From: a virus
Taxonomy: Duplodnaviria > Caudoviricetes
Reading direction: 5' to 3' (one strand)
Length of the DNA: 56,655 nucleotides
IMG/VR virus record: IMGVR_UViG_3300048033_000146
Span: 1 to 56,655 of that record
Part shown: piece after piece, positions 1 through 56,655 of the stretch
Position numbering within the stretch: the first letter of the stretch is position 1
Layout of the letters: every line of letters starts with the position of its first letter
The notes under the pieces: generated by a model
Told to the model about the DNA's origin: nothing
Seen by the model: only the letters and a program-made list of their open reading frames with translations
The model's database searches: none
Position numbers and translations under genes: made by a program

Positions 1-127
1 TCTACCTTCACACGTACATTGGCTGTCAAGCCGTTCATCCTTTTATAACGTTCTACCAAACTTTCAGCTTCATCAAGTGTATGGGTAGCATGTGTGGCAA
101 CTAATGTACCACACTCTGCTTTGTTAA
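1..127. repeat. Terminal direct repeat, identical to 56529-56655 (circular-assembly overlap)
   Basis: Exact 127-nt identity of the two ends; an ORF reads through the join. Confidence 0.95.
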
Positions 128-188
128 TCATGACATCAAAGTTTAGGCTGTAGCCGTAACCTGTCATTGTGTTGCAGTAATCACGCAT
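1..188 (-). CDS. Hypothetical 64 aa protein spanning the circular junction (stop at 56522-56524)
   Basis: Read by hand: MRDYCNTMTGYGYSLNFDVM...VRVKVEA; stop overlaps the ATG of the next gene at 56525. Confidence 0.7.
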   Translation of the reverse strand, partial: MRDYCNTMTGYGYSLNFDVMINKAECGTLVATHATHTLDEAESLVERYKRMNGLTANVRVKV

Positions 189-399
189 CTGCTTGCTCAC
201 TCAAAAGGTGATAGCGTACATAACGCTGACCTGTTACAGGGTGTTGTTTGCGGATACGAGTAAACTTAACGCCAACCTCTTCTAGGTCTAGGATGCGACG
301 TGGCAACGACATAATATTGTATTCCACAATTGCTTCACGGTTGGTGATGCTACCCACAGTTTGAAGGTGCTTCATGATGGTGTCGATTTGTTTTTGCAT
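181..399 (-). CDS. Winged helix-turn-helix DNA-binding protein (HTH_39-like)
   Basis: IMKHLQTVGSITNREAIVEYNIMSLPRRILDL...RYVRYHL pattern; start placed at MQKQ behind a GGAG SD. Confidence 0.75.
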   Translation of the reverse strand: MQKQIDTIMKHLQTVGSITNREAIVEYNIMSLPRRILDLEEVGVKFTRIRKQHPVTGQRYVRYHLLSEQADA

Positions 400-416
400 G
401 GTATATACTCCTGTTT

Positions 417-629
417 TTACCATTTATGATTTCGTATTAGCCAGTAGGCATAACACTCTGTACAATGATCCTCGCCACAGATCAAGTCTATTAACCAGAC
501 TAGGTTTGGCTTGTTGTTTTTCTGCCACATCTTGTTACGTGCAGAGAAAGTCTGGTTTGATGATCCACCCAGTATGACGTTGACCAATACTGATGCGGCA
601 ATCGCTACACGTTTAAGATAAGATTTCAT
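417..629 (-). CDS. Hypothetical protein with hydrophobic N-terminus
   Basis: ORF track; NVILGG..QTFSAR...HC motif; start trimmed to MKSYL. Confidence 0.6.
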   Translation of the reverse strand: MKSYLKRVAIAASVLVNVILGGSSNQTFSARNKMWQKNNKPNLVWLIDLICGEDHCTECYAYWLIRNHKW

Positions 630-759
630 AGACCAACCTATCGTATGCTTCATCCACACCATGTTTGAATGCTTCTAATTCGTTTTGACTACCAAAGACA
701 TATTCTTTCACGTGCCAGTATTCAGGGTCTTTGCCCCAACGAATAGTAATTTTATACAT
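613..759 (-). CDS. Hypothetical 48 aa protein (not in ORF track)
   Basis: MYKITIRWGKDPEYWHVKEYVF...; fills the gap and overlaps both neighbours. Confidence 0.6.
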   Translation of the reverse strand: MYKITIRWGKDPEYWHVKEYVFGSQNELEAFKHGVDEAYDRLVYEILS

Positions 760-1096
760 TTTCTTCACGTTCTGCCGCCTCTTCTAGCCTGTTCATTACC
801 ACAGCCAAGGCCACACCCAGATCGCGTAAGCTTGCTTGCTCTGCCATCTCTCTCACACTCTGCCAAGGGTGCTTCTTATCGTTACTAGTATGGGGAGTCT
901 CCACCTCTGGTGGTACAGCCATAGCATTTTCATCAAATTTAATAGCTGTTTTAGAAGTCACGCTGTTATAATTAAGCCATTCAATCAGGCTTGGCTTATG
1001 TGTCGGTACTTCCACAGGCCACCAATGGTAGGATCGCTGCTTGGCTAGTGCCTGAGTGCCAAACCACTCGCCATTGTCGTTTGTGTATAGTTTCAT
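752..1096 (-). CDS. Hypothetical early protein
   Basis: ORF track; AGGAG SD; ATGA coupling. Confidence 0.7.
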   Translation of the reverse strand: MKLYTNDNGEWFGTQALAKQRSYHWWPVEVPTHKPSLIEWLNYNSVTSKTAIKFDENAMAVPPEVETPHTSNDKKHPWQSVREMAEQASLRDLGVALAVVMNRLEEAAEREENV

Positions 1097-1578
1097 TGGT
1101 TTACTCCTTCTTCTTTAAACCATCCTTTGCTTTTCAGAAAACGTTTTAACATTCTCATTTTGATTGGATCATTTAATGCGGCATACACCCCATATATTTC
1201 CAACACCTCGCGCCTGTCGCGTTTCTTTGGGGCTGTGTCTACCCATGTCTCGCCTTTGGTTCCCATCAGGATCACGTGACGATTAACACGCACAGCATAC
1301 ATAAAGATACCTTTGTGTTCGTTATCTTTGAAATGCTGCTCCACACGTTTGCGGATGCTGCCGACAGTATCACCCCGCTTTAACTTGATCGCGCTTTTGA
1401 CGCTGCGGAAGGACCACATAGAACGTATAGCACGTGCCAGATCATCCCACGTATGCAGGTATCTAGTTGCACCATCCACACCAAGGATTTTCGCTACCGC
1501 CAAGGCGCACACGTTCTTGTTCTTGTTTTTCGCGTTGTTTGATACGTCGATCAGCTTTTGCCGCACTAAATAGTTCAT
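1093..1578 (-). CDS. Putative papain-like (Cys-His-Asp) fold protein
   Basis: NVCALAVAKILG ... RHVILM ... WVDT; start at MNYL behind a GAGG SD. Confidence 0.5.
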   Translation of the reverse strand: MNYLVRQKLIDVSNNAKNKNKNVCALAVAKILGVDGATRYLHTWDDLARAIRSMWSFRSVKSAIKLKRGDTVGSIRKRVEQHFKDNEHKGIFMYAVRVNRHVILMGTKGETWVDTAPKKRDRREVLEIYGVYAALNDPIKMRMLKRFLKSKGWFKEEGVNQ

Positions 1579-1710
1579 ACTTTTTACCTCTCTCAAGTTT
1601 TTGTAGGTGGTGTACCCACCCCAATGTTGCGCTATATGCTTCCACCACCCTGTCGGGTTGCGGTTTGTGTTTTCTGACATTTATAATATCTTTTCTGATC
1701 TGCCTACACA

Positions 1711-1920
1711 TCAGAACCGCCAATCAATATATTGTTGCAAATTTGCATCACGCATGTCTAGCACCCCGCGTATGATTTCGTGCCGCATGTCACGTGCTGT
1801 GCGTGTCTTTGCTTCAGGTTTTAACATGCTGTGGATCGCTTTAATCCAACGTTTATGAGGCTGCCCCACACCACCCGCGCGGCGTTCAATGTCAAAATAC
1901 ATTCTGGTTGGTACACTCAT
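1711..1920 (-). CDS. Hypothetical early protein
   Basis: ORF track; GGAG SD; coupled to upstream stop. Confidence 0.65.
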   Translation of the reverse strand: MSVPTRMYFDIERRAGGVGQPHKRWIKAIHSMLKPEAKTRTARDMRHEIIRGVLDMRDANLQQYIDWRF

Positions 1921-2147
1921 GCCATAAACTCCCTAACAATAAAATACATGCGCCATTCTGTGCTATCGCTTTTGTTGGCTGTGACAAAACAATGGTATGT
2001 TTTATCCTCAAACCGTAGCCTTTCAGAATAAGCATCCGTAGCCAATAGCCTTTGGGCAAACCGTTTCGCCTTTTTCATAGACGTGAAATACCATCGTGCA
2101 GGGTTTTCGTCGCCACTTTCTTTCATCACATATACATATTTTGACAT
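1917..2147 (-). CDS. Hypothetical early protein
   Basis: ORF track; start trimmed to MSKY with AAGGA SD. Confidence 0.65.
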   Translation of the reverse strand: MSKYVYVMKESGDENPARWYFTSMKKAKRFAQRLLATDAYSERLRFEDKTYHCFVTANKSDSTEWRMYFIVREFMA

Positions 2148-2148
2148 A

Positions 2149-2376
2149 TCAATAATCCTTTCTACCAAATGGTTCATCATTATAGCCTACGCGGTATAGT
2201 TCCCGCGCCTTGGCTGTTAGTTTCTGGGCGTAATCCCCATCATGCAAGCGGTTTTGTCGCCCATAATAGGCATCAACTGCGCCTTGGTTATATGCTGTCG
2301 CATCCTGTTCGGTGTAATAGCACCATTGACCATCCTCACCCACATAAGCTTGTCCAACTCTAATATCGCAAATCAT
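2149..2376 (-). CDS. Hypothetical early protein
   Basis: ORF track; AYNQGAVDAYYGR...YRVGY motif. Confidence 0.65.
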   Translation of the reverse strand: MICDIRVGQAYVGEDGQWCYYTEQDATAYNQGAVDAYYGRQNRLHDGDYAQKLTAKARELYRVGYNDEPFGRKDY

Positions 2377-2391
2377 GACAGACCACCTTTC

Positions 2392-2610
2392 CTATATTTT
2401 GCCATTTAGTTTATCTAGTGCTGCGTCAATCGAAGCTTGATCGTCACGCGTTCCTACAATGCACATATGTTGCTTTAATATACCGTGATACAAGTTTTGA
2501 TGTAGATCATCACGTTCATCAAGCACAACGTTTTTGTCGTAGTCCCCAAAGTAGTTGAACCACTTTTGATGTTCTAATTCATATACAAACAAAGTGTAAT
2601 ATTTTTGCAT
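2392..2610 (-). CDS. Hypothetical early protein
   Basis: ORF track; AAGGA SD. Confidence 0.7.
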   Translation of the reverse strand: MQKYYTLFVYELEHQKWFNYFGDYDKNVVLDERDDLHQNLYHGILKQHMCIVGTRDDQASIDAALDKLNGKI

Positions 2611-2632
2611 TGTCTTATCCTTTCCCTATTGA

Positions 2633-3292
2633 TTAAACTTTTACCGCGTCAACGCATTCAACGTGATAGCGTGAAACAATATCGCCATTGTCTAGTGATT
2701 TGTTAGCACGATTACCCGCCACATAATCGCACCATGAATTCCACCAAAATGCAGATCCTTGAATTTGTGTCATCTTTACATAGTCGGCAATTTTAGCGCG
2801 ACGTGTTGCCGGTTTTACTTTGCCAAGCTTGACAGCGTTAGCAGATAGGCCAAGGCGTTTTAAATTATGACTATCGATACAAGCGACATTAAAGCCAAAC
2901 ATTTGCGCCACGAATGCAGCTTTAACCATACCAAGGTTTGGAACGTTCAAGAATAGTTCAATCGCTTCAACGCAGCCTTCAACGCTATCAAGGCCATAGG
3001 TCTGTTCAATATGTTTGATCTTGCCATATAGGAAACCGTCATGTGCCTTGGCATATTCAAGGCCATCACCTTTAAGACCCCACATAAAACGAGAGCTTGC
3101 GCCCAATTCGTTTACGTCATCAATCTGGCCTTTACATGTGGATAGACCCGCTTGAATTGTTGTCAGAACAAATAGCACGACTGGCACAACACTCTTTTTG
3201 TTGTCAGATATTGCGCGGATTGCATCAACGTCACGCTCATAAGAATTCAATGTGATCGCGTCATTGGTGATTGCGAATTTGGTGTTAGTCAT
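2633..3292 (-). CDS. HhH-GPD DNA glycosylase-like protein (OGG2/AGOG-like), first gene of the early arm
   Basis: FLNVPNLGMVKAAFVAQMFGFNVACIDSHNLKRLG resembles a helix-hairpin-helix plus catalytic Asp; start MTNT with AAGGA SD. Confidence 0.65.
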   Translation of the reverse strand: MTNTKFAITNDAITLNSYERDVDAIRAISDNKKSVVPVVLFVLTTIQAGLSTCKGQIDDVNELGASSRFMWGLKGDGLEYAKAHDGFLYGKIKHIEQTYGLDSVEGCVEAIELFLNVPNLGMVKAAFVAQMFGFNVACIDSHNLKRLGLSANAVKLGKVKPATRRAKIADYVKMTQIQGSAFWWNSWCDYVAGNRANKSLDNGDIVSRYHVECVDAVKV

Positions 3293-3538
3293 TTTGTGTA
3301 TCCTTATATTCAAGTTTTGGAATGTGGCGGTATCGTACCGCTCATCCCGATTAAGATATTATGTAGACGTATAAGTCATCAAAAAATTTGGTTTTGTAAC
3401 AATTCGTGATCGACATTCAAATAGTTGAATATGTTATTTATATTTATAATGTATATACACAGTTATGTTTCAGTAACGAAATGTTACAATGTGAAACAAA
3501 GCGTGAGCAAGGTGAATGCATTGGAACGATTGCATGAA

Positions 3539-3621
3539 TGTGATCACATAATGAGGGGTGGCATATATTTGTGATCACAATAGGGGGTGTATCGTACACG
3601 TTTCTTTATTTTGTGATCACA
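3539..3621. repeat. Three perfect TGTGATCACA palindromes
   Basis: Copies at 3539-3548, 3570-3579, 3612-3621. Confidence 0.9.
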
Positions 3622-3872
3622 GTCTGAATTGGTAAGCTTTTCTGACCACAATACGGCCTTAATTGATCAGATAACACTTATAAAAGCTATATATTTCAAT
3701 GAATTAGCTTGGTTTAGCCTTATTATTTCTGCATTTTGGTACGATTGACCCTAGAAAGGCACCGTGCGAGGGCCACCCGGGGGTATGTGGTATTACGTAT
3801 ATGTACAAATACACAGAAGGGGCTTTTTGAGGATGCAACTAAAACGTGTATACAGGGGGTATATGGACCAAT

Positions 3873-4121
3873 AGTAGTAACTTTATGTTACAGTATGCTA
3901 CAATATGTGAAGATTTAGCATTTTATGGATTGACAGGGGGGTGTTTTTCCATATAACTGCGTAGCAGTAGCAGCCTGTAGTTATAACATTAAGTGTTTTA
4001 ACTCTCTAAATAAGTAATACATATAAGTAAAGTAGTAACTAATAAGAGTAGTAACTATTATTAGAGTGTTGTAAATGGATCAGTGGACATAGGAAAAGTT
4101 GTAACACTAGCAAAGTTGTAA
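3873..4121. repeat. AT-rich region with AGTAGTAACT x3 and GTTGTAA x3
   Basis: AGTAGTAACT at 3873, 4031, 4047; GTTGTAA near 4068, 4098, 4115. Confidence 0.8.
3930..3957 (+). promoter_or_regulatory. Sigma70-like promoter TTGACA-N16-TATAAC
   Basis: Direct motif; heads the plus arm. Confidence 0.7.
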
Positions 4122-4311
4122 ATATTCAAATTTAACTATTGCAAAGCTGCAAATAACCTGTTACTTTGTTTCTTGTAACACATCCCTCCTGTATAAACAT
4201 AATAAGTGTTACTAACTGGTACGTGTAGCATCTATAGTGTAGCACCCTCCCTCGTTTCCTCTCTCTAATACCTGTATTTGCGACACGTACCACATTTTCC
4301 AATTAAATGTG

Positions 4312-4339
4312 TTGACAATGAATAATAATCGAATACAAC
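4312..4339 (+). promoter_or_regulatory. Promoter-like TTGACA-N16-TACAAC
   Basis: Same geometry as the other copies; overlaps the start of a CDS. Confidence 0.5.
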
Positions 4340-4578
4340 TATACGCATCAGATGACGTAATTGAAGAGTTTTACAAAGCTCTAGCTTCTGGTGACCCTAA
4401 CAGATTACACCGTGTACATATCCCTAAAAGTGATGTCTTTTATGTGAGATCAGCTATAGAAGCTGACACAGGAAAGCGATACACATTGGATCATGTAGAA
4501 CGTGCTATGTACCTTGAAGGTATGCTTGATAGAAAAGACGTGTTTGAACCTGACAGAGAACGTGATGGCGTAGGATGA
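4318..4578 (+). CDS. Hypothetical protein
   Basis: ORF track; start uncertain; ATGA-coupled to next gene. Confidence 0.7.
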   Translation: MNNNRIQLYASDDVIEEFYKALASGDPNRLHRVHIPKSDVFYVRSAIEADTGKRYTLDHVERAMYLEGMLDRKDVFEPDRERDGVG

Positions 4579-4793
4579 AGTATCTATTGTTACCCTTACT
4601 GCTCTGCGCTTGTAACACCGTAACATATACTGCGTCTTGTAGACATGATGACACAGTATGCCAGAGAAACCAGAATGCACAAACCCTCGCTATTATCGGA
4701 CAAGAAGAGGCGGCTCTACAATTACTTTGTGAAGACCAGTCTATTCGCCATACTATTAGCGACAAGTGCGCTGGGTCAGGACACAGTAGGTGA
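4575..4793 (+). CDS. Putative lipoprotein
   Basis: MKYLLLPLLLCAC lipobox-like signal; further Cys residues. Confidence 0.6.
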   Translation: MKYLLLPLLLCACNTVTYTASCRHDDTVCQRNQNAQTLAIIGQEEAALQLLCEDQSIRHTISDKCAGSGHSR

Positions 4794-5463
4794 CTTCGCT
4801 AACAGCAACAGCACCGTAGACAGTAACAACAATACTGAAACAATAAACTACAATGGTGCTGGCAGTAGCCCCGGATCACAGCCTGTAATGTCAGCTATAG
4901 CCCCTACAGTAATGGGCAGCGGTGGTAATGACTCTTGTTTGATTAGTAAGAGTACAGGTATATCTCTAAACTTTGTAGGTATATCTGGTGGTAGTATGGA
5001 GCAGGATGAACACTGCAACAGACGTAAGAACGCCCGACTACTAGGTTTACCACAGCAGGTAGGTGGACTAGGGTTACAGGTATCGGCTATATCTGTACTA
5101 TGCCAAGACCCTACTGTGTTTCGTAGTATGATGTTAGCTAATACGCCTTGCCCTATAGCCGATACTAATACAGGCAAACTATTGATGGGCAAGAAAGCTA
5201 TAAATAAATACAGAGAGAATCCAGAGCAGTACATTGTGGGGTATGAACTGGACAAAGAATTTTGGGATGCCTTATTAAAGGTAGAAGAGGAAAACAATGA
5301 AACAATCGCATCTATTGAAGACAGCGGCCCTACTCTCAGCCTTTCTGATAGGTTCCGTACCAGTAAACGCAGAGATAACCGATCCAGCGACAACGATGAC
5401 GGGGCAGGAGAAGATCGACTACTTGATCGCAACTCTGGACTCAATAAAGACACGTCTGAATGA
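4729..5463 (+). CDS. Secreted Cys-containing protein with glycine-rich hydrophobic segments
   Basis: GTG start gives signal peptide MKTSLFAILLATSALG-Q; DSC, EHCNRRK, VLCQDP, TPCP motifs; start uncertain. Confidence 0.65.
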   Translation: MKTSLFAILLATSALGQDTVGDFANSNSTVDSNNNTETINYNGAGSSPGSQPVMSAIAPTVMGSGGNDSCLISKSTGISLNFVGISGGSMEQDEHCNRRKNARLLGLPQQVGGLGLQVSAISVLCQDPTVFRSMMLANTPCPIADTNTGKLLMGKKAINKYRENPEQYIVGYELDKEFWDALLKVEEENNETIASIEDSGPTLSLSDRFRTSKRRDNRSSDNDDGAGEDRLLDRNSGLNKDTSE

Positions 5464-6136
5464 TGGCTCTGTACTTACTGTAGGTGTTGTAGGTTATGCT
5501 CAGATTGGTGGTGTTATTGTAGATGGTGCTATGGATGATGGTATCATTTCAGCGCAGGAACTAGCTGACTACACAGAAGCTAAAGACCTTGTGATTCAAC
5601 ATGACTACGCTATTGCTGAAACTGCAGAGCAGATGTTTATGCAAGAGTATGCAGCTAACATGAATAGCTTGTCTGCAGCAGTAGATAACCTGACAGCAGC
5701 AACTTCTGTAATCATGACAGCAGTTACCGTTATGGAGACTGCAGCAGTAGCAGACACAAAGCCAGAACAAGTAGAGCTACAGGGTATGTTGGCTACGGAT
5801 ACCTACAGCATTGACTCAGCAGAAGTATCAGAGTACAATGAAGCTGTAGTAGCAGTTGAAGGTTTTGCACAACAAGCAGGTGCATTCATGGCTGCAGCTA
5901 ATAATGATGACCTAACAGCAAGCATTGATAACTATGCTTCACAGAGTAACTTCATGGTAGGTAGCTACACAGCTATTACGTACACACAAAGCGTAGACGA
6001 GTTTGTAATTACTTGGGCTGAATCTGGATTCGGTACTGGTTGGCAGGGCTACCTAACACCAGACATGAAGAATGCTTCAGAAGTTTATGCAGCAGGTGAG
6101 TACATAGAACAGTATGGTGGATACCCAACACAGTAA
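5297..6136 (+). CDS. Secreted acidic helical protein
   Basis: Signal peptide ending VNA-E; GAGGA SD; 167-nt overlap with upstream gene. Confidence 0.75.
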   Translation: MKQSHLLKTAALLSAFLIGSVPVNAEITDPATTMTGQEKIDYLIATLDSIKTRLNDGSVLTVGVVGYAQIGGVIVDGAMDDGIISAQELADYTEAKDLVIQHDYAIAETAEQMFMQEYAANMNSLSAAVDNLTAATSVIMTAVTVMETAAVADTKPEQVELQGMLATDTYSIDSAEVSEYNEAVVAVEGFAQQAGAFMAAANNDDLTASIDNYASQSNFMVGSYTAITYTQSVDEFVITWAESGFGTGWQGYLTPDMKNASEVYAAGEYIEQYGGYPTQ

Positions 6137-6648
6137 TGAGTATGGAATTTAGCATAGGCGGCTTCAATGTCAAAGGGTGGATGGTTGCAGTAGGTGTACC
6201 CATCCTCTCCACTATTTCTGGTGGTATCTACTTTGGGTATGACACTCTAAACCGTTTCTACGGCGCAGAGGCTGGGGTAGAAGAGGCTCTAGCTGGGGTA
6301 GATGACCTAGATGGTCTTAACGCTACTCTAGACAAGCGTGTAACGGCTGTAGAGACAGAAGCACAACGCAGCCTATCCCAGACAGAAGCAGCCCTTGTTG
6401 TACGTATCCAGACGCTAGAACAAGCTATAGCTGATAATGATGTACGTGGGTTGAATCAAAAGCTGGCACAGCTAGGTACAAACATGACACAGATACTTGA
6501 GCAGCAGAAGATACTACTGGACCTACGTAGCCAAGTAGACAAAGCAACAACAGTAACCGACAGCCTAGATGATACTCTGAATATTCTAAAGACAGAGATT
6601 GACGATATCTGGGATGCATATGACGAACTTGTAGATAATCCACTATGA
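6136..6648 (+). CDS. Membrane-anchored coiled-coil protein
   Basis: N-terminal TM segment followed by heptad-rich helix. Confidence 0.75.
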   Translation: MSMEFSIGGFNVKGWMVAVGVPILSTISGGIYFGYDTLNRFYGAEAGVEEALAGVDDLDGLNATLDKRVTAVETEAQRSLSQTEAALVVRIQTLEQAIADNDVRGLNQKLAQLGTNMTQILEQQKILLDLRSQVDKATTVTDSLDDTLNILKTEIDDIWDAYDELVDNPL

Positions 6649-6968
6649 AGCAGCTAGAAGAAGGTAGTGCTTGGGACGCAGCAGACGCTGATGGTGATGG
6701 CATCATTACAGATGATGAAATGGCTATGTATGAGCGTAGGGTACGTTTCGAGAATGAGGATAAGAAAGAAGATGCGCAACGTAATATGGCATGGTTTGCT
6801 TTATTTGGTATGCTTCTTTATCCCTTTGCTGTTGTTATATCTGCTGGCTTTGGTATTGAAACTGCTTCAAATACCCTCGGAGATATGGCACCTACTTACT
6901 TTGTGTCTGTTGCTGCTATTGTGGCGGCATTCTACGGTGGACAAGCCTACACGAAAGGTAAAAAATAA
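6645..6968 (+). CDS. EF-hand-containing two-TM membrane protein (holin candidate)
   Basis: DADGDGIITDDE canonical EF loop; two hydrophobic helices; basic C-terminus. Confidence 0.65.
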   Translation: MKQLEEGSAWDAADADGDGIITDDEMAMYERRVRFENEDKKEDAQRNMAWFALFGMLLYPFAVVISAGFGIETASNTLGDMAPTYFVSVAAIVAAFYGGQAYTKGKK

Positions 6969-7231
6969 TGCCATACCAGAAGAACGGAAAACGCGACTAC
7001 AAGAAGCAGAACGAAAAGTACGACTCGCGCCCCTCTGTAAAGAAGGACCGTGCTTCCCGAAATGCTGCACGTAAGACAATGTCTAAAGCGGGTAAGGTAC
7101 GCAAAGGTGATGGTAAAGACGTGGATCATAAAGATGGAAACCCACGTAATAACAAAAGTAAGAACCTACGTGTGATGTCTAAGGCTAAGAACCGTAGCGT
7201 TAAGCGTACAAGCGGGAATAGGAAAGCATAA
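6968..7231 (+). CDS. Small basic HNH endonuclease-like protein
   Basis: DVDHKDGNPRNNKSKNLRVMS...NR. Confidence 0.75.
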   Translation: MPYQKNGKRDYKKQNEKYDSRPSVKKDRASRNAARKTMSKAGKVRKGDGKDVDHKDGNPRNNKSKNLRVMSKAKNRSVKRTSGNRKA

Positions 7232-7533
7232 TGTCGGAGAAGAAAAGTGCTAAAAAAGATTCGAGACTTACTAGGGCTGGTGTATCGGGTTATAATAAAC
7301 CCAAACGAACCCCAAGCCACCCCAAAAAAAGCCACATCGTCGTCGCCAAAGAAGGTGACAAAATCAAAACGATCCGCTTCGGGGAACAAGGCGCAAAAAC
7401 CGCAGGGTCTCCCAAAAAAGGCGAAAGCGAAAAAATGAAAAAGAAACGTGCATCTTTTAAAGCACGTCATTCAAAGAATATCGCTAAAGGTAAGATGTCT
7501 GCTGCATATTGGGCAAATAGGGAAAAGTGGTAA
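7231..7533 (+). CDS. Small Lys-rich protein, probably virion/DNA associated
   Basis: KTIRFGEQG...RASFKARH...SAAYWA..KW. Confidence 0.7.
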   Translation: MSEKKSAKKDSRLTRAGVSGYNKPKRTPSHPKKSHIVVAKEGDKIKTIRFGEQGAKTAGSPKKGESEKMKKKRASFKARHSKNIAKGKMSAAYWANREKW

Positions 7534-7697
7534 TGGCAACACCAACCAACAAAAAGCTCTACGCTAGAGTAAAAGCAGAAGCTAAGAAGAAGTTTGACGT
7601 ATGGCCCAGCGCATATGGATCAGCTTGGTTAACTAAAACCTATAAAGCACGTGGGGGTAAGTACAGTGGCAGCAAAGCCAACAAAGTCAAAAAGTAA
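7533..7697 (+). CDS. 54 aa basic protein (DUF5872-like N-terminal half; not in ORF track)
   Basis: MATPTNKKLYARVKAEAKKKFDVWPSAYGSAWLTKTYKARGGKY; TAATG coupling. Confidence 0.75.
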   Translation: MATPTNKKLYARVKAEAKKKFDVWPSAYGSAWLTKTYKARGGKYSGSKANKVKK

Positions 7698-7914
7698 GAA
7701 GGGCGGCTTAGGTAAGTGGTTCGGTGAAGAGTGGACTGATGTTAAGACTGGTAAGCCTTGTGGTCGCTCTAGTGCTTCAAAGAGCAAACGCCCTTACCCA
7801 GCTTGTCGCCCAAAGGCAGTAGCTAGTAAGATTACTAAAAAAGAAGCAGCAAAGAAAACTGGCCCTAAGAAGGTCAAATGGTCAACAACAGCATCAGGAA
7901 AGAAACGAAAATGA
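7666..7914 (+). CDS. Basic protein (DUF5872-like C-terminal half)
   Basis: GGLGKWFGEEWTDVKTGKPCGR...YPACRP; GTG start behind a G-rich SD. Confidence 0.7.
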   Translation: MAAKPTKSKSKKGGLGKWFGEEWTDVKTGKPCGRSSASKSKRPYPACRPKAVASKITKKEAAKKTGPKKVKWSTTASGKKRK

Positions 7915-8147
7915 AAACTTGTGCAACATGTAAAACACCTGCAAAATGTAAAGCAGCAGGTAAATGTCTCAAAAAAGGTTATGCAGCAGGTGGGCTAAAG
8001 ATGCCTGGTGACGCACAGAAAGGCTTGAAAAAGCTACCTACAACAGTACGTAACAAAATGGGCTATATGTCTAAGGGTGGTATGGCTAAAAGTGGCTACA
8101 AAGGTGGTGGATTTTGCACTGGGCCTGCAAAAGGCATGAAGAAGTAA
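7911..8147 (+). CDS. Small Lys/Gly-rich protein with Cys cluster and xxGG repeats
   Basis: CATC..C...C; GYAAGG, MSKGG, GYKGGG. Confidence 0.7.
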   Translation: MKTCATCKTPAKCKAAGKCLKKGYAAGGLKMPGDAQKGLKKLPTTVRNKMGYMSKGGMAKSGYKGGGFCTGPAKGMKK

Positions 8148-8389
8148 TGATAAGTTTCTATCACAAATATGAGAAGGCGTTAGAAGCGCACGGTTATACA
8201 GTAAAAGATAACGGTCATGTGTTTGACAAACGAGGTAATCGTTGTGCTTCACAAGACCGTTTCGGTAATGTATATTGTGATGACGCTAATGTAACTAGCA
8301 TTTGTCGTAAGGCTGAAGAAGAGCTTAATAAGCCCAAACCTAAGAAACGTGCCTACAAGAAAAAGGTAGATCAAAGTGTCACTATTTAA
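8147..8389 (+). CDS. Hypothetical protein
   Basis: ORF track; start trimmed to MISF (TAATG coupling). Confidence 0.65.
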   Translation: MISFYHKYEKALEAHGYTVKDNGHVFDKRGNRCASQDRFGNVYCDDANVTSICRKAEEELNKPKPKKRAYKKKVDQSVTI

Positions 8390-8792
8390 TCAGGGTAAAG
8401 CAGCACGTACTAAGTCTTTGTTTGGTCATAATACGGGCACGACTACAGAGAACGTGTATATATGCCCTGCCAACTGTATTGCAGAGATTACGTACCTTCA
8501 TCTGCATAACACTACAGGCAACACCAATGTTACTATTGAGTGGTTTATTGCTCCTGAAAATATCGACTCTGCTGTGTCAGATAAGACAAACCCTAGCTAT
8601 TCTACTTGGGCAACTAGCGGTTACACTTCACATTACCTAGAAGGTAAAAACCTTGGTGCAGGTGAGTATATCACATTTGCGGATATGGACCTTGTACTAC
8701 AGGCAGGTGATAAATTACAGATTACACCTGATACTGCAGCACACCTAGATACTATCCTTACTGTAACAGAAACGTTTATCCCTGTAGGGTAA
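8376..8792 (+). CDS. Hypothetical beta-rich protein, possibly structural
   Basis: ORF track; LVLQAGDKLQIT jelly-roll-like motif. Confidence 0.7.
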   Translation: MSLFNQGKAARTKSLFGHNTGTTTENVYICPANCIAEITYLHLHNTTGNTNVTIEWFIAPENIDSAVSDKTNPSYSTWATSGYTSHYLEGKNLGAGEYITFADMDLVLQAGDKLQITPDTAAHLDTILTVTETFIPVG

Positions 8793-8842
8793 TATCGGGT
8801 ATGCACAAATAGGTACTACTACCTTACCTACTTTAAAGTATA

Positions 8843-8873
8843 ACTATCTCCGCACACAACAAAAGGAGATAGT
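8843..8873 (+). promoter_or_regulatory. SD-sequestering hairpin overlapping a TATAAC -10 element
   Basis: ACTATCTCC (8843-8851) pairs perfectly with GGAGATAGT (8865-8873); TATAAC at 8839-8844. Confidence 0.75.
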
Positions 8874-8876
8874 GCA

Positions 8877-9035
8877 ATGAAAAGCTTTTTTCGTAAACTT
8901 TGGAAAGCAATCGAAGAGTCTCAGCAACGCCGCGCAGACTATTACTTACTACAGCAACTTACTGATCGTGAACTACGTGATCTGGGTATCGGGCGTTCAG
9001 AAATACGTTCAGCCATTTATAACCGTAACGATTAA
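8877..9035 (+). CDS. DUF1127 (YjiS-like) small protein, 52 aa (not in ORF track)
   Basis: MKSFFRKLWKAIEESQQRRADYYLLQQLTDRELRDLGIGRSEIRSAIYNRND; strong AAGGAG SD. Confidence 0.85.
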   Translation: MKSFFRKLWKAIEESQQRRADYYLLQQLTDRELRDLGIGRSEIRSAIYNRND

Positions 9036-9056
9036 TAGGGTTTTATAAAAAAGTGC

Positions 9057-9084
9057 TTGCATTTGCAATAGTTATACATAAAAC
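9057..9084 (+). promoter_or_regulatory. Promoter TTGCAT-N16-TAAAAC upstream of packaging genes
   Basis: Intergenic; matches the recurring motif; nested in inverted repeats. Confidence 0.6.
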
Positions 9085-9116
9085 TATATGCAAGCCCTAA
9101 AAACAAGGACGACTTT

Positions 9117-9485
9117 ATGGCAAGAAACCTCACAGAAAACCAAAGATTGTTTCTCGAAGTCTTGTTCGACGAAGCGGGTGGTGATGTTGTACTTGCCAAA
9201 AAGTTGGCTGGTTATAGCGACAACACACCTACACGTGTAATCGTAGAGGCATTGAAAGATGAAATCGCAGAAGCTACACGTACTTACTTTGCTCGTACTG
9301 CGCCCAAGGCTGCTATGGCTATGGTTGGTGCTTTATATGATCCTACTGAACTAGGTATCAAAGATAAGATGGCAGCAGCTAAAGACTTGCTAGACCGTGC
9401 AGGACTAGGTAAGACAGAAAAGGTAGATGTCACATCAAGCGGTGGCGTATTCTACCTACCTCCAAAAGAGGGGACAAATGAGTAG
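9117..9485 (+). CDS. terS: Terminase small subunit (putative)
   Basis: LTENQRLF...AKKLAGYS HTH, AAKDLLDRAG; position before terL. Confidence 0.7.
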   Translation: MARNLTENQRLFLEVLFDEAGGDVVLAKKLAGYSDNTPTRVIVEALKDEIAEATRTYFARTAPKAAMAMVGALYDPTELGIKDKMAAAKDLLDRAGLGKTEKVDVTSSGGVFYLPPKEGTNE

Positions 9486-9897
9486 ACCTTTCCATATTGG
9501 GAGGGATTTAGGTTTTTGGGAACTACCAAAACCACATAAAGGCAAAGAACGAGAGTGGCACGTAATAGCTAGAGTAAGCCAGAACGTGCCGTTTGGCTAT
9601 AGGATACACCCTGAAGACGAATACCTCTTGGAACCTATACCTGAAGAGCTAGAAGCATTAGAGCTTGCAAAGAAGCACCTAAAGCAGTATAGTTTAAGAG
9701 AAGTAGCGAATTGGCTAACAGCCCAGACAGGTCGCAGCATCTCACATGCAGGTTTAAAGCAGAGGATCGAAATTGAGCGAAGACGTAAAAAAACTGCTAC
9801 AATTAAACGGAACCTCGCCAAAAGGCTCCAAAAGGCGTTATCCAAAATCGAAGAACTTGAAAAAAACAGGGTCGGGGCGTACTCCGAAAGCGAGTAA
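9478..9897 (+). CDS. Stand-alone serine-recombinase-type DNA-binding domain protein
   Basis: VPFGY...EPIPEE...SLREVANWL; no catalytic Ser domain. Confidence 0.6.
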   Translation: MSRPFHIGRDLGFWELPKPHKGKEREWHVIARVSQNVPFGYRIHPEDEYLLEPIPEELEALELAKKHLKQYSLREVANWLTAQTGRSISHAGLKQRIEIERRRKKTATIKRNLAKRLQKALSKIEELEKNRVGAYSESE

Positions 9898-11368
9898 GGA
9901 AACAGTCACACCCCCAGTAGAGACTATTCCTGCACAGGTCGCCCCCGCAGAGTTCGATGTCGAGTCTGCACAGGATGTAGTGTTCAAGCCAAACCCCGGC
10001 CCTCAAACAGACTTCTTATCTGCATCAGAAAGAGAAGTACTATATGGTGGGGCAGCAGGTGGCGGTAAGTCATACGCTATGTTGGCTGACCCTCTACATG
10101 GGCTGAATGACCCTAACTTTTCTGGTCTACTTGTACGTCACACTACTGAAGAGTTACGTGAACTTATTCAGAAAAGCCAAGAGTTATATCCACAGGCTAT
10201 ACCGGGGATAAAGTGGTCAGAGCGTAAAAGCCAATGGGTTAGTCCAAAAGGCGGTAGGCTTTGGATGTCGTATCTTGATAAAGACATGGACGTTAATCGT
10301 TACCAAGGTCAGGCTTTTAACTGGATTGGTTTTGACGAGCTTACACAGTGGCCTACTCCTTATGCTTGGGATTATATGCGTTCTCGACTACGTTCTGCTC
10401 ATAGTAACAAACTAGGCTTGTACATGAGAGCAACAACTAACCCCGGTGGTGCAGGTCATGCATGGGTTAAGAAGATGTTTATTGACCCTGCACCATCAAA
10501 CAAAGCATTCTGGGCGACTAATCTTGAGACTGGCGACACTATTACTTATCCAAAGGGCCACAGCAAAGAGGGTCAACCTCTTTTCAAACGGCGATTTATC
10601 CCCGCTAGTCTCTTTGATAACCCTTATTTGAGTGACACAGGCGACTATGAAGCTATGCTTCTATCGCTACCAGAACATCAGAGAAAACAACTATTAGAGG
10701 GTAACTGGGACATAAATGAAGGAGCAGCTTTTCCTGAATTTGACAGATCCGTACATGTCGTTGACTCTTTTGAAGTTCCACAAAACTGGACTAAGTTTAG
10801 AGCTTGCGACTACGGCTACGGCTCTTACACAGGCGTTCTCTGGTTCGCTGTTGCACCTGACGAACAGCTTATCGTCTACAGAGAGTTATATTGTTCTAAA
10901 GTTACAGCTTCTGATCTAGCGGATATGATATTAGACGCAGAGAAACAAGACGGTGGAATGAGATACGGTGTGCTGGATAGCTCTTTATGGCACAACCGTG
11001 GCGACACTGGGCCATCACTAGCAGAGCAAATGAACATGAAGGGTTGCCGTTGGCGTCCATCTGATCGCTCTAAAGGCTCACGTGTCGCGGGAAAAAACGA
11101 AATACATAGACGGTTACAAGTAGACGAATTTACTGAAAAGCCACGTCTTGTATTTATGTCACACTTAACTAATACTCTGTCTCAAATACCTATTATACCT
11201 CTGGATAAGAAAAACCCAGAAGATGTAGATACAAACTCAGAGGACCACTTGTACGATGCTTTACGATATGGCATTATGACAAGACCACGTAGTCACAGCA
11301 TTTGGGATTACTCACCAGCAACACAACGGACTGGCTTCCAAGCTAGTGACACAACATTCGGGTACTAA
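9773..11368 (+). CDS. terL: Terminase large subunit
   Basis: Walker A GGAAGGGKS, Walker B WIGFDE, TTNPGG, ACDYGY, DHLYDALRY; TTG start uncertain. Confidence 0.95.
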   Translation: MSEDVKKLLQLNGTSPKGSKRRYPKSKNLKKTGSGRTPKASKETVTPPVETIPAQVAPAEFDVESAQDVVFKPNPGPQTDFLSASEREVLYGGAAGGGKSYAMLADPLHGLNDPNFSGLLVRHTTEELRELIQKSQELYPQAIPGIKWSERKSQWVSPKGGRLWMSYLDKDMDVNRYQGQAFNWIGFDELTQWPTPYAWDYMRSRLRSAHSNKLGLYMRATTNPGGAGHAWVKKMFIDPAPSNKAFWATNLETGDTITYPKGHSKEGQPLFKRRFIPASLFDNPYLSDTGDYEAMLLSLPEHQRKQLLEGNWDINEGAAFPEFDRSVHVVDSFEVPQNWTKFRACDYGYGSYTGVLWFAVAPDEQLIVYRELYCSKVTASDLADMILDAEKQDGGMRYGVLDSSLWHNRGDTGPSLAEQMNMKGCRWRPSDRSKGSRVAGKNEIHRRLQVDEFTEKPRLVFMSHLTNTLSQIPIIPLDKKNPEDVDTNSEDHLYDALRYGIMTRPRSHSIWDYSPATQRTGFQASDTTFGY

Positions 11369-11370
11369 AT

Positions 11371-13485
11371 ATGGCAGAAAACGACGAATTAAACTTTGAT
11401 ACAGATGAAGTAGTTGCAGCAGAAGACACTGATGATAGCATTTTTGCTTCTAAGTCTAGCTTACTGACATTTGTTGGTGAACGCTTCAGACGTTCTGAGG
11501 ACGCAAGACGTTCAGACGAAGATCGTTGGTTACGTGCCTACCGCAACTATCGTGGCTTGTATGGCTCTGACGTACAGTTTACTGACAGCGAAAAGTCACG
11601 TGTATTTGTTAAGGTTACTAAGACTAAAACACTAGCAGCATACGGTCAGATCGTAGATGTACTATTTGGTAACAATAAGTTCCCTCTATCTGTAAACCCA
11701 TCAGTTTTGCCAGATGGTGTAGCAGAGTCAGTACACATCAACATTGACCCTAATGCTTCACAAGCTGGTGACGCACTAAAAGCTGTAACACGCAATCAAC
11801 CATCACGCCCTTACTTAATCGACGGTACAACAGAGTTGCAGCCGGGGGAAACCATGAACGACTTACGTAAGCGTTTAGGTCCACTAGCAGAAAAGATGGA
11901 TGCTGTATCTGAGAAGATTGTTGAGGGTGATGGCACTACTCAAACTACAGTAACATTCCATCCAGCTATGGTAGCTGCTAAAAAGATGGAAAAGAAAATT
12001 CACGATCAGCTACAAGAAAGTGGTGCATCTGTACACCTACGTTCTATGGCTTTCGAGATGGCTCTACTTGGCACAGGTGTCATGAAAGGTCCATTCGCTA
12101 CAGATAAGGAATACCCTAACTGGAATGAAGATGGTGAGTATGAGCCACTAATTAAGACAGTACCTGAGTGTAATCACGTATCTGTATGGAACTTTTATCC
12201 AGATCCAGAAGCTTCCTGTATGGAAGACGCAGAGTACGTAGTTGAGCGTCACAAGATGTCACGTACAGAACTACGTGCACTAAAGAACCGTCCATACTTT
12301 ATGGATGATGCTATTCAATATGCCATAGATAAAGGCCCAGACTACGTACAGAAACACTGGGAAATGACTATGGATGATGATCAGGCTACACCTACATCTG
12401 AACGTTGGGAAGTCCTAGAATTCTGGGGTTTTGTAGATACAGACATGCTTGAGGAACACGGTGTTAAGATTCCAAAAGAGCTAAAAAACCTAGACGAAGT
12501 AAACGCTAACGTATGGGTATGTAATGGTGAAGTACTACGTATGGTACTAAACCCATTTAAGCCTACACGTATTCCTTACTATGCTACCCCATATGAGCAT
12601 AACCCATACAGCTTCTTTGGTGTAGGTATTGCAGAGAACATGGATGATACGCAGACATTGATGAATGGCTTTATGCGTATGGCTATTGACAACGCTGCAC
12701 TGTCTGGTAACTTAATCATCGAAGTAGACGAAACTAACTTAGTACCAGGACAGGACTTATCTGTTTATCCCGGCAAAATCTTTCGTCGCCAAGGCGGTGC
12801 GCCGGGTCAAGCGATCTTCGGCACCAAGTTTCCGAATGTTGCACAAGAGAACATGCAACTCTTTGATAAGGCACGTGTATTAGCAGATGAAAGCACAGGA
12901 TTCCCTAGTTTTGCGCATGGTCAAACTGGTGTTAGTGGAGTTGGGCGTACTGCTAGTGGGATTAGTATGCTTATGTCTGCTGCTAATGGCTCTATACGGA
13001 CTGTTGTTAAAAATGTTGATGACTATCTTATCCGTCCATTAGGTCGCTCATTCTTTGCATTTAACATGCAGTTTGACTTCGATCCAGACATTCGTGGTGA
13101 CCTAGAAGTACACGCATCTGGTACAGAAAGCTTGATGGCTAACGAAGTACGTTCACAGCGTCTAATGCAATTCTTACAAGTAGCACAGAATCCAGTACTT
13201 GCACCATTCGCAAAAATGGATTATATTATACGTGAGATTGCAAAGTCTATGGATTTGGACCCAGACAAGGTTACCAACTCTATGCAAGACGCAGCTATCC
13301 AAGCCGAAATCCTAAAAGGGTTCCAAGCACCACAACCTGCACCAGCAGGACCAGAGGGTGTACCAGCCCCAGAAGGACAAGGACCACAAGCAGTAGCAGA
13401 TACATCTGGCGGTGGTGGCTCACAAGTAGGAGTGGGTACAGCACCTACACCAGGTGAGCAAGGATTCACAGGTAATGTCGCTTAA
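11371..13485 (+). CDS. Portal protein
   Basis: 704 aa after terL; WNFYPDP, GVG..ENMDDTQ, GRTASGISML. Confidence 0.9.
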   Translation: MAENDELNFDTDEVVAAEDTDDSIFASKSSLLTFVGERFRRSEDARRSDEDRWLRAYRNYRGLYGSDVQFTDSEKSRVFVKVTKTKTLAAYGQIVDVLFGNNKFPLSVNPSVLPDGVAESVHINIDPNASQAGDALKAVTRNQPSRPYLIDGTTELQPGETMNDLRKRLGPLAEKMDAVSEKIVEGDGTTQTTVTFHPAMVAAKKMEKKIHDQLQESGASVHLRSMAFEMALLGTGVMKGPFATDKEYPNWNEDGEYEPLIKTVPECNHVSVWNFYPDPEASCMEDAEYVVERHKMSRTELRALKNRPYFMDDAIQYAIDKGPDYVQKHWEMTMDDDQATPTSERWEVLEFWGFVDTDMLEEHGVKIPKELKNLDEVNANVWVCNGEVLRMVLNPFKPTRIPYYATPYEHNPYSFFGVGIAENMDDTQTLMNGFMRMAIDNAALSGNLIIEVDETNLVPGQDLSVYPGKIFRRQGGAPGQAIFGTKFPNVAQENMQLFDKARVLADESTGFPSFAHGQTGVSGVGRTASGISMLMSAANGSIRTVVKNVDDYLIRPLGRSFFAFNMQFDFDPDIRGDLEVHASGTESLMANEVRSQRLMQFLQVAQNPVLAPFAKMDYIIREIAKSMDLDPDKVTNSMQDAAIQAEILKGFQAPQPAPAGPEGVPAPEGQGPQAVADTSGGGGSQVGVGTAPTPGEQGFTGNVA

Positions 13486-13666
13486 AAAACTAGTAAACGA
13501 TAAAGAACTATACGAAGAGTTTCTTAAACACGTAGATGACTTAATCTACCTACAACACAAGCAGATGGAACAGGCTACAGAGCCAGTCATCTTCTACAGA
13601 GCGCAAGGTTCTATCACTACTCTGCGTAAACTAAAGTTACTGAGGGAACAGGTAAATAATGGCTGA
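13475..13666 (+). CDS. Small conserved protein after portal
   Basis: IFYRAQG..LRKL motif; start trimmed to MSLK. Confidence 0.7.
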   Translation: MSLKKLVNDKELYEEFLKHVDDLIYLQHKQMEQATEPVIFYRAQGSITTLRKLKLLREQVNNG

Positions 13667-16055
13667 CTATCGTAAGAGTCTAATGGATATGACACCTGAA
13701 GAAAGGGCAGAGGTTGCCCCGGGTGCTGTTATCTCAGATGATGTTGAAAAACCTCTGAGTGTCAAGGGTGCAGAATTTGGTCTATCTATGACACCAGTAG
13801 GTACAGCTATGGAGGTTGCAGAAGAGCTTTCTTCAGCTAGCCCAAGCTGGTTAAACATCGGTCTAGCTGTTGCGCCTGACTTATTAGGCCTTGGCCCTGT
13901 GGCTGACCCTCTTATGAAAGCTATAAAAGGCACAAAGTTTAAAACAGCTAAAGGATCTACATACGAAGTAACAGACAGTAATACTACTGTACGAAATAAA
14001 GCTGCAAGACCAGAACACCCCGGTGAATCAGGGGTTCAGCCCCAGTCTAAAAAGACTATTTATATGCCAAGAGAAGAACTAGAGAAGTTTGCTGGCATTC
14101 ACCAAAACCCTGATATCGGTACAGAGTTTATCCCAACAGGTGAGAACACTGCAGCGTTACGTTACACAGAAGACTACGGACCTCGCAAAGCAGGTGATAT
14201 CGTACCGGGTACTGAAATAACTTTTACCCTTGATCCTGAAGTAGGTCTAAACCCTGTAGAGATTCTTGACTTTAGAAACCCTAGAGGTATTCACTTTGGT
14301 AATGAAATTATCGAAGTAGAAAGTAACATTCCTAAAGTATCACGTAGTAAAGATGCTACTGATCCAGATGACCCTATGTTTGAATTTACAAGTAAAACGA
14401 CAGGGGTAACAAAAACTTTTAATGAGGGCGGTATGGCTATGGATAAACAAATGGACGCAGTATTCAAGTCTAGCCGTACTGGTTACGCTGAAGGTGGTGA
14501 AGTAGGCGAAGCACCAGACACAACCATCGGCTTAGACCCTGTGTCAGGTAATGAGGTGCCTATGGGTGCCACACCAGAAGAGGTACGTGACGATATCCCA
14601 GCGCAGTTGAGCGAAGGTGAATATGTTATTCCTGCAGATGTTGTACGTTTCTATGGTGTAAAATTCTTTGAGGGCTTACGTACTGAAGCCAAGCAAGGTT
14701 ACGCAGAGATGGATCAGAATGGTCGTATCGGCGGTGAACCAGTAGGCCAAGAAGATAGCGGTATGGAAATGGTAGAACCAGAGGATGACCTGCCGTTTGA
14801 CATTTCAGAGCTACAGATTATTGACGATGAAACAGGTATGTATGAAGGTGGCCTAGCAGGTTATGCAGAAGGTGGTTTACCAGCAGCACCAGCCACAACA
14901 CAAGTGCCTATGAATCCATTCAGCCCTACAGGTACTACTGCTGGTTTTGAAATAAAAGAATATGTGAATGATGCTGGTGAGGTTATGTACATTCAGTTTA
15001 TGAATGGTCAACCTATGACGTTTATTCCACAAGGGTTTAAACCTAAAGGCACAGCAGCAGAGCAAGCAGCAGAGCAAGCAGCTACAGGTGAAGGTGTAGC
15101 AGCAGAAGCAGCACCAACAGTATCTGTCAGTGGTAATGACTACGACTATGATACAGAGATGGGTAGAGTAGGCACAGAATTTACTGAAGGTGCAACAGCT
15201 AAAGACTGGACTAAAGCATCAGTGGATGACTTTTCTAGTGCTACAAAAGGTTTAGGCTCTGGTCTTGGAACTATGGCAGGTGCGTTAGTTGGTGGTCCTA
15301 TAGGCGCGGTTATTGGTATTGGCTCACAGGATGCTGCTAGAAAAAAAGCATATGATATGCTAGACGGTATTGCTTATCAGCTAGAAAGCGATAATCTAAC
15401 AGAGGGGCAAAAGTCAGACTTAATAACACAGAAACAACAAATACAGAAGTACCTTGAACCATCAAGTAGCGAAGGTAAATTTGGCTCTGGTATTGTAAAA
15501 GGTAGTGGTATCTTTGGTGGTGCAACTACTTTGTATGAAAACCTTGGAGATTACGGCGGTACTGTTGTAGATGGTGAAGTAGTGGGTGATGGAAAGCGTA
15601 CCTTTGCTGATACATGGCTAGGTGATTTACTTGGTGCAGATGGTAAAGCAGGTGTGCAAGGTCCGGGTCTTTCCGAATCACTTTCTGGTGCAAGACGCAC
15701 CGCTGTTAATGCGGATGGCACAGACGGTTGGGAAGACATGGGCGATGCTGAAAGAGCAGCAGCACGTATGGAGGCACGTGAAGCTACACCATATGAAAAA
15801 GCTTTGACAGAAGCCCAGAAACAAAAAGCTGAAGGTAATACAGAAGCTGCTAATAAAGAGTATGATAAAGCAATATCCACAGCTACAAACTCTTGGGTCG
15901 CAGCTACAAATGCGGTTAACGCATCGGGTAACGATCCTATAGCACGACATAACGCAATTATGGCGCAATCAGCAGCAAGTAGAGCAGCTACAAAAGCCAT
16001 CCAAGAAAAGAACAACCGTACAGGTTTCTTTGGTTTAAAAACTAAAGACGATTAA
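13659..16055 (+). CDS. Large putative internal virion protein with N-terminal globular cargo domain
   Basis: DDIPAQLSEGEYVIPADVV motif, repeated YAEGG, glycine-zipper segment. Confidence 0.7.
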   Translation: MADYRKSLMDMTPEERAEVAPGAVISDDVEKPLSVKGAEFGLSMTPVGTAMEVAEELSSASPSWLNIGLAVAPDLLGLGPVADPLMKAIKGTKFKTAKGSTYEVTDSNTTVRNKAARPEHPGESGVQPQSKKTIYMPREELEKFAGIHQNPDIGTEFIPTGENTAALRYTEDYGPRKAGDIVPGTEITFTLDPEVGLNPVEILDFRNPRGIHFGNEIIEVESNIPKVSRSKDATDPDDPMFEFTSKTTGVTKTFNEGGMAMDKQMDAVFKSSRTGYAEGGEVGEAPDTTIGLDPVSGNEVPMGATPEEVRDDIPAQLSEGEYVIPADVVRFYGVKFFEGLRTEAKQGYAEMDQNGRIGGEPVGQEDSGMEMVEPEDDLPFDISELQIIDDETGMYEGGLAGYAEGGLPAAPATTQVPMNPFSPTGTTAGFEIKEYVNDAGEVMYIQFMNGQPMTFIPQGFKPKGTAAEQAAEQAATGEGVAAEAAPTVSVSGNDYDYDTEMGRVGTEFTEGATAKDWTKASVDDFSSATKGLGSGLGTMAGALVGGPIGAVIGIGSQDAARKKAYDMLDGIAYQLESDNLTEGQKSDLITQKQQIQKYLEPSSSEGKFGSGIVKGSGIFGGATTLYENLGDYGGTVVDGEVVGDGKRTFADTWLGDLLGADGKAGVQGPGLSESLSGARRTAVNADGTDGWEDMGDAERAAARMEAREATPYEKALTEAQKQKAEGNTEAANKEYDKAISTATNSWVAATNAVNASGNDPIARHNAIMAQSAASRAATKAIQEKNNRTGFFGLKTKDD

Positions 16056-16087
16056 TAGTGATTGGTCCCGATCCTATAATAATATAA

Positions 16088-16114
16088 GGCTACCCGGTCA
16101 ATCTTGACTGGCCC
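16088..16114 (+). promoter_or_regulatory. Leader hairpin next to the scaffold SD
   Basis: CCGGTCA/TGACTGG stem flanked by GCTAC and CC. Confidence 0.55.
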
Positions 16115-16133
16115 CACATAAAGGAGTATAAAA

Positions 16134-17093
16134 ATGTCGGAAGCCCAACCAGTTGATATCAAAACAGAGGTTATCAACGCAGCACCTCATATGCGTAACC
16201 AAGCACGTATTGACGCAGATGAAGCAGAACTAGAAGCACTCAAAAAGCGTATGCGTGGCGAAGTCGATGAAACAGAAGAAGAAACCGACGATAGTGAACC
16301 CGATAGCCAAAGAGCTACGGACACCCAAGTACAGAATGAGAGTGTACCAAAACAAGAAGCTAAAGCAGAACCTGAGAGTGAAGCACAAGAAGAAGATTCT
16401 GGACTAACAGCAGAAGAGAAAACTTTCAAGCAGCGTTATGGTGATCTACGTCGCCACATGCAAGAGAAAGAAAAAGAGACTACAGCTAATCTTGAGAAGC
16501 TACAGCAGCAGCTAGAAGCCGCTACAAAGAATGAGCTTGTACTACCAAAGTCTGAAGAAGAGATTGATGCGTGGGCAAAGCAGTATCCTGATGTAGCAGG
16601 TATCATCGAAGCTATTGCTGATAAAAAAGCTACAGAACGTGCGTCTGAGCTAGATGGTCGCCTGAAACAGATTGAAGAGATGCGATCTATTGCACGTAAG
16701 GAAAAAGCTGAAGCAGAATTGTCTAGCTTACACCCTGACTTCGCAGAGCTTCGTGCAGATGATGCATTTCATGAGTGGGCTAAAGAACAGCCTAAAGTCG
16801 TACAAGACGCATTATATGATAATGTAGATGATGTTAAATCTGTAGCACGTGTACTAGACCTTTACAAATCAGATAAAGGAATTAAGACAAAGCGTGTAGC
16901 TACAGAGGACAAGAGCGCAGCTTCGTCTGTAAAAGCACGTAAAGCTGCACCTATTGATCCAGACGACTCTTCACGTTACTTGCGTGAATCACAAGTAGCT
17001 AAGATGTCTATTAAAGAATATGAGAAACGTGCTGAAGATATTATGGAAGCACAACGCTCAGGCAAGTTTATTTATGATGTGTCAAAAAGATAG
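16134..17093 (+). CDS. Capsid scaffolding protein
   Basis: Acidic, coiled-coil, FKQRYGDLRRH, HPDF; directly before the capsid gene. Confidence 0.8.
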   Translation: MSEAQPVDIKTEVINAAPHMRNQARIDADEAELEALKKRMRGEVDETEEETDDSEPDSQRATDTQVQNESVPKQEAKAEPESEAQEEDSGLTAEEKTFKQRYGDLRRHMQEKEKETTANLEKLQQQLEAATKNELVLPKSEEEIDAWAKQYPDVAGIIEAIADKKATERASELDGRLKQIEEMRSIARKEKAEAELSSLHPDFAELRADDAFHEWAKEQPKVVQDALYDNVDDVKSVARVLDLYKSDKGIKTKRVATEDKSAASSVKARKAAPIDPDDSSRYLRESQVAKMSIKEYEKRAEDIMEAQRSGKFIYDVSKR

Positions 17094-17121
17094 TTGACAA
17101 ACTTTATATCATAAGTAAAAC
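17094..17121 (+). promoter_or_regulatory. Capsid promoter TTGACA-N16-TAAAAC
   Basis: Direct motif right after the scaffold stop. Confidence 0.75.
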
Positions 17122-17124
17122 TAT

Positions 17125-17158
17125 AGCATATACACAACATAAAAGTGTGTATGCTTTT
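17125..17158 (+). terminator. Terminator-like hairpin overlapping the predicted capsid transcription start
   Basis: AGCATATACAC/GTGTGTATGCT 11-bp stem then TTT. Confidence 0.5.
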
Positions 17159-17164
17159 CACTAA

Positions 17165-17303
17165 GCACTAGCCACAACAAAGAACTACCTCAGAGTATAG
17201 GCCCAGCGCAGATAGGGCGGCCACCCTAGATGCAAAGCTGACTACCCTAATATGAAGAGCCTCTTTAGTGGATATGTAGTGTTAATCCTCACGCCATATC
17301 TAT
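17165..17303 (+). ncRNA. Structured 5' leader of the major capsid gene (candidate cis-regulatory RNA)
   Basis: Nested stems GCACTA/TAGTGT, CCAC/GTGG, AAAGA/TCTTT, CTC/GAG, TAGG/CCTA, CAGC/GCTG, TAGGG/CCCTA. Confidence 0.6.
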
Positions 17304-17316
17304 AAGGAGAAATATT

Positions 17317-18402
17317 ATGGCTATTGGTCTAAATGGTTCCTATTCAGGGACAGGCTTTGACGGTAACTGGTCCCCAGTAATCTATTCGAAGCAAGCACAG
17401 ATCGCTCTACGTAAAGCGGCTGTTGCAAACGCGATTACAAACAACTCTTACTTTGGTGAGATTGCTAACCAAGGTGACGTTGTTCGCATTCAAAAAGAGC
17501 CAGAAGTAACAGTCAACTCTTTGACACGTAAGGAAGCTATCAGTGTTCAAGATTTGAACGATGAAGACTTCTCTCTAGTGATTGACCAAGCAAACTACTT
17601 CGCATTCAAAATGGATGACATCGAAGACCAGTTCGCAAACGTTGACTATGTATCTTTGGCAGCAGATCGTGCAGCATATAAAATGGCTGACGCTATGGAT
17701 ACTGACGTTCTACGTTACTTGTCAGGTCATGACTCAGCAGGTGACTATGTATCAACCTCAGCAGGTGACGCACAGCACGACACAGCAGGAAACCTAACAG
17801 GTGAATACCTAACTGCTAACCACTTGTCTGCTACAGACTTTGGTCAGCTAGGTACAAACGATGGTGCAGATACACCTGTAGATTATACAGCAGGTGACTC
17901 TATTCCACTAGCACCACGTCTACCCGGTGCAACATCTTTGTCAGACACAACAGTATCACCATTGACTGTTATCGCACGTATGGCGCGCCGTATGGACGTA
18001 CAGAATGTTGATTCACGTGGTCGTTGGATCGTTGTAGACCCAGTATTCGTCGAAATGCTAAAAGACGAAGACAGCCGCGTATTGCAAGCTGACTGGGGTG
18101 GAACTGGCCTAATGAATGGCTTGGTATTGAACAACCTACACGGCTTCCGTGTTTATGTTTCAAACAACTTGCCAGCATCAGGTACAGGCGCAGGAACTTC
18201 AGGTACAGGCGCACAAGACACTAACTATGGTGTCGTTGTAGGTGGTCAGGACGAAGCAGTAGCTTCAGCGGAGCAAATCAACAAAGTTGAGAACTACCGT
18301 GACCCTGATTCATTCGCTGACATCGTGCGTGGTATGCACCTATACGGTCGTAAGATTCTACGTCCAGAAGCTCTAGTAACAGCACGTTACAACGCAGCTT
18401 AA
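17317..18402 (+). CDS. Major capsid protein
   Basis: GEIANQGDVVRI, LVIDQANYFAF, FADIVRGMHLYGRKILRPEAL; strong SD; downstream terminator. Confidence 0.92.
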   Translation: MAIGLNGSYSGTGFDGNWSPVIYSKQAQIALRKAAVANAITNNSYFGEIANQGDVVRIQKEPEVTVNSLTRKEAISVQDLNDEDFSLVIDQANYFAFKMDDIEDQFANVDYVSLAADRAAYKMADAMDTDVLRYLSGHDSAGDYVSTSAGDAQHDTAGNLTGEYLTANHLSATDFGQLGTNDGADTPVDYTAGDSIPLAPRLPGATSLSDTTVSPLTVIARMARRMDVQNVDSRGRWIVVDPVFVEMLKDEDSRVLQADWGGTGLMNGLVLNNLHGFRVYVSNNLPASGTGAGTSGTGAQDTNYGVVVGGQDEAVASAEQINKVENYRDPDSFADIVRGMHLYGRKILRPEALVTARYNAA

Positions 18403-18415
18403 TTTAGTAAAACTT

Positions 18416-18442
18416 AGGGGCTGGCACTAGCTGGCCCCTTTG
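18416..18442 (+). terminator. Rho-independent terminator after capsid gene
   Basis: GGGGCTGGC-ACTA-GCTGGCCCC-TTTG. Confidence 0.8.
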
Positions 18443-18466
18443 TGCTTACAGAAAAGGACACACCTT

Positions 18467-18937
18467 ATGGCGGGTACAATTACTACAGCGATGTGTAACA
18501 CTTTTAAAGAAGAAATCCTTAAGGGTGTTCACGATCTAGAAACAGAAACACTTCGTGTAGCTCTGATTAAACCAGAAGCTGATATAGCAGCTAACTATGA
18601 TGCAGCTACAACAAACTACAGCGACTTAGGCAGCGACGAATTAGACGATGGTGTAGGTAACTACTATCGGGATGTCGCTAGCAACAACCTAGATATTAGT
18701 GGCACTAACGTTAATCTATCTAATAGTGTTGCTTGGGTTGACTTCCCAGATTTAGTATTTCAAAACTTGACAGTCTCTGCTGGCGGTGCATTAATTTACA
18801 ATGCATCACAAGGTAATAAAGCCGTAGCAGTATTTGATTTTGGAGGTACTGTAACTTCAACATCAGGAGACTTTACCATCGTATTCCCAGGTGGAGCTAC
18901 TCCAGACGATACAAACGCAGTTATTCGTATTTCTTAA
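18467..18937 (+). CDS. Virion structural protein
   Basis: AMCNTFKEEILKGVHD, GALIYN, FDFGG..TSTSGDFTIVFP; start trimmed to MAGT. Confidence 0.75.
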   Translation: MAGTITTAMCNTFKEEILKGVHDLETETLRVALIKPEADIAANYDAATTNYSDLGSDELDDGVGNYYRDVASNNLDISGTNVNLSNSVAWVDFPDLVFQNLTVSAGGALIYNASQGNKAVAVFDFGGTVTSTSGDFTIVFPGGATPDDTNAVIRIS

Positions 18938-18952
18938 CTACAGGTATAAACA

Positions 18953-21900
18953 ATGGCGTTTATTATAAAAGACCGTATCAAAGAAGGTACAACTACTACA
19001 GGTACAGGTGACATCGCTTTAGGTGGTTCATCTGCTACTTTTGAATCTTTTCAGTCTTATATGACAAACGGAGATACGACTTACTACGCTATTGTTCACA
19101 CTTTATCAGGTGTTGATGAGTGGGAAGTAGGACTAGGTACTTGGAACACAGGTAACACTCTTACACGTACAACAGTTCTAGCAGGGTCTAACGGTACATC
19201 AGCCGTTAGCTTCTCTGCTGGTACTAAAGATATCTTTATGACGTACCCTGCTGCACATGCTGCACTAGCAGAGGATGACGTAACTTTTGATAACATTACT
19301 GTAACAGGTACTGTTGATGGACGTGATGTTGCGACTGATGGTACTAAACTTGACACAGTAGAACAGAATGCTGACGTTACAGACGCAGTGAACGTAGCTG
19401 CTGCAGGGGCTTTGATGAAGTCTGGCGGCACTATGACAGGTAATCTTATTCTTAACGCTGATCCTACTGCAGCATTAGGAGCCGCAACAAAAGAGTATGT
19501 AGATACGATTGCCTCTGCAGGTATCCACTACCACGATCCTGTACGTGTTGAGTCACCTGTTGCTCTTACCGTTACATATAACAATGGTACTAACGGCGTA
19601 GGTGCTACGCTTACTAACGCAGGTACACAGGAAGCCATTACTATTGATGGTGTAGCTCTTAGCCTTAATGACCGTGTACTTATTTATGAACAAACAGATG
19701 AAACACAAAACGGTATTTACACAGTTACAACAGTAGGTAGTGCATCTACTAACTGGGTACTTACACGTGCTACAGATGCAGACAGTTATGGTGCATCAGA
19801 CCCTGACAGCTTTGGTAAGGGTGATGCTTTCTTTGTCAAAGAAGGTAACACAGGTGCAGGTGAACTATATGTGATGACCACAGCAGGTACAATCACGTTT
19901 GGTACTACAGCTATTCATTTCTCACAGGTAGCTGAGACAGCCGTATATAACGCTGGCACAGGTCTTACTCTTACAGGTACTACATTCTCTATTGGACAGG
20001 ATGTAGCAACATCAGCTAACGTTACGTTTAACCAAGTCACAGCAGCTATTATAGGTAACGTAACAGGCAATGTCACAGGAAACGTAACAGGTAACGCTGG
20101 TACAGCTACTAAGCTAGCTACAGCACGTACTGTTCAGCTTTCTGGTGATGTAACAGGTAGTGCCACATTTGATGGTTCAGCTAACATTAACATCACTGCT
20201 GCTGTACAAGATGATTCACACGCACACGTTATTTCTAACGTAGATGGACTACAGGCGGCACTAGATGGTAAAACAACTACTTCTCGTACTATTACTGCAG
20301 GTAATGGTCTTACTGGTGGTGGAAACCTTACAGCTAATAGAACGCTTAACGTAGGTGCTGGTACAGGTGTTACAGTTAATGCTGACACTGTTGCTATTGG
20401 TCAGGATGTAAGCACTACCTCTGATGTAACGTTTAACGACATCCGTGCTGATGGCGGCAACCTAATACTAGGTGATGATGCTTATAGTACCTCTGGTAGT
20501 TATGTAGGTATGAAAACAGCTTATATGTCGGGTGCCAACGACTACATGATCATCTCAGGCATATCAGATGGTCATACTTATGTTTCCGCTAAAGATGGGT
20601 CGGATACCCACATTCGTGGTGGCGGTAATGTTGCAACATACGAGGTAAAAGTATACCCTAACGCATATGCTACTGCTGCTGGTTCCACTATTATCACAGA
20701 AGCGGGTAGTGGTCTAAGCAAATCTAGTCGTACTCTATCTCACGCTGACACATCTAGCCAAGCATCTGTGAACAACTCTAATGGCACAGTCATTCAAGAT
20801 ATTACTCTTGATGGGTTTGGGCATATTACAGATATCAACTCTGTTAACCTAGATGGTCGCTACTACACAGAGACAGAAGCAGACGGGCGTTTTTATCGTA
20901 ACTATGGCTTAACTACAATAAGTGACTATAATTCGCTTACTACAGGTGCTTATGCTACAACTAGCACTTCCGCATCTAACATACCGTATTCTAACTATAA
21001 TGGTACGTGGCATATTTCTGATGCGACTAACGACAGACAGTATCAATTATGGATGGGCGATACTACAGTTGGTGGGGGCTTGCGCTTTAGAGCTAAACAA
21101 GGCACATCAGGTTGGCACTCTTGGGAACGTGTTTTTGCTGACAGTTACCACCCCAACGCTGACAAGTGGACAACAGCCCGTACCCTATCACTCTCTGGTG
21201 ATGCATCTGGTTCTGTCTCTTGGGACGGTAGTGCTAATGTTACTCTGAGTGTGGCAGTGGCGAATAATAGTCACACTCACACAAACACTACGCTTGATAT
21301 GCACTTTGGACGTGAAACGCAGAACATTGACACCTACGATCCTGATAGCTATTGGGCTACATCAAGGGCTACAGGCGGGAGTGGTACTTACCCTGTAAAC
21401 TACGTCAACGTGTATAACTTTGCTGGTAATGGTGTTGATGAAGGAACACAGCTTGCAACGTATTACGGCTCCAATAACAGAACATGGATACGTACACGTA
21501 ACGACAACAACGATAGCTGGTTAGGTTGGAGCGAAGTATGGACAAGCACCACTGACGGCTCTGGTTCTGGCCTAGATGCTGACCTGTTGGATGGTGTGCA
21601 GGGTAGTAGTTACCTAAGAAGTGATGCAACTGATCTCTACAGCCCCGCTAGATTAGACTTTGGATCAACGGGTAACTGGGATGCTGTAGGTCACGGCAAC
21701 CATACAAACCTACACTTTAGGGATCATAACCAGTTCTGGATTGGCGCAGGTAACGGCACTTGGTTTACTGGCACAGCTAACACTAAGTCACAAGCATCTG
21801 GTCTAGCTGCTGATGCAAGTTTTGCTCACGATCTACTTATCACGACTATGCAATCAACAAGTACCTATGACAGAGGTATTACGTTTGGTGTAGATAGTAA

Positions 21901-24900
21901 CGGTGCTGGCACAGCAGGTTGGCGGCTAGGTAAGTGGCACTCAGGTGATGCAAGTGATAGTTCTAAACTCGTAGTTGATGGTGGCTTGTTCGTTAAGGGT
22001 GGCTACACAGACGAGTACGACTATTACAGTAATGACTATAGTGCTTACTACAGCAGCCGTGGTGGTCAGGCTTTCTGGGGTGGTGATAGTGGGTGGAATG
22101 ATCCATCAGCTACCTTCTCTACAGCTATACAAATTCAGTCAGGTAATGTTGGTACAAACACACGTAACCCAGAAATACAGTTCCATCAGTATGGCTATGG
22201 TGGTGTAAGGTTCCGCTATGATGGGCCTAACGATGCTATGAATTTGGAAAGCACAGCAGCAGGCAGGTTCGATTACTTCAAGGTAAAAACAGATCACGGG
22301 TACATTGACTTTGGACCAAAAAATACAAGTCATGCTCATATCCAAACAGACCGTAGCAACTTCTATTTTAATAAAGAACTACAAGTCGATACTGGTATTG
22401 TTCGCTCTTACGATGAAAACCTAAACCTCAACCGTGCAGGTTCTACAACTGCTCGTATGATTATAGCTAATGGTTTAACTTACGACTATCAACCTCGTCT
22501 TATTACAACGTCAACAAATGAAAAACTAACGCTTAGTGGCAGTAACGATCCTTACATTCGTTTTGAGGAAGGAACAACTGATAGAGCCTATATTCAGTGG
22601 GTGGCTAGTCAAGACGCTTTGCTATTTAGAAATCAGCAGACTGACAACTTTGACTTTATGCCAGATGCTTCTACAGGTGCAGTTAACCTTAGGCTTAGAG
22701 GCTCTGACAATGACACCTGGGGTTCTGTTTATGCTAGTGATAGCCAAGAGGTAGGCTTTTTAGACGAAGGGCAAAACTGGGCTGTTAGGCATATTAATGA
22801 TTCTGGCACGTACTTTTATACAGACGGTCAAACAGAAGAGTTTAAAGTAGGTCGTGATGCTGTCACAGGAGACTATGGCACAGTTCAGACAAGTACCAGT
22901 AAGGGTAGTTGGGGTGGTTACAGCATCAAAGGTAACTGGGTCTTTATGGGGTCTGATGATGGTAATGCTTCTGGTATTTACAACGACATGGACAACGAGT
23001 GGGGTGTTATAGTACGTAGAAATGCTGAAGTAGAACTGTTCCACAACGGCAGTGTAGCTATGGAAACTATAGGTAGCGCTGGTATCCGTGTTGGTTCTAC
23101 AACAAGTTCTGACATCTATATGCAGGATACAGACCACGGTGAACGCCGTATTCACTGTAACTCTAACAGACTAGGCTTCTTGAACAGCAGTAGCGGTTGG
23201 TCTTTCTACTCAGAGGACACTGGTCGTGTCGTAGCAGAAAGCGGCATCTATAACAAAGGTGTTCTAGATATGGGCACCACAGGTTCGTTGCAATACAAGA
23301 CAAACGACAATGGTGGCTACATCCCACACCCACGGGGCGGCAGCTTTGTTACGAGTACAGCCTCCCACACAGGGGCTATCAAGATTAGGTTCCCTACCCA
23401 CGGCGCCAATGACATGCTTACGTTCTGGGTGGACATTTATGACTATACCAGCGACGAAAGTGTCACCTTGTTCATTGCAGGGTATTTGTATCAATCAACA
23501 GGCAATAACGAATGGGTCAATACAGAAGTTGTAAATCTTACAGGTAACAGTGGCAAAGATTACACGGTTCGCTTTGGTGCTGATGGAACAGGTAACTGTG
23601 TTTGGATTGGTGAAACAAACTCTTCTTGGTCATACCCACAGGTTCTAGTTCGTGACTTGCATGTTGGCTACACATCAAACGTAAGTAGCTATGACACAGG
23701 GTTTAATATCAGTATTGTCACATCCTTTGATACAGTAGACGAAATACGCACTAATAACTTCCCACAGGCTAGAAACTCTCAGTATCTAGGGGGTGTTGCT
23801 GCAAGTAGTTACCTAAGAAGTGATGCTAGTGACACCTTTACTACACTTTCGGGTACACAGCTTAACCTTGGCTCAGAGGTGCAGTTACGGGAAAGTACTG
23901 ACCGTGCAGACTTGCTACAGATTACATCGTCCACGTCAGGATGGGCTGGTTTACAGATTCGTAACAGTTCTAACGAAGGTCGTTGGTCGTTTATGACTGA
24001 TGGTGCTATTGCTGGTATCTACGACGACGAAAACAACGACTGGCATGTGCAGTGGAATGAAAACGGTGGTTCAACATTTTATTATAATAGTGCAGCAAAA
24101 GTTAGCGTCACAAGTGGTGGTGCCGCAACTCAGGGTTTGCTTGTTGGTCAAACTACTGGCACCCCACATAACTCTAATGGTCTTCAAGTCAACACCGTTA
24201 ATGACGAAAAGATTGTTCTGACAGGATCAAGTAATCCATACATCCGCTGGCAAGAGGGTACTACTGACAGATTTTACATACAGTGGGTTGCAGGCTCAAA
24301 CGCACCACTATTTCAAAATCAAGAAAGTGGAAACTTTCAATTTAGATCAGGCAGCACTAGTGCATCCGTTAATATACAACTTATGGCTAGTGATGGTGAC
24401 CTATACGGTTCTGTTTATGGTACCCACGGTAATGAAATAGGCTTTCTAGACCAAGACGGTAGTTGGGCATATCGTCATGTAAGAGATACTATACATGAAT
24501 GGCGCATAAACAACACCGTTGAAATGGACTTAGACACCACTGGCCTTGATTTAAAAGGTAATAACCTTGAGGGTGCTACTGATATCTATGTTGCAGATCA
24601 GATTATTCATACTGGCGACACCAACACTTACATGCAGTTTCACACAGCCGATCAGTGGCGTGTTGTTGTTGGTGGCTCAGAGCGCCTAGAGGTTAAGAAC
24701 AGTTCACCACACGTACTTGTTAGTGGTGACTTGAACAGCACATCAGACGCACGACTAAAAGAAAACGTAGAGCCTATCGTAAATGCGCTGTCGGACATCA
24801 CGCAGCTTGAGGGTGTTTCGTTTGATTGGAAAGATACAGGCACACGTGGTCACGGTTTCATTGCACAGCAGGTCGAGCCGATTTTGCCAGATGTCGTAAA

Positions 24901-25009
24901 CACGGATGACGAAACAGGGATCAAATCAATCAACTACGTTGGAATGATTGGTCATTTGGTTGAGGCAATCAAGGAATTGAAAGCCGAAATAGACGAACTG
25001 AAACGCTAA
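18953..25009 (+). CDS. Long tail fibre with C-terminal intramolecular chaperone (peptidase S74)
   Basis: 2018 aa, G/T/S-rich fibre modules; SDARLKENV...GVSFDW...GFIAQQVE...LVEAIKEL. Confidence 0.9.
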   Translation: MAFIIKDRIKEGTTTTGTGDIALGGSSATFESFQSYMTNGDTTYYAIVHTLSGVDEWEVGLGTWNTGNTLTRTTVLAGSNGTSAVSFSAGTKDIFMTYPAAHAALAEDDVTFDNITVTGTVDGRDVATDGTKLDTVEQNADVTDAVNVAAAGALMKSGGTMTGNLILNADPTAALGAATKEYVDTIASAGIHYHDPVRVESPVALTVTYNNGTNGVGATLTNAGTQEAITIDGVALSLNDRVLIYEQTDETQNGIYTVTTVGSASTNWVLTRATDADSYGASDPDSFGKGDAFFVKEGNTGAGELYVMTTAGTITFGTTAIHFSQVAETAVYNAGTGLTLTGTTFSIGQDVATSANVTFNQVTAAIIGNVTGNVTGNVTGNAGTATKLATARTVQLSGDVTGSATFDGSANINITAAVQDDSHAHVISNVDGLQAALDGKTTTSRTITAGNGLTGGGNLTANRTLNVGAGTGVTVNADTVAIGQDVSTTSDVTFNDIRADGGNLILGDDAYSTSGSYVGMKTAYMSGANDYMIISGISDGHTYVSAKDGSDTHIRGGGNVATYEVKVYPNAYATAAGSTIITEAGSGLSKSSRTLSHADTSSQASVNNSNGTVIQDITLDGFGHITDINSVNLDGRYYTETEADGRFYRNYGLTTISDYNSLTTGAYATTSTSASNIPYSNYNGTWHISDATNDRQYQLWMGDTTVGGGLRFRAKQGTSGWHSWERVFADSYHPNADKWTTARTLSLSGDASGSVSWDGSANVTLSVAVANNSHTHTNTTLDMHFGRETQNIDTYDPDSYWATSRATGGSGTYPVNYVNVYNFAGNGVDEGTQLATYYGSNNRTWIRTRNDNNDSWLGWSEVWTSTTDGSGSGLDADLLDGVQGSSYLRSDATDLYSPARLDFGSTGNWDAVGHGNHTNLHFRDHNQFWIGAGNGTWFTGTANTKSQASGLAADASFAHDLLITTMQSTSTYDRGITFGVDSNGAGTAGWRLGKWHSGDASDSSKLVVDGGLFVKGGYTDEYDYYSNDYSAYYSSRGGQAFWGGDSGWNDPSATFSTAIQIQSGNVGTNTRNPEIQFHQYGYGGVRFRYDGPNDAMNLESTAAGRFDYFKVKTDHGYIDFGPKNTSHAHIQTDRSNFYFNKELQVDTGIVRSYDENLNLNRAGSTTARMIIANGLTYDYQPRLITTSTNEKLTLSGSNDPYIRFEEGTTDRAYIQWVASQDALLFRNQQTDNFDFMPDASTGAVNLRLRGSDNDTWGSVYASDSQEVGFLDEGQNWAVRHINDSGTYFYTDGQTEEFKVGRDAVTGDYGTVQTSTSKGSWGGYSIKGNWVFMGSDDGNASGIYNDMDNEWGVIVRRNAEVELFHNGSVAMETIGSAGIRVGSTTSSDIYMQDTDHGERRIHCNSNRLGFLNSSSGWSFYSEDTGRVVAESGIYNKGVLDMGTTGSLQYKTNDNGGYIPHPRGGSFVTSTASHTGAIKIRFPTHGANDMLTFWVDIYDYTSDESVTLFIAGYLYQSTGNNEWVNTEVVNLTGNSGKDYTVRFGADGTGNCVWIGETNSSWSYPQVLVRDLHVGYTSNVSSYDTGFNISIVTSFDTVDEIRTNNFPQARNSQYLGGVAASSYLRSDASDTFTTLSGTQLNLGSEVQLRESTDRADLLQITSSTSGWAGLQIRNSSNEGRWSFMTDGAIAGIYDDENNDWHVQWNENGGSTFYYNSAAKVSVTSGGAATQGLLVGQTTGTPHNSNGLQVNTVNDEKIVLTGSSNPYIRWQEGTTDRFYIQWVAGSNAPLFQNQESGNFQFRSGSTSASVNIQLMASDGDLYGSVYGTHGNEIGFLDQDGSWAYRHVRDTIHEWRINNTVEMDLDTTGLDLKGNNLEGATDIYVADQIIHTGDTNTYMQFHTADQWRVVVGGSERLEVKNSSPHVLVSGDLNSTSDARLKENVEPIVNALSDITQLEGVSFDWKDTGTRGHGFIAQQVEPILPDVVNTDDETGIKSINYVGMIGHLVEAIKELKAEIDELKR

Positions 25010-25027
25010 TAGTGAAAGGACACGAAG

Positions 25028-25348
25028 ATGGCGATACAGGTAGGTGGTACAACCGTTATTGATAACAGTAGAAACTTGCAAAACGTTACTGGACTCAAAA
25101 CAGTTAACAGTAATTCCATACTAGGCAGCGGGGATATCTCTATCGCTGCAGGTGCTTCAGTAGCTAGGGGTTCTAAATCAGGCTCTGGCACGGTCAGCAC
25201 AGGTATCGCTAATGCTTTGGTTTATGGCATCGGTATGTCTGGGAGTGCGCAAACTGGTCGTGTTGGCTACACCACAGATAGCTCAGGCAACTTCACTTTT
25301 TCCATTATTTATGGTGGTGAAGTTTTATATTGGATTGTGGTGAAATAG
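25028..25348 (+). CDS. Small tail-fibre-associated protein
   Basis: MAIQVGGTTVID; LKTVNSNSILGSGDI fibre motif. Confidence 0.7.
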   Translation: MAIQVGGTTVIDNSRNLQNVTGLKTVNSNSILGSGDISIAAGASVARGSKSGSGTVSTGIANALVYGIGMSGSAQTGRVGYTTDSSGNFTFSIIYGGEVLYWIVVK

Positions 25349-25358
25349 GAGCGATATC

Positions 25359-25718
25359 ATGTACATTAAATTAAATGAAAACGGTATCGTGGATCAAGTG
25401 ATTACCGATATAACAGGTGACCAAGTAGATTTAAGTTTACTGGTCGGGTTTATTGAGGTTGATACTACAGAAGAGGATGTGAATTTAAAGTCATACGATA
25501 GCACAACAAACTCTTTCTCTGAAACCGATGAAAGCATACGTGCAAAGCGTAATATGATTTTGTTTACTGAAGTTGACCCAATCGTATCGAATGCGTTGCG
25601 CTGGGCAGATATGACGACGCAAGAGCAAAACGCTTGGTCGCAGTATCGCACTGACTTGCTGAACATCACAGATCAGGCAGGGTTTCCTACTAACGTAACT
25701 TGGCCTACAAAACCATAG
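25359..25718 (+). CDS. Tail fibre assembly chaperone
   Basis: IRAKRN...WSQYRTDLLNITDQAGFPTNVTWPTKP. Confidence 0.85.
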   Translation: MYIKLNENGIVDQVITDITGDQVDLSLLVGFIEVDTTEEDVNLKSYDSTTNSFSETDESIRAKRNMILFTEVDPIVSNALRWADMTTQEQNAWSQYRTDLLNITDQAGFPTNVTWPTKP

Positions 25719-25725
25719 GTGGCAT

Positions 25726-26670
25726 ATGCTAGGTTTTAGTGCATTATCTGAAGTACCCCTATCTCAAGCAACTACGTCATTAGCTGCTAAAGCTTTTATG
25801 ACTGCAGCTTTATCTACTGGTTATATTAGTTCTTTAGACTATGACGCTAAGGCGTTTACTTATCTTACTAATGTATCTGCTGTCTTTTCATTAGATATTG
25901 AGTTTGACGCTCAGGCCTCTACAGATATAGTGAATGTTTTATCTGCATTAAGTATAGAAGACGTAGTTAGTTTTGGTGAAGCTAACCATACACCTTCTGC
26001 TGCAGTAGTAGCTTTCAGTGTAGATGACTTAGACTATGTTGCTGAAGCTAACCTTACTCTAGTAGCAGCAACTATGTCGCTCGACTTAGATGCGGTTGAG
26101 TATGACGCTGATGCATCAACATCTGCTACTTCTGTAACAGCTAGCTTTAATACACTAAATGATCTAGAGTATGCTGCTGCAGCTAATGCAACGCTAAGTT
26201 CACCTTTGTTTGCTGGTGCAGCGTATGATGTAGACTTTGATGCAAAAGCAAACACAAGCCTTTCTGCTATAGCAAACGAAATAGATGTAGATGCTGTTGA
26301 CTTTGACGCACAGGCAAGTATAACTATAATTCAAACTACAGCAACTTTTGACATAGAAGATTTTACTTCTGTAACAGGTTCAGCAAATACAACCTTGTCT
26401 GCTAACTTACTTGAGCTTGCCTCTCTTGAGTTAGAGGATGTCACAGGTGTTATATTTAACTATCAACTATTTGCTGATGCGTATGACAGAGGTAGAACCC
26501 TTTACCTTATATCATATGATAATAACAAGACTGCCCACGTAGTAAGTCAGAATAGAACGCTGTATGTTGTTTCTAATGATCCTAACAGAACAGTACACAT
26601 TACACCAGAAAACAGAACAGTTTATATTGAAAAGACAGACAGAAACTACACTGTCTACATAGCAGCATAA
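25726..26670 (+). CDS. Acidic repetitive virion protein
   Basis: MLGFSALSEVP N-terminus; repeated (F/Y)DA.A; C-terminal NRTV repeats. Confidence 0.7.
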   Translation: MLGFSALSEVPLSQATTSLAAKAFMTAALSTGYISSLDYDAKAFTYLTNVSAVFSLDIEFDAQASTDIVNVLSALSIEDVVSFGEANHTPSAAVVAFSVDDLDYVAEANLTLVAATMSLDLDAVEYDADASTSATSVTASFNTLNDLEYAAAANATLSSPLFAGAAYDVDFDAKANTSLSAIANEIDVDAVDFDAQASITIIQTTATFDIEDFTSVTGSANTTLSANLLELASLELEDVTGVIFNYQLFADAYDRGRTLYLISYDNNKTAHVVSQNRTLYVVSNDPNRTVHITPENRTVYIEKTDRNYTVYIAA

Positions 26671-26679
26671 GGACTTACG

Positions 26680-27009
26680 ATGTCTTACAAATGGCCTGAC
26701 AAAGATAAAGATGAAACACTAGACTATAGCATCGACTGGTCTAGATTTTTAGGTAGTGATACGGTCAGTTCTGCTACTTGGTATGTAGATGATGCTGACG
26801 GGGTAAAAACAGAAGCAGCCGACAACGTACCTATTAATGGGTTAGTTGTACTGTTTGGCGGTACTACAATTGGTGGCGGAGGTAAAGTTACTACAGTTAG
26901 ATTAACTGCAGGTACTAACAATGTGCGTTACCGTATTACCTGTAAAATAACTACAACAAATTCTCTAGTATATGAACGTTCAGTATTCTTAAGAGTTAAG
27001 GAAAAGTAA
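26680..27009 (+). CDS. Fibre-tail adaptor-like protein
   Basis: KDKDETLDYSIDWSRFL...YRITCKITT...ERSV. Confidence 0.75.
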   Translation: MSYKWPDKDKDETLDYSIDWSRFLGSDTVSSATWYVDDADGVKTEAADNVPINGLVVLFGGTTIGGGGKVTTVRLTAGTNNVRYRITCKITTTNSLVYERSVFLRVKEK

Positions 27010-27010
27010 T

Positions 27011-27700
27011 ATGTCTTATAATTATATTGAACTAGTAAATGACATTAATCGCCGCCTTAATGAAGTAGAGCTTACGGTAGCAAACTTCCCTAATGCTACA
27101 GGTTTTTATAGCTTTGCTAAAGATGCTGTTAATAGTGCTATTCGTCACATCAACCAAGAAGAATATAACTGGCCTTGGAACCATGTAGAGGAAACAGAAG
27201 TACTTCTAGCAGGTGAGTCACGCTACAGTATACCTTATGATTGTAAGTCTGTAGATATGAATACGTTTAGAATCAAGCGAGATGCTTCACTAAATGTATC
27301 AACAATTAAACTAAAAGTAATTCAATACGAAGAATACCTTGACAAATACGCAGATTCTGAGTATAACTCTAATGAAAGTAATAGAACCACACCAACACAT
27401 GTTGCACGTACCCCAAGTAGAGAATTAATATTCTACCCTTCTCCTGACAAAGCATACGAAGTAATCTATGAGTACTATCGTACAGCTTATGACCTAGAAC
27501 TACATGACGATATACCCAATATTCCAGAACAATATAGGTACGCTATTGTAGACGGGGCTATGTATTATGCTTATCAGTTCCGTGGCGATATGCAAGCTGC
27601 TAACATGGCACAGCAAAAGTTTGAGCAAGCTATTAAGCACTTAAGAAGTATTCACATTAATAGAACCCAATATATTAGAGACACACGAGTACACTTCTAA
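27011..27700 (+). CDS. Head-tail adaptor (tail tubular protein A-like)
   Basis: YIELVNDINRRLNE, WPW, FYPSPDKAY, IPEQY. Confidence 0.75.
   Translation: MSYNYIELVNDINRRLNEVELTVANFPNATGFYSFAKDAVNSAIRHINQEEYNWPWNHVEETEVLLAGESRYSIPYDCKSVDMNTFRIKRDASLNVSTIKLKVIQYEEYLDKYADSEYNSNESNRTTPTHVARTPSRELIFYPSPDKAYEVIYEYYRTAYDLELHDDIPNIPEQYRYAIVDGAMYYAYQFRGDMQAANMAQQKFEQAIKHLRSIHINRTQYIRDTRVHF
27339..27367 (+). promoter_or_regulatory. Intragenic promoter-like TTGACA-N17-TATAAC
   Basis: Near-consensus motif inside the adaptor gene. Confidence 0.5.
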
Positions 27701-29502
27701 TGGCAACACAATGGCAAACATTCCCTATAGAGTTTCGTGGGGGTCTAATATCTAATATGTCTGCCCTTCAGCAGGGTACTAATGCTGTGGGTTCTGCTAC
27801 TATTCTGCAGAACTTTGAGCCTAACAAAGAGGGTGGTTATACTAAGATTCTGGGCTATGAGAAGTTCTCTAGTACAGCAGTACCAGGTAGCGGAAACATC
27901 TTAGGTGTTAAGGTTGCGTCTAGCAATACAGTAGTAACAGCACGTAAGAACGCTAGTAATGTCACAGAGTATCACTATAGTGTTGGTGAGGCTTGGACTA
28001 GCTTAGGGTCTATGACGTTTTTAGGTGGCAACATTCGTCACACAGAAGTTAACTTTGACGGCACTAGAAAGTTTATCTTTGTAGACGGAGTCAACTACCC
28101 TGCTGTAGTTGAGTTTCCTATTGACGTGGCTACACCTAGCAACAGCTTCACAGAGTTTACTAGTGCTAATAGCACAGACCTAGAAGGTACTACTAACGTC
28201 ATTCTATTTAAGACTACTGTATTCTTCTCTAAGAACAACATACTCTACTTTAGTGCCCCATCAGATGAGACAGACTATTCAGCAGCTAACGGTGCAGGTA
28301 GTATCAACGTAGGTGAAGAGATTACAGGTCTATCTGTCTTTCGTGAACAGCTAATTGTATTTACTAAAAATACTATTAAACGTATTGTTGGTAGTACTAT
28401 CTCTGACTTCCAGATGCAGCCTATCACAGAACGTATTGGCTGTGTTGATGGTGATACTATTCAAGAAGTCGGCGGTGACATTATGTACTTAGCTGATGAT
28501 GGTATCAGACTACTAAGTGCTACTGACCGTATTGGTGACTTTGCACTAGACTTACCGTCAGACATTATTGCTAAGGACGTGACATCTTTTATTGATGCAG
28601 CAAGTAGCTTTGCTTCTATAACACTTAAGAAGAAAGCACAGTATCGTATCTTTAGCTTTATTGAAAGCCAACAAGCTGCAGGTGCACAAGGTCTACTTGT
28701 TACTAAGTTTGCTGCACAGGGTACGTCTGGCCTAGCGTGGGGTAAGACTAAAGGTATCAAAGCTAATATTATTGATGCTGACTACACTTCCACAATCGAG
28801 ACTATTTGTTTTAGCAATACTAGTGATTACATATATTTGATGGACATAGGCAACAACTTTGATGGCGATGCTATTGAGGCTATTTATGAATCACCTTTCA
28901 TGCCTATTACTGACCCACAAACACGTAAAACGTTCTACAAGAATACGCTATACTTAGAGCCACTAGGTAATACAAACATTTCAGTAGGGCTTAAATTTGA
29001 CTTTGATAGACTGCCGCAAGATGGTGTTGTGCAACCTGCAACACAGACTATTGCATCTAGTGGATCAGCAGTATCTTTCTACGGAAACCCTCTTTATGTC
29101 TTCTCTAAGACACAGGATTTCATAGCTACAGCAGGGCAAACAGACTTTGTAATACAGGATGTTGCATATACTGTAGGTACAGATATTGATAGAGTAACAG
29201 TGACAATTAACGGTACGGAAACAAGAGCGTTCTCTGTTACTAGTGTGGCTGATGGTAGTAATTATGATATAACAGTTACGCTAGACTCTGGCGCAACACT
29301 AGGCGATGAAGTGTTTGTTGTACTTATCCCTCCATCTGTGACTAAGGTAAGTTACTTTGGTGGTGAGCTAGACAAAGTTTATAACTTGAACGTTATTGGC
29401 TCAGGTAAGACAGTAGCATTACGTATTAGTGATAATTCAACAAACCCAGCATTTACACTGGACACATCTTTATTAGAGTTCAGACAGAACGATAGGCAGT
29501 AA
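27700..29502 (+). CDS. Tail nozzle / stabilisation protein (tubular protein B-like)
   Basis: Beta-propeller-like repeats, ITGLSVFREQLIVF, IGCV; position. Confidence 0.75.
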   Translation: MATQWQTFPIEFRGGLISNMSALQQGTNAVGSATILQNFEPNKEGGYTKILGYEKFSSTAVPGSGNILGVKVASSNTVVTARKNASNVTEYHYSVGEAWTSLGSMTFLGGNIRHTEVNFDGTRKFIFVDGVNYPAVVEFPIDVATPSNSFTEFTSANSTDLEGTTNVILFKTTVFFSKNNILYFSAPSDETDYSAANGAGSINVGEEITGLSVFREQLIVFTKNTIKRIVGSTISDFQMQPITERIGCVDGDTIQEVGGDIMYLADDGIRLLSATDRIGDFALDLPSDIIAKDVTSFIDAASSFASITLKKKAQYRIFSFIESQQAAGAQGLLVTKFAAQGTSGLAWGKTKGIKANIIDADYTSTIETICFSNTSDYIYLMDIGNNFDGDAIEAIYESPFMPITDPQTRKTFYKNTLYLEPLGNTNISVGLKFDFDRLPQDGVVQPATQTIASSGSAVSFYGNPLYVFSKTQDFIATAGQTDFVIQDVAYTVGTDIDRVTVTINGTETRAFSVTSVADGSNYDITVTLDSGATLGDEVFVVLIPPSVTKVSYFGGELDKVYNLNVIGSGKTVALRISDNSTNPAFTLDTSLLEFRQNDRQ

Positions 29503-29513
29503 GGAACCTTATT

Positions 29514-32264
29514 ATGGCAGGTTATACACGACAAGACGAAGGTAATATTTCAAACGGTAACATTATTGATGCTACTGATTTGAATGCTGAGTTTGATAAA
29601 CTACAGACAGCTTTTGCTAGCTCAGGAGGCCACACACATGATGGCTCTTCTGATGGTGGTGCTCGTATTGAAGAAGTTGGCCCTAATGGTGAAGTCACAG
29701 TCGGGGCTTCTGCTGTAACACCTAAAGTATCTACGGACGTAGACGTTGGTACTGCTTCTCTTAAGTTTAACAATGCTAACTTTAAAGGTACAGTAAGTGC
29801 GCCTACATTTACTGCTACCACTGGTGCTACTATTCCTAGCCTTACTGTCGGTAGCAGCACAGCCGTAAATTCTGTTGATGAAGACTTAGCAAGTGTATCT
29901 ACTAACCACGACACATTAGCTTCAGCTAAAGCTATTAAGACTTACGTTGATAGTCAAGTTACTGCACAAGACCTAGACATTACTGATGGTACAACTACAG
30001 GCTCTATCGACTTAGACAGCCAGAGTTTAACCTTTACAGGTAGCACAGGTATTAATGCTACTGTGTCTAATCAGACAGTTACAATTTCTACAGATGACAG
30101 TGCAATTGCACACGACAGTCTATCAGGGTTTGTATCAGCAGAACACGTAGACCACTCAGCTGTGTCCATTACAGCAGGTAATGGTCTTACAGGTGGCGGT
30201 ACTATCGAATCTACACGTACTCTAACTGTTGATCCCCACACAGGTATTGCTGTAACAACTGATGGTGTAGCCCTATCCCACTTAGGCTTAGAGTCTCTTA
30301 CTGCTACTAATGCTGATCGTATAGCTTTTTGGGATTATGATGCAGATGCAGAAACAGGTACATTCCAGTGGTTAGAGCTAGGCACAAACCTAGCCATTGA
30401 TGGTACAACACTTAACGCTACTGACACAAACACAACGTACAGCACAGCGACTACTAGTACACTAGGTTTGGTTAAGCTAGGTAATGATACAGAGCAGACT
30501 GTTGCAGCTAACTCTGTAACAGATACAGTAAGTAGAAGCTATGCAGTACAGCTTAATAGTAGTGATCAGATGGTTGTTAACGTCCCTTGGGTCGATACTA
30601 ACACAGACACAACGTACAGCACAGCTACAACTAGTGCTCTTGGGTTAGTCAAGTTAGGTGATGATACAGATCAAACTGTTGCAGCTAATAGCGTAACGTC
30701 TACAGCAAGCCGTACCTATGCGGTTCAGCTTAACAGCAATGATCAGATGGTAGTCAACGTACCTTGGACCGATGCTAATGATAACACTACCTATACAGCA
30801 GGTACTGGTTTAACTTTAGATGGCACAACCTTTAACGCTAACGTAGATGCTACAACACAGACTGTGGCATCAGAAACCGTATCAGCTACAGCAAGCCGTA
30901 CATATGCAGTACAGACAGACAGTAGCGATAACCTAGTAGTAAACGTACCTTGGACATCTCCTAGTACACTATCTTCTACAGGTGCAGTACTTATTACGCC
31001 AACTACTAGTGAAGCTGGTTCTATAAATAGTCCTGAAGTAATTATTAAAAGTGCTGCTACCCCCAGTAATGACACTAGAGCACCAGATTTAGTTTTGTAT
31101 AATACAGATACGGTATTAGGCACACCTTCAACACTAGGGGAATTTCAATTTAGAGGTGATAATGCATCTAGTAATACTACAACTTTTGCTTCTATTGTAG
31201 GGACAGCAATGTGGACAACTGATGCTGATGAAGATGGTAAACTTTCTATCTTTATTAAATCAGATGGCAGTAATTTTAATGTTTTTGAAGCCTTTTCACA
31301 AAACGGAAATGCCTCAACTACTGTGGCAAGTCCAGGAAGTTTATATTTTGAGTCGGGTTCTTCTTCTCCTACATATTATTTTATGCCTCAGTATGCTACA
31401 GATAATAATACTAATGTTGACGTTATTATCAGAAACAGAGATACTGTACCTGTAGATGGTCAGGTATTAGGTACATTACGTTTTCAAGGTGAAGACTCTG
31501 CAAGTAGTGTAATAGACTACGTATCACTAGAAGCATCTATTGTTGATGAAACAGCCGCTACACAAGACGGTAAGTTTAAAATTAATTTGTATAACGGTGG
31601 TTCTGAACGTACTGTATTTGAAGGTAACTATTTAGGTCATACCATTGTTAGTGCAGGTAATGATATATACCTAAAACCTACCAGCGATGACGTATATCTT
31701 CAAGGTGCAAATGGTACTAGTGCTCAGGTAAGATTTGGTCTTTCAGGTTCGTCTACACAAACTCTGGAAGCGTCAGGCGTTCTTACTCTTAGAGCAGGAG
31801 GTAGCTTAAACAGTACGTTTAATGGTCAAGACTTATCTGTTGAAGGTGCTCTATCCAAAGGTTCAGGCTCATTTAAAATTGACCACCCATTACCAGCTAA
31901 GACAGAGACACATCACTTAGTTCACTCCTTCATTGAAGGACCACAGGCTGACCTTATCTATCGTGGACGTGCAGAGCTAGTAGATGGTACAGCTACAGTA
32001 AACATCGACACTGCAGCAGGTATGACTGAGGGTACGTTTGTAGTACTGTGTGGTGACGTACAATGCTTCACATCTAATGAATCAGGCTGGACTGCAGTAA
32101 AAGGTTCTGTGTCAGGTAACACTCTTACCATTACAGCACAGGACAACACATGCACAGACACTATCTCTTGGATGGTTGTAGGTGAACGTAAAGATCAGCA
32201 CATGATTGACACTGATTGGACTGATGGTGAAGGTCACGTCATTGTAGAACCTGCAAAGCAGTAG
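29514..32264 (+). CDS. Second tail fibre/spike protein
   Basis: MAGYTRQ...GHTHDG N-terminus, 59-aa repeats, C-terminal KGSGSFKIDHPL...HSFIEGP. Confidence 0.8.
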   Translation: MAGYTRQDEGNISNGNIIDATDLNAEFDKLQTAFASSGGHTHDGSSDGGARIEEVGPNGEVTVGASAVTPKVSTDVDVGTASLKFNNANFKGTVSAPTFTATTGATIPSLTVGSSTAVNSVDEDLASVSTNHDTLASAKAIKTYVDSQVTAQDLDITDGTTTGSIDLDSQSLTFTGSTGINATVSNQTVTISTDDSAIAHDSLSGFVSAEHVDHSAVSITAGNGLTGGGTIESTRTLTVDPHTGIAVTTDGVALSHLGLESLTATNADRIAFWDYDADAETGTFQWLELGTNLAIDGTTLNATDTNTTYSTATTSTLGLVKLGNDTEQTVAANSVTDTVSRSYAVQLNSSDQMVVNVPWVDTNTDTTYSTATTSALGLVKLGDDTDQTVAANSVTSTASRTYAVQLNSNDQMVVNVPWTDANDNTTYTAGTGLTLDGTTFNANVDATTQTVASETVSATASRTYAVQTDSSDNLVVNVPWTSPSTLSSTGAVLITPTTSEAGSINSPEVIIKSAATPSNDTRAPDLVLYNTDTVLGTPSTLGEFQFRGDNASSNTTTFASIVGTAMWTTDADEDGKLSIFIKSDGSNFNVFEAFSQNGNASTTVASPGSLYFESGSSSPTYYFMPQYATDNNTNVDVIIRNRDTVPVDGQVLGTLRFQGEDSASSVIDYVSLEASIVDETAATQDGKFKINLYNGGSERTVFEGNYLGHTIVSAGNDIYLKPTSDDVYLQGANGTSAQVRFGLSGSSTQTLEASGVLTLRAGGSLNSTFNGQDLSVEGALSKGSGSFKIDHPLPAKTETHHLVHSFIEGPQADLIYRGRAELVDGTATVNIDTAAGMTEGTFVVLCGDVQCFTSNESGWTAVKGSVSGNTLTITAQDNTCTDTISWMVVGERKDQHMIDTDWTDGEGHVIVEPAKQ
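30430..30783 (+). repeat. 177-bp imperfect tandem repeat x2 inside the fibre gene; partial third copy follows
   Basis: ACACAACGTACAGCACAGC at 30430 and 30607; TTYSTATTS.LGLVKLG...MVVNVPW. Confidence 0.85.
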
Positions 32265-32273
32265 GGCTAAAGT

Positions 32274-32528
32274 ATGTCTATTAACTTGACACCAGAAGAG
32301 CTAGAAGCTATGCTTGACCGTGCAGCAAGACGTGGTGCTAGTGAGGCACTAAAGTCTTTGGGCCTACAAGATGAAGACGCACACAAAGACTTACACGAGA
32401 TGCGTACTCTACTTGAAGCATACCGTGATACAAAGAAGAGCATTTGGTCAACAGTAGTAAGAATAACGACAGTAGCATTGCTATCATTTATAGCAGCATC
32501 TGTTTGGATGCAAATAGGGAATAAATAA
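32274..32528 (+). CDS. Small C-terminal-TM protein (DUF6127-like, holin candidate)
   Basis: ELEAMLDRAARRGA..AL..LGL.D..A..D..EMR.LL plus one TM helix. Confidence 0.65.
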   Translation: MSINLTPEELEAMLDRAARRGASEALKSLGLQDEDAHKDLHEMRTLLEAYRDTKKSIWSTVVRITTVALLSFIAASVWMQIGNK

Positions 32529-32530
32529 TT

Positions 32531-34555
32531 ATGGCTAAACGATTTGCAGGGTTCACCCCAGAACAGATGGGCAAGATTGTACCTGAAATGCAAGGTATGC
32601 AAGGTGATGAACAAGCTAAGTTCTTAGCTGCCAACCCTGCTGCTGCAGCGCGTGTAGGTAAAATGGCAGAAGCTGCTCAGAAGCGTATTGGTATGGCTGC
32701 AGGTGGTATGATTAAAACTAAAGGCTATGCCTCTGGTGGTCAGGCTACCCTAGACGCAGCACAACAGAAATATGCCGATGCTCAGAATGCTTTTACAGCA
32801 GCGCAACAAAACTTAGCAGCCAACCCAGAAGACCAAACTCTTGTAGACGCTGTAGCTAAAGCACAGGCTGCTATTACATCTGCCTCATCAGAGGTGCAGA
32901 ACGCTACTGCAGCACTTACAGCTACAGATACTAAATCACTGGAAGAAATGCAAGCTAGTGCTACAAGCGATCCTACAAGTATGGTTACTAAAGGCACTGC
33001 AACCAAAGTGAGTGATGAAGATAAGGCTGAAGGTACTCTTACTGAAGGTACTGGTCAAGCTGATGCTGCTCCTACTGCTACGTCTACTACTGCTGACGCT
33101 GCTTCAGATGCTGCGGCACCTACAGTAATACCTGCTACTACAACTACTGCTGCTACTGCTGAACAAGGCGTACAGAAAGTGATGGATGAAACACAGGCTG
33201 CAAAAGGTGAGGTGAGCGAAGAGGCACAAGTTGAAGCTGCACAGGGCGATCCGAAAAAACTATCCCAGCTAGAACTAGAAGCTGCACAAGGTAAAGCTGC
33301 TAAAGTAGAAGATGCACCAACGCGCACTCTTACCAAAGCTGAATTGATTTCTGGTTCTACTGTAGACCAGGCTGCAGTACAGCAAATCTATGGCACAGAG
33401 AAGTTAGAAGCTGCTACTGTATCAGGTGAGATGGACCGCTTGATGCAGGACTTTGAAAGTGGCAAGACACCTGCATGGGCTGCAGGGGCTATGAGGGCTG
33501 CTACAGCTAAGATGGCTGCGCGTGGCTTGTCTGCATCATCTATGGCAGGTATGGCTGTTGTACAAGCCGCTATGGAGTCTGCACTACCTATTGCACAGAT
33601 GGATGCAGCCAACAAACAGCAGGTAGCATTAGAGTCTGCACGTCAACGTGCTAACTTCCTTAACATGGAATTTACACAAGATTTCCAAGCTAAAGTTCAG
33701 AACGCTGCTAAGATTAGCGAAATAGCTAACATGAACTTTACTGCAGATCAGCAGGTAGCTCTTGAGAATGCTAAGATGGCACAGACCATGAACTTAGCAA
33801 ACCTGTCTAACCGTCAAGCTAAAGTAATGGCAGATGCTGCTACTATGGCTCAGATGGATTTGACTAACTTGAATAACCGTCAGCAAGCCCAAGTACAAAA
33901 CGCTAAAGCATTCTTGCAGATGGACATGGCTAACCTCAATAATGAGCAACAGACTGCTATCTTCAAAGCACAACAGATGACTAGCACATTACTGTCTGAT
34001 GCTGCTGCGGAGAATGCGTCACGTCAGTTTAATGCTTCATCAGAAAACCAAACTAATCAGTTCTTTGCTAACCTATCAAGCCAAGTAGAGCGTTTCAACA
34101 CAGAGCAAGGCAATCAGATGTCTCGCTTTAACGCGGGTGAAGCAAACGCTATCTCACAGTTTAATGCTACACAGAAAGCAGCACGTGAGCAGTTTAACGC
34201 CAATAACCAACTTGTAATCGCACAAGCTAACGCACAATGGTTCCAGTCTATCACTACAGCAGAGACTGCAGCACAGAACCAGATGAACCGTGATGCTGCT
34301 ATTCAAGCGAGTAAGATGACAGAAACAGCTTACAACTCTGCCGTACAGATGGAACGTGATACAATCAGCTACGCATTTAGAGCAGGTGAATCGTCGGCAG
34401 AACGTGACCTAGAGATTGTGCTACAGGGTATGCGTAACGCCATGACAGAAGCAGAGATACAGGCGCAGGTAGACACAGCAAAAGGTAAAGGCTGGGGTAG
34501 TATCGCTAATACTGTTGTAGAACTTGGTTTGAAAAAAATATTTAGTCTTGGTTAA
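32531..34555 (+). CDS. Internal virion (ejection) protein, Ala/Gln/Asn-rich
   Basis: Repeated MANL.N.QQ and FNA helices; position after tail genes. Confidence 0.7.
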   Translation: MAKRFAGFTPEQMGKIVPEMQGMQGDEQAKFLAANPAAAARVGKMAEAAQKRIGMAAGGMIKTKGYASGGQATLDAAQQKYADAQNAFTAAQQNLAANPEDQTLVDAVAKAQAAITSASSEVQNATAALTATDTKSLEEMQASATSDPTSMVTKGTATKVSDEDKAEGTLTEGTGQADAAPTATSTTADAASDAAAPTVIPATTTTAATAEQGVQKVMDETQAAKGEVSEEAQVEAAQGDPKKLSQLELEAAQGKAAKVEDAPTRTLTKAELISGSTVDQAAVQQIYGTEKLEAATVSGEMDRLMQDFESGKTPAWAAGAMRAATAKMAARGLSASSMAGMAVVQAAMESALPIAQMDAANKQQVALESARQRANFLNMEFTQDFQAKVQNAAKISEIANMNFTADQQVALENAKMAQTMNLANLSNRQAKVMADAATMAQMDLTNLNNRQQAQVQNAKAFLQMDMANLNNEQQTAIFKAQQMTSTLLSDAAAENASRQFNASSENQTNQFFANLSSQVERFNTEQGNQMSRFNAGEANAISQFNATQKAAREQFNANNQLVIAQANAQWFQSITTAETAAQNQMNRDAAIQASKMTETAYNSAVQMERDTISYAFRAGESSAERDLEIVLQGMRNAMTEAEIQAQVDTAKGKGWGSIANTVVELGLKKIFSLG

Positions 34556-34571
34556 GATAGGAATAATTGTA

Positions 34572-35795
34572 ATGGCTGGAATGTTTGGCTCACAATATAA
34601 TAATACAAAGGTCATGATTGATGACCTGTCTAATTTATCTCAGATGAACACAGCAGTAAAAGCTGATAGTGAAGGTGTCATGAAACCACCGAAAGGTGAA
34701 GAGATGGACGCTGGTTCATGGTGGGCTTGGCTGAGTGGTTACACACGTCAGAAGACACAAGAGAACGTTGCACGTGTCCAAGAAGAATTAACTTCTATGG
34801 GTGTAGATACTACTGGCCTATCACCTGAGTATCAGCAGAGTATGCTAGAAGGTATTGCACAAGCTAAAGCATATCGTGACAAATTTGATATTACTCAATC
34901 CCTAAAGGATAAACCTGTATTACTAGAAGAGCAGGGTGCATTCCCACAGACATCTATAGATCAGCCTGTAGGTGTTACTGAGGAAGCATTAGGTGCAGGT
35001 ACTGTTGATATTTCACCACGTGCAGAAGAAGGTGAACCACGTGTTATGGGTAGACCTGCGGAGCCAGACCCTGATTCAGTAGATACATCCAAGCCAGAGG
35101 CTGGTGGTATCATGGCTAAACCAAGCACTACGGTAAAGAAGAACAGCTTACTAGAGTTTATTGCTTCTGGCGAGGGTGGTTATGATTCAGCAAACAGAGG
35201 GACAATAAAACAAGGTACAACAGATAAAATTGTAGGCTCTCAGATGGTGGCATCACGTGGTGGTAGAAAGATTAGTGAGCTAACAGTAGATGAAATCTTA
35301 AAGTACCAAGCTATAAAAGACCCTAATAATAAAGATAGACTTTTTGCTGTAGGTAAGTACCAGACGGATAACAGAACCTTCCCTATGGCTGTTGAAGCTT
35401 TAGGTTTATCGGGCGATACTGTTTTTTCACCAGAGGTACAGGAGCAGGTAGGTTTATATCTTGTTTCTGAAAAACCGGGGCGTAAAAGATTAAGTAAATA
35501 CTTAAAAGGTATAGGTGATGTAAGCGCAGATAGAGCTATGTTAGATTTAGCTATGGAGTTTGCATCTATACCTGTTCCTTTTGCGATAAAAAAAGGCTCT
35601 TATGCTAATGGCAAATGGCCTAAAGTAGACTTAAAAGCAGGTGATTCTTTTTATGCATCTGGCGGTAAGGGTGGAAACAAGGCTCAACATACAGTAGAGG
35701 AAACGCTAAAAGTATTAGAGGAAAACAAAGGTAGTGTACCTTCAGGTAATACTAAAGGTGTTTCCCCTCGTCCTAGACTGAGAGATGACGAATAA
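34572..35795 (+). CDS. Protein with lysozyme-like (muramidase/transglycosylase) domain
   Basis: LLEFIASGEGGYDSAN...AVGKYQ...FSPEVQE...LAMEFASIP. Confidence 0.8.
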   Translation: MAGMFGSQYNNTKVMIDDLSNLSQMNTAVKADSEGVMKPPKGEEMDAGSWWAWLSGYTRQKTQENVARVQEELTSMGVDTTGLSPEYQQSMLEGIAQAKAYRDKFDITQSLKDKPVLLEEQGAFPQTSIDQPVGVTEEALGAGTVDISPRAEEGEPRVMGRPAEPDPDSVDTSKPEAGGIMAKPSTTVKKNSLLEFIASGEGGYDSANRGTIKQGTTDKIVGSQMVASRGGRKISELTVDEILKYQAIKDPNNKDRLFAVGKYQTDNRTFPMAVEALGLSGDTVFSPEVQEQVGLYLVSEKPGRKRLSKYLKGIGDVSADRAMLDLAMEFASIPVPFAIKKGSYANGKWPKVDLKAGDSFYASGGKGGNKAQHTVEETLKVLEENKGSVPSGNTKGVSPRPRLRDDE

Positions 35796-36241
35796 TGTTA
35801 GGTTTACCACTAGAACTAATCACAATGCTAGGATCTACCGTATTAGGTGGAGTCATGAGCATATGGGGCCAGAGTATAAAGGCCAGACAAGCAGAGCAGA
35901 AGATGCTTATGGAACGTGCTAACGCTAACGCAGGGTTTGTACAACAAGCACGTGAAGCAGGTAAGAACGATAAACATTTCGCTTGGACGCGAAGACTTAT
36001 TGCATTGTCTGCTGTATTTGCTATAATTGTTTTACCAAAGCTAGTCGCAGTATTCTACCCAGAAGTAGGTGTATATGTAGGCTACACAGAAATCCAAACA
36101 GGTTTCTTTGACTTTATCTTTGGGCCGGGTGAAGAAGTAGTTAAGTGGAAGTATGCACAAGGCTTCGTTATCACCCCACTAGACACGCACATTGTATCAG
36201 CCATTGTTGGTTTGTACTTTGGTGCAGGATTTACTAAATAG
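35795..36241 (+). CDS. Multi-TM membrane protein (holin candidate)
   Basis: Hydrophobic segments; FAWTRRLIAL; AIVGLYFG. Confidence 0.65.
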   Translation: MLGLPLELITMLGSTVLGGVMSIWGQSIKARQAEQKMLMERANANAGFVQQAREAGKNDKHFAWTRRLIALSAVFAIIVLPKLVAVFYPEVGVYVGYTEIQTGFFDFIFGPGEEVVKWKYAQGFVITPLDTHIVSAIVGLYFGAGFTK

Positions 36242-36250
36242 GATATTGCT

Positions 36251-36808
36251 ATGGCAGATTTATTTAATGCGCCCATACCCGGCGAATCTCTTACATCAGA
36301 ACCCGGAAACTATCCTTGGGAACAGCCACCTCTACATGCCGATCCTATGGATGCTTTAGAGTGGCATATGGAACAGCTTACTGATGAAAAAGTTACAGAC
36401 AATGTAATTGATATGATGGATGTAGGTGTCCCTGTTGAGATCGTTGCTGATACCATGCTAACCTCTGCTATCATGAATGGTATTCACTCTGTGGACGTAA
36501 AGATGCTATTGAAGCCTGTTTTACACATGCAGGTAAAAGCTCTAGGTGATGTAGCTGGTATTGATTACAAAGAGTTCATGTCTGACTATGATGACAAAGA
36601 TGAGATCGCTCGTTTGAAACGCCAGAAACGTATTGCTGCAAAGCTGGGTGTACAGTCTAAACTGAATAGCACACCTAAAGATAAAGGTGACATGCTCGAA
36701 GCTGAAGTAGCAGAGATGATGACGCAAGAGCCACAAGAAGAAGAGATGGCACCAGAAGCAGAAACAATGGCACCTGAACAAGGTATTATGGCGAAGGAGC
36801 AAATGTAA
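36251..36808 (+). CDS. Conserved virion-module protein
   Basis: FNAPIPGESLT.EPGNYPWEQPP. Confidence 0.7.
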   Translation: MADLFNAPIPGESLTSEPGNYPWEQPPLHADPMDALEWHMEQLTDEKVTDNVIDMMDVGVPVEIVADTMLTSAIMNGIHSVDVKMLLKPVLHMQVKALGDVAGIDYKEFMSDYDDKDEIARLKRQKRIAAKLGVQSKLNSTPKDKGDMLEAEVAEMMTQEPQEEEMAPEAETMAPEQGIMAKEQM

Positions 36809-38619
36809 TGGCTATTTCAGGAGCATTCGGCGCAGGGTTTGTTCAAGGCTTTGGCGAGAGCATGAAGAAGAATGCTGAAACTCGTGCAGAGAGACAGCAA
36901 CGCTACGTAGATAGCATGATGGAGAATGCTAGACGCATGGCTCCAAAGTATGCACAAGACCAAGCAACAGCTACAGCTACTATTGGTTTGATGAATGAGT
37001 TTGAAACTCGTTATGGCATACCTAATGAAGAGTTTATCGCTTTAGCTCAGACACACGATATTAATAAAGTGTATGAAAATATTCAGATCGCTGAACAAGG
37101 TTTACGTGATGGGCAAAAGCTTGACGTAAAAAGTCAAATCCTTGGTGCGCTAAAGATACCAGAGGGTGCTAAACTACCTGATGGCATGACTGCAGAGGAT
37201 GCTGTACGTAGTATGGTTCTAGGTTATTCTCAGAATGTTAGCTCTAAACCAGATGACACCTCAGAGACACATAAAAACATGTCTTGGGGTAAAGCTATCT
37301 CAGATGTACTTGTACTAAACCCACGTGCATCTGCAGAAGAGCAAATCTCTGCTATGCAGGTTGCTGGTGTACCTGTACAAGAAATACTACAGTATCAAGC
37401 TGCACAAGGGGGTACTTACAACCCACTACAGAACGTAACACGTACTGGTGTCATAGACTTTTCTGATGACTATAAAGATTCAGACTTTGAGACATCATCA
37501 CGCTCATTCACACGTACATTCAACAGCATTCTATCAGGTTCAGAAGACCTAGCACTAGCAGGTGCAGATACACTAGAAGAAGCTATGGCTAATATTGGTG
37601 TAAATAGTACAGAAGCCCTAGCTAAATCAACTACAGCAGCAGGTGTGTCTATGGCAGACCTAGAGCTAGACCTAGCCAACAATGGTATGCGTAAAATCAA
37701 CCGTGACCGTGCGCTTGTACGCCTAGCCTCTGAGGTTAACATGGGTTCAGAGATGGTATCTCTTAACGAAGCTGTTGATAGCGGCCTAGCTATGCGCATG
37801 ATTGAAGAGTCTCTAAATAAGAACGGCAAGCTTACACAGGAATACATTGATGCTATTCTCTCTAACCGTGAAGTAGATCAGGTAAAAGCTGATGAAGTAA
37901 CAGCAGCAGCACAAGATACTCCTGCATTCTTATCAGACCCTGCTATACCAACACTAGGTGGCGGTACAGTCGGTGGTCCTGACGTAGGTGACAGACCATC
38001 AATGCCTGTAATGCCAGAGGATGAGGTTGATACAGTAGCAGAGCCAGCAGCAGAACAGCAGAGCTTGATTGACACTATCAAATCCAATGAAGAGTCACAA
38101 AGCTTTATGGATATGATTACACCAAATGGTTTGATCGCAGGTAATGCTGCTACAGTAGCACAACAGCAAGATGACTATGTTGAGCGTACACGTGAAGCTG
38201 CGTCCAAGATTACGTACTCTGCATATCAGCGTATGCTAGAAACTAAAGCAGGACGTGAGCGTTTGAAAGAGATGGGTCTACCTACGCAAAAGTTCCGTAC
38301 TGGTAAAGACCGTGCATTAGCGTTTGGTGTCATGAACCCAGAGCAATACTTTGCACCTGAAGCTGATGCTGTAACTGAAGAAGAACGAGATCCTATGACA
38401 CGTTCAGAATTTACAACATCTGATGATGGGTTAGCACTACTTAACTACTTGATGGATGAAGAAGAGCTTACAGGGGATGCTTCTCTTGAGGATATCAAAG
38501 ACGCTGTGGCTGCATGGTTTGGTGATAACCCAACTGTAAACGTAGGTGCAGAGGTTACAGCAGAAGACGTTGCTAAATCTATGAAACAAACATTAACTCT
38601 GTTGGCACAGGAAGACTAA
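36808..38619 (+). CDS. Putative internal virion protein
   Basis: GAFGAGFVQGFG N-terminus; size and position. Confidence 0.65.
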   Translation: MAISGAFGAGFVQGFGESMKKNAETRAERQQRYVDSMMENARRMAPKYAQDQATATATIGLMNEFETRYGIPNEEFIALAQTHDINKVYENIQIAEQGLRDGQKLDVKSQILGALKIPEGAKLPDGMTAEDAVRSMVLGYSQNVSSKPDDTSETHKNMSWGKAISDVLVLNPRASAEEQISAMQVAGVPVQEILQYQAAQGGTYNPLQNVTRTGVIDFSDDYKDSDFETSSRSFTRTFNSILSGSEDLALAGADTLEEAMANIGVNSTEALAKSTTAAGVSMADLELDLANNGMRKINRDRALVRLASEVNMGSEMVSLNEAVDSGLAMRMIEESLNKNGKLTQEYIDAILSNREVDQVKADEVTAAAQDTPAFLSDPAIPTLGGGTVGGPDVGDRPSMPVMPEDEVDTVAEPAAEQQSLIDTIKSNEESQSFMDMITPNGLIAGNAATVAQQQDDYVERTREAASKITYSAYQRMLETKAGRERLKEMGLPTQKFRTGKDRALAFGVMNPEQYFAPEADAVTEEERDPMTRSEFTTSDDGLALLNYLMDEEELTGDASLEDIKDAVAAWFGDNPTVNVGAEVTAEDVAKSMKQTLTLLAQED

Positions 38620-41600
38620 TGGCTGATACAACATACTACACACAAGAGAGTATGAAAGATAAAAAGCTATCTGATCTTAAAGACAACGATGCCTTTTTGA
38701 ATGATGCTATTACCTTTCTGAAAAGTCGCCGTAAGGGTTACGATGATGAAAAGCTATCCAAGTATACGACAGAGGATGTTGTGTACGATGTGCTAGAACA
38801 CTTCCGTGTGATGAACACAAACGAAGTGACTATGGCAAAAGACTACTACTTTATGGATGACGATAACACGTCTGACAAAGAGAAGCAGTCATACGCACGT
38901 CTTATGTATGCCTTTGATAACGCCAAGGGTGAGGGTATTCTAGACGGTGGCTTTGCAGGTATTCGTGACTATGCAGAGGGTATAGCTACAGCACCTTCTA
39001 CTTATGTGTCAGCAGCAGCCGTACCTCTTACAGCAGGTACAGGTACAGCAGCCGTACAAGCTTCCAAATTAGCAACACAGCAAGCCCTAAAGCAGTTTGC
39101 TAAAAAGCAGATTGGTCGTGGTGTATTGACTGCCGCACTAGATGGCTCTGTAGCAGCAGGGTCACAGCTTGGTATTGAGATCAATAAAAAGAAAGCTGGT
39201 AAAGCTATTGATGAAGACTACGACATTAGTGGTACAAACATTGCTGCTGCTGGTGTTCTAGGTGGTGCCATCGGTGGTGCAGCTTACGCTATCCCTACAC
39301 GACAGCAATACAAAGGTGCAGAGCGTCTGGTTAACAGACTAGAAGAGGGTGCTACACAAAAGGCTGCACGTGAAGCAGAGGCTGTAGAGAGAGCCTCACA
39401 GTCGTTGAAGGAACAAGCTGCTACCCCAGAGGGTCGCAAGATGATTAAGTGGACACAGAACAAGCTTCTGGCTTCCATTGATCCTAAACTTGTAGAAGAG
39501 GGTAAAGCTGCCAAGGTAGACATTCTGAGTGAAGACTTACCAGATGGACTAATTGGTGGCCTAGACGCGGGTACGATGAAGCGTCTGAGTGCTGCTGCAG
39601 TAGACCTAGCAGAAGCCCTAGAGATCAAGCCTGAAAAAGGCCAACGTATTACAGAGTTTTTAGCACGTCAGGTGGAGACAGGTGATGATAACGTATTTGA
39701 TATTGTTCGTAAGCGTTATGGCCTTACTCGCCGCCAACTATCAGCAGTATATGCAGCAGAGGTATCAGAAGCTGCGCGTTTGTTGCAACAACAAGGATCG
39801 TGGCTGAATAATCGTGGTGCTAGAATTACTGGTCAAGAAGCTATCGACGCATCTAAAGACTTCTCTGATAAGCTGACCAAGCTGTATGACCAAGGTATGT
39901 CTACTGTGTCAGGCAAAGAAGCTGCAGAACTAGATGCTGCACGTCTGTCTATGACATCTGGTAGACGCGCTATCAAAGCTCTTAAAGGGCTAGAGGATGC
40001 TAGACGTGCATTCATGACATCACAGCCAGCTACAACCATGCGTAACAACATCTTTGGTGTCGCTATGACTGGCATTGATATGTTGGATCAGATTAACTTG
40101 TCTATCCTACAAGCTGCAGGTTTCGGTGGTGAGAAGAAGAACGCAGGTGCTACATTCAAGGGTGCTACGGATACACTAACTTATCTTACTAAAGATGCCT
40201 ACGTAGCTGATGCCCTTGTGACTATGCTTAAAGAGGATGCTCCAGATCTTGTGTCACGTGTGTTTATGGATGCTGCTACAGCAGAGGCAAGCTTGGTACG
40301 TAATACTGCACTAGCTAAAGCAGGTACAGCAGCCAACGCACTTAACACCATGTCTGACCACGTGTTTAAGAAAGCTGTGATTGCTTCTTACATTGACCGT
40401 AAGTTAGCACAAGAAGGTTCATCTTTGATGGATTACATGGCACAGGGGCGTATCGCTGATCTGCCTGATGACATGGTAAACGAAGCTCTTGATGAAGCTT
40501 TGGCATTCACATTCCAACGTAGGTTTGGTGGACCGGGTGCTAGTGATATTAACAAGGGTGTAGGCAAGATCGTTAGCGGCATTCACAAATATGGCCTTAC
40601 TACAATCGTACCATTTCCACGCTATATCGCTTCACAGGCCAAGTTCTTGAATGACTACACAGTGTTGAACCTGATGCGTAAGAAGGGTGATATTACTGCT
40701 GAAGAGTTTTCAAAGCAGATGACTGGTGCAGCTATGTTTGCTGGTGCAGCTTACATGCAGATGGACAACATTCAGAATGGACTAGAGTGGTACGAAGAGC
40801 GTATGACATCTGGTGAGACAACCAACGCACAAGCAGCTATGGGTCCAGCAGCATTCATTCACTTTGCAACTAACTGGACTATGCGTAAGGCTAATGGCCT
40901 ACCCACAAAAGAGTGGAACGAAGTACGTAAAGATGCACAAGCTATTTTGCTTGGTACAGAGTTCCGTCCTGGGGGTGGTGCTTTAGGTGACTTGGAGAAT
41001 GCTTTTGTAAATGGCACACCAGAGCAAGGATTGAAGGTTGTAGGTGATTACCTGAGTTCATTCACGTACCCTGCTGCAGTAGTCAAAGACTTCTATGGTC
41101 AGTTTGATGCACGTTCATCTTACATCCCACAGACACGTGATGCTACTGTATCTTTGTGGGACATGGGTGGTATGGACTTTAACAGCACATACTTGTTACA
41201 GCGTTTTGGTAAGTCACTACCAGACTTTAACCTAGATGAAATGACAGGTCGCCTACAGCAAGATACAGGTATTGAGATCAACACAGATGGTCTACAAGGC
41301 TTGTTAAAGTGGATGGGTGGTTCAGCACGTACACAGTTCCAACTTATGGAAGAGCGTAACCGTGACACAGGCTATGACGCTGTACGACACAACATCTTTG
41401 GTGATGGTCCTCTACGTCAGCTTGATCCATTCATGAAGCAGATCACAGGTTTTACCAAGAACGCACCAAAGAATGAGCTAGAGATGGAAATGTCAAAGCT
41501 TCAGCTAGATGCGTTCAAAGTATATAACGAATACAAAGAGAAGAACACAGCACTAGAGCTAATGACTCAACAGATGCTGCAGGGTAAGCTTGCTGATGAT

Positions 41601-42017
41601 GCTATCGCTTACATCAAGTCTGACTCTGTGTATGTGAATGCTGATATGGCTACAAAGCGTGACCTACTCAAGCAGCGTCTACAAGCCAACATTCGTGATA
41701 CACGTGCAGATGCCAGAACAATCCTGTCAGACTGGGCGCGTAAGAATGAAGATTATCGTGGTGACTTTAATGCGTATGTACGTGGCGAGTACAAAGCCCT
41801 ATCGCGTAATGAAAAAGAACAAGCTAAGAATGCTTGGGCATTACAGGCAAAGCGTTATGGTTTCTCTGGTAAGACTTATGCAGAGGCTATCAAAGAGATT
41901 GACGCTAGTGACTATGACGAAATGGAAAAGGACACTAGGGCTTCGATACTCACACTCTGGTTTATCCAAGGTGGTAAGACTAGAACGAAAGCCATTAAAG
42001 AGTCAGCAACAAGATAA
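38619..42017 (+). CDS. Large internal virion (ejection) protein
   Basis: 1132 aa helical, glycine-zipper segments, last gene of the structural arm. Confidence 0.7.
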   Translation: MADTTYYTQESMKDKKLSDLKDNDAFLNDAITFLKSRRKGYDDEKLSKYTTEDVVYDVLEHFRVMNTNEVTMAKDYYFMDDDNTSDKEKQSYARLMYAFDNAKGEGILDGGFAGIRDYAEGIATAPSTYVSAAAVPLTAGTGTAAVQASKLATQQALKQFAKKQIGRGVLTAALDGSVAAGSQLGIEINKKKAGKAIDEDYDISGTNIAAAGVLGGAIGGAAYAIPTRQQYKGAERLVNRLEEGATQKAAREAEAVERASQSLKEQAATPEGRKMIKWTQNKLLASIDPKLVEEGKAAKVDILSEDLPDGLIGGLDAGTMKRLSAAAVDLAEALEIKPEKGQRITEFLARQVETGDDNVFDIVRKRYGLTRRQLSAVYAAEVSEAARLLQQQGSWLNNRGARITGQEAIDASKDFSDKLTKLYDQGMSTVSGKEAAELDAARLSMTSGRRAIKALKGLEDARRAFMTSQPATTMRNNIFGVAMTGIDMLDQINLSILQAAGFGGEKKNAGATFKGATDTLTYLTKDAYVADALVTMLKEDAPDLVSRVFMDAATAEASLVRNTALAKAGTAANALNTMSDHVFKKAVIASYIDRKLAQEGSSLMDYMAQGRIADLPDDMVNEALDEALAFTFQRRFGGPGASDINKGVGKIVSGIHKYGLTTIVPFPRYIASQAKFLNDYTVLNLMRKKGDITAEEFSKQMTGAAMFAGAAYMQMDNIQNGLEWYEERMTSGETTNAQAAMGPAAFIHFATNWTMRKANGLPTKEWNEVRKDAQAILLGTEFRPGGGALGDLENAFVNGTPEQGLKVVGDYLSSFTYPAAVVKDFYGQFDARSSYIPQTRDATVSLWDMGGMDFNSTYLLQRFGKSLPDFNLDEMTGRLQQDTGIEINTDGLQGLLKWMGGSARTQFQLMEERNRDTGYDAVRHNIFGDGPLRQLDPFMKQITGFTKNAPKNELEMEMSKLQLDAFKVYNEYKEKNTALELMTQQMLQGKLADDAIAYIKSDSVYVNADMATKRDLLKQRLQANIRDTRADARTILSDWARKNEDYRGDFNAYVRGEYKALSRNEKEQAKNAWALQAKRYGFSGKTYAEAIKEIDASDYDEMEKDTRASILTLWFIQGGKTRTKAIKESATR

Positions 42018-42019
42018 AG

Positions 42020-42050
42020 AAAGGGGGCCAAGCGGCCCCTCTTTTATTTT
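42020..42050. terminator. Bidirectional terminator between converging arms
   Basis: AAAGGGGGCC-AAGC-GGCCCCTCTTTT. Confidence 0.85.
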
Positions 42051-42247
42051 ATACCATGATCACTGGCTGCTAGTCTAGCCCACATCATGGCTTCGATCAG
42101 GCGTTCCCTAGCATTCTCCCTCTGTTCACACTCATATAGATTATCATATATGTAATCATCTAAGTTCCGTACAGCTTCACGTAGTCCATCGTTAAACTGC
42201 TTAGTTTTGGCTTCGATAAAGTCGTGTGCTTCGAGTTCGATTTTCAT
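42044..42247 (-). CDS. Small helical-hairpin protein, Acb2/Tad1-like candidate
   Basis: EQRENARERLIEAMMWARLAAS resembles the A...LEEA.MW..A helix. Confidence 0.45.
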   Translation of the reverse strand: MKIELEAHDFIEAKTKQFNDGLREAVRNLDDYIYDNLYECEQRENARERLIEAMMWARLAASDHGIK

Positions 42248-42423
42248 GCCATTGCTATGATCTTGTCGATTGCTGCATGTAGCTCTTGTGGACTCATAAC
42301 AACACGTTTGTTGCTTGCATAGTCACCATCTTTATCATAGCCACTAAACTCAACCACAAAACCGTTATCTGCAATCTCTACTCGAAAGTCGGTTACTTCT
42401 TTGGTTACTTCTTTGTTTGGCAT
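42244..42423 (-). CDS. Hypothetical 59 aa protein (not in ORF track)
   Basis: MPNKEVTKEVTDFRVEIADNGFVVEF...; fills the gap, ATGA-coupled. Confidence 0.7.
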   Translation of the reverse strand: MPNKEVTKEVTDFRVEIADNGFVVEFSGYDKDGDYASNKRVVMSPQELHAAIDKIIAMA

Positions 42424-42424
42424 A

Positions 42425-43135
42425 TCAAAGTCCTTCTGCCATAAATACTTTTACCCACTCAGCACAGATGTCACTACGTACAATGTCATCTACACCAAAC
42501 TCTACAACAGGGACAGGCAGCATGTGTTTCTTTGCTAGGTGTATGGCTTTAGATAAACCGTCACCTTCTTTTAGATCAGACTGCTGCGCGTCACCGTTAA
42601 GTACAATTTTACTTCCTTCACCAACGCGAGTCAACAACATCTTTAACTCATGAATAGTTATGTTCTGGGTCTCGTCTACGATGATGAAAGCATTGTCAAA
42701 GCTACGCCCACGCATAAGCGCAAGCGGAGCCATTTCTATGTTGCCATTCTTGATAGCGGTATCAACTGTACCTTTACCAAGATGCTTCTGTAGTACGTCA
42801 AGTACAGGTAACGCCCAAGGGTATGTCTTTTCCTCAAGCGATCCAGGTAAGAAACCAATGTCTTTACCAACAGCCACGTGTGGACGTGTGATAACAATAC
42901 GATCAACTTCTTTGAGTGTGTACAAGTCAGCCGCATAGGTAGCTGTGACATAAGTTTTACCTGTACCTGCTGGACCTAGAATGAATACCTGATTGCTAGA
43001 CTTTAAGCTATCAAGCAACTCTTTCTGTTTGTTATTTACAGGTACAAGACCAGAAACCTCTTTGGCTGCTGCGTTCTTGTAGTTAGTCTTCCGTCTAGTT
43101 CTAGTTTGTTTCTTTGGGAAGTCTGTTACACTCAT
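42425..43135 (-). CDS. phoH: PhoH-family ATPase
   Basis: GPAGTGKT, IGFLPG, LMRGRSF, IVDETQN, GDAQQSDL. Confidence 0.95.
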   Translation of the reverse strand: MSVTDFPKKQTRTRRKTNYKNAAAKEVSGLVPVNNKQKELLDSLKSSNQVFILGPAGTGKTYVTATYAADLYTLKEVDRIVITRPHVAVGKDIGFLPGSLEEKTYPWALPVLDVLQKHLGKGTVDTAIKNGNIEMAPLALMRGRSFDNAFIIVDETQNITIHELKMLLTRVGEGSKIVLNGDAQQSDLKEGDGLSKAIHLAKKHMLPVPVVEFGVDDIVRSDICAEWVKVFMAEGL

Positions 43136-43323
43136 TATGTTCCTTTCGGTACTTCAGAACAGTACGCTACTACGTAAGCTTCGGGGTTGGGGCGAGTAGC
43201 CATATGACTGTAGTACGTAGCCTCTGAATCTTTCTGACACTGCTTTAAGTCACGGTAGGGGAAACCTTCAGCATACGAGAACATACCTGCACCATCAATC
43301 AGCACGACTACTAGAACCCACAT
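43135..43323 (-). CDS. Small hypothetical protein
   Basis: MWVLVVVL...C...AYC. Confidence 0.6.
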   Translation of the reverse strand: MWVLVVVLIDGAGMFSYAEGFPYRDLKQCQKDSEATYYSHMATRPNPEAYVVAYCSEVPKGT

Positions 43324-43460
43324 TAGTTTAGCTTCTCTTCGATGTATTCAACGCCTTGATTAACCTTTGGTTCAGCATAGTCATACACTTTAGTACCAAC
43401 ATCATTAGCAAAGTTTAGACCTACAATAATGAAAGCTGTTGTAATAATAAATTCGATCAT
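43323..43460 (-). CDS. 45 aa membrane peptide (not in ORF track)
   Basis: MIEFIITTAFIIVGLNFA...; AGGAG SD; coupled at both ends. Confidence 0.6.
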   Translation of the reverse strand: MIEFIITTAFIIVGLNFANDVGTKVYDYAEPKVNQGVEYIEEKLN

Positions 43461-43681
43461 GTTAGATACTCCTTTAGATCGGTATAGCCGCCGATATGAG
43501 TTCCTTTATCGTTAAACACCTGCGGCACGGTAGTTATACTGGAACGCTTCAATAAAGACAACAACCATTTGCTGCTGTCCGACTGAATATTATATTCTAC
43601 GTATTGAATACCTTTACCCTTCATTAGGGTTTTGGCATCATCGCAGAAATTACATTGATCACGTGTGATTATCACGTACAT
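43457..43681 (-). CDS. Glutaredoxin
   Basis: CNFC, TVPQVF, HIGGYTDL. Confidence 0.92.
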   Translation of the reverse strand: MYVIITRDQCNFCDDAKTLMKGKGIQYVEYNIQSDSSKWLLSLLKRSSITTVPQVFNDKGTHIGGYTDLKEYLT

Positions 43682-43856
43682 CTTTTCTCCATTTTAACTC
43701 ATCTAAGAGTTTTCTCTGTTCGTAATCAGACATGATAATCCAATCACGTATTTCATCTATAGTTCTGTTACACCCCACGCACTCACCGTTTTCTATTCGG
43801 CATATGAGTACGCAGGGTGACTGTTGGCTACCTACACTAGGTCTACGATTTCGCAT
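43659..43856 (-). CDS. DUF1289 family Cys-rich (putative Fe-S) protein
   Basis: SPCVLIC....CVGCNRTIDEIRDW. Confidence 0.8.
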   Translation of the reverse strand: MRNRRPSVGSQQSPCVLICRIENGECVGCNRTIDEIRDWIIMSDYEQRKLLDELKWRKDVRDNHT

Positions 43857-45730
43857 GAGTCACCAGAGCAAGCCATTGTCTGCATAGACACAGTGTTATC
43901 CTCTTGTTCATACTCTGATAGCTTAGTCCAGTCAATAGACTTTGGCATCAGTTTAAGTAGACGCTGATACTCACCTTTGTCGCAGTCCTGATACGGTGCT
44001 TGCTGATACGTATGATCAGAGTGAGGCAAGAACGATACACCAGACATTTCATCAAAGTGTTTGTACACGAATGCACCCACGTCTAGCCATTCAGATTCGC
44101 GTACTGAGATAGTCACCGATGGTTTATGCTCACACCAATGACGCTGATACGTTAGCCATGTCTCTAGTTGTTCGATAGCAGTCATATCATTACGTGTCAC
44201 AGCACCTGCAGGTGACTTCTGAGGGAAGCTGAATACCGTAGTAGTATCACCCTTAAAAACACAAGGCTCTGATGGGATACCTTGATCCTTCATAAACTGT
44301 GTTAGTGGGTCTTTGTTATCGCCACGGACAGTACGAATATAGTAGGGGCTATGACGAGCATGAATCCCAGAAGCAGAATCAACCAACTGTGAGACAGTAC
44401 CTGACGGTTTAACGCACGTGATAGCAGCAGAGGCAGGGATGCCAAGGCGTTCAGACCACTCAGCGTTAGTAGTAACAGCAATGGATCGTAGATGCTCAAG
44501 TGTCTTCTCCAGTCCTTTGTTCTTGGCAGTCATAAGAGGGTTATCCATGATGCCTGTCAATGACACACCAAGTAGACGTTCTTCTTCTGTGTTCTTCTGC
44601 CATACTTTACGTAGGTATGGAAACTTAGTGAAGCTAGACTGGATCGTACCCAGAATTGTAGCCAACTTAACCTTACGCTCCAAGTCTTCAATACTATCTG
44701 TAGCCCGGACAACGCACTCCGTTAAGTTGCAAAACTGGTAGGGGCGCAAAATTATTTCAGAACATGGATTGGTCCCAAACTCATAGTTGCTATCACGTCT
44801 GCCAAACTTCTCAGCTTGCTTCTTAGATGCTTGACGATTGAACACACCGCGCTCACCAGACTTAGACTCTACAAGAGCAGTCCACTCACGCATGAATGTC
44901 TCTACGTCAGGCTTCTCGGTATAGCTTACAGAGTTATTAGCCAAGGCACGATGCGCTGCTGTTTCCCACCATTGACCAGACTTAGCGTGACGCATACGGT
45001 CATCTGATAAGTTAGACAAAGAGATCATAGCACTACGGCGTACTCCACCGACTACAACAATCTGTCCTATAAAGCACATCAGGTCATGACATTCTAGTGA
45101 TGATAGCTTGCGGCCCTGTGCGCCTTTGAATGTATTCACAGCAAAGTTGAATAGCTCTACTAGTGGTGCAGGACCAGAGGCACGTCCACCAAACGTCTTT
45201 AGTCGCGCACCTGCAGGGCGTACTTTAGATACATCCCATTTAGGAATTTCACCAGCCCAGAGGAGTGCCAAAACTTGACGGAAAGCTTTCGCCCAACCTT
45301 CCTTACTGTCCTTCACGACGATTGTGGTATCACTCTCGAAAAGCTCTGGGACATCTGGCAGCTTGCTGATGAATTGACGCTCGACACTGAACCCGACACC
45401 AGTACCACACAAGAGGATGAACATAGCCTCATCAAAGCTCTTGGGATCATCGACAGGTAGATAGCTACAGTTATAACCTGCTGTGTTATCACGCTCTAAC
45501 GCAGGTCCGGAAGTCATCATAGCTCTCATAGATGGCATGATCTCTAGGCTCAAAATAGCATCACGAATTTGATTGATGTATGTGTCATCACCTGCTGCTG
45601 TACGCACAACGTTATCCATATAACGCTCTACTGTTTCGTCCCAATTCTCACGCCCTTTACCATCAAAGTATTTGGCATAGCGTGACTTGTGAATGAATGA
45701 TTGGTAGTCTGTTGGTAGTAAGTTGTTCAT
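43832..45730 (-). CDS. nrdJ: Class II (adenosylcobalamin-dependent) ribonucleotide reductase
   Basis: YNCSY, GTGVGFS, GGVRRSAMI, TNPCSEI, VKPSGTVSQL, C-terminal CSGDSC; no beta subunit gene. Confidence 0.93.
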   Translation of the reverse strand: MNNLLPTDYQSFIHKSRYAKYFDGKGRENWDETVERYMDNVVRTAAGDDTYINQIRDAILSLEIMPSMRAMMTSGPALERDNTAGYNCSYLPVDDPKSFDEAMFILLCGTGVGFSVERQFISKLPDVPELFESDTTIVVKDSKEGWAKAFRQVLALLWAGEIPKWDVSKVRPAGARLKTFGGRASGPAPLVELFNFAVNTFKGAQGRKLSSLECHDLMCFIGQIVVVGGVRRSAMISLSNLSDDRMRHAKSGQWWETAAHRALANNSVSYTEKPDVETFMREWTALVESKSGERGVFNRQASKKQAEKFGRRDSNYEFGTNPCSEIILRPYQFCNLTECVVRATDSIEDLERKVKLATILGTIQSSFTKFPYLRKVWQKNTEEERLLGVSLTGIMDNPLMTAKNKGLEKTLEHLRSIAVTTNAEWSERLGIPASAAITCVKPSGTVSQLVDSASGIHARHSPYYIRTVRGDNKDPLTQFMKDQGIPSEPCVFKGDTTTVFSFPQKSPAGAVTRNDMTAIEQLETWLTYQRHWCEHKPSVTISVRESEWLDVGAFVYKHFDEMSGVSFLPHSDHTYQQAPYQDCDKGEYQRLLKLMPKSIDWTKLSEYEQEDNTVSMQTMACSGDSCEIVDLV

Positions 45731-46107
45731 CGGTTATCACCACTCCCACGTAGTTTGTTTCGTTTCTGTCTATCGTCTAGTTTCTGGATGTTAAGCTCTA
45801 GGATTTCCTGTAGCCCACGCCCATAGATGTTACCTAGTGCAGTAGCATAGAATACCACATCACCAAGCTCCTTCATAATTTCCTCATTAGTAAAGCGGCT
45901 GCTGTCACGAACAAGCTTCTTCATCTTCTCCGCTACTTCACCTGCCTCACCAACAAGGCCAAGAGTATTCTCATACAAACGATCTTGTCCCTCTGTTAGA
46001 ATTTTATTCTCTACCCAACCAGAGTAAAAGTCTGCCCAGTTAATAGGGTCAGCATCTGGGAACATATCGTAGTACCCCATAGTCTTTAAGTCTTCATTAC
46101 TTATCAT
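45727..46107 (-). CDS. mazG: MazG-like NTP pyrophosphohydrolase
   Basis: LGLVGEAGEVAEK...KELGDVVFY. Confidence 0.88.
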   Translation of the reverse strand: MISNEDLKTMGYYDMFPDADPINWADFYSGWVENKILTEGQDRLYENTLGLVGEAGEVAEKMKKLVRDSSRFTNEEIMKELGDVVFYATALGNIYGRGLQEILELNIQKLDDRQKRNKLRGSGDNR

Positions 46108-46268
46108 CGTTCTTTCACCACTAAGTTTTCTATTTTTATATCATCAACATCATACATAACATCCTTCAAAAGATCGTGTACATCTTCTTCGTGATTGTCT
46201 TCATATGATGATAAGATATTGTTATCTTCATCTATCTGAATAAGAAACGTTACGCTAAACTTTCTCAT
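46104..46268 (-). CDS. Acidic 54 aa protein (not in ORF track)
   Basis: MRKFSVTFLIQIDEDNNIL...; ATGA-coupled on both sides. Confidence 0.7.
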   Translation of the reverse strand: MRKFSVTFLIQIDEDNNILSSYEDNHEEDVHDLLKDVMYDVDDIKIENLVVKER

Positions 46269-46486
46269 TTATGCTTCTCTTTATAAACTTCAATTAGTTT
46301 GTTCAAGTACCATTGTGCCTTTTGCAAATCCTCTAGGCCATTCTTGTAACGGTAACGCCAGATGTACTTCATGATGTTACCTTGTAGATACCCTTCTGCT
46401 TGCTCATTAGTAGCAGCCATGATTGCTTCAATAGCTTCAATGCCACCAACATTATAGTGTACAGGTTTATTTACTGGATCACTCAT
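46265..46486 (-). CDS. DUF3310 protein (T7 gp1.7-like nucleotide kinase domain)
   Basis: DPVNKPVHY..GGIEAIEAI...GNIMKYIWRY..KNGLEDLQKAQWYL. Confidence 0.88.
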   Translation of the reverse strand: MSDPVNKPVHYNVGGIEAIEAIMAATNEQAEGYLQGNIMKYIWRYRYKNGLEDLQKAQWYLNKLIEVYKEKHK

Positions 46487-46845
46487 GCACTTCCCTCAGT
46501 CTTTGTCCAAGCATTTAACGTAATGATGTTACCGTCTGTTTTGTAACCCTGTTCTTCTTCTTCGTGCTCTTTAAGAGCTTCAGCATATTGGTCAGGATAT
46601 AGCTCTTTTACCATATCGTGTTTATACTCGTCAATATAATCCATGATGTCTATATTATCTTGTACAAACGCTAGTGCTGCTGCCATAGTCAAAGCTGCAT
46701 CTACTGCTGCTTGACCTGATACACCTGTGACATCAGTACCAAAAGTAATACCAGTACGTAACTCCATAGTCCATTCACCATCTTCATCAAGTACAGGCTT
46801 AACTAGGACTGCTACTTCATCACTACCTAACTCATAACCCATCAT
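46483..46845 (-). CDS. Hypothetical protein
   Basis: ORF track; start trimmed to MMGY. Confidence 0.7.
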   Translation of the reverse strand: MMGYELGSDEVAVLVKPVLDEDGEWTMELRTGITFGTDVTGVSGQAAVDAALTMAAALAFVQDNIDIMDYIDEYKHDMVKELYPDQYAEALKEHEEEEQGYKTDGNIITLNAWTKTEGSA

Positions 46846-47276
46846 ACTCTCCGATCTACTTTTACACGTTGCTCTTTCATACGACTGCCTTTTTCTTTTA
46901 GCCATTCTTCTGGTATTACACGATGCGCCCATTTGAAACCCTTTTGTTCGCACCAATCGCAGTAACGTGATTTAGCACCTTTGTAGAGCTTTGCGTTTGC
47001 ATTACTGAATACGAAACGAATATCTAATGTAGGGTGCTGACGCTGTACTTCAACATGTTTGCGTCTATCTGCTGCACTAAATATACCTTTCGTTTCGATT
47101 ATGATACCGTTGTCTAGCTCAAAGTCTGGTGTGTAGGTTCGATACTTGAGGTCTTCCCACTCGATTTTAAGCTTCTCATACTGGACTTTCTTTTGTCGAG
47201 ACTTGAGGAAAGCAGCGGCCTCTTCTTCAAGGCCACTACGATAAGTTTTACTTAGATGTCTACGCTTAGACACCAT
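46842..47276 (-). CDS. Endonuclease I (T7 gp3-like Holliday junction resolvase)
   Basis: YRSGLEE, YTPDF, IIETKG, DIRFVF. Confidence 0.92.
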   Translation of the reverse strand: MVSKRRHLSKTYRSGLEEEAAAFLKSRQKKVQYEKLKIEWEDLKYRTYTPDFELDNGIIIETKGIFSAADRRKHVEVQRQHPTLDIRFVFSNANAKLYKGAKSRYCDWCEQKGFKWAHRVIPEEWLKEKGSRMKEQRVKVDRRV

Positions 47277-47502
47277 CAGACTCTTGATCTGGTAAAGTAT
47301 TGATCTGATCTTCTGCAGGTGTTTCAGCAATCTGAATAATCATACCACCTAGTTGATTGCAACGCGCGTCAAGAACTTGCATCAAGTAATTCATACGCCC
47401 CATCTCTTCACGGGCTAAGTTAATTTCCTGATACATTTTCATCTGATCTTCGTTGAAGTCATCTGTATAGTAGTCTTTTTCATTAATTGTTAGTTTAGGC
47501 AT
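47266..47502 (-). CDS. Small coiled-coil hypothetical protein
   Basis: MPKLTINEKDY..DD; overlaps both neighbours. Confidence 0.7.
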   Translation of the reverse strand: MPKLTINEKDYYTDDFNEDQMKMYQEINLAREEMGRMNYLMQVLDARCNQLGGMIIQIAETPAEDQINTLPDQESDGV

Positions 47503-48355
47503 TGCCATCTCCAATATAAACGTAATCTACCAAGGGGGGGTTTAAAGCCTTAGAAGGTCTACTAGGTAGTGTTTGTAGACCAGTATGGCACTTATGCTTA
47601 AAGTTACAGAACTTACACTCTTGAGGCAGCACAAGGTTTCCTGTCTGCTTCTTATAGAATGTCTCTGGCTCTGCCTCAAAGCAACGCTCAAAAGGTGCAT
47701 CACTTTCAATGTAGTCTACTAGGGCTTCTATCTTTCCAAGCTCTTCATCTACATCAACACCTTCTGCAGGAACGTACTTAAACTCGCCATTAGCTTTGTT
47801 GACTACCCACCAACCGCCGACATCTTTACCTGCGCCCTGTGCGTAACCTACAAGCTGTGCGATATATCCAAACGCATCACCTGACTTGAGTGTTTCAAAG
47901 TTCTCAAACTTGTTGCGATAAGACCAAGGTGATGCAGACTTTACATCATCAATCTTACCATTAAGTTCCATATCATACTCGCCTTTGATCTCATGACCAT
48001 TGGAAAGCTTTAGTGTGCATTTGTCGTTATCTTTAAAGTCTACACCTGCTGCACGTAGCAACCCTTTGAACACAGCCTCAACAATATCGCCAAGTATCAT
48101 GTTCATCAAAAAGTGTGGTGGTAGAGGTGTCTTGTCTTCTGAGTCATTCTTCTCAAACCATAGCTGACACTTAGGCTTGCCAATGTTTGACATACGTAGA
48201 CGGAACGCATCCCGGGGACCGCTATCAAACTGCTTGTACAAAGCCGCCTCAACATCAGAGGCAACCTGTTGGGCTACCTCTTTTGACATTGTGGTTTCAC
48301 CTGCCATAGCTTTCTGCAAGAATGCAAAGACTGCTAATTCAGCTGGATGGTTCAT
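47495..48355 (-). CDS. PD-(D/E)XK exonuclease (Cas4/RecB-like)
   Basis: LRMSNIGKPKC, GEYD..DDVKS, QLVGY, CKFCNFKHKC. Confidence 0.85.
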   Translation of the reverse strand: MNHPAELAVFAFLQKAMAGETTMSKEVAQQVASDVEAALYKQFDSGPRDAFRLRMSNIGKPKCQLWFEKNDSEDKTPLPPHFLMNMILGDIVEAVFKGLLRAAGVDFKDNDKCTLKLSNGHEIKGEYDMELNGKIDDVKSASPWSYRNKFENFETLKSGDAFGYIAQLVGYAQGAGKDVGGWWVVNKANGEFKYVPAEGVDVDEELGKIEALVDYIESDAPFERCFEAEPETFYKKQTGNLVLPQECKFCNFKHKCHTGLQTLPSRPSKALNPPLVDYVYIGDGNA

Positions 48356-49218
48356 TACTCTTCTACCTCTACGATAGATGCAACAAGTTCATTGTCGGCT
48401 GATGACAGACCATCGCCACTACGCTCATTATATTTATCCAAGATAGTTCCGTTGATGTACTCAATAAACTCTAGGAAGTTAGCTAGTGTTTCGTTGTCAT
48501 CACCACCAAGGTCAACCTTGTCACCCATGTCAGCAGCAATATAACCAAACGTAGCACCAGTAGGGATTTTACCCATAGCAGGTGATAGCTTAATTGTTGC
48601 CATAGGGGGCAGCATGTTCTGCTTGGCGATCTTGGCTAGTACAGCATCTAGAGCCTTTAGTGAGTCACGGTTCTTTACATCGAACACAAATGGTACATCC
48701 ACAAAGTCACCCGCTACTGGGTTACCCTGCGCGTCTACTGGGTTATCCAAAGTGACTAGGCCAAAGTAAACCTTAACACGTTTGACGCTACGGATCAGAG
48801 ACTTGGTTGCCTCTGGTAGTGCATTGAAATCTTCGATGTAACCAGATGGTCGGCCCAGGTTGACACCACCAATACTATCCTTAAGGTCACCGTTTAGTGA
48901 ATTAGATAGCACAGACTTTTCCATCTCGCCTGAGTCACCGTTCCAACGCTGCCACTGATTACGTACAGCAAACACACGGATAGATGCATTCTTACTGTAG
49001 ATTACGTTATCGCCTTGTGTAAGTTTGTATGCACCCTTTGGCATAACGGGTTTCATGAGGACATCCCCATTCACCTCTACTTCTTTTTCGATAACCTCTT
49101 GGTTAACATTTAGTCGTGCCACAGCAGGTGTAGCTGACTGGGCAGGGGTACTTGATACACCCATTAGTTCTGCCATTGATTGACCGCGTTCTGTTGCGAT
49201 TGCTAATTCATTACTCAT
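48355..49218 (-). CDS. Putative ssDNA-binding protein
   Basis: Between polymerase and exonuclease; own promoter and strong SD; acidic C-terminus. Confidence 0.55.
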   Translation of the reverse strand: MSNELAIATERGQSMAELMGVSSTPAQSATPAVARLNVNQEVIEKEVEVNGDVLMKPVMPKGAYKLTQGDNVIYSKNASIRVFAVRNQWQRWNGDSGEMEKSVLSNSLNGDLKDSIGGVNLGRPSGYIEDFNALPEATKSLIRSVKRVKVYFGLVTLDNPVDAQGNPVAGDFVDVPFVFDVKNRDSLKALDAVLAKIAKQNMLPPMATIKLSPAMGKIPTGATFGYIAADMGDKVDLGGDDNETLANFLEFIEYINGTILDKYNERSGDGLSSADNELVASIVEVEE

Positions 49219-49252
49219 TTATTTTCTCCTATGAGCAGTTTCGGAATCTGTA

Positions 49253-49280
49253 GTTATACACTACACATCTACTGTGTCAA
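49253..49280 (-). promoter_or_regulatory. Promoter TTGACA-N16-TATAAC at the polymerase 3' end
   Basis: Minus strand TTGACACAGTAGATGTGTAGTGTATAACTA. Confidence 0.75.
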
Positions 49281-51324
49281 GCCAATTAGGACCAATCTTA
49301 GCCTCTAAAAGGAGTGGTACATTCATACGAATGCCATACACTTTTTCTACCATATCTGTCAACCCATCATTCATATCATTTACTAATTGTAATACAATAT
49401 CTTTCTCGTCTGGGTGTATGTCTACTACTACTGAGTCGTGGACAGTATTAACTATGCATGAGTAGTAAGGCTGTAGACGTTTATGCATTTCGTTAAGCAC
49501 CACAGGGACAACATCCCCGGTGGCAAAACCCTGTACTGGATAATTCTTGATGTTGGTGAAATGTGTTACACCGCCATTGGTTCTACGTTCTACATCAGGG
49601 AACGCATACTGCCGCCCAGAAATGTTGGTAATCTTGTTGAAGCGTAGTGCCTCTTCTGCCAAGTTCTGATGCCAAGCAGCTACGCCTTGGTACTTCTCAT
49701 TAAAGTGTTCATAGTAGGCTTTCTCCGCTTTGGAACGCCCGAACCCAGTAGCACCAAACAGCGGAGCAAAGGTATGTTCCTTGGCTTCCTGACGTGTGGT
49801 GTACTGACCTGCATCAGAGATAACCTTGGCTGTATAGCTGTGTACGTCAAACCCTGTAGCAATTTCTTCCATAGCAACCTCATCCTGTGCTAGGAATGCA
49901 GCGGTACGAAACTCTAACTGTGCAAAGTCGGCTTCCATGATGTAGCCGCCATCCCAACGTGACACAAATACTTTCTTCACAGGGAATGTGTTACCACGTG
50001 GCATGTTCTGCATATTAGGATCGCGTCCAGAGAAGCGGCCTGTAGCTGTGATATGCTGCGTCAGGTTAACGTGCAGTATGCCATTCTCTTTTGTGTGTAG
50101 CTCAATAGAATTCACAAAGTTAGAGATGTAGCTGTTGACTGCATTCAAACGTTTCATGTCTGTCAGCAAGTCGATAGCGTCCTGCATGTTATTATTCTTT
50201 GCTGTAGCAATCAGAACGTCTAGCTCTTTCTTACCTGTGTTGAAACCGTTGTCACTAGCCCAGTCTTTGTTAGGTGGAAAGAACCCAAGCCCTGCCATCT
50301 TGTTCGTCTTACGTAGTTGGTAGCCACGTGCATCACAGTCCTTACATTTGTTAGGTTTAGCAAACTTTGTGCCATCCTTCTTTACCTTAAATGTTTTACC
50401 CTGACCCTCACATGTAGGACAGGTGAAAGCTTCTGTCTTACGGATCAGAGTAGAGTTAGCTTCGACAGTCTTCTTGAACTCTTTAGCGTCCTTCACGAAT
50501 GTGAATAGACCCTTCCAGTCCTTCTTGTTATTCATCTCACGTGAGAAGATAACCTTAGACTTCTGCTCTGATGAACGTAGGTTGATAGGTGTGTCGCCCA
50601 TAAGGTCACGTATCTTATCTTGTAGCCTTGTTTCAATCGTAGCACGTTCATGCTCGAACTCTTGACGCACATCTTCTAGTACATCTAAGTCTACTTTAAC
50701 TCCTGACATGTACATTTCTGTGAGGGTTTTACAGGTGTCGAAGGTAACTTGTCTAACGTTATGAAGGGACTGACTGTCGGATTGGGCAAAGTCACGCTCT
50801 TGTTGGTGGAACAACTCACTAGTTGTGAGCAGATCAGCCCGAAGATAAAGGCTGAGAGAAGAGAGATCGGTTTCATTGGTATTGATTCCTTTCTTGAGGC
50901 ACGTTGATAGGTAGTCCTCTTTCTGTTCTGCCAAACCTCTACGTTCAGCAGCAGCCCCAAGTCCAACAGGGTTACGCTGCCCACGGTCTAGTAAGTATTC
51001 AGAAAGCATCGTGTCATAGACTGGGCCATCATAGACAAACCCACATTCCCACAGCCACATCATATCGAACTTGGCATTGTGGATGATAAGTAAAGACGTT
51101 TTATCTAATATGGCCTGTACGAATGCACGGCCTGAACCATCAATATCTTTCTCTTCATTGTGATCTAGGTTGATGATATGCAATTCATCTGTGTTGTCTG
51201 CATTAGCCATACCAACCTGAGTAAGGCTGTTATCCTTCTCATATGGATCGTTAAAGATTACAGACTTACCCTTGGCATTCTCTCGCCATGTCACACTAGT
51301 TTCTACGTCTAATACTACTCTCAT
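49261..51324 (-). CDS. polA: Family A DNA polymerase with 3'-5' exonuclease and DnaJ-type zinc finger insert
   Basis: LDVET, HNAKFD, TATGRFS, ADFAQLE, NYPVQG, VHDS; CPTCEGQG...CKDCDARG. Confidence 0.95.
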   Translation of the reverse strand: MRVVLDVETSVTWRENAKGKSVIFNDPYEKDNSLTQVGMANADNTDELHIINLDHNEEKDIDGSGRAFVQAILDKTSLLIIHNAKFDMMWLWECGFVYDGPVYDTMLSEYLLDRGQRNPVGLGAAAERRGLAEQKEDYLSTCLKKGINTNETDLSSLSLYLRADLLTTSELFHQQERDFAQSDSQSLHNVRQVTFDTCKTLTEMYMSGVKVDLDVLEDVRQEFEHERATIETRLQDKIRDLMGDTPINLRSSEQKSKVIFSREMNNKKDWKGLFTFVKDAKEFKKTVEANSTLIRKTEAFTCPTCEGQGKTFKVKKDGTKFAKPNKCKDCDARGYQLRKTNKMAGLGFFPPNKDWASDNGFNTGKKELDVLIATAKNNNMQDAIDLLTDMKRLNAVNSYISNFVNSIELHTKENGILHVNLTQHITATGRFSGRDPNMQNMPRGNTFPVKKVFVSRWDGGYIMEADFAQLEFRTAAFLAQDEVAMEEIATGFDVHSYTAKVISDAGQYTTRQEAKEHTFAPLFGATGFGRSKAEKAYYEHFNEKYQGVAAWHQNLAEEALRFNKITNISGRQYAFPDVERRTNGGVTHFTNIKNYPVQGFATGDVVPVVLNEMHKRLQPYYSCIVNTVHDSVVVDIHPDEKDIVLQLVNDMNDGLTDMVEKVYGIRMNVPLLLEAKIGPNWLDTVDV

Positions 51325-51334
51325 GTACCCTCTC

Positions 51335-52555
51335 TTACGCGCGGAATATCGCACGATCACCGTCTAGCATACAAACTACACGTCCGTCAAACCCATTAAT
51401 CTTGTTCTTCGCAAAATTGATATGGCGTTCTGGGTTGATGCCCTCACCCTCAACATCTTTAGTCTTGGCGATCAGTAGCATCAAATCTGCTTCTGCTGCC
51501 TTACCTGTCTTCGATCCTTCCATCATAGACTGATCTAGGTCTACCCGCCCCTCTGCTACGGCTGATAGCTGTGACATCCACAGAACAACACAGTCGTACT
51601 GCTTGGCTATGTTACGTGCATGAATGGCTGCTGCCTTTAGCGTCAGGTCTGTGCGTTCACTTGAGCTATCAGCAAACTTATCACCCATGTCTAGAATCAA
51701 CACGTCAGGCTTGGAATGCTTGACTACTGACTCAACCCATTTCATGTCTTTACCTGTACTGTCTTTGATACGCACATTCTCTTTTACAATGTCATAACGT
51801 TTACGTGCCAATACAGGGTTCTCACGTATCTCTTTCATGTTCATGTTAGAAGCGGCACATAGGTAGCGAGATGCGACACGTGTATACTTCTCTTCGTTAC
51901 ACAACACTACTACCTTGGCACCTTGATGCGCCCAACCACCCTCTGCTGCTACCAGAGAGGCATGAAAGCTAGTTTTACCAGTATTAGGACGAGCACCAAC
52001 CACCACAAGATGCCCACCAGTAACCCCTTCCACTTTTTTAGTGAGAGTTGGAATGTTAAACTTCCATTGTGCTTCCAGATCAGCGGCATCAAGTAGAGTG
52101 TCAAAGCTATGGTCATCCCACTCAACACGGACATCAGGAGTAAAATCATCTTTGTAATCCTCTAGTAATCGACGCAGAGGTTCGAGCGTATCTAGTGATC
52201 CGTTGACACACTCGAAACCTATGTTCGCTATCTTCTCACCCAAGAATTGTTGGAACATCTTTGAGAATGTATCCGAAGCAATTTCAGGATTGATTGGCTC
52301 AATAATATCTAACTTCTTGAACATATCATCATATGTACTTTTGTTAGCTGTAGTGAGCGTTTGGTTTTGTGTAAGAAACACAGCCTGTAAATCCTGTGGT
52401 GTCAGGTCTGTATCATACTGTTCCATAGCACCATCAAGAGCTTGCTTGATCTTACGCACGTCCTTTGTGAATAGTTCGTTGCGTGATAGCAGGTTCTTGT
52501 GCTGCTCATAAAACTCTTTGTTTAGTAGTGATTTAATTAGACCCAGTTCGATCAT
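51335..52555 (-). CDS. DnaB-like (SF4) replicative helicase
   Basis: GARPNTGKT, LILD, MSQLS, EADL, AKNK. Confidence 0.92.
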   Translation of the reverse strand: MIELGLIKSLLNKEFYEQHKNLLSRNELFTKDVRKIKQALDGAMEQYDTDLTPQDLQAVFLTQNQTLTTANKSTYDDMFKKLDIIEPINPEIASDTFSKMFQQFLGEKIANIGFECVNGSLDTLEPLRRLLEDYKDDFTPDVRVEWDDHSFDTLLDAADLEAQWKFNIPTLTKKVEGVTGGHLVVVGARPNTGKTSFHASLVAAEGGWAHQGAKVVVLCNEEKYTRVASRYLCAASNMNMKEIRENPVLARKRYDIVKENVRIKDSTGKDMKWVESVVKHSKPDVLILDMGDKFADSSSERTDLTLKAAAIHARNIAKQYDCVVLWMSQLSAVAEGRVDLDQSMMEGSKTGKAAEADLMLLIAKTKDVEGEGINPERHINFAKNKINGFDGRVVCMLDGDRAIFRA

Positions 52556-52727
52556 CTTCGTTCCCTCGTAACATTTTAATTAGTGCCTCAAGACTAGCCA
52601 AAGGCCACAGTACTGCAAATAGAATACGGCCCCACCCACTGCCCTCTTCTACTTCTTCTGTTATGTATAGTAACAAGGGCATAGCAAAGATATACATAAA
52701 CAATGCCCCTGTAATGTAATCAATCAT
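52533..52727 (-). CDS. Small two-TM membrane protein
   Basis: Two hydrophobic helices, LWP motif. Confidence 0.65.
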   Translation of the reverse strand: MIDYITGALFMYIFAMPLLLYITEEVEEGSGWGRILFAVLWPLASLEALIKMLRGNEDDRTGSN

Positions 52728-52963
52728 AGCTCACCCTTCATTACTACCTTATGCATTCCTTCTGTACTATTTAAGGATGCCAATATTTCTACAAGCTGTG
52801 CGTATGTCAGTATGATCATATCATAGGTGTTAGCATCAGAGTCAAACTGTCGAATGAACACCTCGCTATCATCGCCTATGATAACCTCTACATCATCATA
52901 CATCCCTGTATCATCTAGAACAGTAATGATAGATGCATCACTCTCAAACTCAACCGTGAACAT
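52724..52963 (-). CDS. Acidic hypothetical protein
   Basis: ORF track; start trimmed to MFTVEF. Confidence 0.65.
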   Translation of the reverse strand: MFTVEFESDASIITVLDDTGMYDDVEVIIGDDSEVFIRQFDSDANTYDMIILTYAQLVEILASLNSTEGMHKVVMKGEL

Positions 52964-53198
52964 TGTTAGCCTCATCACGCTCCAAAGATGCTTTACGTTC
53001 TTTGTCCGTCATTGGTTTGATCTGTTTGGTTTCGTAATCCACAACGACTGCTGTGTTCCAGTTATCCTGTTCAGCCCGGGCTTCTTCTAGTGTATCGAAT
53101 AGACGTGGCTCCGGAAAGTTGTGAAACTGTGTTGGGTTCTCTGGTACATACATCCAGTCACCATCAACGTCGATCATTAGTGCATATTTTTTAGTCAT
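52950..53198 (-). CDS. Hypothetical protein
   Basis: ORF track; GGAG SD before MTKK. Confidence 0.65.
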   Translation of the reverse strand: MTKKYALMIDVDGDWMYVPENPTQFHNFPEPRLFDTLEEARAEQDNWNTAVVVDYETKQIKPMTDKERKASLERDEANNVHG

Positions 53199-53415
53199 TG
53201 TTTTCTCCAAATTTGTATTCTGTAAGACCCATGTTTTCTTCTATGAAGTCATACACTTTTTGTATGTCCATCTGTGCTGCTGCACAATAGATTACTAGCT
53301 TTAGACCTTCCTCTGCTAACATACCTCTTGTGTCGCTGTCAAAGTGAAACTGATAGGTTGCGCTACCATCCTCATGTTCTTCTACGGTTTCTACACCAAG
53401 CATACCACTCATCAT
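53191..53415 (-). CDS. Hypothetical protein
   Basis: EEHEDGSAT motif; ATGA-coupled to thyX. Confidence 0.65.
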   Translation of the reverse strand: MMSGMLGVETVEEHEDGSATYQFHFDSDTRGMLAEEGLKLVIYCAAAQMDIQKVYDFIEENMGLTEYKFGENND

Positions 53416-54038
53416 TCTGCATACATCCTTAGTGCTTCCCATGATACAGGGAATAGTGACATCATTTGGTCTTCTACTAACTCTGCTACCTCGCGTGACT
53501 CTGCCTGTGTGTCAGGCTTACAGCGTAGGTGACACATATCAGCAAACGCATCTAGCGATCCAGACCAATACCACTCAGTCATCATTGACTGTGGCAATAC
53601 CATACGTGCTTGCTCTGGACAGACACCTTCATCTAGTAGCTGACGATATAAGTTAAGTGTCTTTGTGTTATGATAGATCAGATTAGCATTACTCTGCACA
53701 GTACCTTCACTACCCTGCTTCTTATCTGCACTACGCCCACGCCATTCGTCAGGTGAGTAGAACGCAGGTTCTTCATCTACATAGCGGCGACTGATCTCAT
53801 TCCAACGTAGGAACTTATGCTTGACTAGCTGTCGTGCTACAAAGACTGGAGCGCGTACATGAAAAGAAGCAAAGCAATGCCCAAAAGGAGAAGTATGCCG
53901 ATGCCTTGCAAGGTAACGAATAAGTCGGCTATCTTTCTCATCATCAAAGCTCTCCTGTGATTTACCGAATGACACACGGGCTGCGTTGACTACAGATAAG
54001 TCGCTGCCCATGTGGTCTATGTATGTTACATCAATCAT
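53412..54038 (-). CDS. thyX: Flavin-dependent thymidylate synthase
   Basis: AARVSF, HTSPFGH, ARQLVKH, NEISRRY, EQARMVLP. Confidence 0.95.
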   Translation of the reverse strand: MIDVTYIDHMGSDLSVVNAARVSFGKSQESFDDEKDSRLIRYLARHRHTSPFGHCFASFHVRAPVFVARQLVKHKFLRWNEISRRYVDEEPAFYSPDEWRGRSADKKQGSEGTVQSNANLIYHNTKTLNLYRQLLDEGVCPEQARMVLPQSMMTEWYWSGSLDAFADMCHLRCKPDTQAESREVAELVEDQMMSLFPVSWEALRMYAE

Positions 54039-54532
54039 CTATACTTTCTCCTTTGGTTCTCGTTTTGAGAAACCCATTCCAAGTTTTCAATACTGTAGTC
54101 CAGTTTATCACCATTTATATGATCAACTACTATGTTAAAGTTTTGATCTGCGTTATGAATGAAACACCAAGCAAACAGTTTGTGTGCGCCCATAGTTACT
54201 TTAGGTCTACCTGCATTGGTGTTAACTAGAGTAACATCTACAGAAGGATAATGACCCCTGCTAGTATGTATAGTTATCTCTTTACCTGTGTAAGTATTAA
54301 CCAAGTAAGGAAATATGGGATCAGGGTATTTATCTCTAAGCGGATGATATGCACCAGTTTTATAAGCTATAAGCTTACCCTCTGGTGCTAACAACACCAA
54401 GTCCATAGCACGTTTGATGTCTGTTTTCTGTTGCGTGTCTGGTATAATATCACATGATAAGTTAGATAAATCTACAAACTCTGTATCTATCTCTCTTCTT
54501 TCCACGTCGATAAAAAAGTCTAGCTGTGTCAT
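54035..54532 (-). CDS. HNH endonuclease (homing-type)
   Basis: HKLFAWCFI...VDHINGDKLDYSIENLEWVSQNEN. Confidence 0.85.
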   Translation of the reverse strand: MTQLDFFIDVERREIDTEFVDLSNLSCDIIPDTQQKTDIKRAMDLVLLAPEGKLIAYKTGAYHPLRDKYPDPIFPYLVNTYTGKEITIHTSRGHYPSVDVTLVNTNAGRPKVTMGAHKLFAWCFIHNADQNFNIVVDHINGDKLDYSIENLEWVSQNENQRRKYR

Positions 54533-55320
54533 ACTAGCATGTCCTTTAGTTTTTCCATGTCTGTATCGACACGGTACTTGATGTCATCAAACAGAGACAG
54601 AGCTTTAGTTGGCACACCTGTCCACTGTTCGATCTCTCTCCGATACTGTATAGTCTTTTTAGCAGCATCAGGATCAAGAGCAATAATAACTTTATTATAC
54701 TCTCGAATTTTTTCAAGGTGGTTTGTTGTTAGCTGAGTGCCAAGAATAGCCATGCTAGTTATATCAGGAAACTCTTGCCATGCAACAATAGCTGACACAA
54801 CATCCTCAACAATTAGCAATTTACTACCTGAACCCATAGTGAAATAGTTAGCTTCACCACTATAGCGATACCACTTTGGAAATCTTTTCTTACCAACCGC
54901 ACGTCCGATTGCATCAATGATGCGGCCCTTGTGCTTTATAGGGAACACAACACGTTCATCTTTTACATCATACAGCAGACCGCCTACGGCTAGGCCATAG
55001 CGTTTGGTGAAGCGGTGAAACTTATCATGAAATCCTGTAGGCTTTACCACATATACAGGTATCTCCATAGTCTCAGCTTCCTGTTGTCTAGTTTGCTTTA
55101 CGGTTTTATTCATCAGGTTCATAATCTCTTCTGCGGTCATGTCTGTGTCATGAATGCCTGACACATGACAGTCCATCTTATAGCAATTCCATTTTAATGC
55201 CCCGCCACCTATCGTAGCTGTGTAAGTATTCTTGCCACCACAGAAGGGACAGTCGCCACGGTAATCACCATGTGTGGTTAGGTCAGAGGCAAACGCTCTT
55301 TGTTTCTGCCAACTAGTCAT
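54529..55320 (-). CDS. DNA primase (zinc finger + TOPRIM)
   Basis: CPFC...CYKMDC; LIVED, ILGT, IALDPDA. Confidence 0.9.
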   Translation of the reverse strand: MTSWQKQRAFASDLTTHGDYRGDCPFCGGKNTYTATIGGGALKWNCYKMDCHVSGIHDTDMTAEEIMNLMNKTVKQTRQQEAETMEIPVYVVKPTGFHDKFHRFTKRYGLAVGGLLYDVKDERVVFPIKHKGRIIDAIGRAVGKKRFPKWYRYSGEANYFTMGSGSKLLIVEDVVSAIVAWQEFPDITSMAILGTQLTTNHLEKIREYNKVIIALDPDAAKKTIQYRREIEQWTGVPTKALSLFDDIKYRVDTDMEKLKDMLV

Positions 55321-56206
55321 CGCTTTCTATTCCTCTTGCTGCTAGTGCGTTTGATGCACCAGTAAATGTATTCACTAGATAAGGCTTTACACTACTGGGG
55401 TTCTGGTGTCCAGAGAATTGCATAATGCCAACCAAATCCACCCCTGCTTCTACTGCTTCTGTGATAGCTGTGCGGCGTAAGTCCTGCGCATTTAGTTCAC
55501 GCGGTAGGTTAGCTTCGTCTAGTACTTCGTTGATTGCAGGGGCTATTTCCTGTTCTTGGTAAGCTCGGATGAGGCCACGTTTGATGTTGTACTTGGGTGC
55601 AACGACATCCTGAAAACCAAACATCTCTTTCTGTTGGCGTAGCATGTTGCACAAATTCTGACTGATAGGCAGATGCACCTCTGCGTTCCGCTTAGATTGC
55701 GTCAGGTCTGTGCGGCATTGATCTAGGTCTACATAGTCCCACGTTAGCTTACGCATATCACCAACACGCTGACCCCACTCATACGCCATATGTACTAGCA
55801 GCCCGATACCGTGCCAACGTTCTTGGCTGTAGGCTGTGGACAAGAATGATTTAACCTGATCACGTGTCCATAGTTGTCTGCGTGGCTTGGTTTGGATCGT
55901 TTTAATGACGCGCACAGGATCATGCATAACCATGTCATGACGCAGGGCGTGTTTCCAAGCGACAGACAGGGATTGTTTCATGTAGTTGGCTGATCGAATG
56001 CCATACTGATCTACCCACATCTCATAAGCTCTGTTGAGCATCCCTGCTTTGATGTCTTGTAGGTTTGTATTGCCTAGAAGCTTGTACCCTACCTTGGTTT
56101 CAGATACCCGCATCAGGTGACGCTCATATTGGCTCTGAGTGCTACCCTTCAGGCGTTTGAATGGGTGGCTGTTCAGGTACTCTTCTATCAGTTTCTTCAG
56201 TTTCAT
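55313..56206 (-). CDS. int: Tyrosine recombinase / integrase
   Basis: GQRVGD, QSK, QDLRRTA, SGH, KPY. Confidence 0.9.
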   Translation of the reverse strand: MKLKKLIEEYLNSHPFKRLKGSTQSQYERHLMRVSETKVGYKLLGNTNLQDIKAGMLNRAYEMWVDQYGIRSANYMKQSLSVAWKHALRHDMVMHDPVRVIKTIQTKPRRQLWTRDQVKSFLSTAYSQERWHGIGLLVHMAYEWGQRVGDMRKLTWDYVDLDQCRTDLTQSKRNAEVHLPISQNLCNMLRQQKEMFGFQDVVAPKYNIKRGLIRAYQEQEIAPAINEVLDEANLPRELNAQDLRRTAITEAVEAGVDLVGIMQFSGHQNPSSVKPYLVNTFTGASNALAARGIESDD

Positions 56207-56333
56207 TTAGTCCCTCTCTCATTCGCCCCACCCAATGTGTTACATCATCGAATGGGGTGTTGTTATCAATAGGCCACATACACATAGATCATATATCCAA
56301 AAGGCCACAGAATAAATGCTGACCACAGCCAAC

Positions 56334-56525
56334 TTAAAATAGTGGATACCATACTTCACCTTTACGTTCTTGTGCTTTTAGTTCTTCTATTTCTTTATAT
56401 AAGCGATCTGCTTTGTCCCACTTACCTTGCCATTCCATATCGTTAGCAAGTTTGGTGCGGTTTATGATCACTCTGCGCAGTGGTATTACTTTGCCGACTG
56501 GATTGCTTTGTGGTGTCTTGTTCAT
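56334..56525 (-). CDS. Hypothetical protein
   Basis: ORF track; ATGA-coupled to the junction ORF. Confidence 0.65.
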   Translation of the reverse strand: MNKTPQSNPVGKVIPLRRVIINRTKLANDMEWQGKWDKADRLYKEIEELKAQERKGEVWYPLF

Positions 56526-56528
56526 GCC

Positions 56529-56655
56529 TCTACCTTCACACGTACATTGGCTGTCAAGCCGTTCATCCTTTTATAACGTTCTACCAAACTTTCAGCTTCA
56601 TCAAGTGTATGGGTAGCATGTGTGGCAACTAATGTACCACACTCTGCTTTGTTAA
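56529..56655. repeat. Terminal direct repeat copy of 1-127
   Basis: Exact identity. Confidence 0.95.

Follow-up and report, generated by a model that had tools for sequence, protein, structure and literature searches.

A shared asymmetric internal loop in the scaffold and capsid leaders of HMO-2011-type phages suggests a putative head-assembly regulon

Why should the leaders of two neighboring phage head genes carry the same small RNA loop, and what might read it? We investigated this question in a 56,655-nt stretch of DNA (hereafter the window), which is the complete genome of an HMO-2011-type marine podophage; a passage in PMC9038755 describes phages of this type as a dominant and widely distributed marine group. 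A 319-amino-acid ORF (16134–17093, + strand), whose product is acidic and all-helical, lies between the portal-side genes and the gene for the major capsid protein (17317–18402, + strand; 361 amino acids; PHROG 267, major head protein, E = 1.3e-51). Counterparts of the capsid gene in relatives carry the annotation coat protein, and that of HMO-2011 is annotated as a P22-type coat. Judging from its position and composition, the 319-amino-acid ORF probably encodes a scaffold, and we refer to it as scaffold-like; the protein belongs to PHROG 13678, a family annotated as "unknown function", and its Pfam and PHROG matches name no scaffold family. Within the 223-nt gap between the two genes lie a strong predicted promoter of the sigma-70 type and a structured leader of ~190 nt. 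An initial annotation had proposed that one asymmetric loop recurs in the scaffold and capsid leaders, and that a scaffold, capsid or DUF1127 protein binds it; all the strings and coordinates that it quoted are present in the sequence.

The scaffold leader of the window contains one copy of the loop (type I). A consensus scan placed a promoter-like site of putative function (TTAATA-N17-TATAAT) at 16052–16080 (+ strand). The hairpin spans 16088–16115 (+ strand) and consists of GG, CUAC (16090–16093), a 7-bp stem with an AUCU loop, CC (16112–16113) and a final CC; the Shine-Dalgarno (SD) sequence AAGGAG of the scaffold-like gene (16121–16126, + strand) follows 5 nt after it. The loop had been described as 5x2, and while its recurrence just before the SD stands, it is better parsed as 4x2, that is GG(CUAC)...(CC)CC. 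Among type I leaders of 69 distinct relatives, in which the lower stem has 2 bp and the upper stem 5–7 bp, 98.4% of cells were paired, and 47 cells showed double changes versus 9.1 in shuffles (none of 500 shuffles reached 47). All six upper-stem pairs showed such double changes, and the closing pair was C-G in 53 of the 69 leaders and U-A in the other 16. No alternative fold was predicted for the scaffold element. Upstream, only a -10-like TATAAC/ATAAC and a TAT directly before AAGG were conserved at the promoter-like site in relatives; the SD was conserved as ...CCCCAACAUAAGGAG in the alignment of scaffold leaders. A covariance model (R1) of 46 type I hairpins, run on the window with filters off, had a sole credible match at 16086–16117 (35.6 bits, E = 6e-8). 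A second match at 43187–43203 (− strand; 15.1 bits, E = 0.062) was taken as chance because it appears to lie where an ORF ends and the next gene, coupled to it, follows, and the scan found no third regulated gene in the window genome.

Scaffold leaders of a second kind (type II; 66 of 200, in the HMO-2011 and CRP-1 groups) contain two loop copies in perfect dyad, 5–6 bp apart, within an element of ~45 nt. Their outer helix is a covarying 4-bp CUGG/CCAG, UUGG/CCAA or CUAG/CUAG, and the central helix occurred in 13 sequence variants. Phage HTVC033P keeps the scaffold element with CA replacing CC, and has a gap of only 31 nt before its capsid gene.

The capsid leader is larger, and its order is a 5′ hairpin (P1), a long twin-loop hairpin (P2), a third hairpin (P3) and the ribosome-binding site. 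Its predicted promoter (17094–17121, + strand) has the -35 element TTGACA (17094–17099), a 16-nt spacer and the -10 element TAAAAC (17116–17121). The pattern TTGAC[AT]-N15-18-TA[ACT]AA[CT] was found in 190 of 192 distinct leaders, with a 16-nt spacer in 182, and sites resembling it lie near 9079 and 4334 in the window. From sequence, this site probably functions as the capsid promoter, and the transcription starts of both leaders are likewise predicted. P1 (17126–17154, + strand), a 10-bp hairpin downstream of the conserved promoter, is at or close to the 5′ end predicted for the capsid mRNA. In 51 relatives, 98.4% of its cells were paired and four of ten pairs showed double changes, and RNAalifold predicted P1 as well. 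The UUUU that follows P1 in the window could suit an intrinsic terminator (17126–17158), but the site was absent from the consensus-scan terminator list; relatives have GCUUAUA or GCUUA at this place, with no U tract in the HMO group. A conserved linker (17165–17178, + strand) comes next, the CCAC of which (17172–17175) can pair with GUGG (17268–17271) as a helix, PL, that would enclose P2. By eye, PL has counterparts in other groups (GCAAAC/GUUUGC or CUAAAC/GUUUAG), and CCAC/GUGG is partly kept in the group of the window, where several rows with CCAC against UUGG break one pair. A pairing between GCACUA of the linker and UAGUGU of the P3 loop was considered and rejected, as it fails in the L007 group when the alignment is inspected by eye.

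P2 (17179–17266, + strand) contains two loops in a dyad arrangement: in loop A, ACUAC (17184–17188) lies opposite CC (17260–17261), and in loop B, CC (17202–17203) lies opposite ACUAC (17241–17245). The flanking helices are AAAGA/UCUUU (17179–17183 with 17262–17266), CUC/GAG, UAGG/CCUA (17198–17201 with 17246–17249) and CAGC/GCUG; together with an apical part of tandem G.A and a CGGCCA loop, P2 totals ~27 pairs. P3 (17270–17301, + strand) is formed by GGAUAUG/CAUAUCU with an inner GUGU/ACGC; 94.1% of its cells were paired in the 51 relatives, where its changes were one-sided only. By sequence and by the alignment of capsid leaders, the SD region of the capsid gene is UAAGGAG (17303–17309, + strand).

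To assess these folds we used relatives from three IMG/VR protein scans, each of which gave at least ~600 matching stretches, with the best 80 per scan taken. Across 51 capsid leaders, 93.2% of cells were paired, compared with 26–54% in slid controls, and 129 double-change cells were counted versus 41.4 in shuffles, none of 500 reaching 129. A strict twin-loop detector recognized 144 of 192 distinct capsid leaders versus 17 of 960 shuffles, and the spacing between the twin loops was 13–15 nt in 138 of the 144. The helices flanking the two capsid loops occurred in 24, 36, 30 and 45 sequence variants around fixed loops. The claim that stems differ while loops are conserved is therefore borne out by helix covariation in the 51 capsid, the 69 type I and the type II leaders. 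Owing to G.U pairs in the helices of both leaders, the fold is specific to the sense strand. RNAalifold on the 51 relatives returned P2 with both loops, in agreement with the fold proposed at the outset, whereas the single-sequence minimum free energy (MFE) structure lacks its closing helix. A loose loop descriptor matched the whole window 29 times on the + strand (21–46 in 30 Markov shuffles) and 56 times on the − strand (33–63); the support is comparative rather than single-sequence, since this descriptor stays at shuffle background in the window genome, and these counts rule it out as a definition of the regulon. The sharing of the loop is nonetheless real and far above chance. In metatranscriptome contigs from four runs (15900–17500), which pool relatives, may include DNA and reveal neither starts nor levels, summed depth was higher over the leader and capsid gene than over the scaffold gene.

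What the leaders have in common is a small asymmetric internal loop with a long strand of 3–5 nt that ends in AC (canonically CUAC) and a short strand of CC. A C-G or U-A closing pair follows AC, the helices can be of any sequence, and the loops often occur as two-fold-related pairs. The description of the loop as identical in both leaders holds for the group of the window, where all three copies agree in CUAC, the C-G closing pair and CC; outside this group, capsid loops are UUAC or CAC while scaffold loops remain CUAC. Across the whole family, the shared core comes down to ...AC facing CC together with the closing pair, and the conserved core amounts to only ~6–8 letters per site. A third copy, again the canonical CUAC/CC, lies in P1 of 28 of 33 CRP-1-like capsid leaders, and copies occupy up to five places per genome. 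The element is present in phages of SAR116, Roseobacter and SAR11 hosts and in a freshwater phage, and is very common in nature, given that each protein scan gave at least ~600 matching stretches.

The element does not correspond to a described family in Rfam 15, which had no match at gathering threshold over the whole window; at E ≤ 10 over 15950–17400, only snoZ17, SNORA30 and STnc410 appeared, each well short of threshold and located away from the elements. We found no description of it in the literature on HMO-2011-type phages and on phage capsid leader RNAs, and the terms promoter, intergenic, secondary structure and DUF1127 do not occur in an ISME J paper on HMO-2011-type phages. The element may already be contained in a 2023 viral structured-RNA catalogue (PMC10690425; 8,495 unnamed candidates). 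When the exact type II pattern was sought in bacterial genomes, one true element was recognized among the 80 loci listed of at least 120 matching stretches. These 80 loci, mostly high-GC actinomycete DNA, yielded 143 parses, two of which had a complementary central helix: one was a coding tandem repeat and the other lay in a phage-like 62.8-kb contig of a MAG. No host gene carrying a type II element was seen among the 80 loci listed.

Next, we considered how the capsid element might bear on translation. CUCUUUA (17261–17267, + strand) shares letters with the 3′ strand of the P2 closing helix, and as an anti-SD it has the alternative of pairing with the SD. In the single-sequence MFE structure it does so (−61.2 versus −56.2 kcal/mol for the P2-closed form), and the SD-closed form is hence predicted to be 5 kcal/mol more stable; anti-SD pairing and the P2 closing helix are mutually exclusive. 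For SD/anti-SD pairing, the mean predicted probability reached 0.85 across 46 leaders from the group of the window, as opposed to 0.43 and 0.05 in the other two groups. Anti-SD control as a family-wide rule is unsupported by the predicted probabilities in the HMO-2011 group.

We favor, at a probability of roughly one half, the reading that the two leaders are cis-regulatory and share a modular element that is recognized by a trans-acting RNA-binding protein, most likely phage-encoded, with the scaffold-like protein foremost. The element would be a modular protein-binding operator that controls translation of both the scaffold and the capsid mRNAs. On the scaffold mRNA, the element lies at the predicted 5′ end with the SD 5 nt downstream, and a protein bound there would keep the 30S subunit from entering; this would amount to autogenous repression of scaffold, comparable to that reported for P22. 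In the window's group, the protein would clamp the twin-loop hairpin of the capsid mRNA and so keep the anti-SD from the SD, whereby translation would open. That a protein binds, which protein it is and the sign of the regulation are all suppositions here. Consistent with an operator, a structured element adjoins or overlaps the ribosome-binding site in both leaders (5 nt away in scaffold; through the anti-SD strand in capsid), and the change in copy number from one to three per leader counts in favor of a protein site because such change is usual for these. A head-assembly regulon is, on this evidence, plausible, if putative. Several observations speak against the operator reading: in other groups the loops of the capsid leader (UUAC or CAC) do not match the scaffold CUAC, strong predicted SD/anti-SD pairing is confined to the window's group, and HTVC033P keeps the scaffold element yet has a 31-nt capsid gap. 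Moreover, one rigid dimer cannot bind both leaders alike because the loops are 5–6 bp apart in type II and 13–16 nt apart in the capsid leader.

The scaffold-like and the capsid proteins are both possible binders of the loop, the former being the foremost candidate. Its gene always adjoins the leader elements, and scaffold-like proteins share an invariant basic stretch, F-K-x-R-Y-x-D-L-R-R-H, found in five of five reference phages, among them HTVC033P and a freshwater phage. Its AF2 model (pLDDT 74) is all-helical, and the apparent lack of a known RNA-binding fold in this model counts against it as the binder; a fold search of the model against the PDB gave eight matches, all with E ≥ 3.6 and none at E ≤ 0.001. 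We regard as tentative, and on balance doubtful, the fuller proposal that the scaffold-like protein, through its basic stretch, would read the two-fold CUAC/CC module in one to three copies, repress itself and open capsid translation, with the state of assembly setting the ratio. DUF1127 (43 amino acids), the third binder suggested by the initial annotation, is disfavored: PF06568 was detected in only seven of 11 complete or near-complete motif-bearing genomes and is absent from the other four, namely HMO-2011, HTVC033P, MW202701 and the record of L150.

The binder might instead be a host factor, such as a conserved RNA-binding protein, a protein of the ribosome, or a ribonuclease (for example RNase III or RNase E), that would read the loops and process or stabilize both late mRNAs; we consider this unlikely. 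The dyad arrangement would suit dimeric enzymes, both elements start at predicted 5′ ends, where decay is decided, and the element spans phages whose alphaproteobacterial hosts differ widely (SAR116, Roseobacter and SAR11) as well as a freshwater phage. RNase III sites of T7 have a common internal loop between differing stems. An RNase III site takes about two turns of dsRNA plus an internal loop, for which capsid P2 is long enough, but the type I hairpin, with a lower stem of only 2 bp, is too short. The absence of a type II element from host genes among the 80 bacterial loci listed, of at least 120 stretches, also weighs against a host factor.

No partner would be needed if a C-loop-like motif bent or twisted the helix and the 5′ structure protected the mRNA or presented the ribosome-binding site on its own. 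Both leaders do begin with a stable structure, and C-loops, according to a passage in PMC9516175, are asymmetric loops in hairpins that often begin with C. A generic stabilizer, however, has no need of invariant unpaired letters in up to five places per genome, and no covarying tertiary partner was found, the linker/P3-loop pairing failing in the L007 group; we judge such an RNA-only role to be quite unlikely.

A riboswitch or ion sensor, with the asymmetric loop or loop pair as its pocket, is improbable. Its unpaired letters are strongly conserved, closing-helix and anti-SD pairings are mutually exclusive in the window's group, and some riboswitches have two-fold symmetric sites. Against this, the core comprises only ~6–8 letters at each site, its copies vary in number and spacing, no alternative fold is predicted for the scaffold element, and the logic of an expression platform is not conserved across groups (0.85 versus 0.43 and 0.05). 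That two independent structured leaders merely happen to share a loop would fit the background-level counts of the loose descriptor and the divergence of the loops outside the window's group, but is highly improbable given the identity of CUAC, the C-G closing pair and CC in all three window-group copies, the return of canonical CUAC/CC in P1 of CRP-1-like capsid leaders and the dyad design common to both leaders.

Collectively, our results describe a strongly covarying RNA family without an Rfam model, in which a tiny asymmetric loop behaves as a movable module, often in perfect dyad. Should the fuller proposal for the scaffold-like protein be true, the module, previously undescribed, would become the first RNA operator to be defined for the autoregulation of a scaffold. 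If a phage protein reads the module, the operator behind feedback linking capsid assembly with translation would be defined and a small protein-RNA recognition pair added, while an RNA-only or ligand-binding module would be a new recurrent structural motif. Cultured hosts and phages (the CRP phages and HMO-2011) exist for tests.

Several known systems resemble the element in part. In the bulge-helix-bulge of archaeal intron splicing, pure bulges of 3 nt surround a 4-bp helix, and a symmetric enzyme reads and cleaves them. Type II likewise has loops on opposite strands that flank a 5–6-bp helix with pseudo two-fold symmetry, but its loops are 4x2, it belongs to a virus of bacteria and it is not known to be cleaved. 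In the E. coli thrS operator, two similar modules beside the SD are bound by the subunits of a dimer, blocking the ribosome. The phage leaders also place two similar recognition modules next to an SD; the thrS modules mimic tRNA anticodon arms, whereas no mimicry is evident in the phage element. Like the C-loop, the phage element is an asymmetric internal loop in a hairpin with a long strand that is often C-first, as in the scaffold CUAC/CC and the HMO-group capsid CAC/CC; the capsid loops of the window begin with A (ACUAC). By the definition given in part of PMC9516175, two long-strand bases of a C-loop pair non-Watson-Crick with the flanking pairs to form two base triples, and the same text describes a C-loop as a protein site, for VIRP1 on PSTVd. 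The phage element may be C-loop-like by its sequence, but its short strand has two unpaired C.

Among phage operators, the T4 gp32 pseudoknot (mentioned in a passage of PMC10690425), the T4 RegA sites and the MS2 and PP7 coat hairpins are also small structures beside the SD of a phage gene, and, as with RegA, one protein may control several mRNAs. The window element differs from these in that it is an internal 4–5x2 loop rather than a hairpin loop, a bulged A or a pseudoknot, and in that elements of its type can form dyad pairs and number one to three per leader. A further parallel is offered by P22, whose gene order (portal side, scaffold, coat) is that of the window phage. According to work by King and Casjens in the 1970s–80s, the P22 scaffold reportedly limits its own synthesis, and to our knowledge this autoregulation has been known for decades without an identified RNA site. 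The N-terminus of the P22 scaffold is implicated in translational autoregulation in a section of a preprint (bioRxiv 10.1101/2022.12.13.520362). Whereas no RNA operator is known to have been defined for P22, the window phage has a defined RNA element, which is a putative operator.

Spanning 56,655 bp and bearing direct terminal repeats, the window is a complete virus record. The named relatives nearest to it by DNA are the Roseobacter phages CRP-603, CRP-207 and CRP-2 and, next, Puniceispirillum phage HMO-2011, which makes it an HMO-2011-type podophage. All genes surrounding the two leaders lie on the + strand: the portal gene (11371-13485; SU10_portal, PHROG portal/adaptor), a 798-aa ORF without a family match, an acidic 319-aa ORF (16134-17093; PHROG 13678, unknown function), which we call scaffold-like solely on the basis of its position and composition, and the major capsid gene (17317-18402; PHROG 267).

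The loop and helix strings quoted in the initial annotation were all present where they had been placed. Folded singly, the 223-nt gap preceding the capsid gene reached -57 kcal/mol (z = -3.85), and 0/200 shuffles were equally stable. In this fold, however, CUCUUUA (the anti-SD, 17261-17267) paired with the Shine-Dalgarno sequence (SD), not with AAAGA as in the proposed twin-loop hairpin (P2, 17179-17266). The scaffold-leader hairpin folded alone was of unremarkable stability (z = 0.10), and a loose descriptor of the loop matched across the window genome at background frequency. One sequence was therefore insufficient to decide.

An IMG/VR search with the capsid protein supplied the best 80 of at least ~600 matching stretches as loci; with CRP-603 and the window, these formed a first leader set, of which 76 sequences allowed both gene borders to be assigned (gap of 193-257 nt, 52 distinct versions). 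When the structure derived from the window was scored on a standard MAFFT alignment of 51 capsid leaders, 93.2% of cells were paired and 16 pairs showed double changes. Double-change cells numbered 129, compared with 41.4 in shuffles (0/500 reached 129), and control pairs slid by 1-3 columns gave only 26-54% pairing. Covariation extended over P1 (the 5' hairpin of the leader, 17126-17154), the apical helices and every helix flanking both loops; the closing helix AAAGA/UCUUU was invariant within the window's group. RNAalifold, run without a supplied structure, recovered P1, the closing helix, both asymmetric loops and the apical stem. The relatives thus bear out the proposed closing helix and loops; the single-sequence fold lacks that helix.

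Searches with the CRP-1 and HMO-2011 capsids yielded 160 further loci (best 80 of at least ~600 stretches each), for a total of 192 distinct leaders. A strict detector, which demanded an outer loop with its long strand 5' enclosing an inner loop with its long strand 3', long strands ending in AC, short strands of CC and helices no shorter than 3 bp, found the twin-loop design in 144/192 leaders versus 17/960 shuffles. Several of the 48 misses, inspected by eye, had a 2-bp helix, HMO-2011 itself among them. Long strands seen in capsid leaders included ACUAC, UUAC, CUUAC, ACCAC and CAC, the four helices flanking the loops occurred in 24, 36, 30 and 45 variants, and loop spacing on the 5' strand was 13-15 nt in 138 of the 144. 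Between groups, the closing helix changed in a compensated manner (AAAGA/UCUUU, CGGA/UCUG, AUAAGA/UCUUAU).

Scaffold leaders fell into two types. Among 200 loci with a proposable scaffold-like start, 109 carried type I (one loop copy) and 66 type II (two copies in dyad); of the 25 unclassified, the script had picked an internal start in 22, a type I element was otherwise visible in two, and one was HTVC033P. Type I, the window's type, reads GG[CUAC]-stem-loop-stem-[CC]CC, then ~5 nt, then the SD. Across 69 distinct sequences, 98.4% of cells were paired, all six upper-stem pairs showed double changes (47 double-change cells against 9.1 in shuffles, 0/500), GG/CC was invariant, and the pair adjoining the loop was C-G in 53 and U-A in 16. 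The earlier observation that stems vary while loops are kept thus holds for both capsid and type I leaders.

Type II reads (N)NGG[CUAC]H[CC]CC-loop-GG[CUAC]H'[CC]CC(N)N, and 53/53 distinct sequences parse in this way. The central helix (13 variants) is fully complementary between H and H' in 45 of these, and the outer 4-bp helix covaries (CUGG/CCAG 22, UUGG/CCAA 14, AUGG/CCAU 4, CUAG/CUAG 3). Read strand by strand, each half is GG[CUAC]helix / helix[CC]CC, a perfect two-fold arrangement. Because both halves read so, the scaffold loop is 4x2; the initial annotation was correct that the two leaders share a loop, but not in drawing the scaffold copy as 5x2. G.U pairs are frequent in the helices of both leaders, and the fold therefore belongs to the sense RNA.

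Two reference phages depart from the usual layout. Pelagibacter phage HTVC033P (locus 2899-2972) has a scaffold-leader variant, GAG[CUAC]...[CA]CUC, with CA replacing CC; merely 31 nt (3900-3930) separate its scaffold-like and capsid genes, leaving no capsid leader. In the freshwater phage MW202701 (locus 2642-3441), an HNH endonuclease ORF, possibly a mobile gene that entered the leader, lies between the two genes, with a TTGACA/TATAAC promoter upstream. The gap upstream of its capsid gene is only 116 nt and still contains CAGCCUCUG.

P1 of CRP-1-like capsid leaders bears an additional CC/CUAC loop near its tip (28/33 of the group, CRP-1 included; 38/124 capsid leaders overall), exemplified by a 10-bp stem, [CC], two pairs, a small loop, two pairs, [CUAC] and stem. 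The relaxed detector used here also fired in 64/620 shuffles, those matches having short helices and true copies long outer ones. Given this further copy, a phage carries three (window) to five (CRP-1) loop copies, every one on the scaffold and capsid leaders, and the motif is modular and movable. Searched with a covariance model built on type I hairpins, the window gave no other copy. A weak 15.1-bit match to this model at 43187-43203 on the - strand (GGCUAC...CCCCAA; another GGCUAC stands 30 nt upstream) was judged a chance hit since it apparently lies in the end of an ORF that overlaps the start codon of the following one. In a limited scan of bacterial genomes (80 loci of at least 120 matching stretches), type II was found only on a phage-like MAG contig. 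On this 62.8-kb Neomarinimicrobiota contig, a genuine type II element precedes a scaffold-like ORF (37% identity over 87 aa); the contig probably belongs to a phage and was binned into the bacterial MAG.

TTGAC[AT], a 15-18-nt spacer and TA[ACT]AA[CT] were present in 190/192 distinct capsid leaders, with a 16-nt spacer in 182. A common layout (TTGACA or TTGCAT, 16-nt spacer, TA(A/C)AAC, then TATA) recurs in the window at 17094-17125, 9050-9088 and 4313-4343 (+), and these sites are probably the phage's strong host-type promoters. P1 and its UUUU look like a terminator in the window; since the U tract is not kept in relatives and the conserved promoter lies directly upstream, we read P1 instead as a putative 5'-terminal stem-loop. 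Metatranscriptome contigs, which cannot show transcript starts or levels, cover the capsid leader. Over 17088-17500, in two estuary runs from different studies, summed depth rose from ~20 on the scaffold gene to several hundred across the leader and capsid gene; these depths add up the contigs of relatives and do not measure expression.

The scaffold element adjoins the SD, and a factor bound there would exclude the 30S subunit. For the capsid leader of the window's group, two exclusive forms were predicted, SD-closed (-61.2 kcal/mol) versus P2-closed (-56.2 kcal/mol), with a mean predicted SD/anti-SD pairing probability of 0.85 over 46 leaders. In this group, the SD would be released by a factor that adds more than ~5 kcal/mol to the stability of the twin-loop hairpin. 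The predicted pairing falls to 0.43 in the CRP-1 group, and at 0.05 it is absent from the HMO-2011 group; hence, we infer the sign of capsid-mRNA regulation for the window's group only.

A head-assembly regulon is a reasonable candidate interpretation on this sequence evidence, and we give a protein operator a probability of about 0.5. The scaffold, capsid or DUF1127 protein had been proposed as the binder. The 43-aa DUF1127 protein (8877-9008, +; PF06568, 30.2 bits) is an unusual small host-like protein for phage cargo, and a promoter-like site near 9079 lies directly 3' of its ORF. The family member CcaF1 is an RNA-binding protein (PMC8034643). Nevertheless, among 11 related complete or near-complete motif-bearing genomes, DUF1127 was found in seven and was absent from four (the complete HMO-2011, HTVC033P and MW202701, and one 97%-complete IMG/VR genome), which argues against it as the binder. 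The scaffold-like gene was adjacent in every case, and its product takes about half of the share given to a protein operator. Its structural model (pLDDT 74) is all-helical with disordered acidic stretches and had no PDB fold match. Residues 98-108 (16425-16457 region), where a long predicted helix begins, form an invariant basic and aromatic segment, F-K-x-R-Y-x-D-L-R-R-H; kept in 5/5 reference phages, this segment is better conserved than any other part of the protein, which is otherwise acidic. These features are suggestive only. The differing spacing of paired loops (5-6 bp in scaffold type II versus 13-16 nt in capsid leaders) disfavours a single rigid dimer binding both leaders alike. 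Recognition by a host factor or ribonuclease is unlikely, and a module of RNA alone somewhat more so; a riboswitch seems improbable. Coincidence we consider the least credible.

Rfam contains no family that matches the element. Promoters, RNA structure and intergenic regions go unmentioned in the paper on the CRP and HTVC phages. From IMG/VR, 8,495 unnamed structured-RNA candidates were predicted in a 2023 catalogue, whose main text features those upstream of GP20 and GP32 genes (PMC10690425); its supplements may already include these elements. Collectively, the relatives bear out and widen the initial observation: the leaders form a widespread RNA family outside the present Rfam models, built on a movable, often dyad-paired asymmetric loop of scaffold and capsid leaders.
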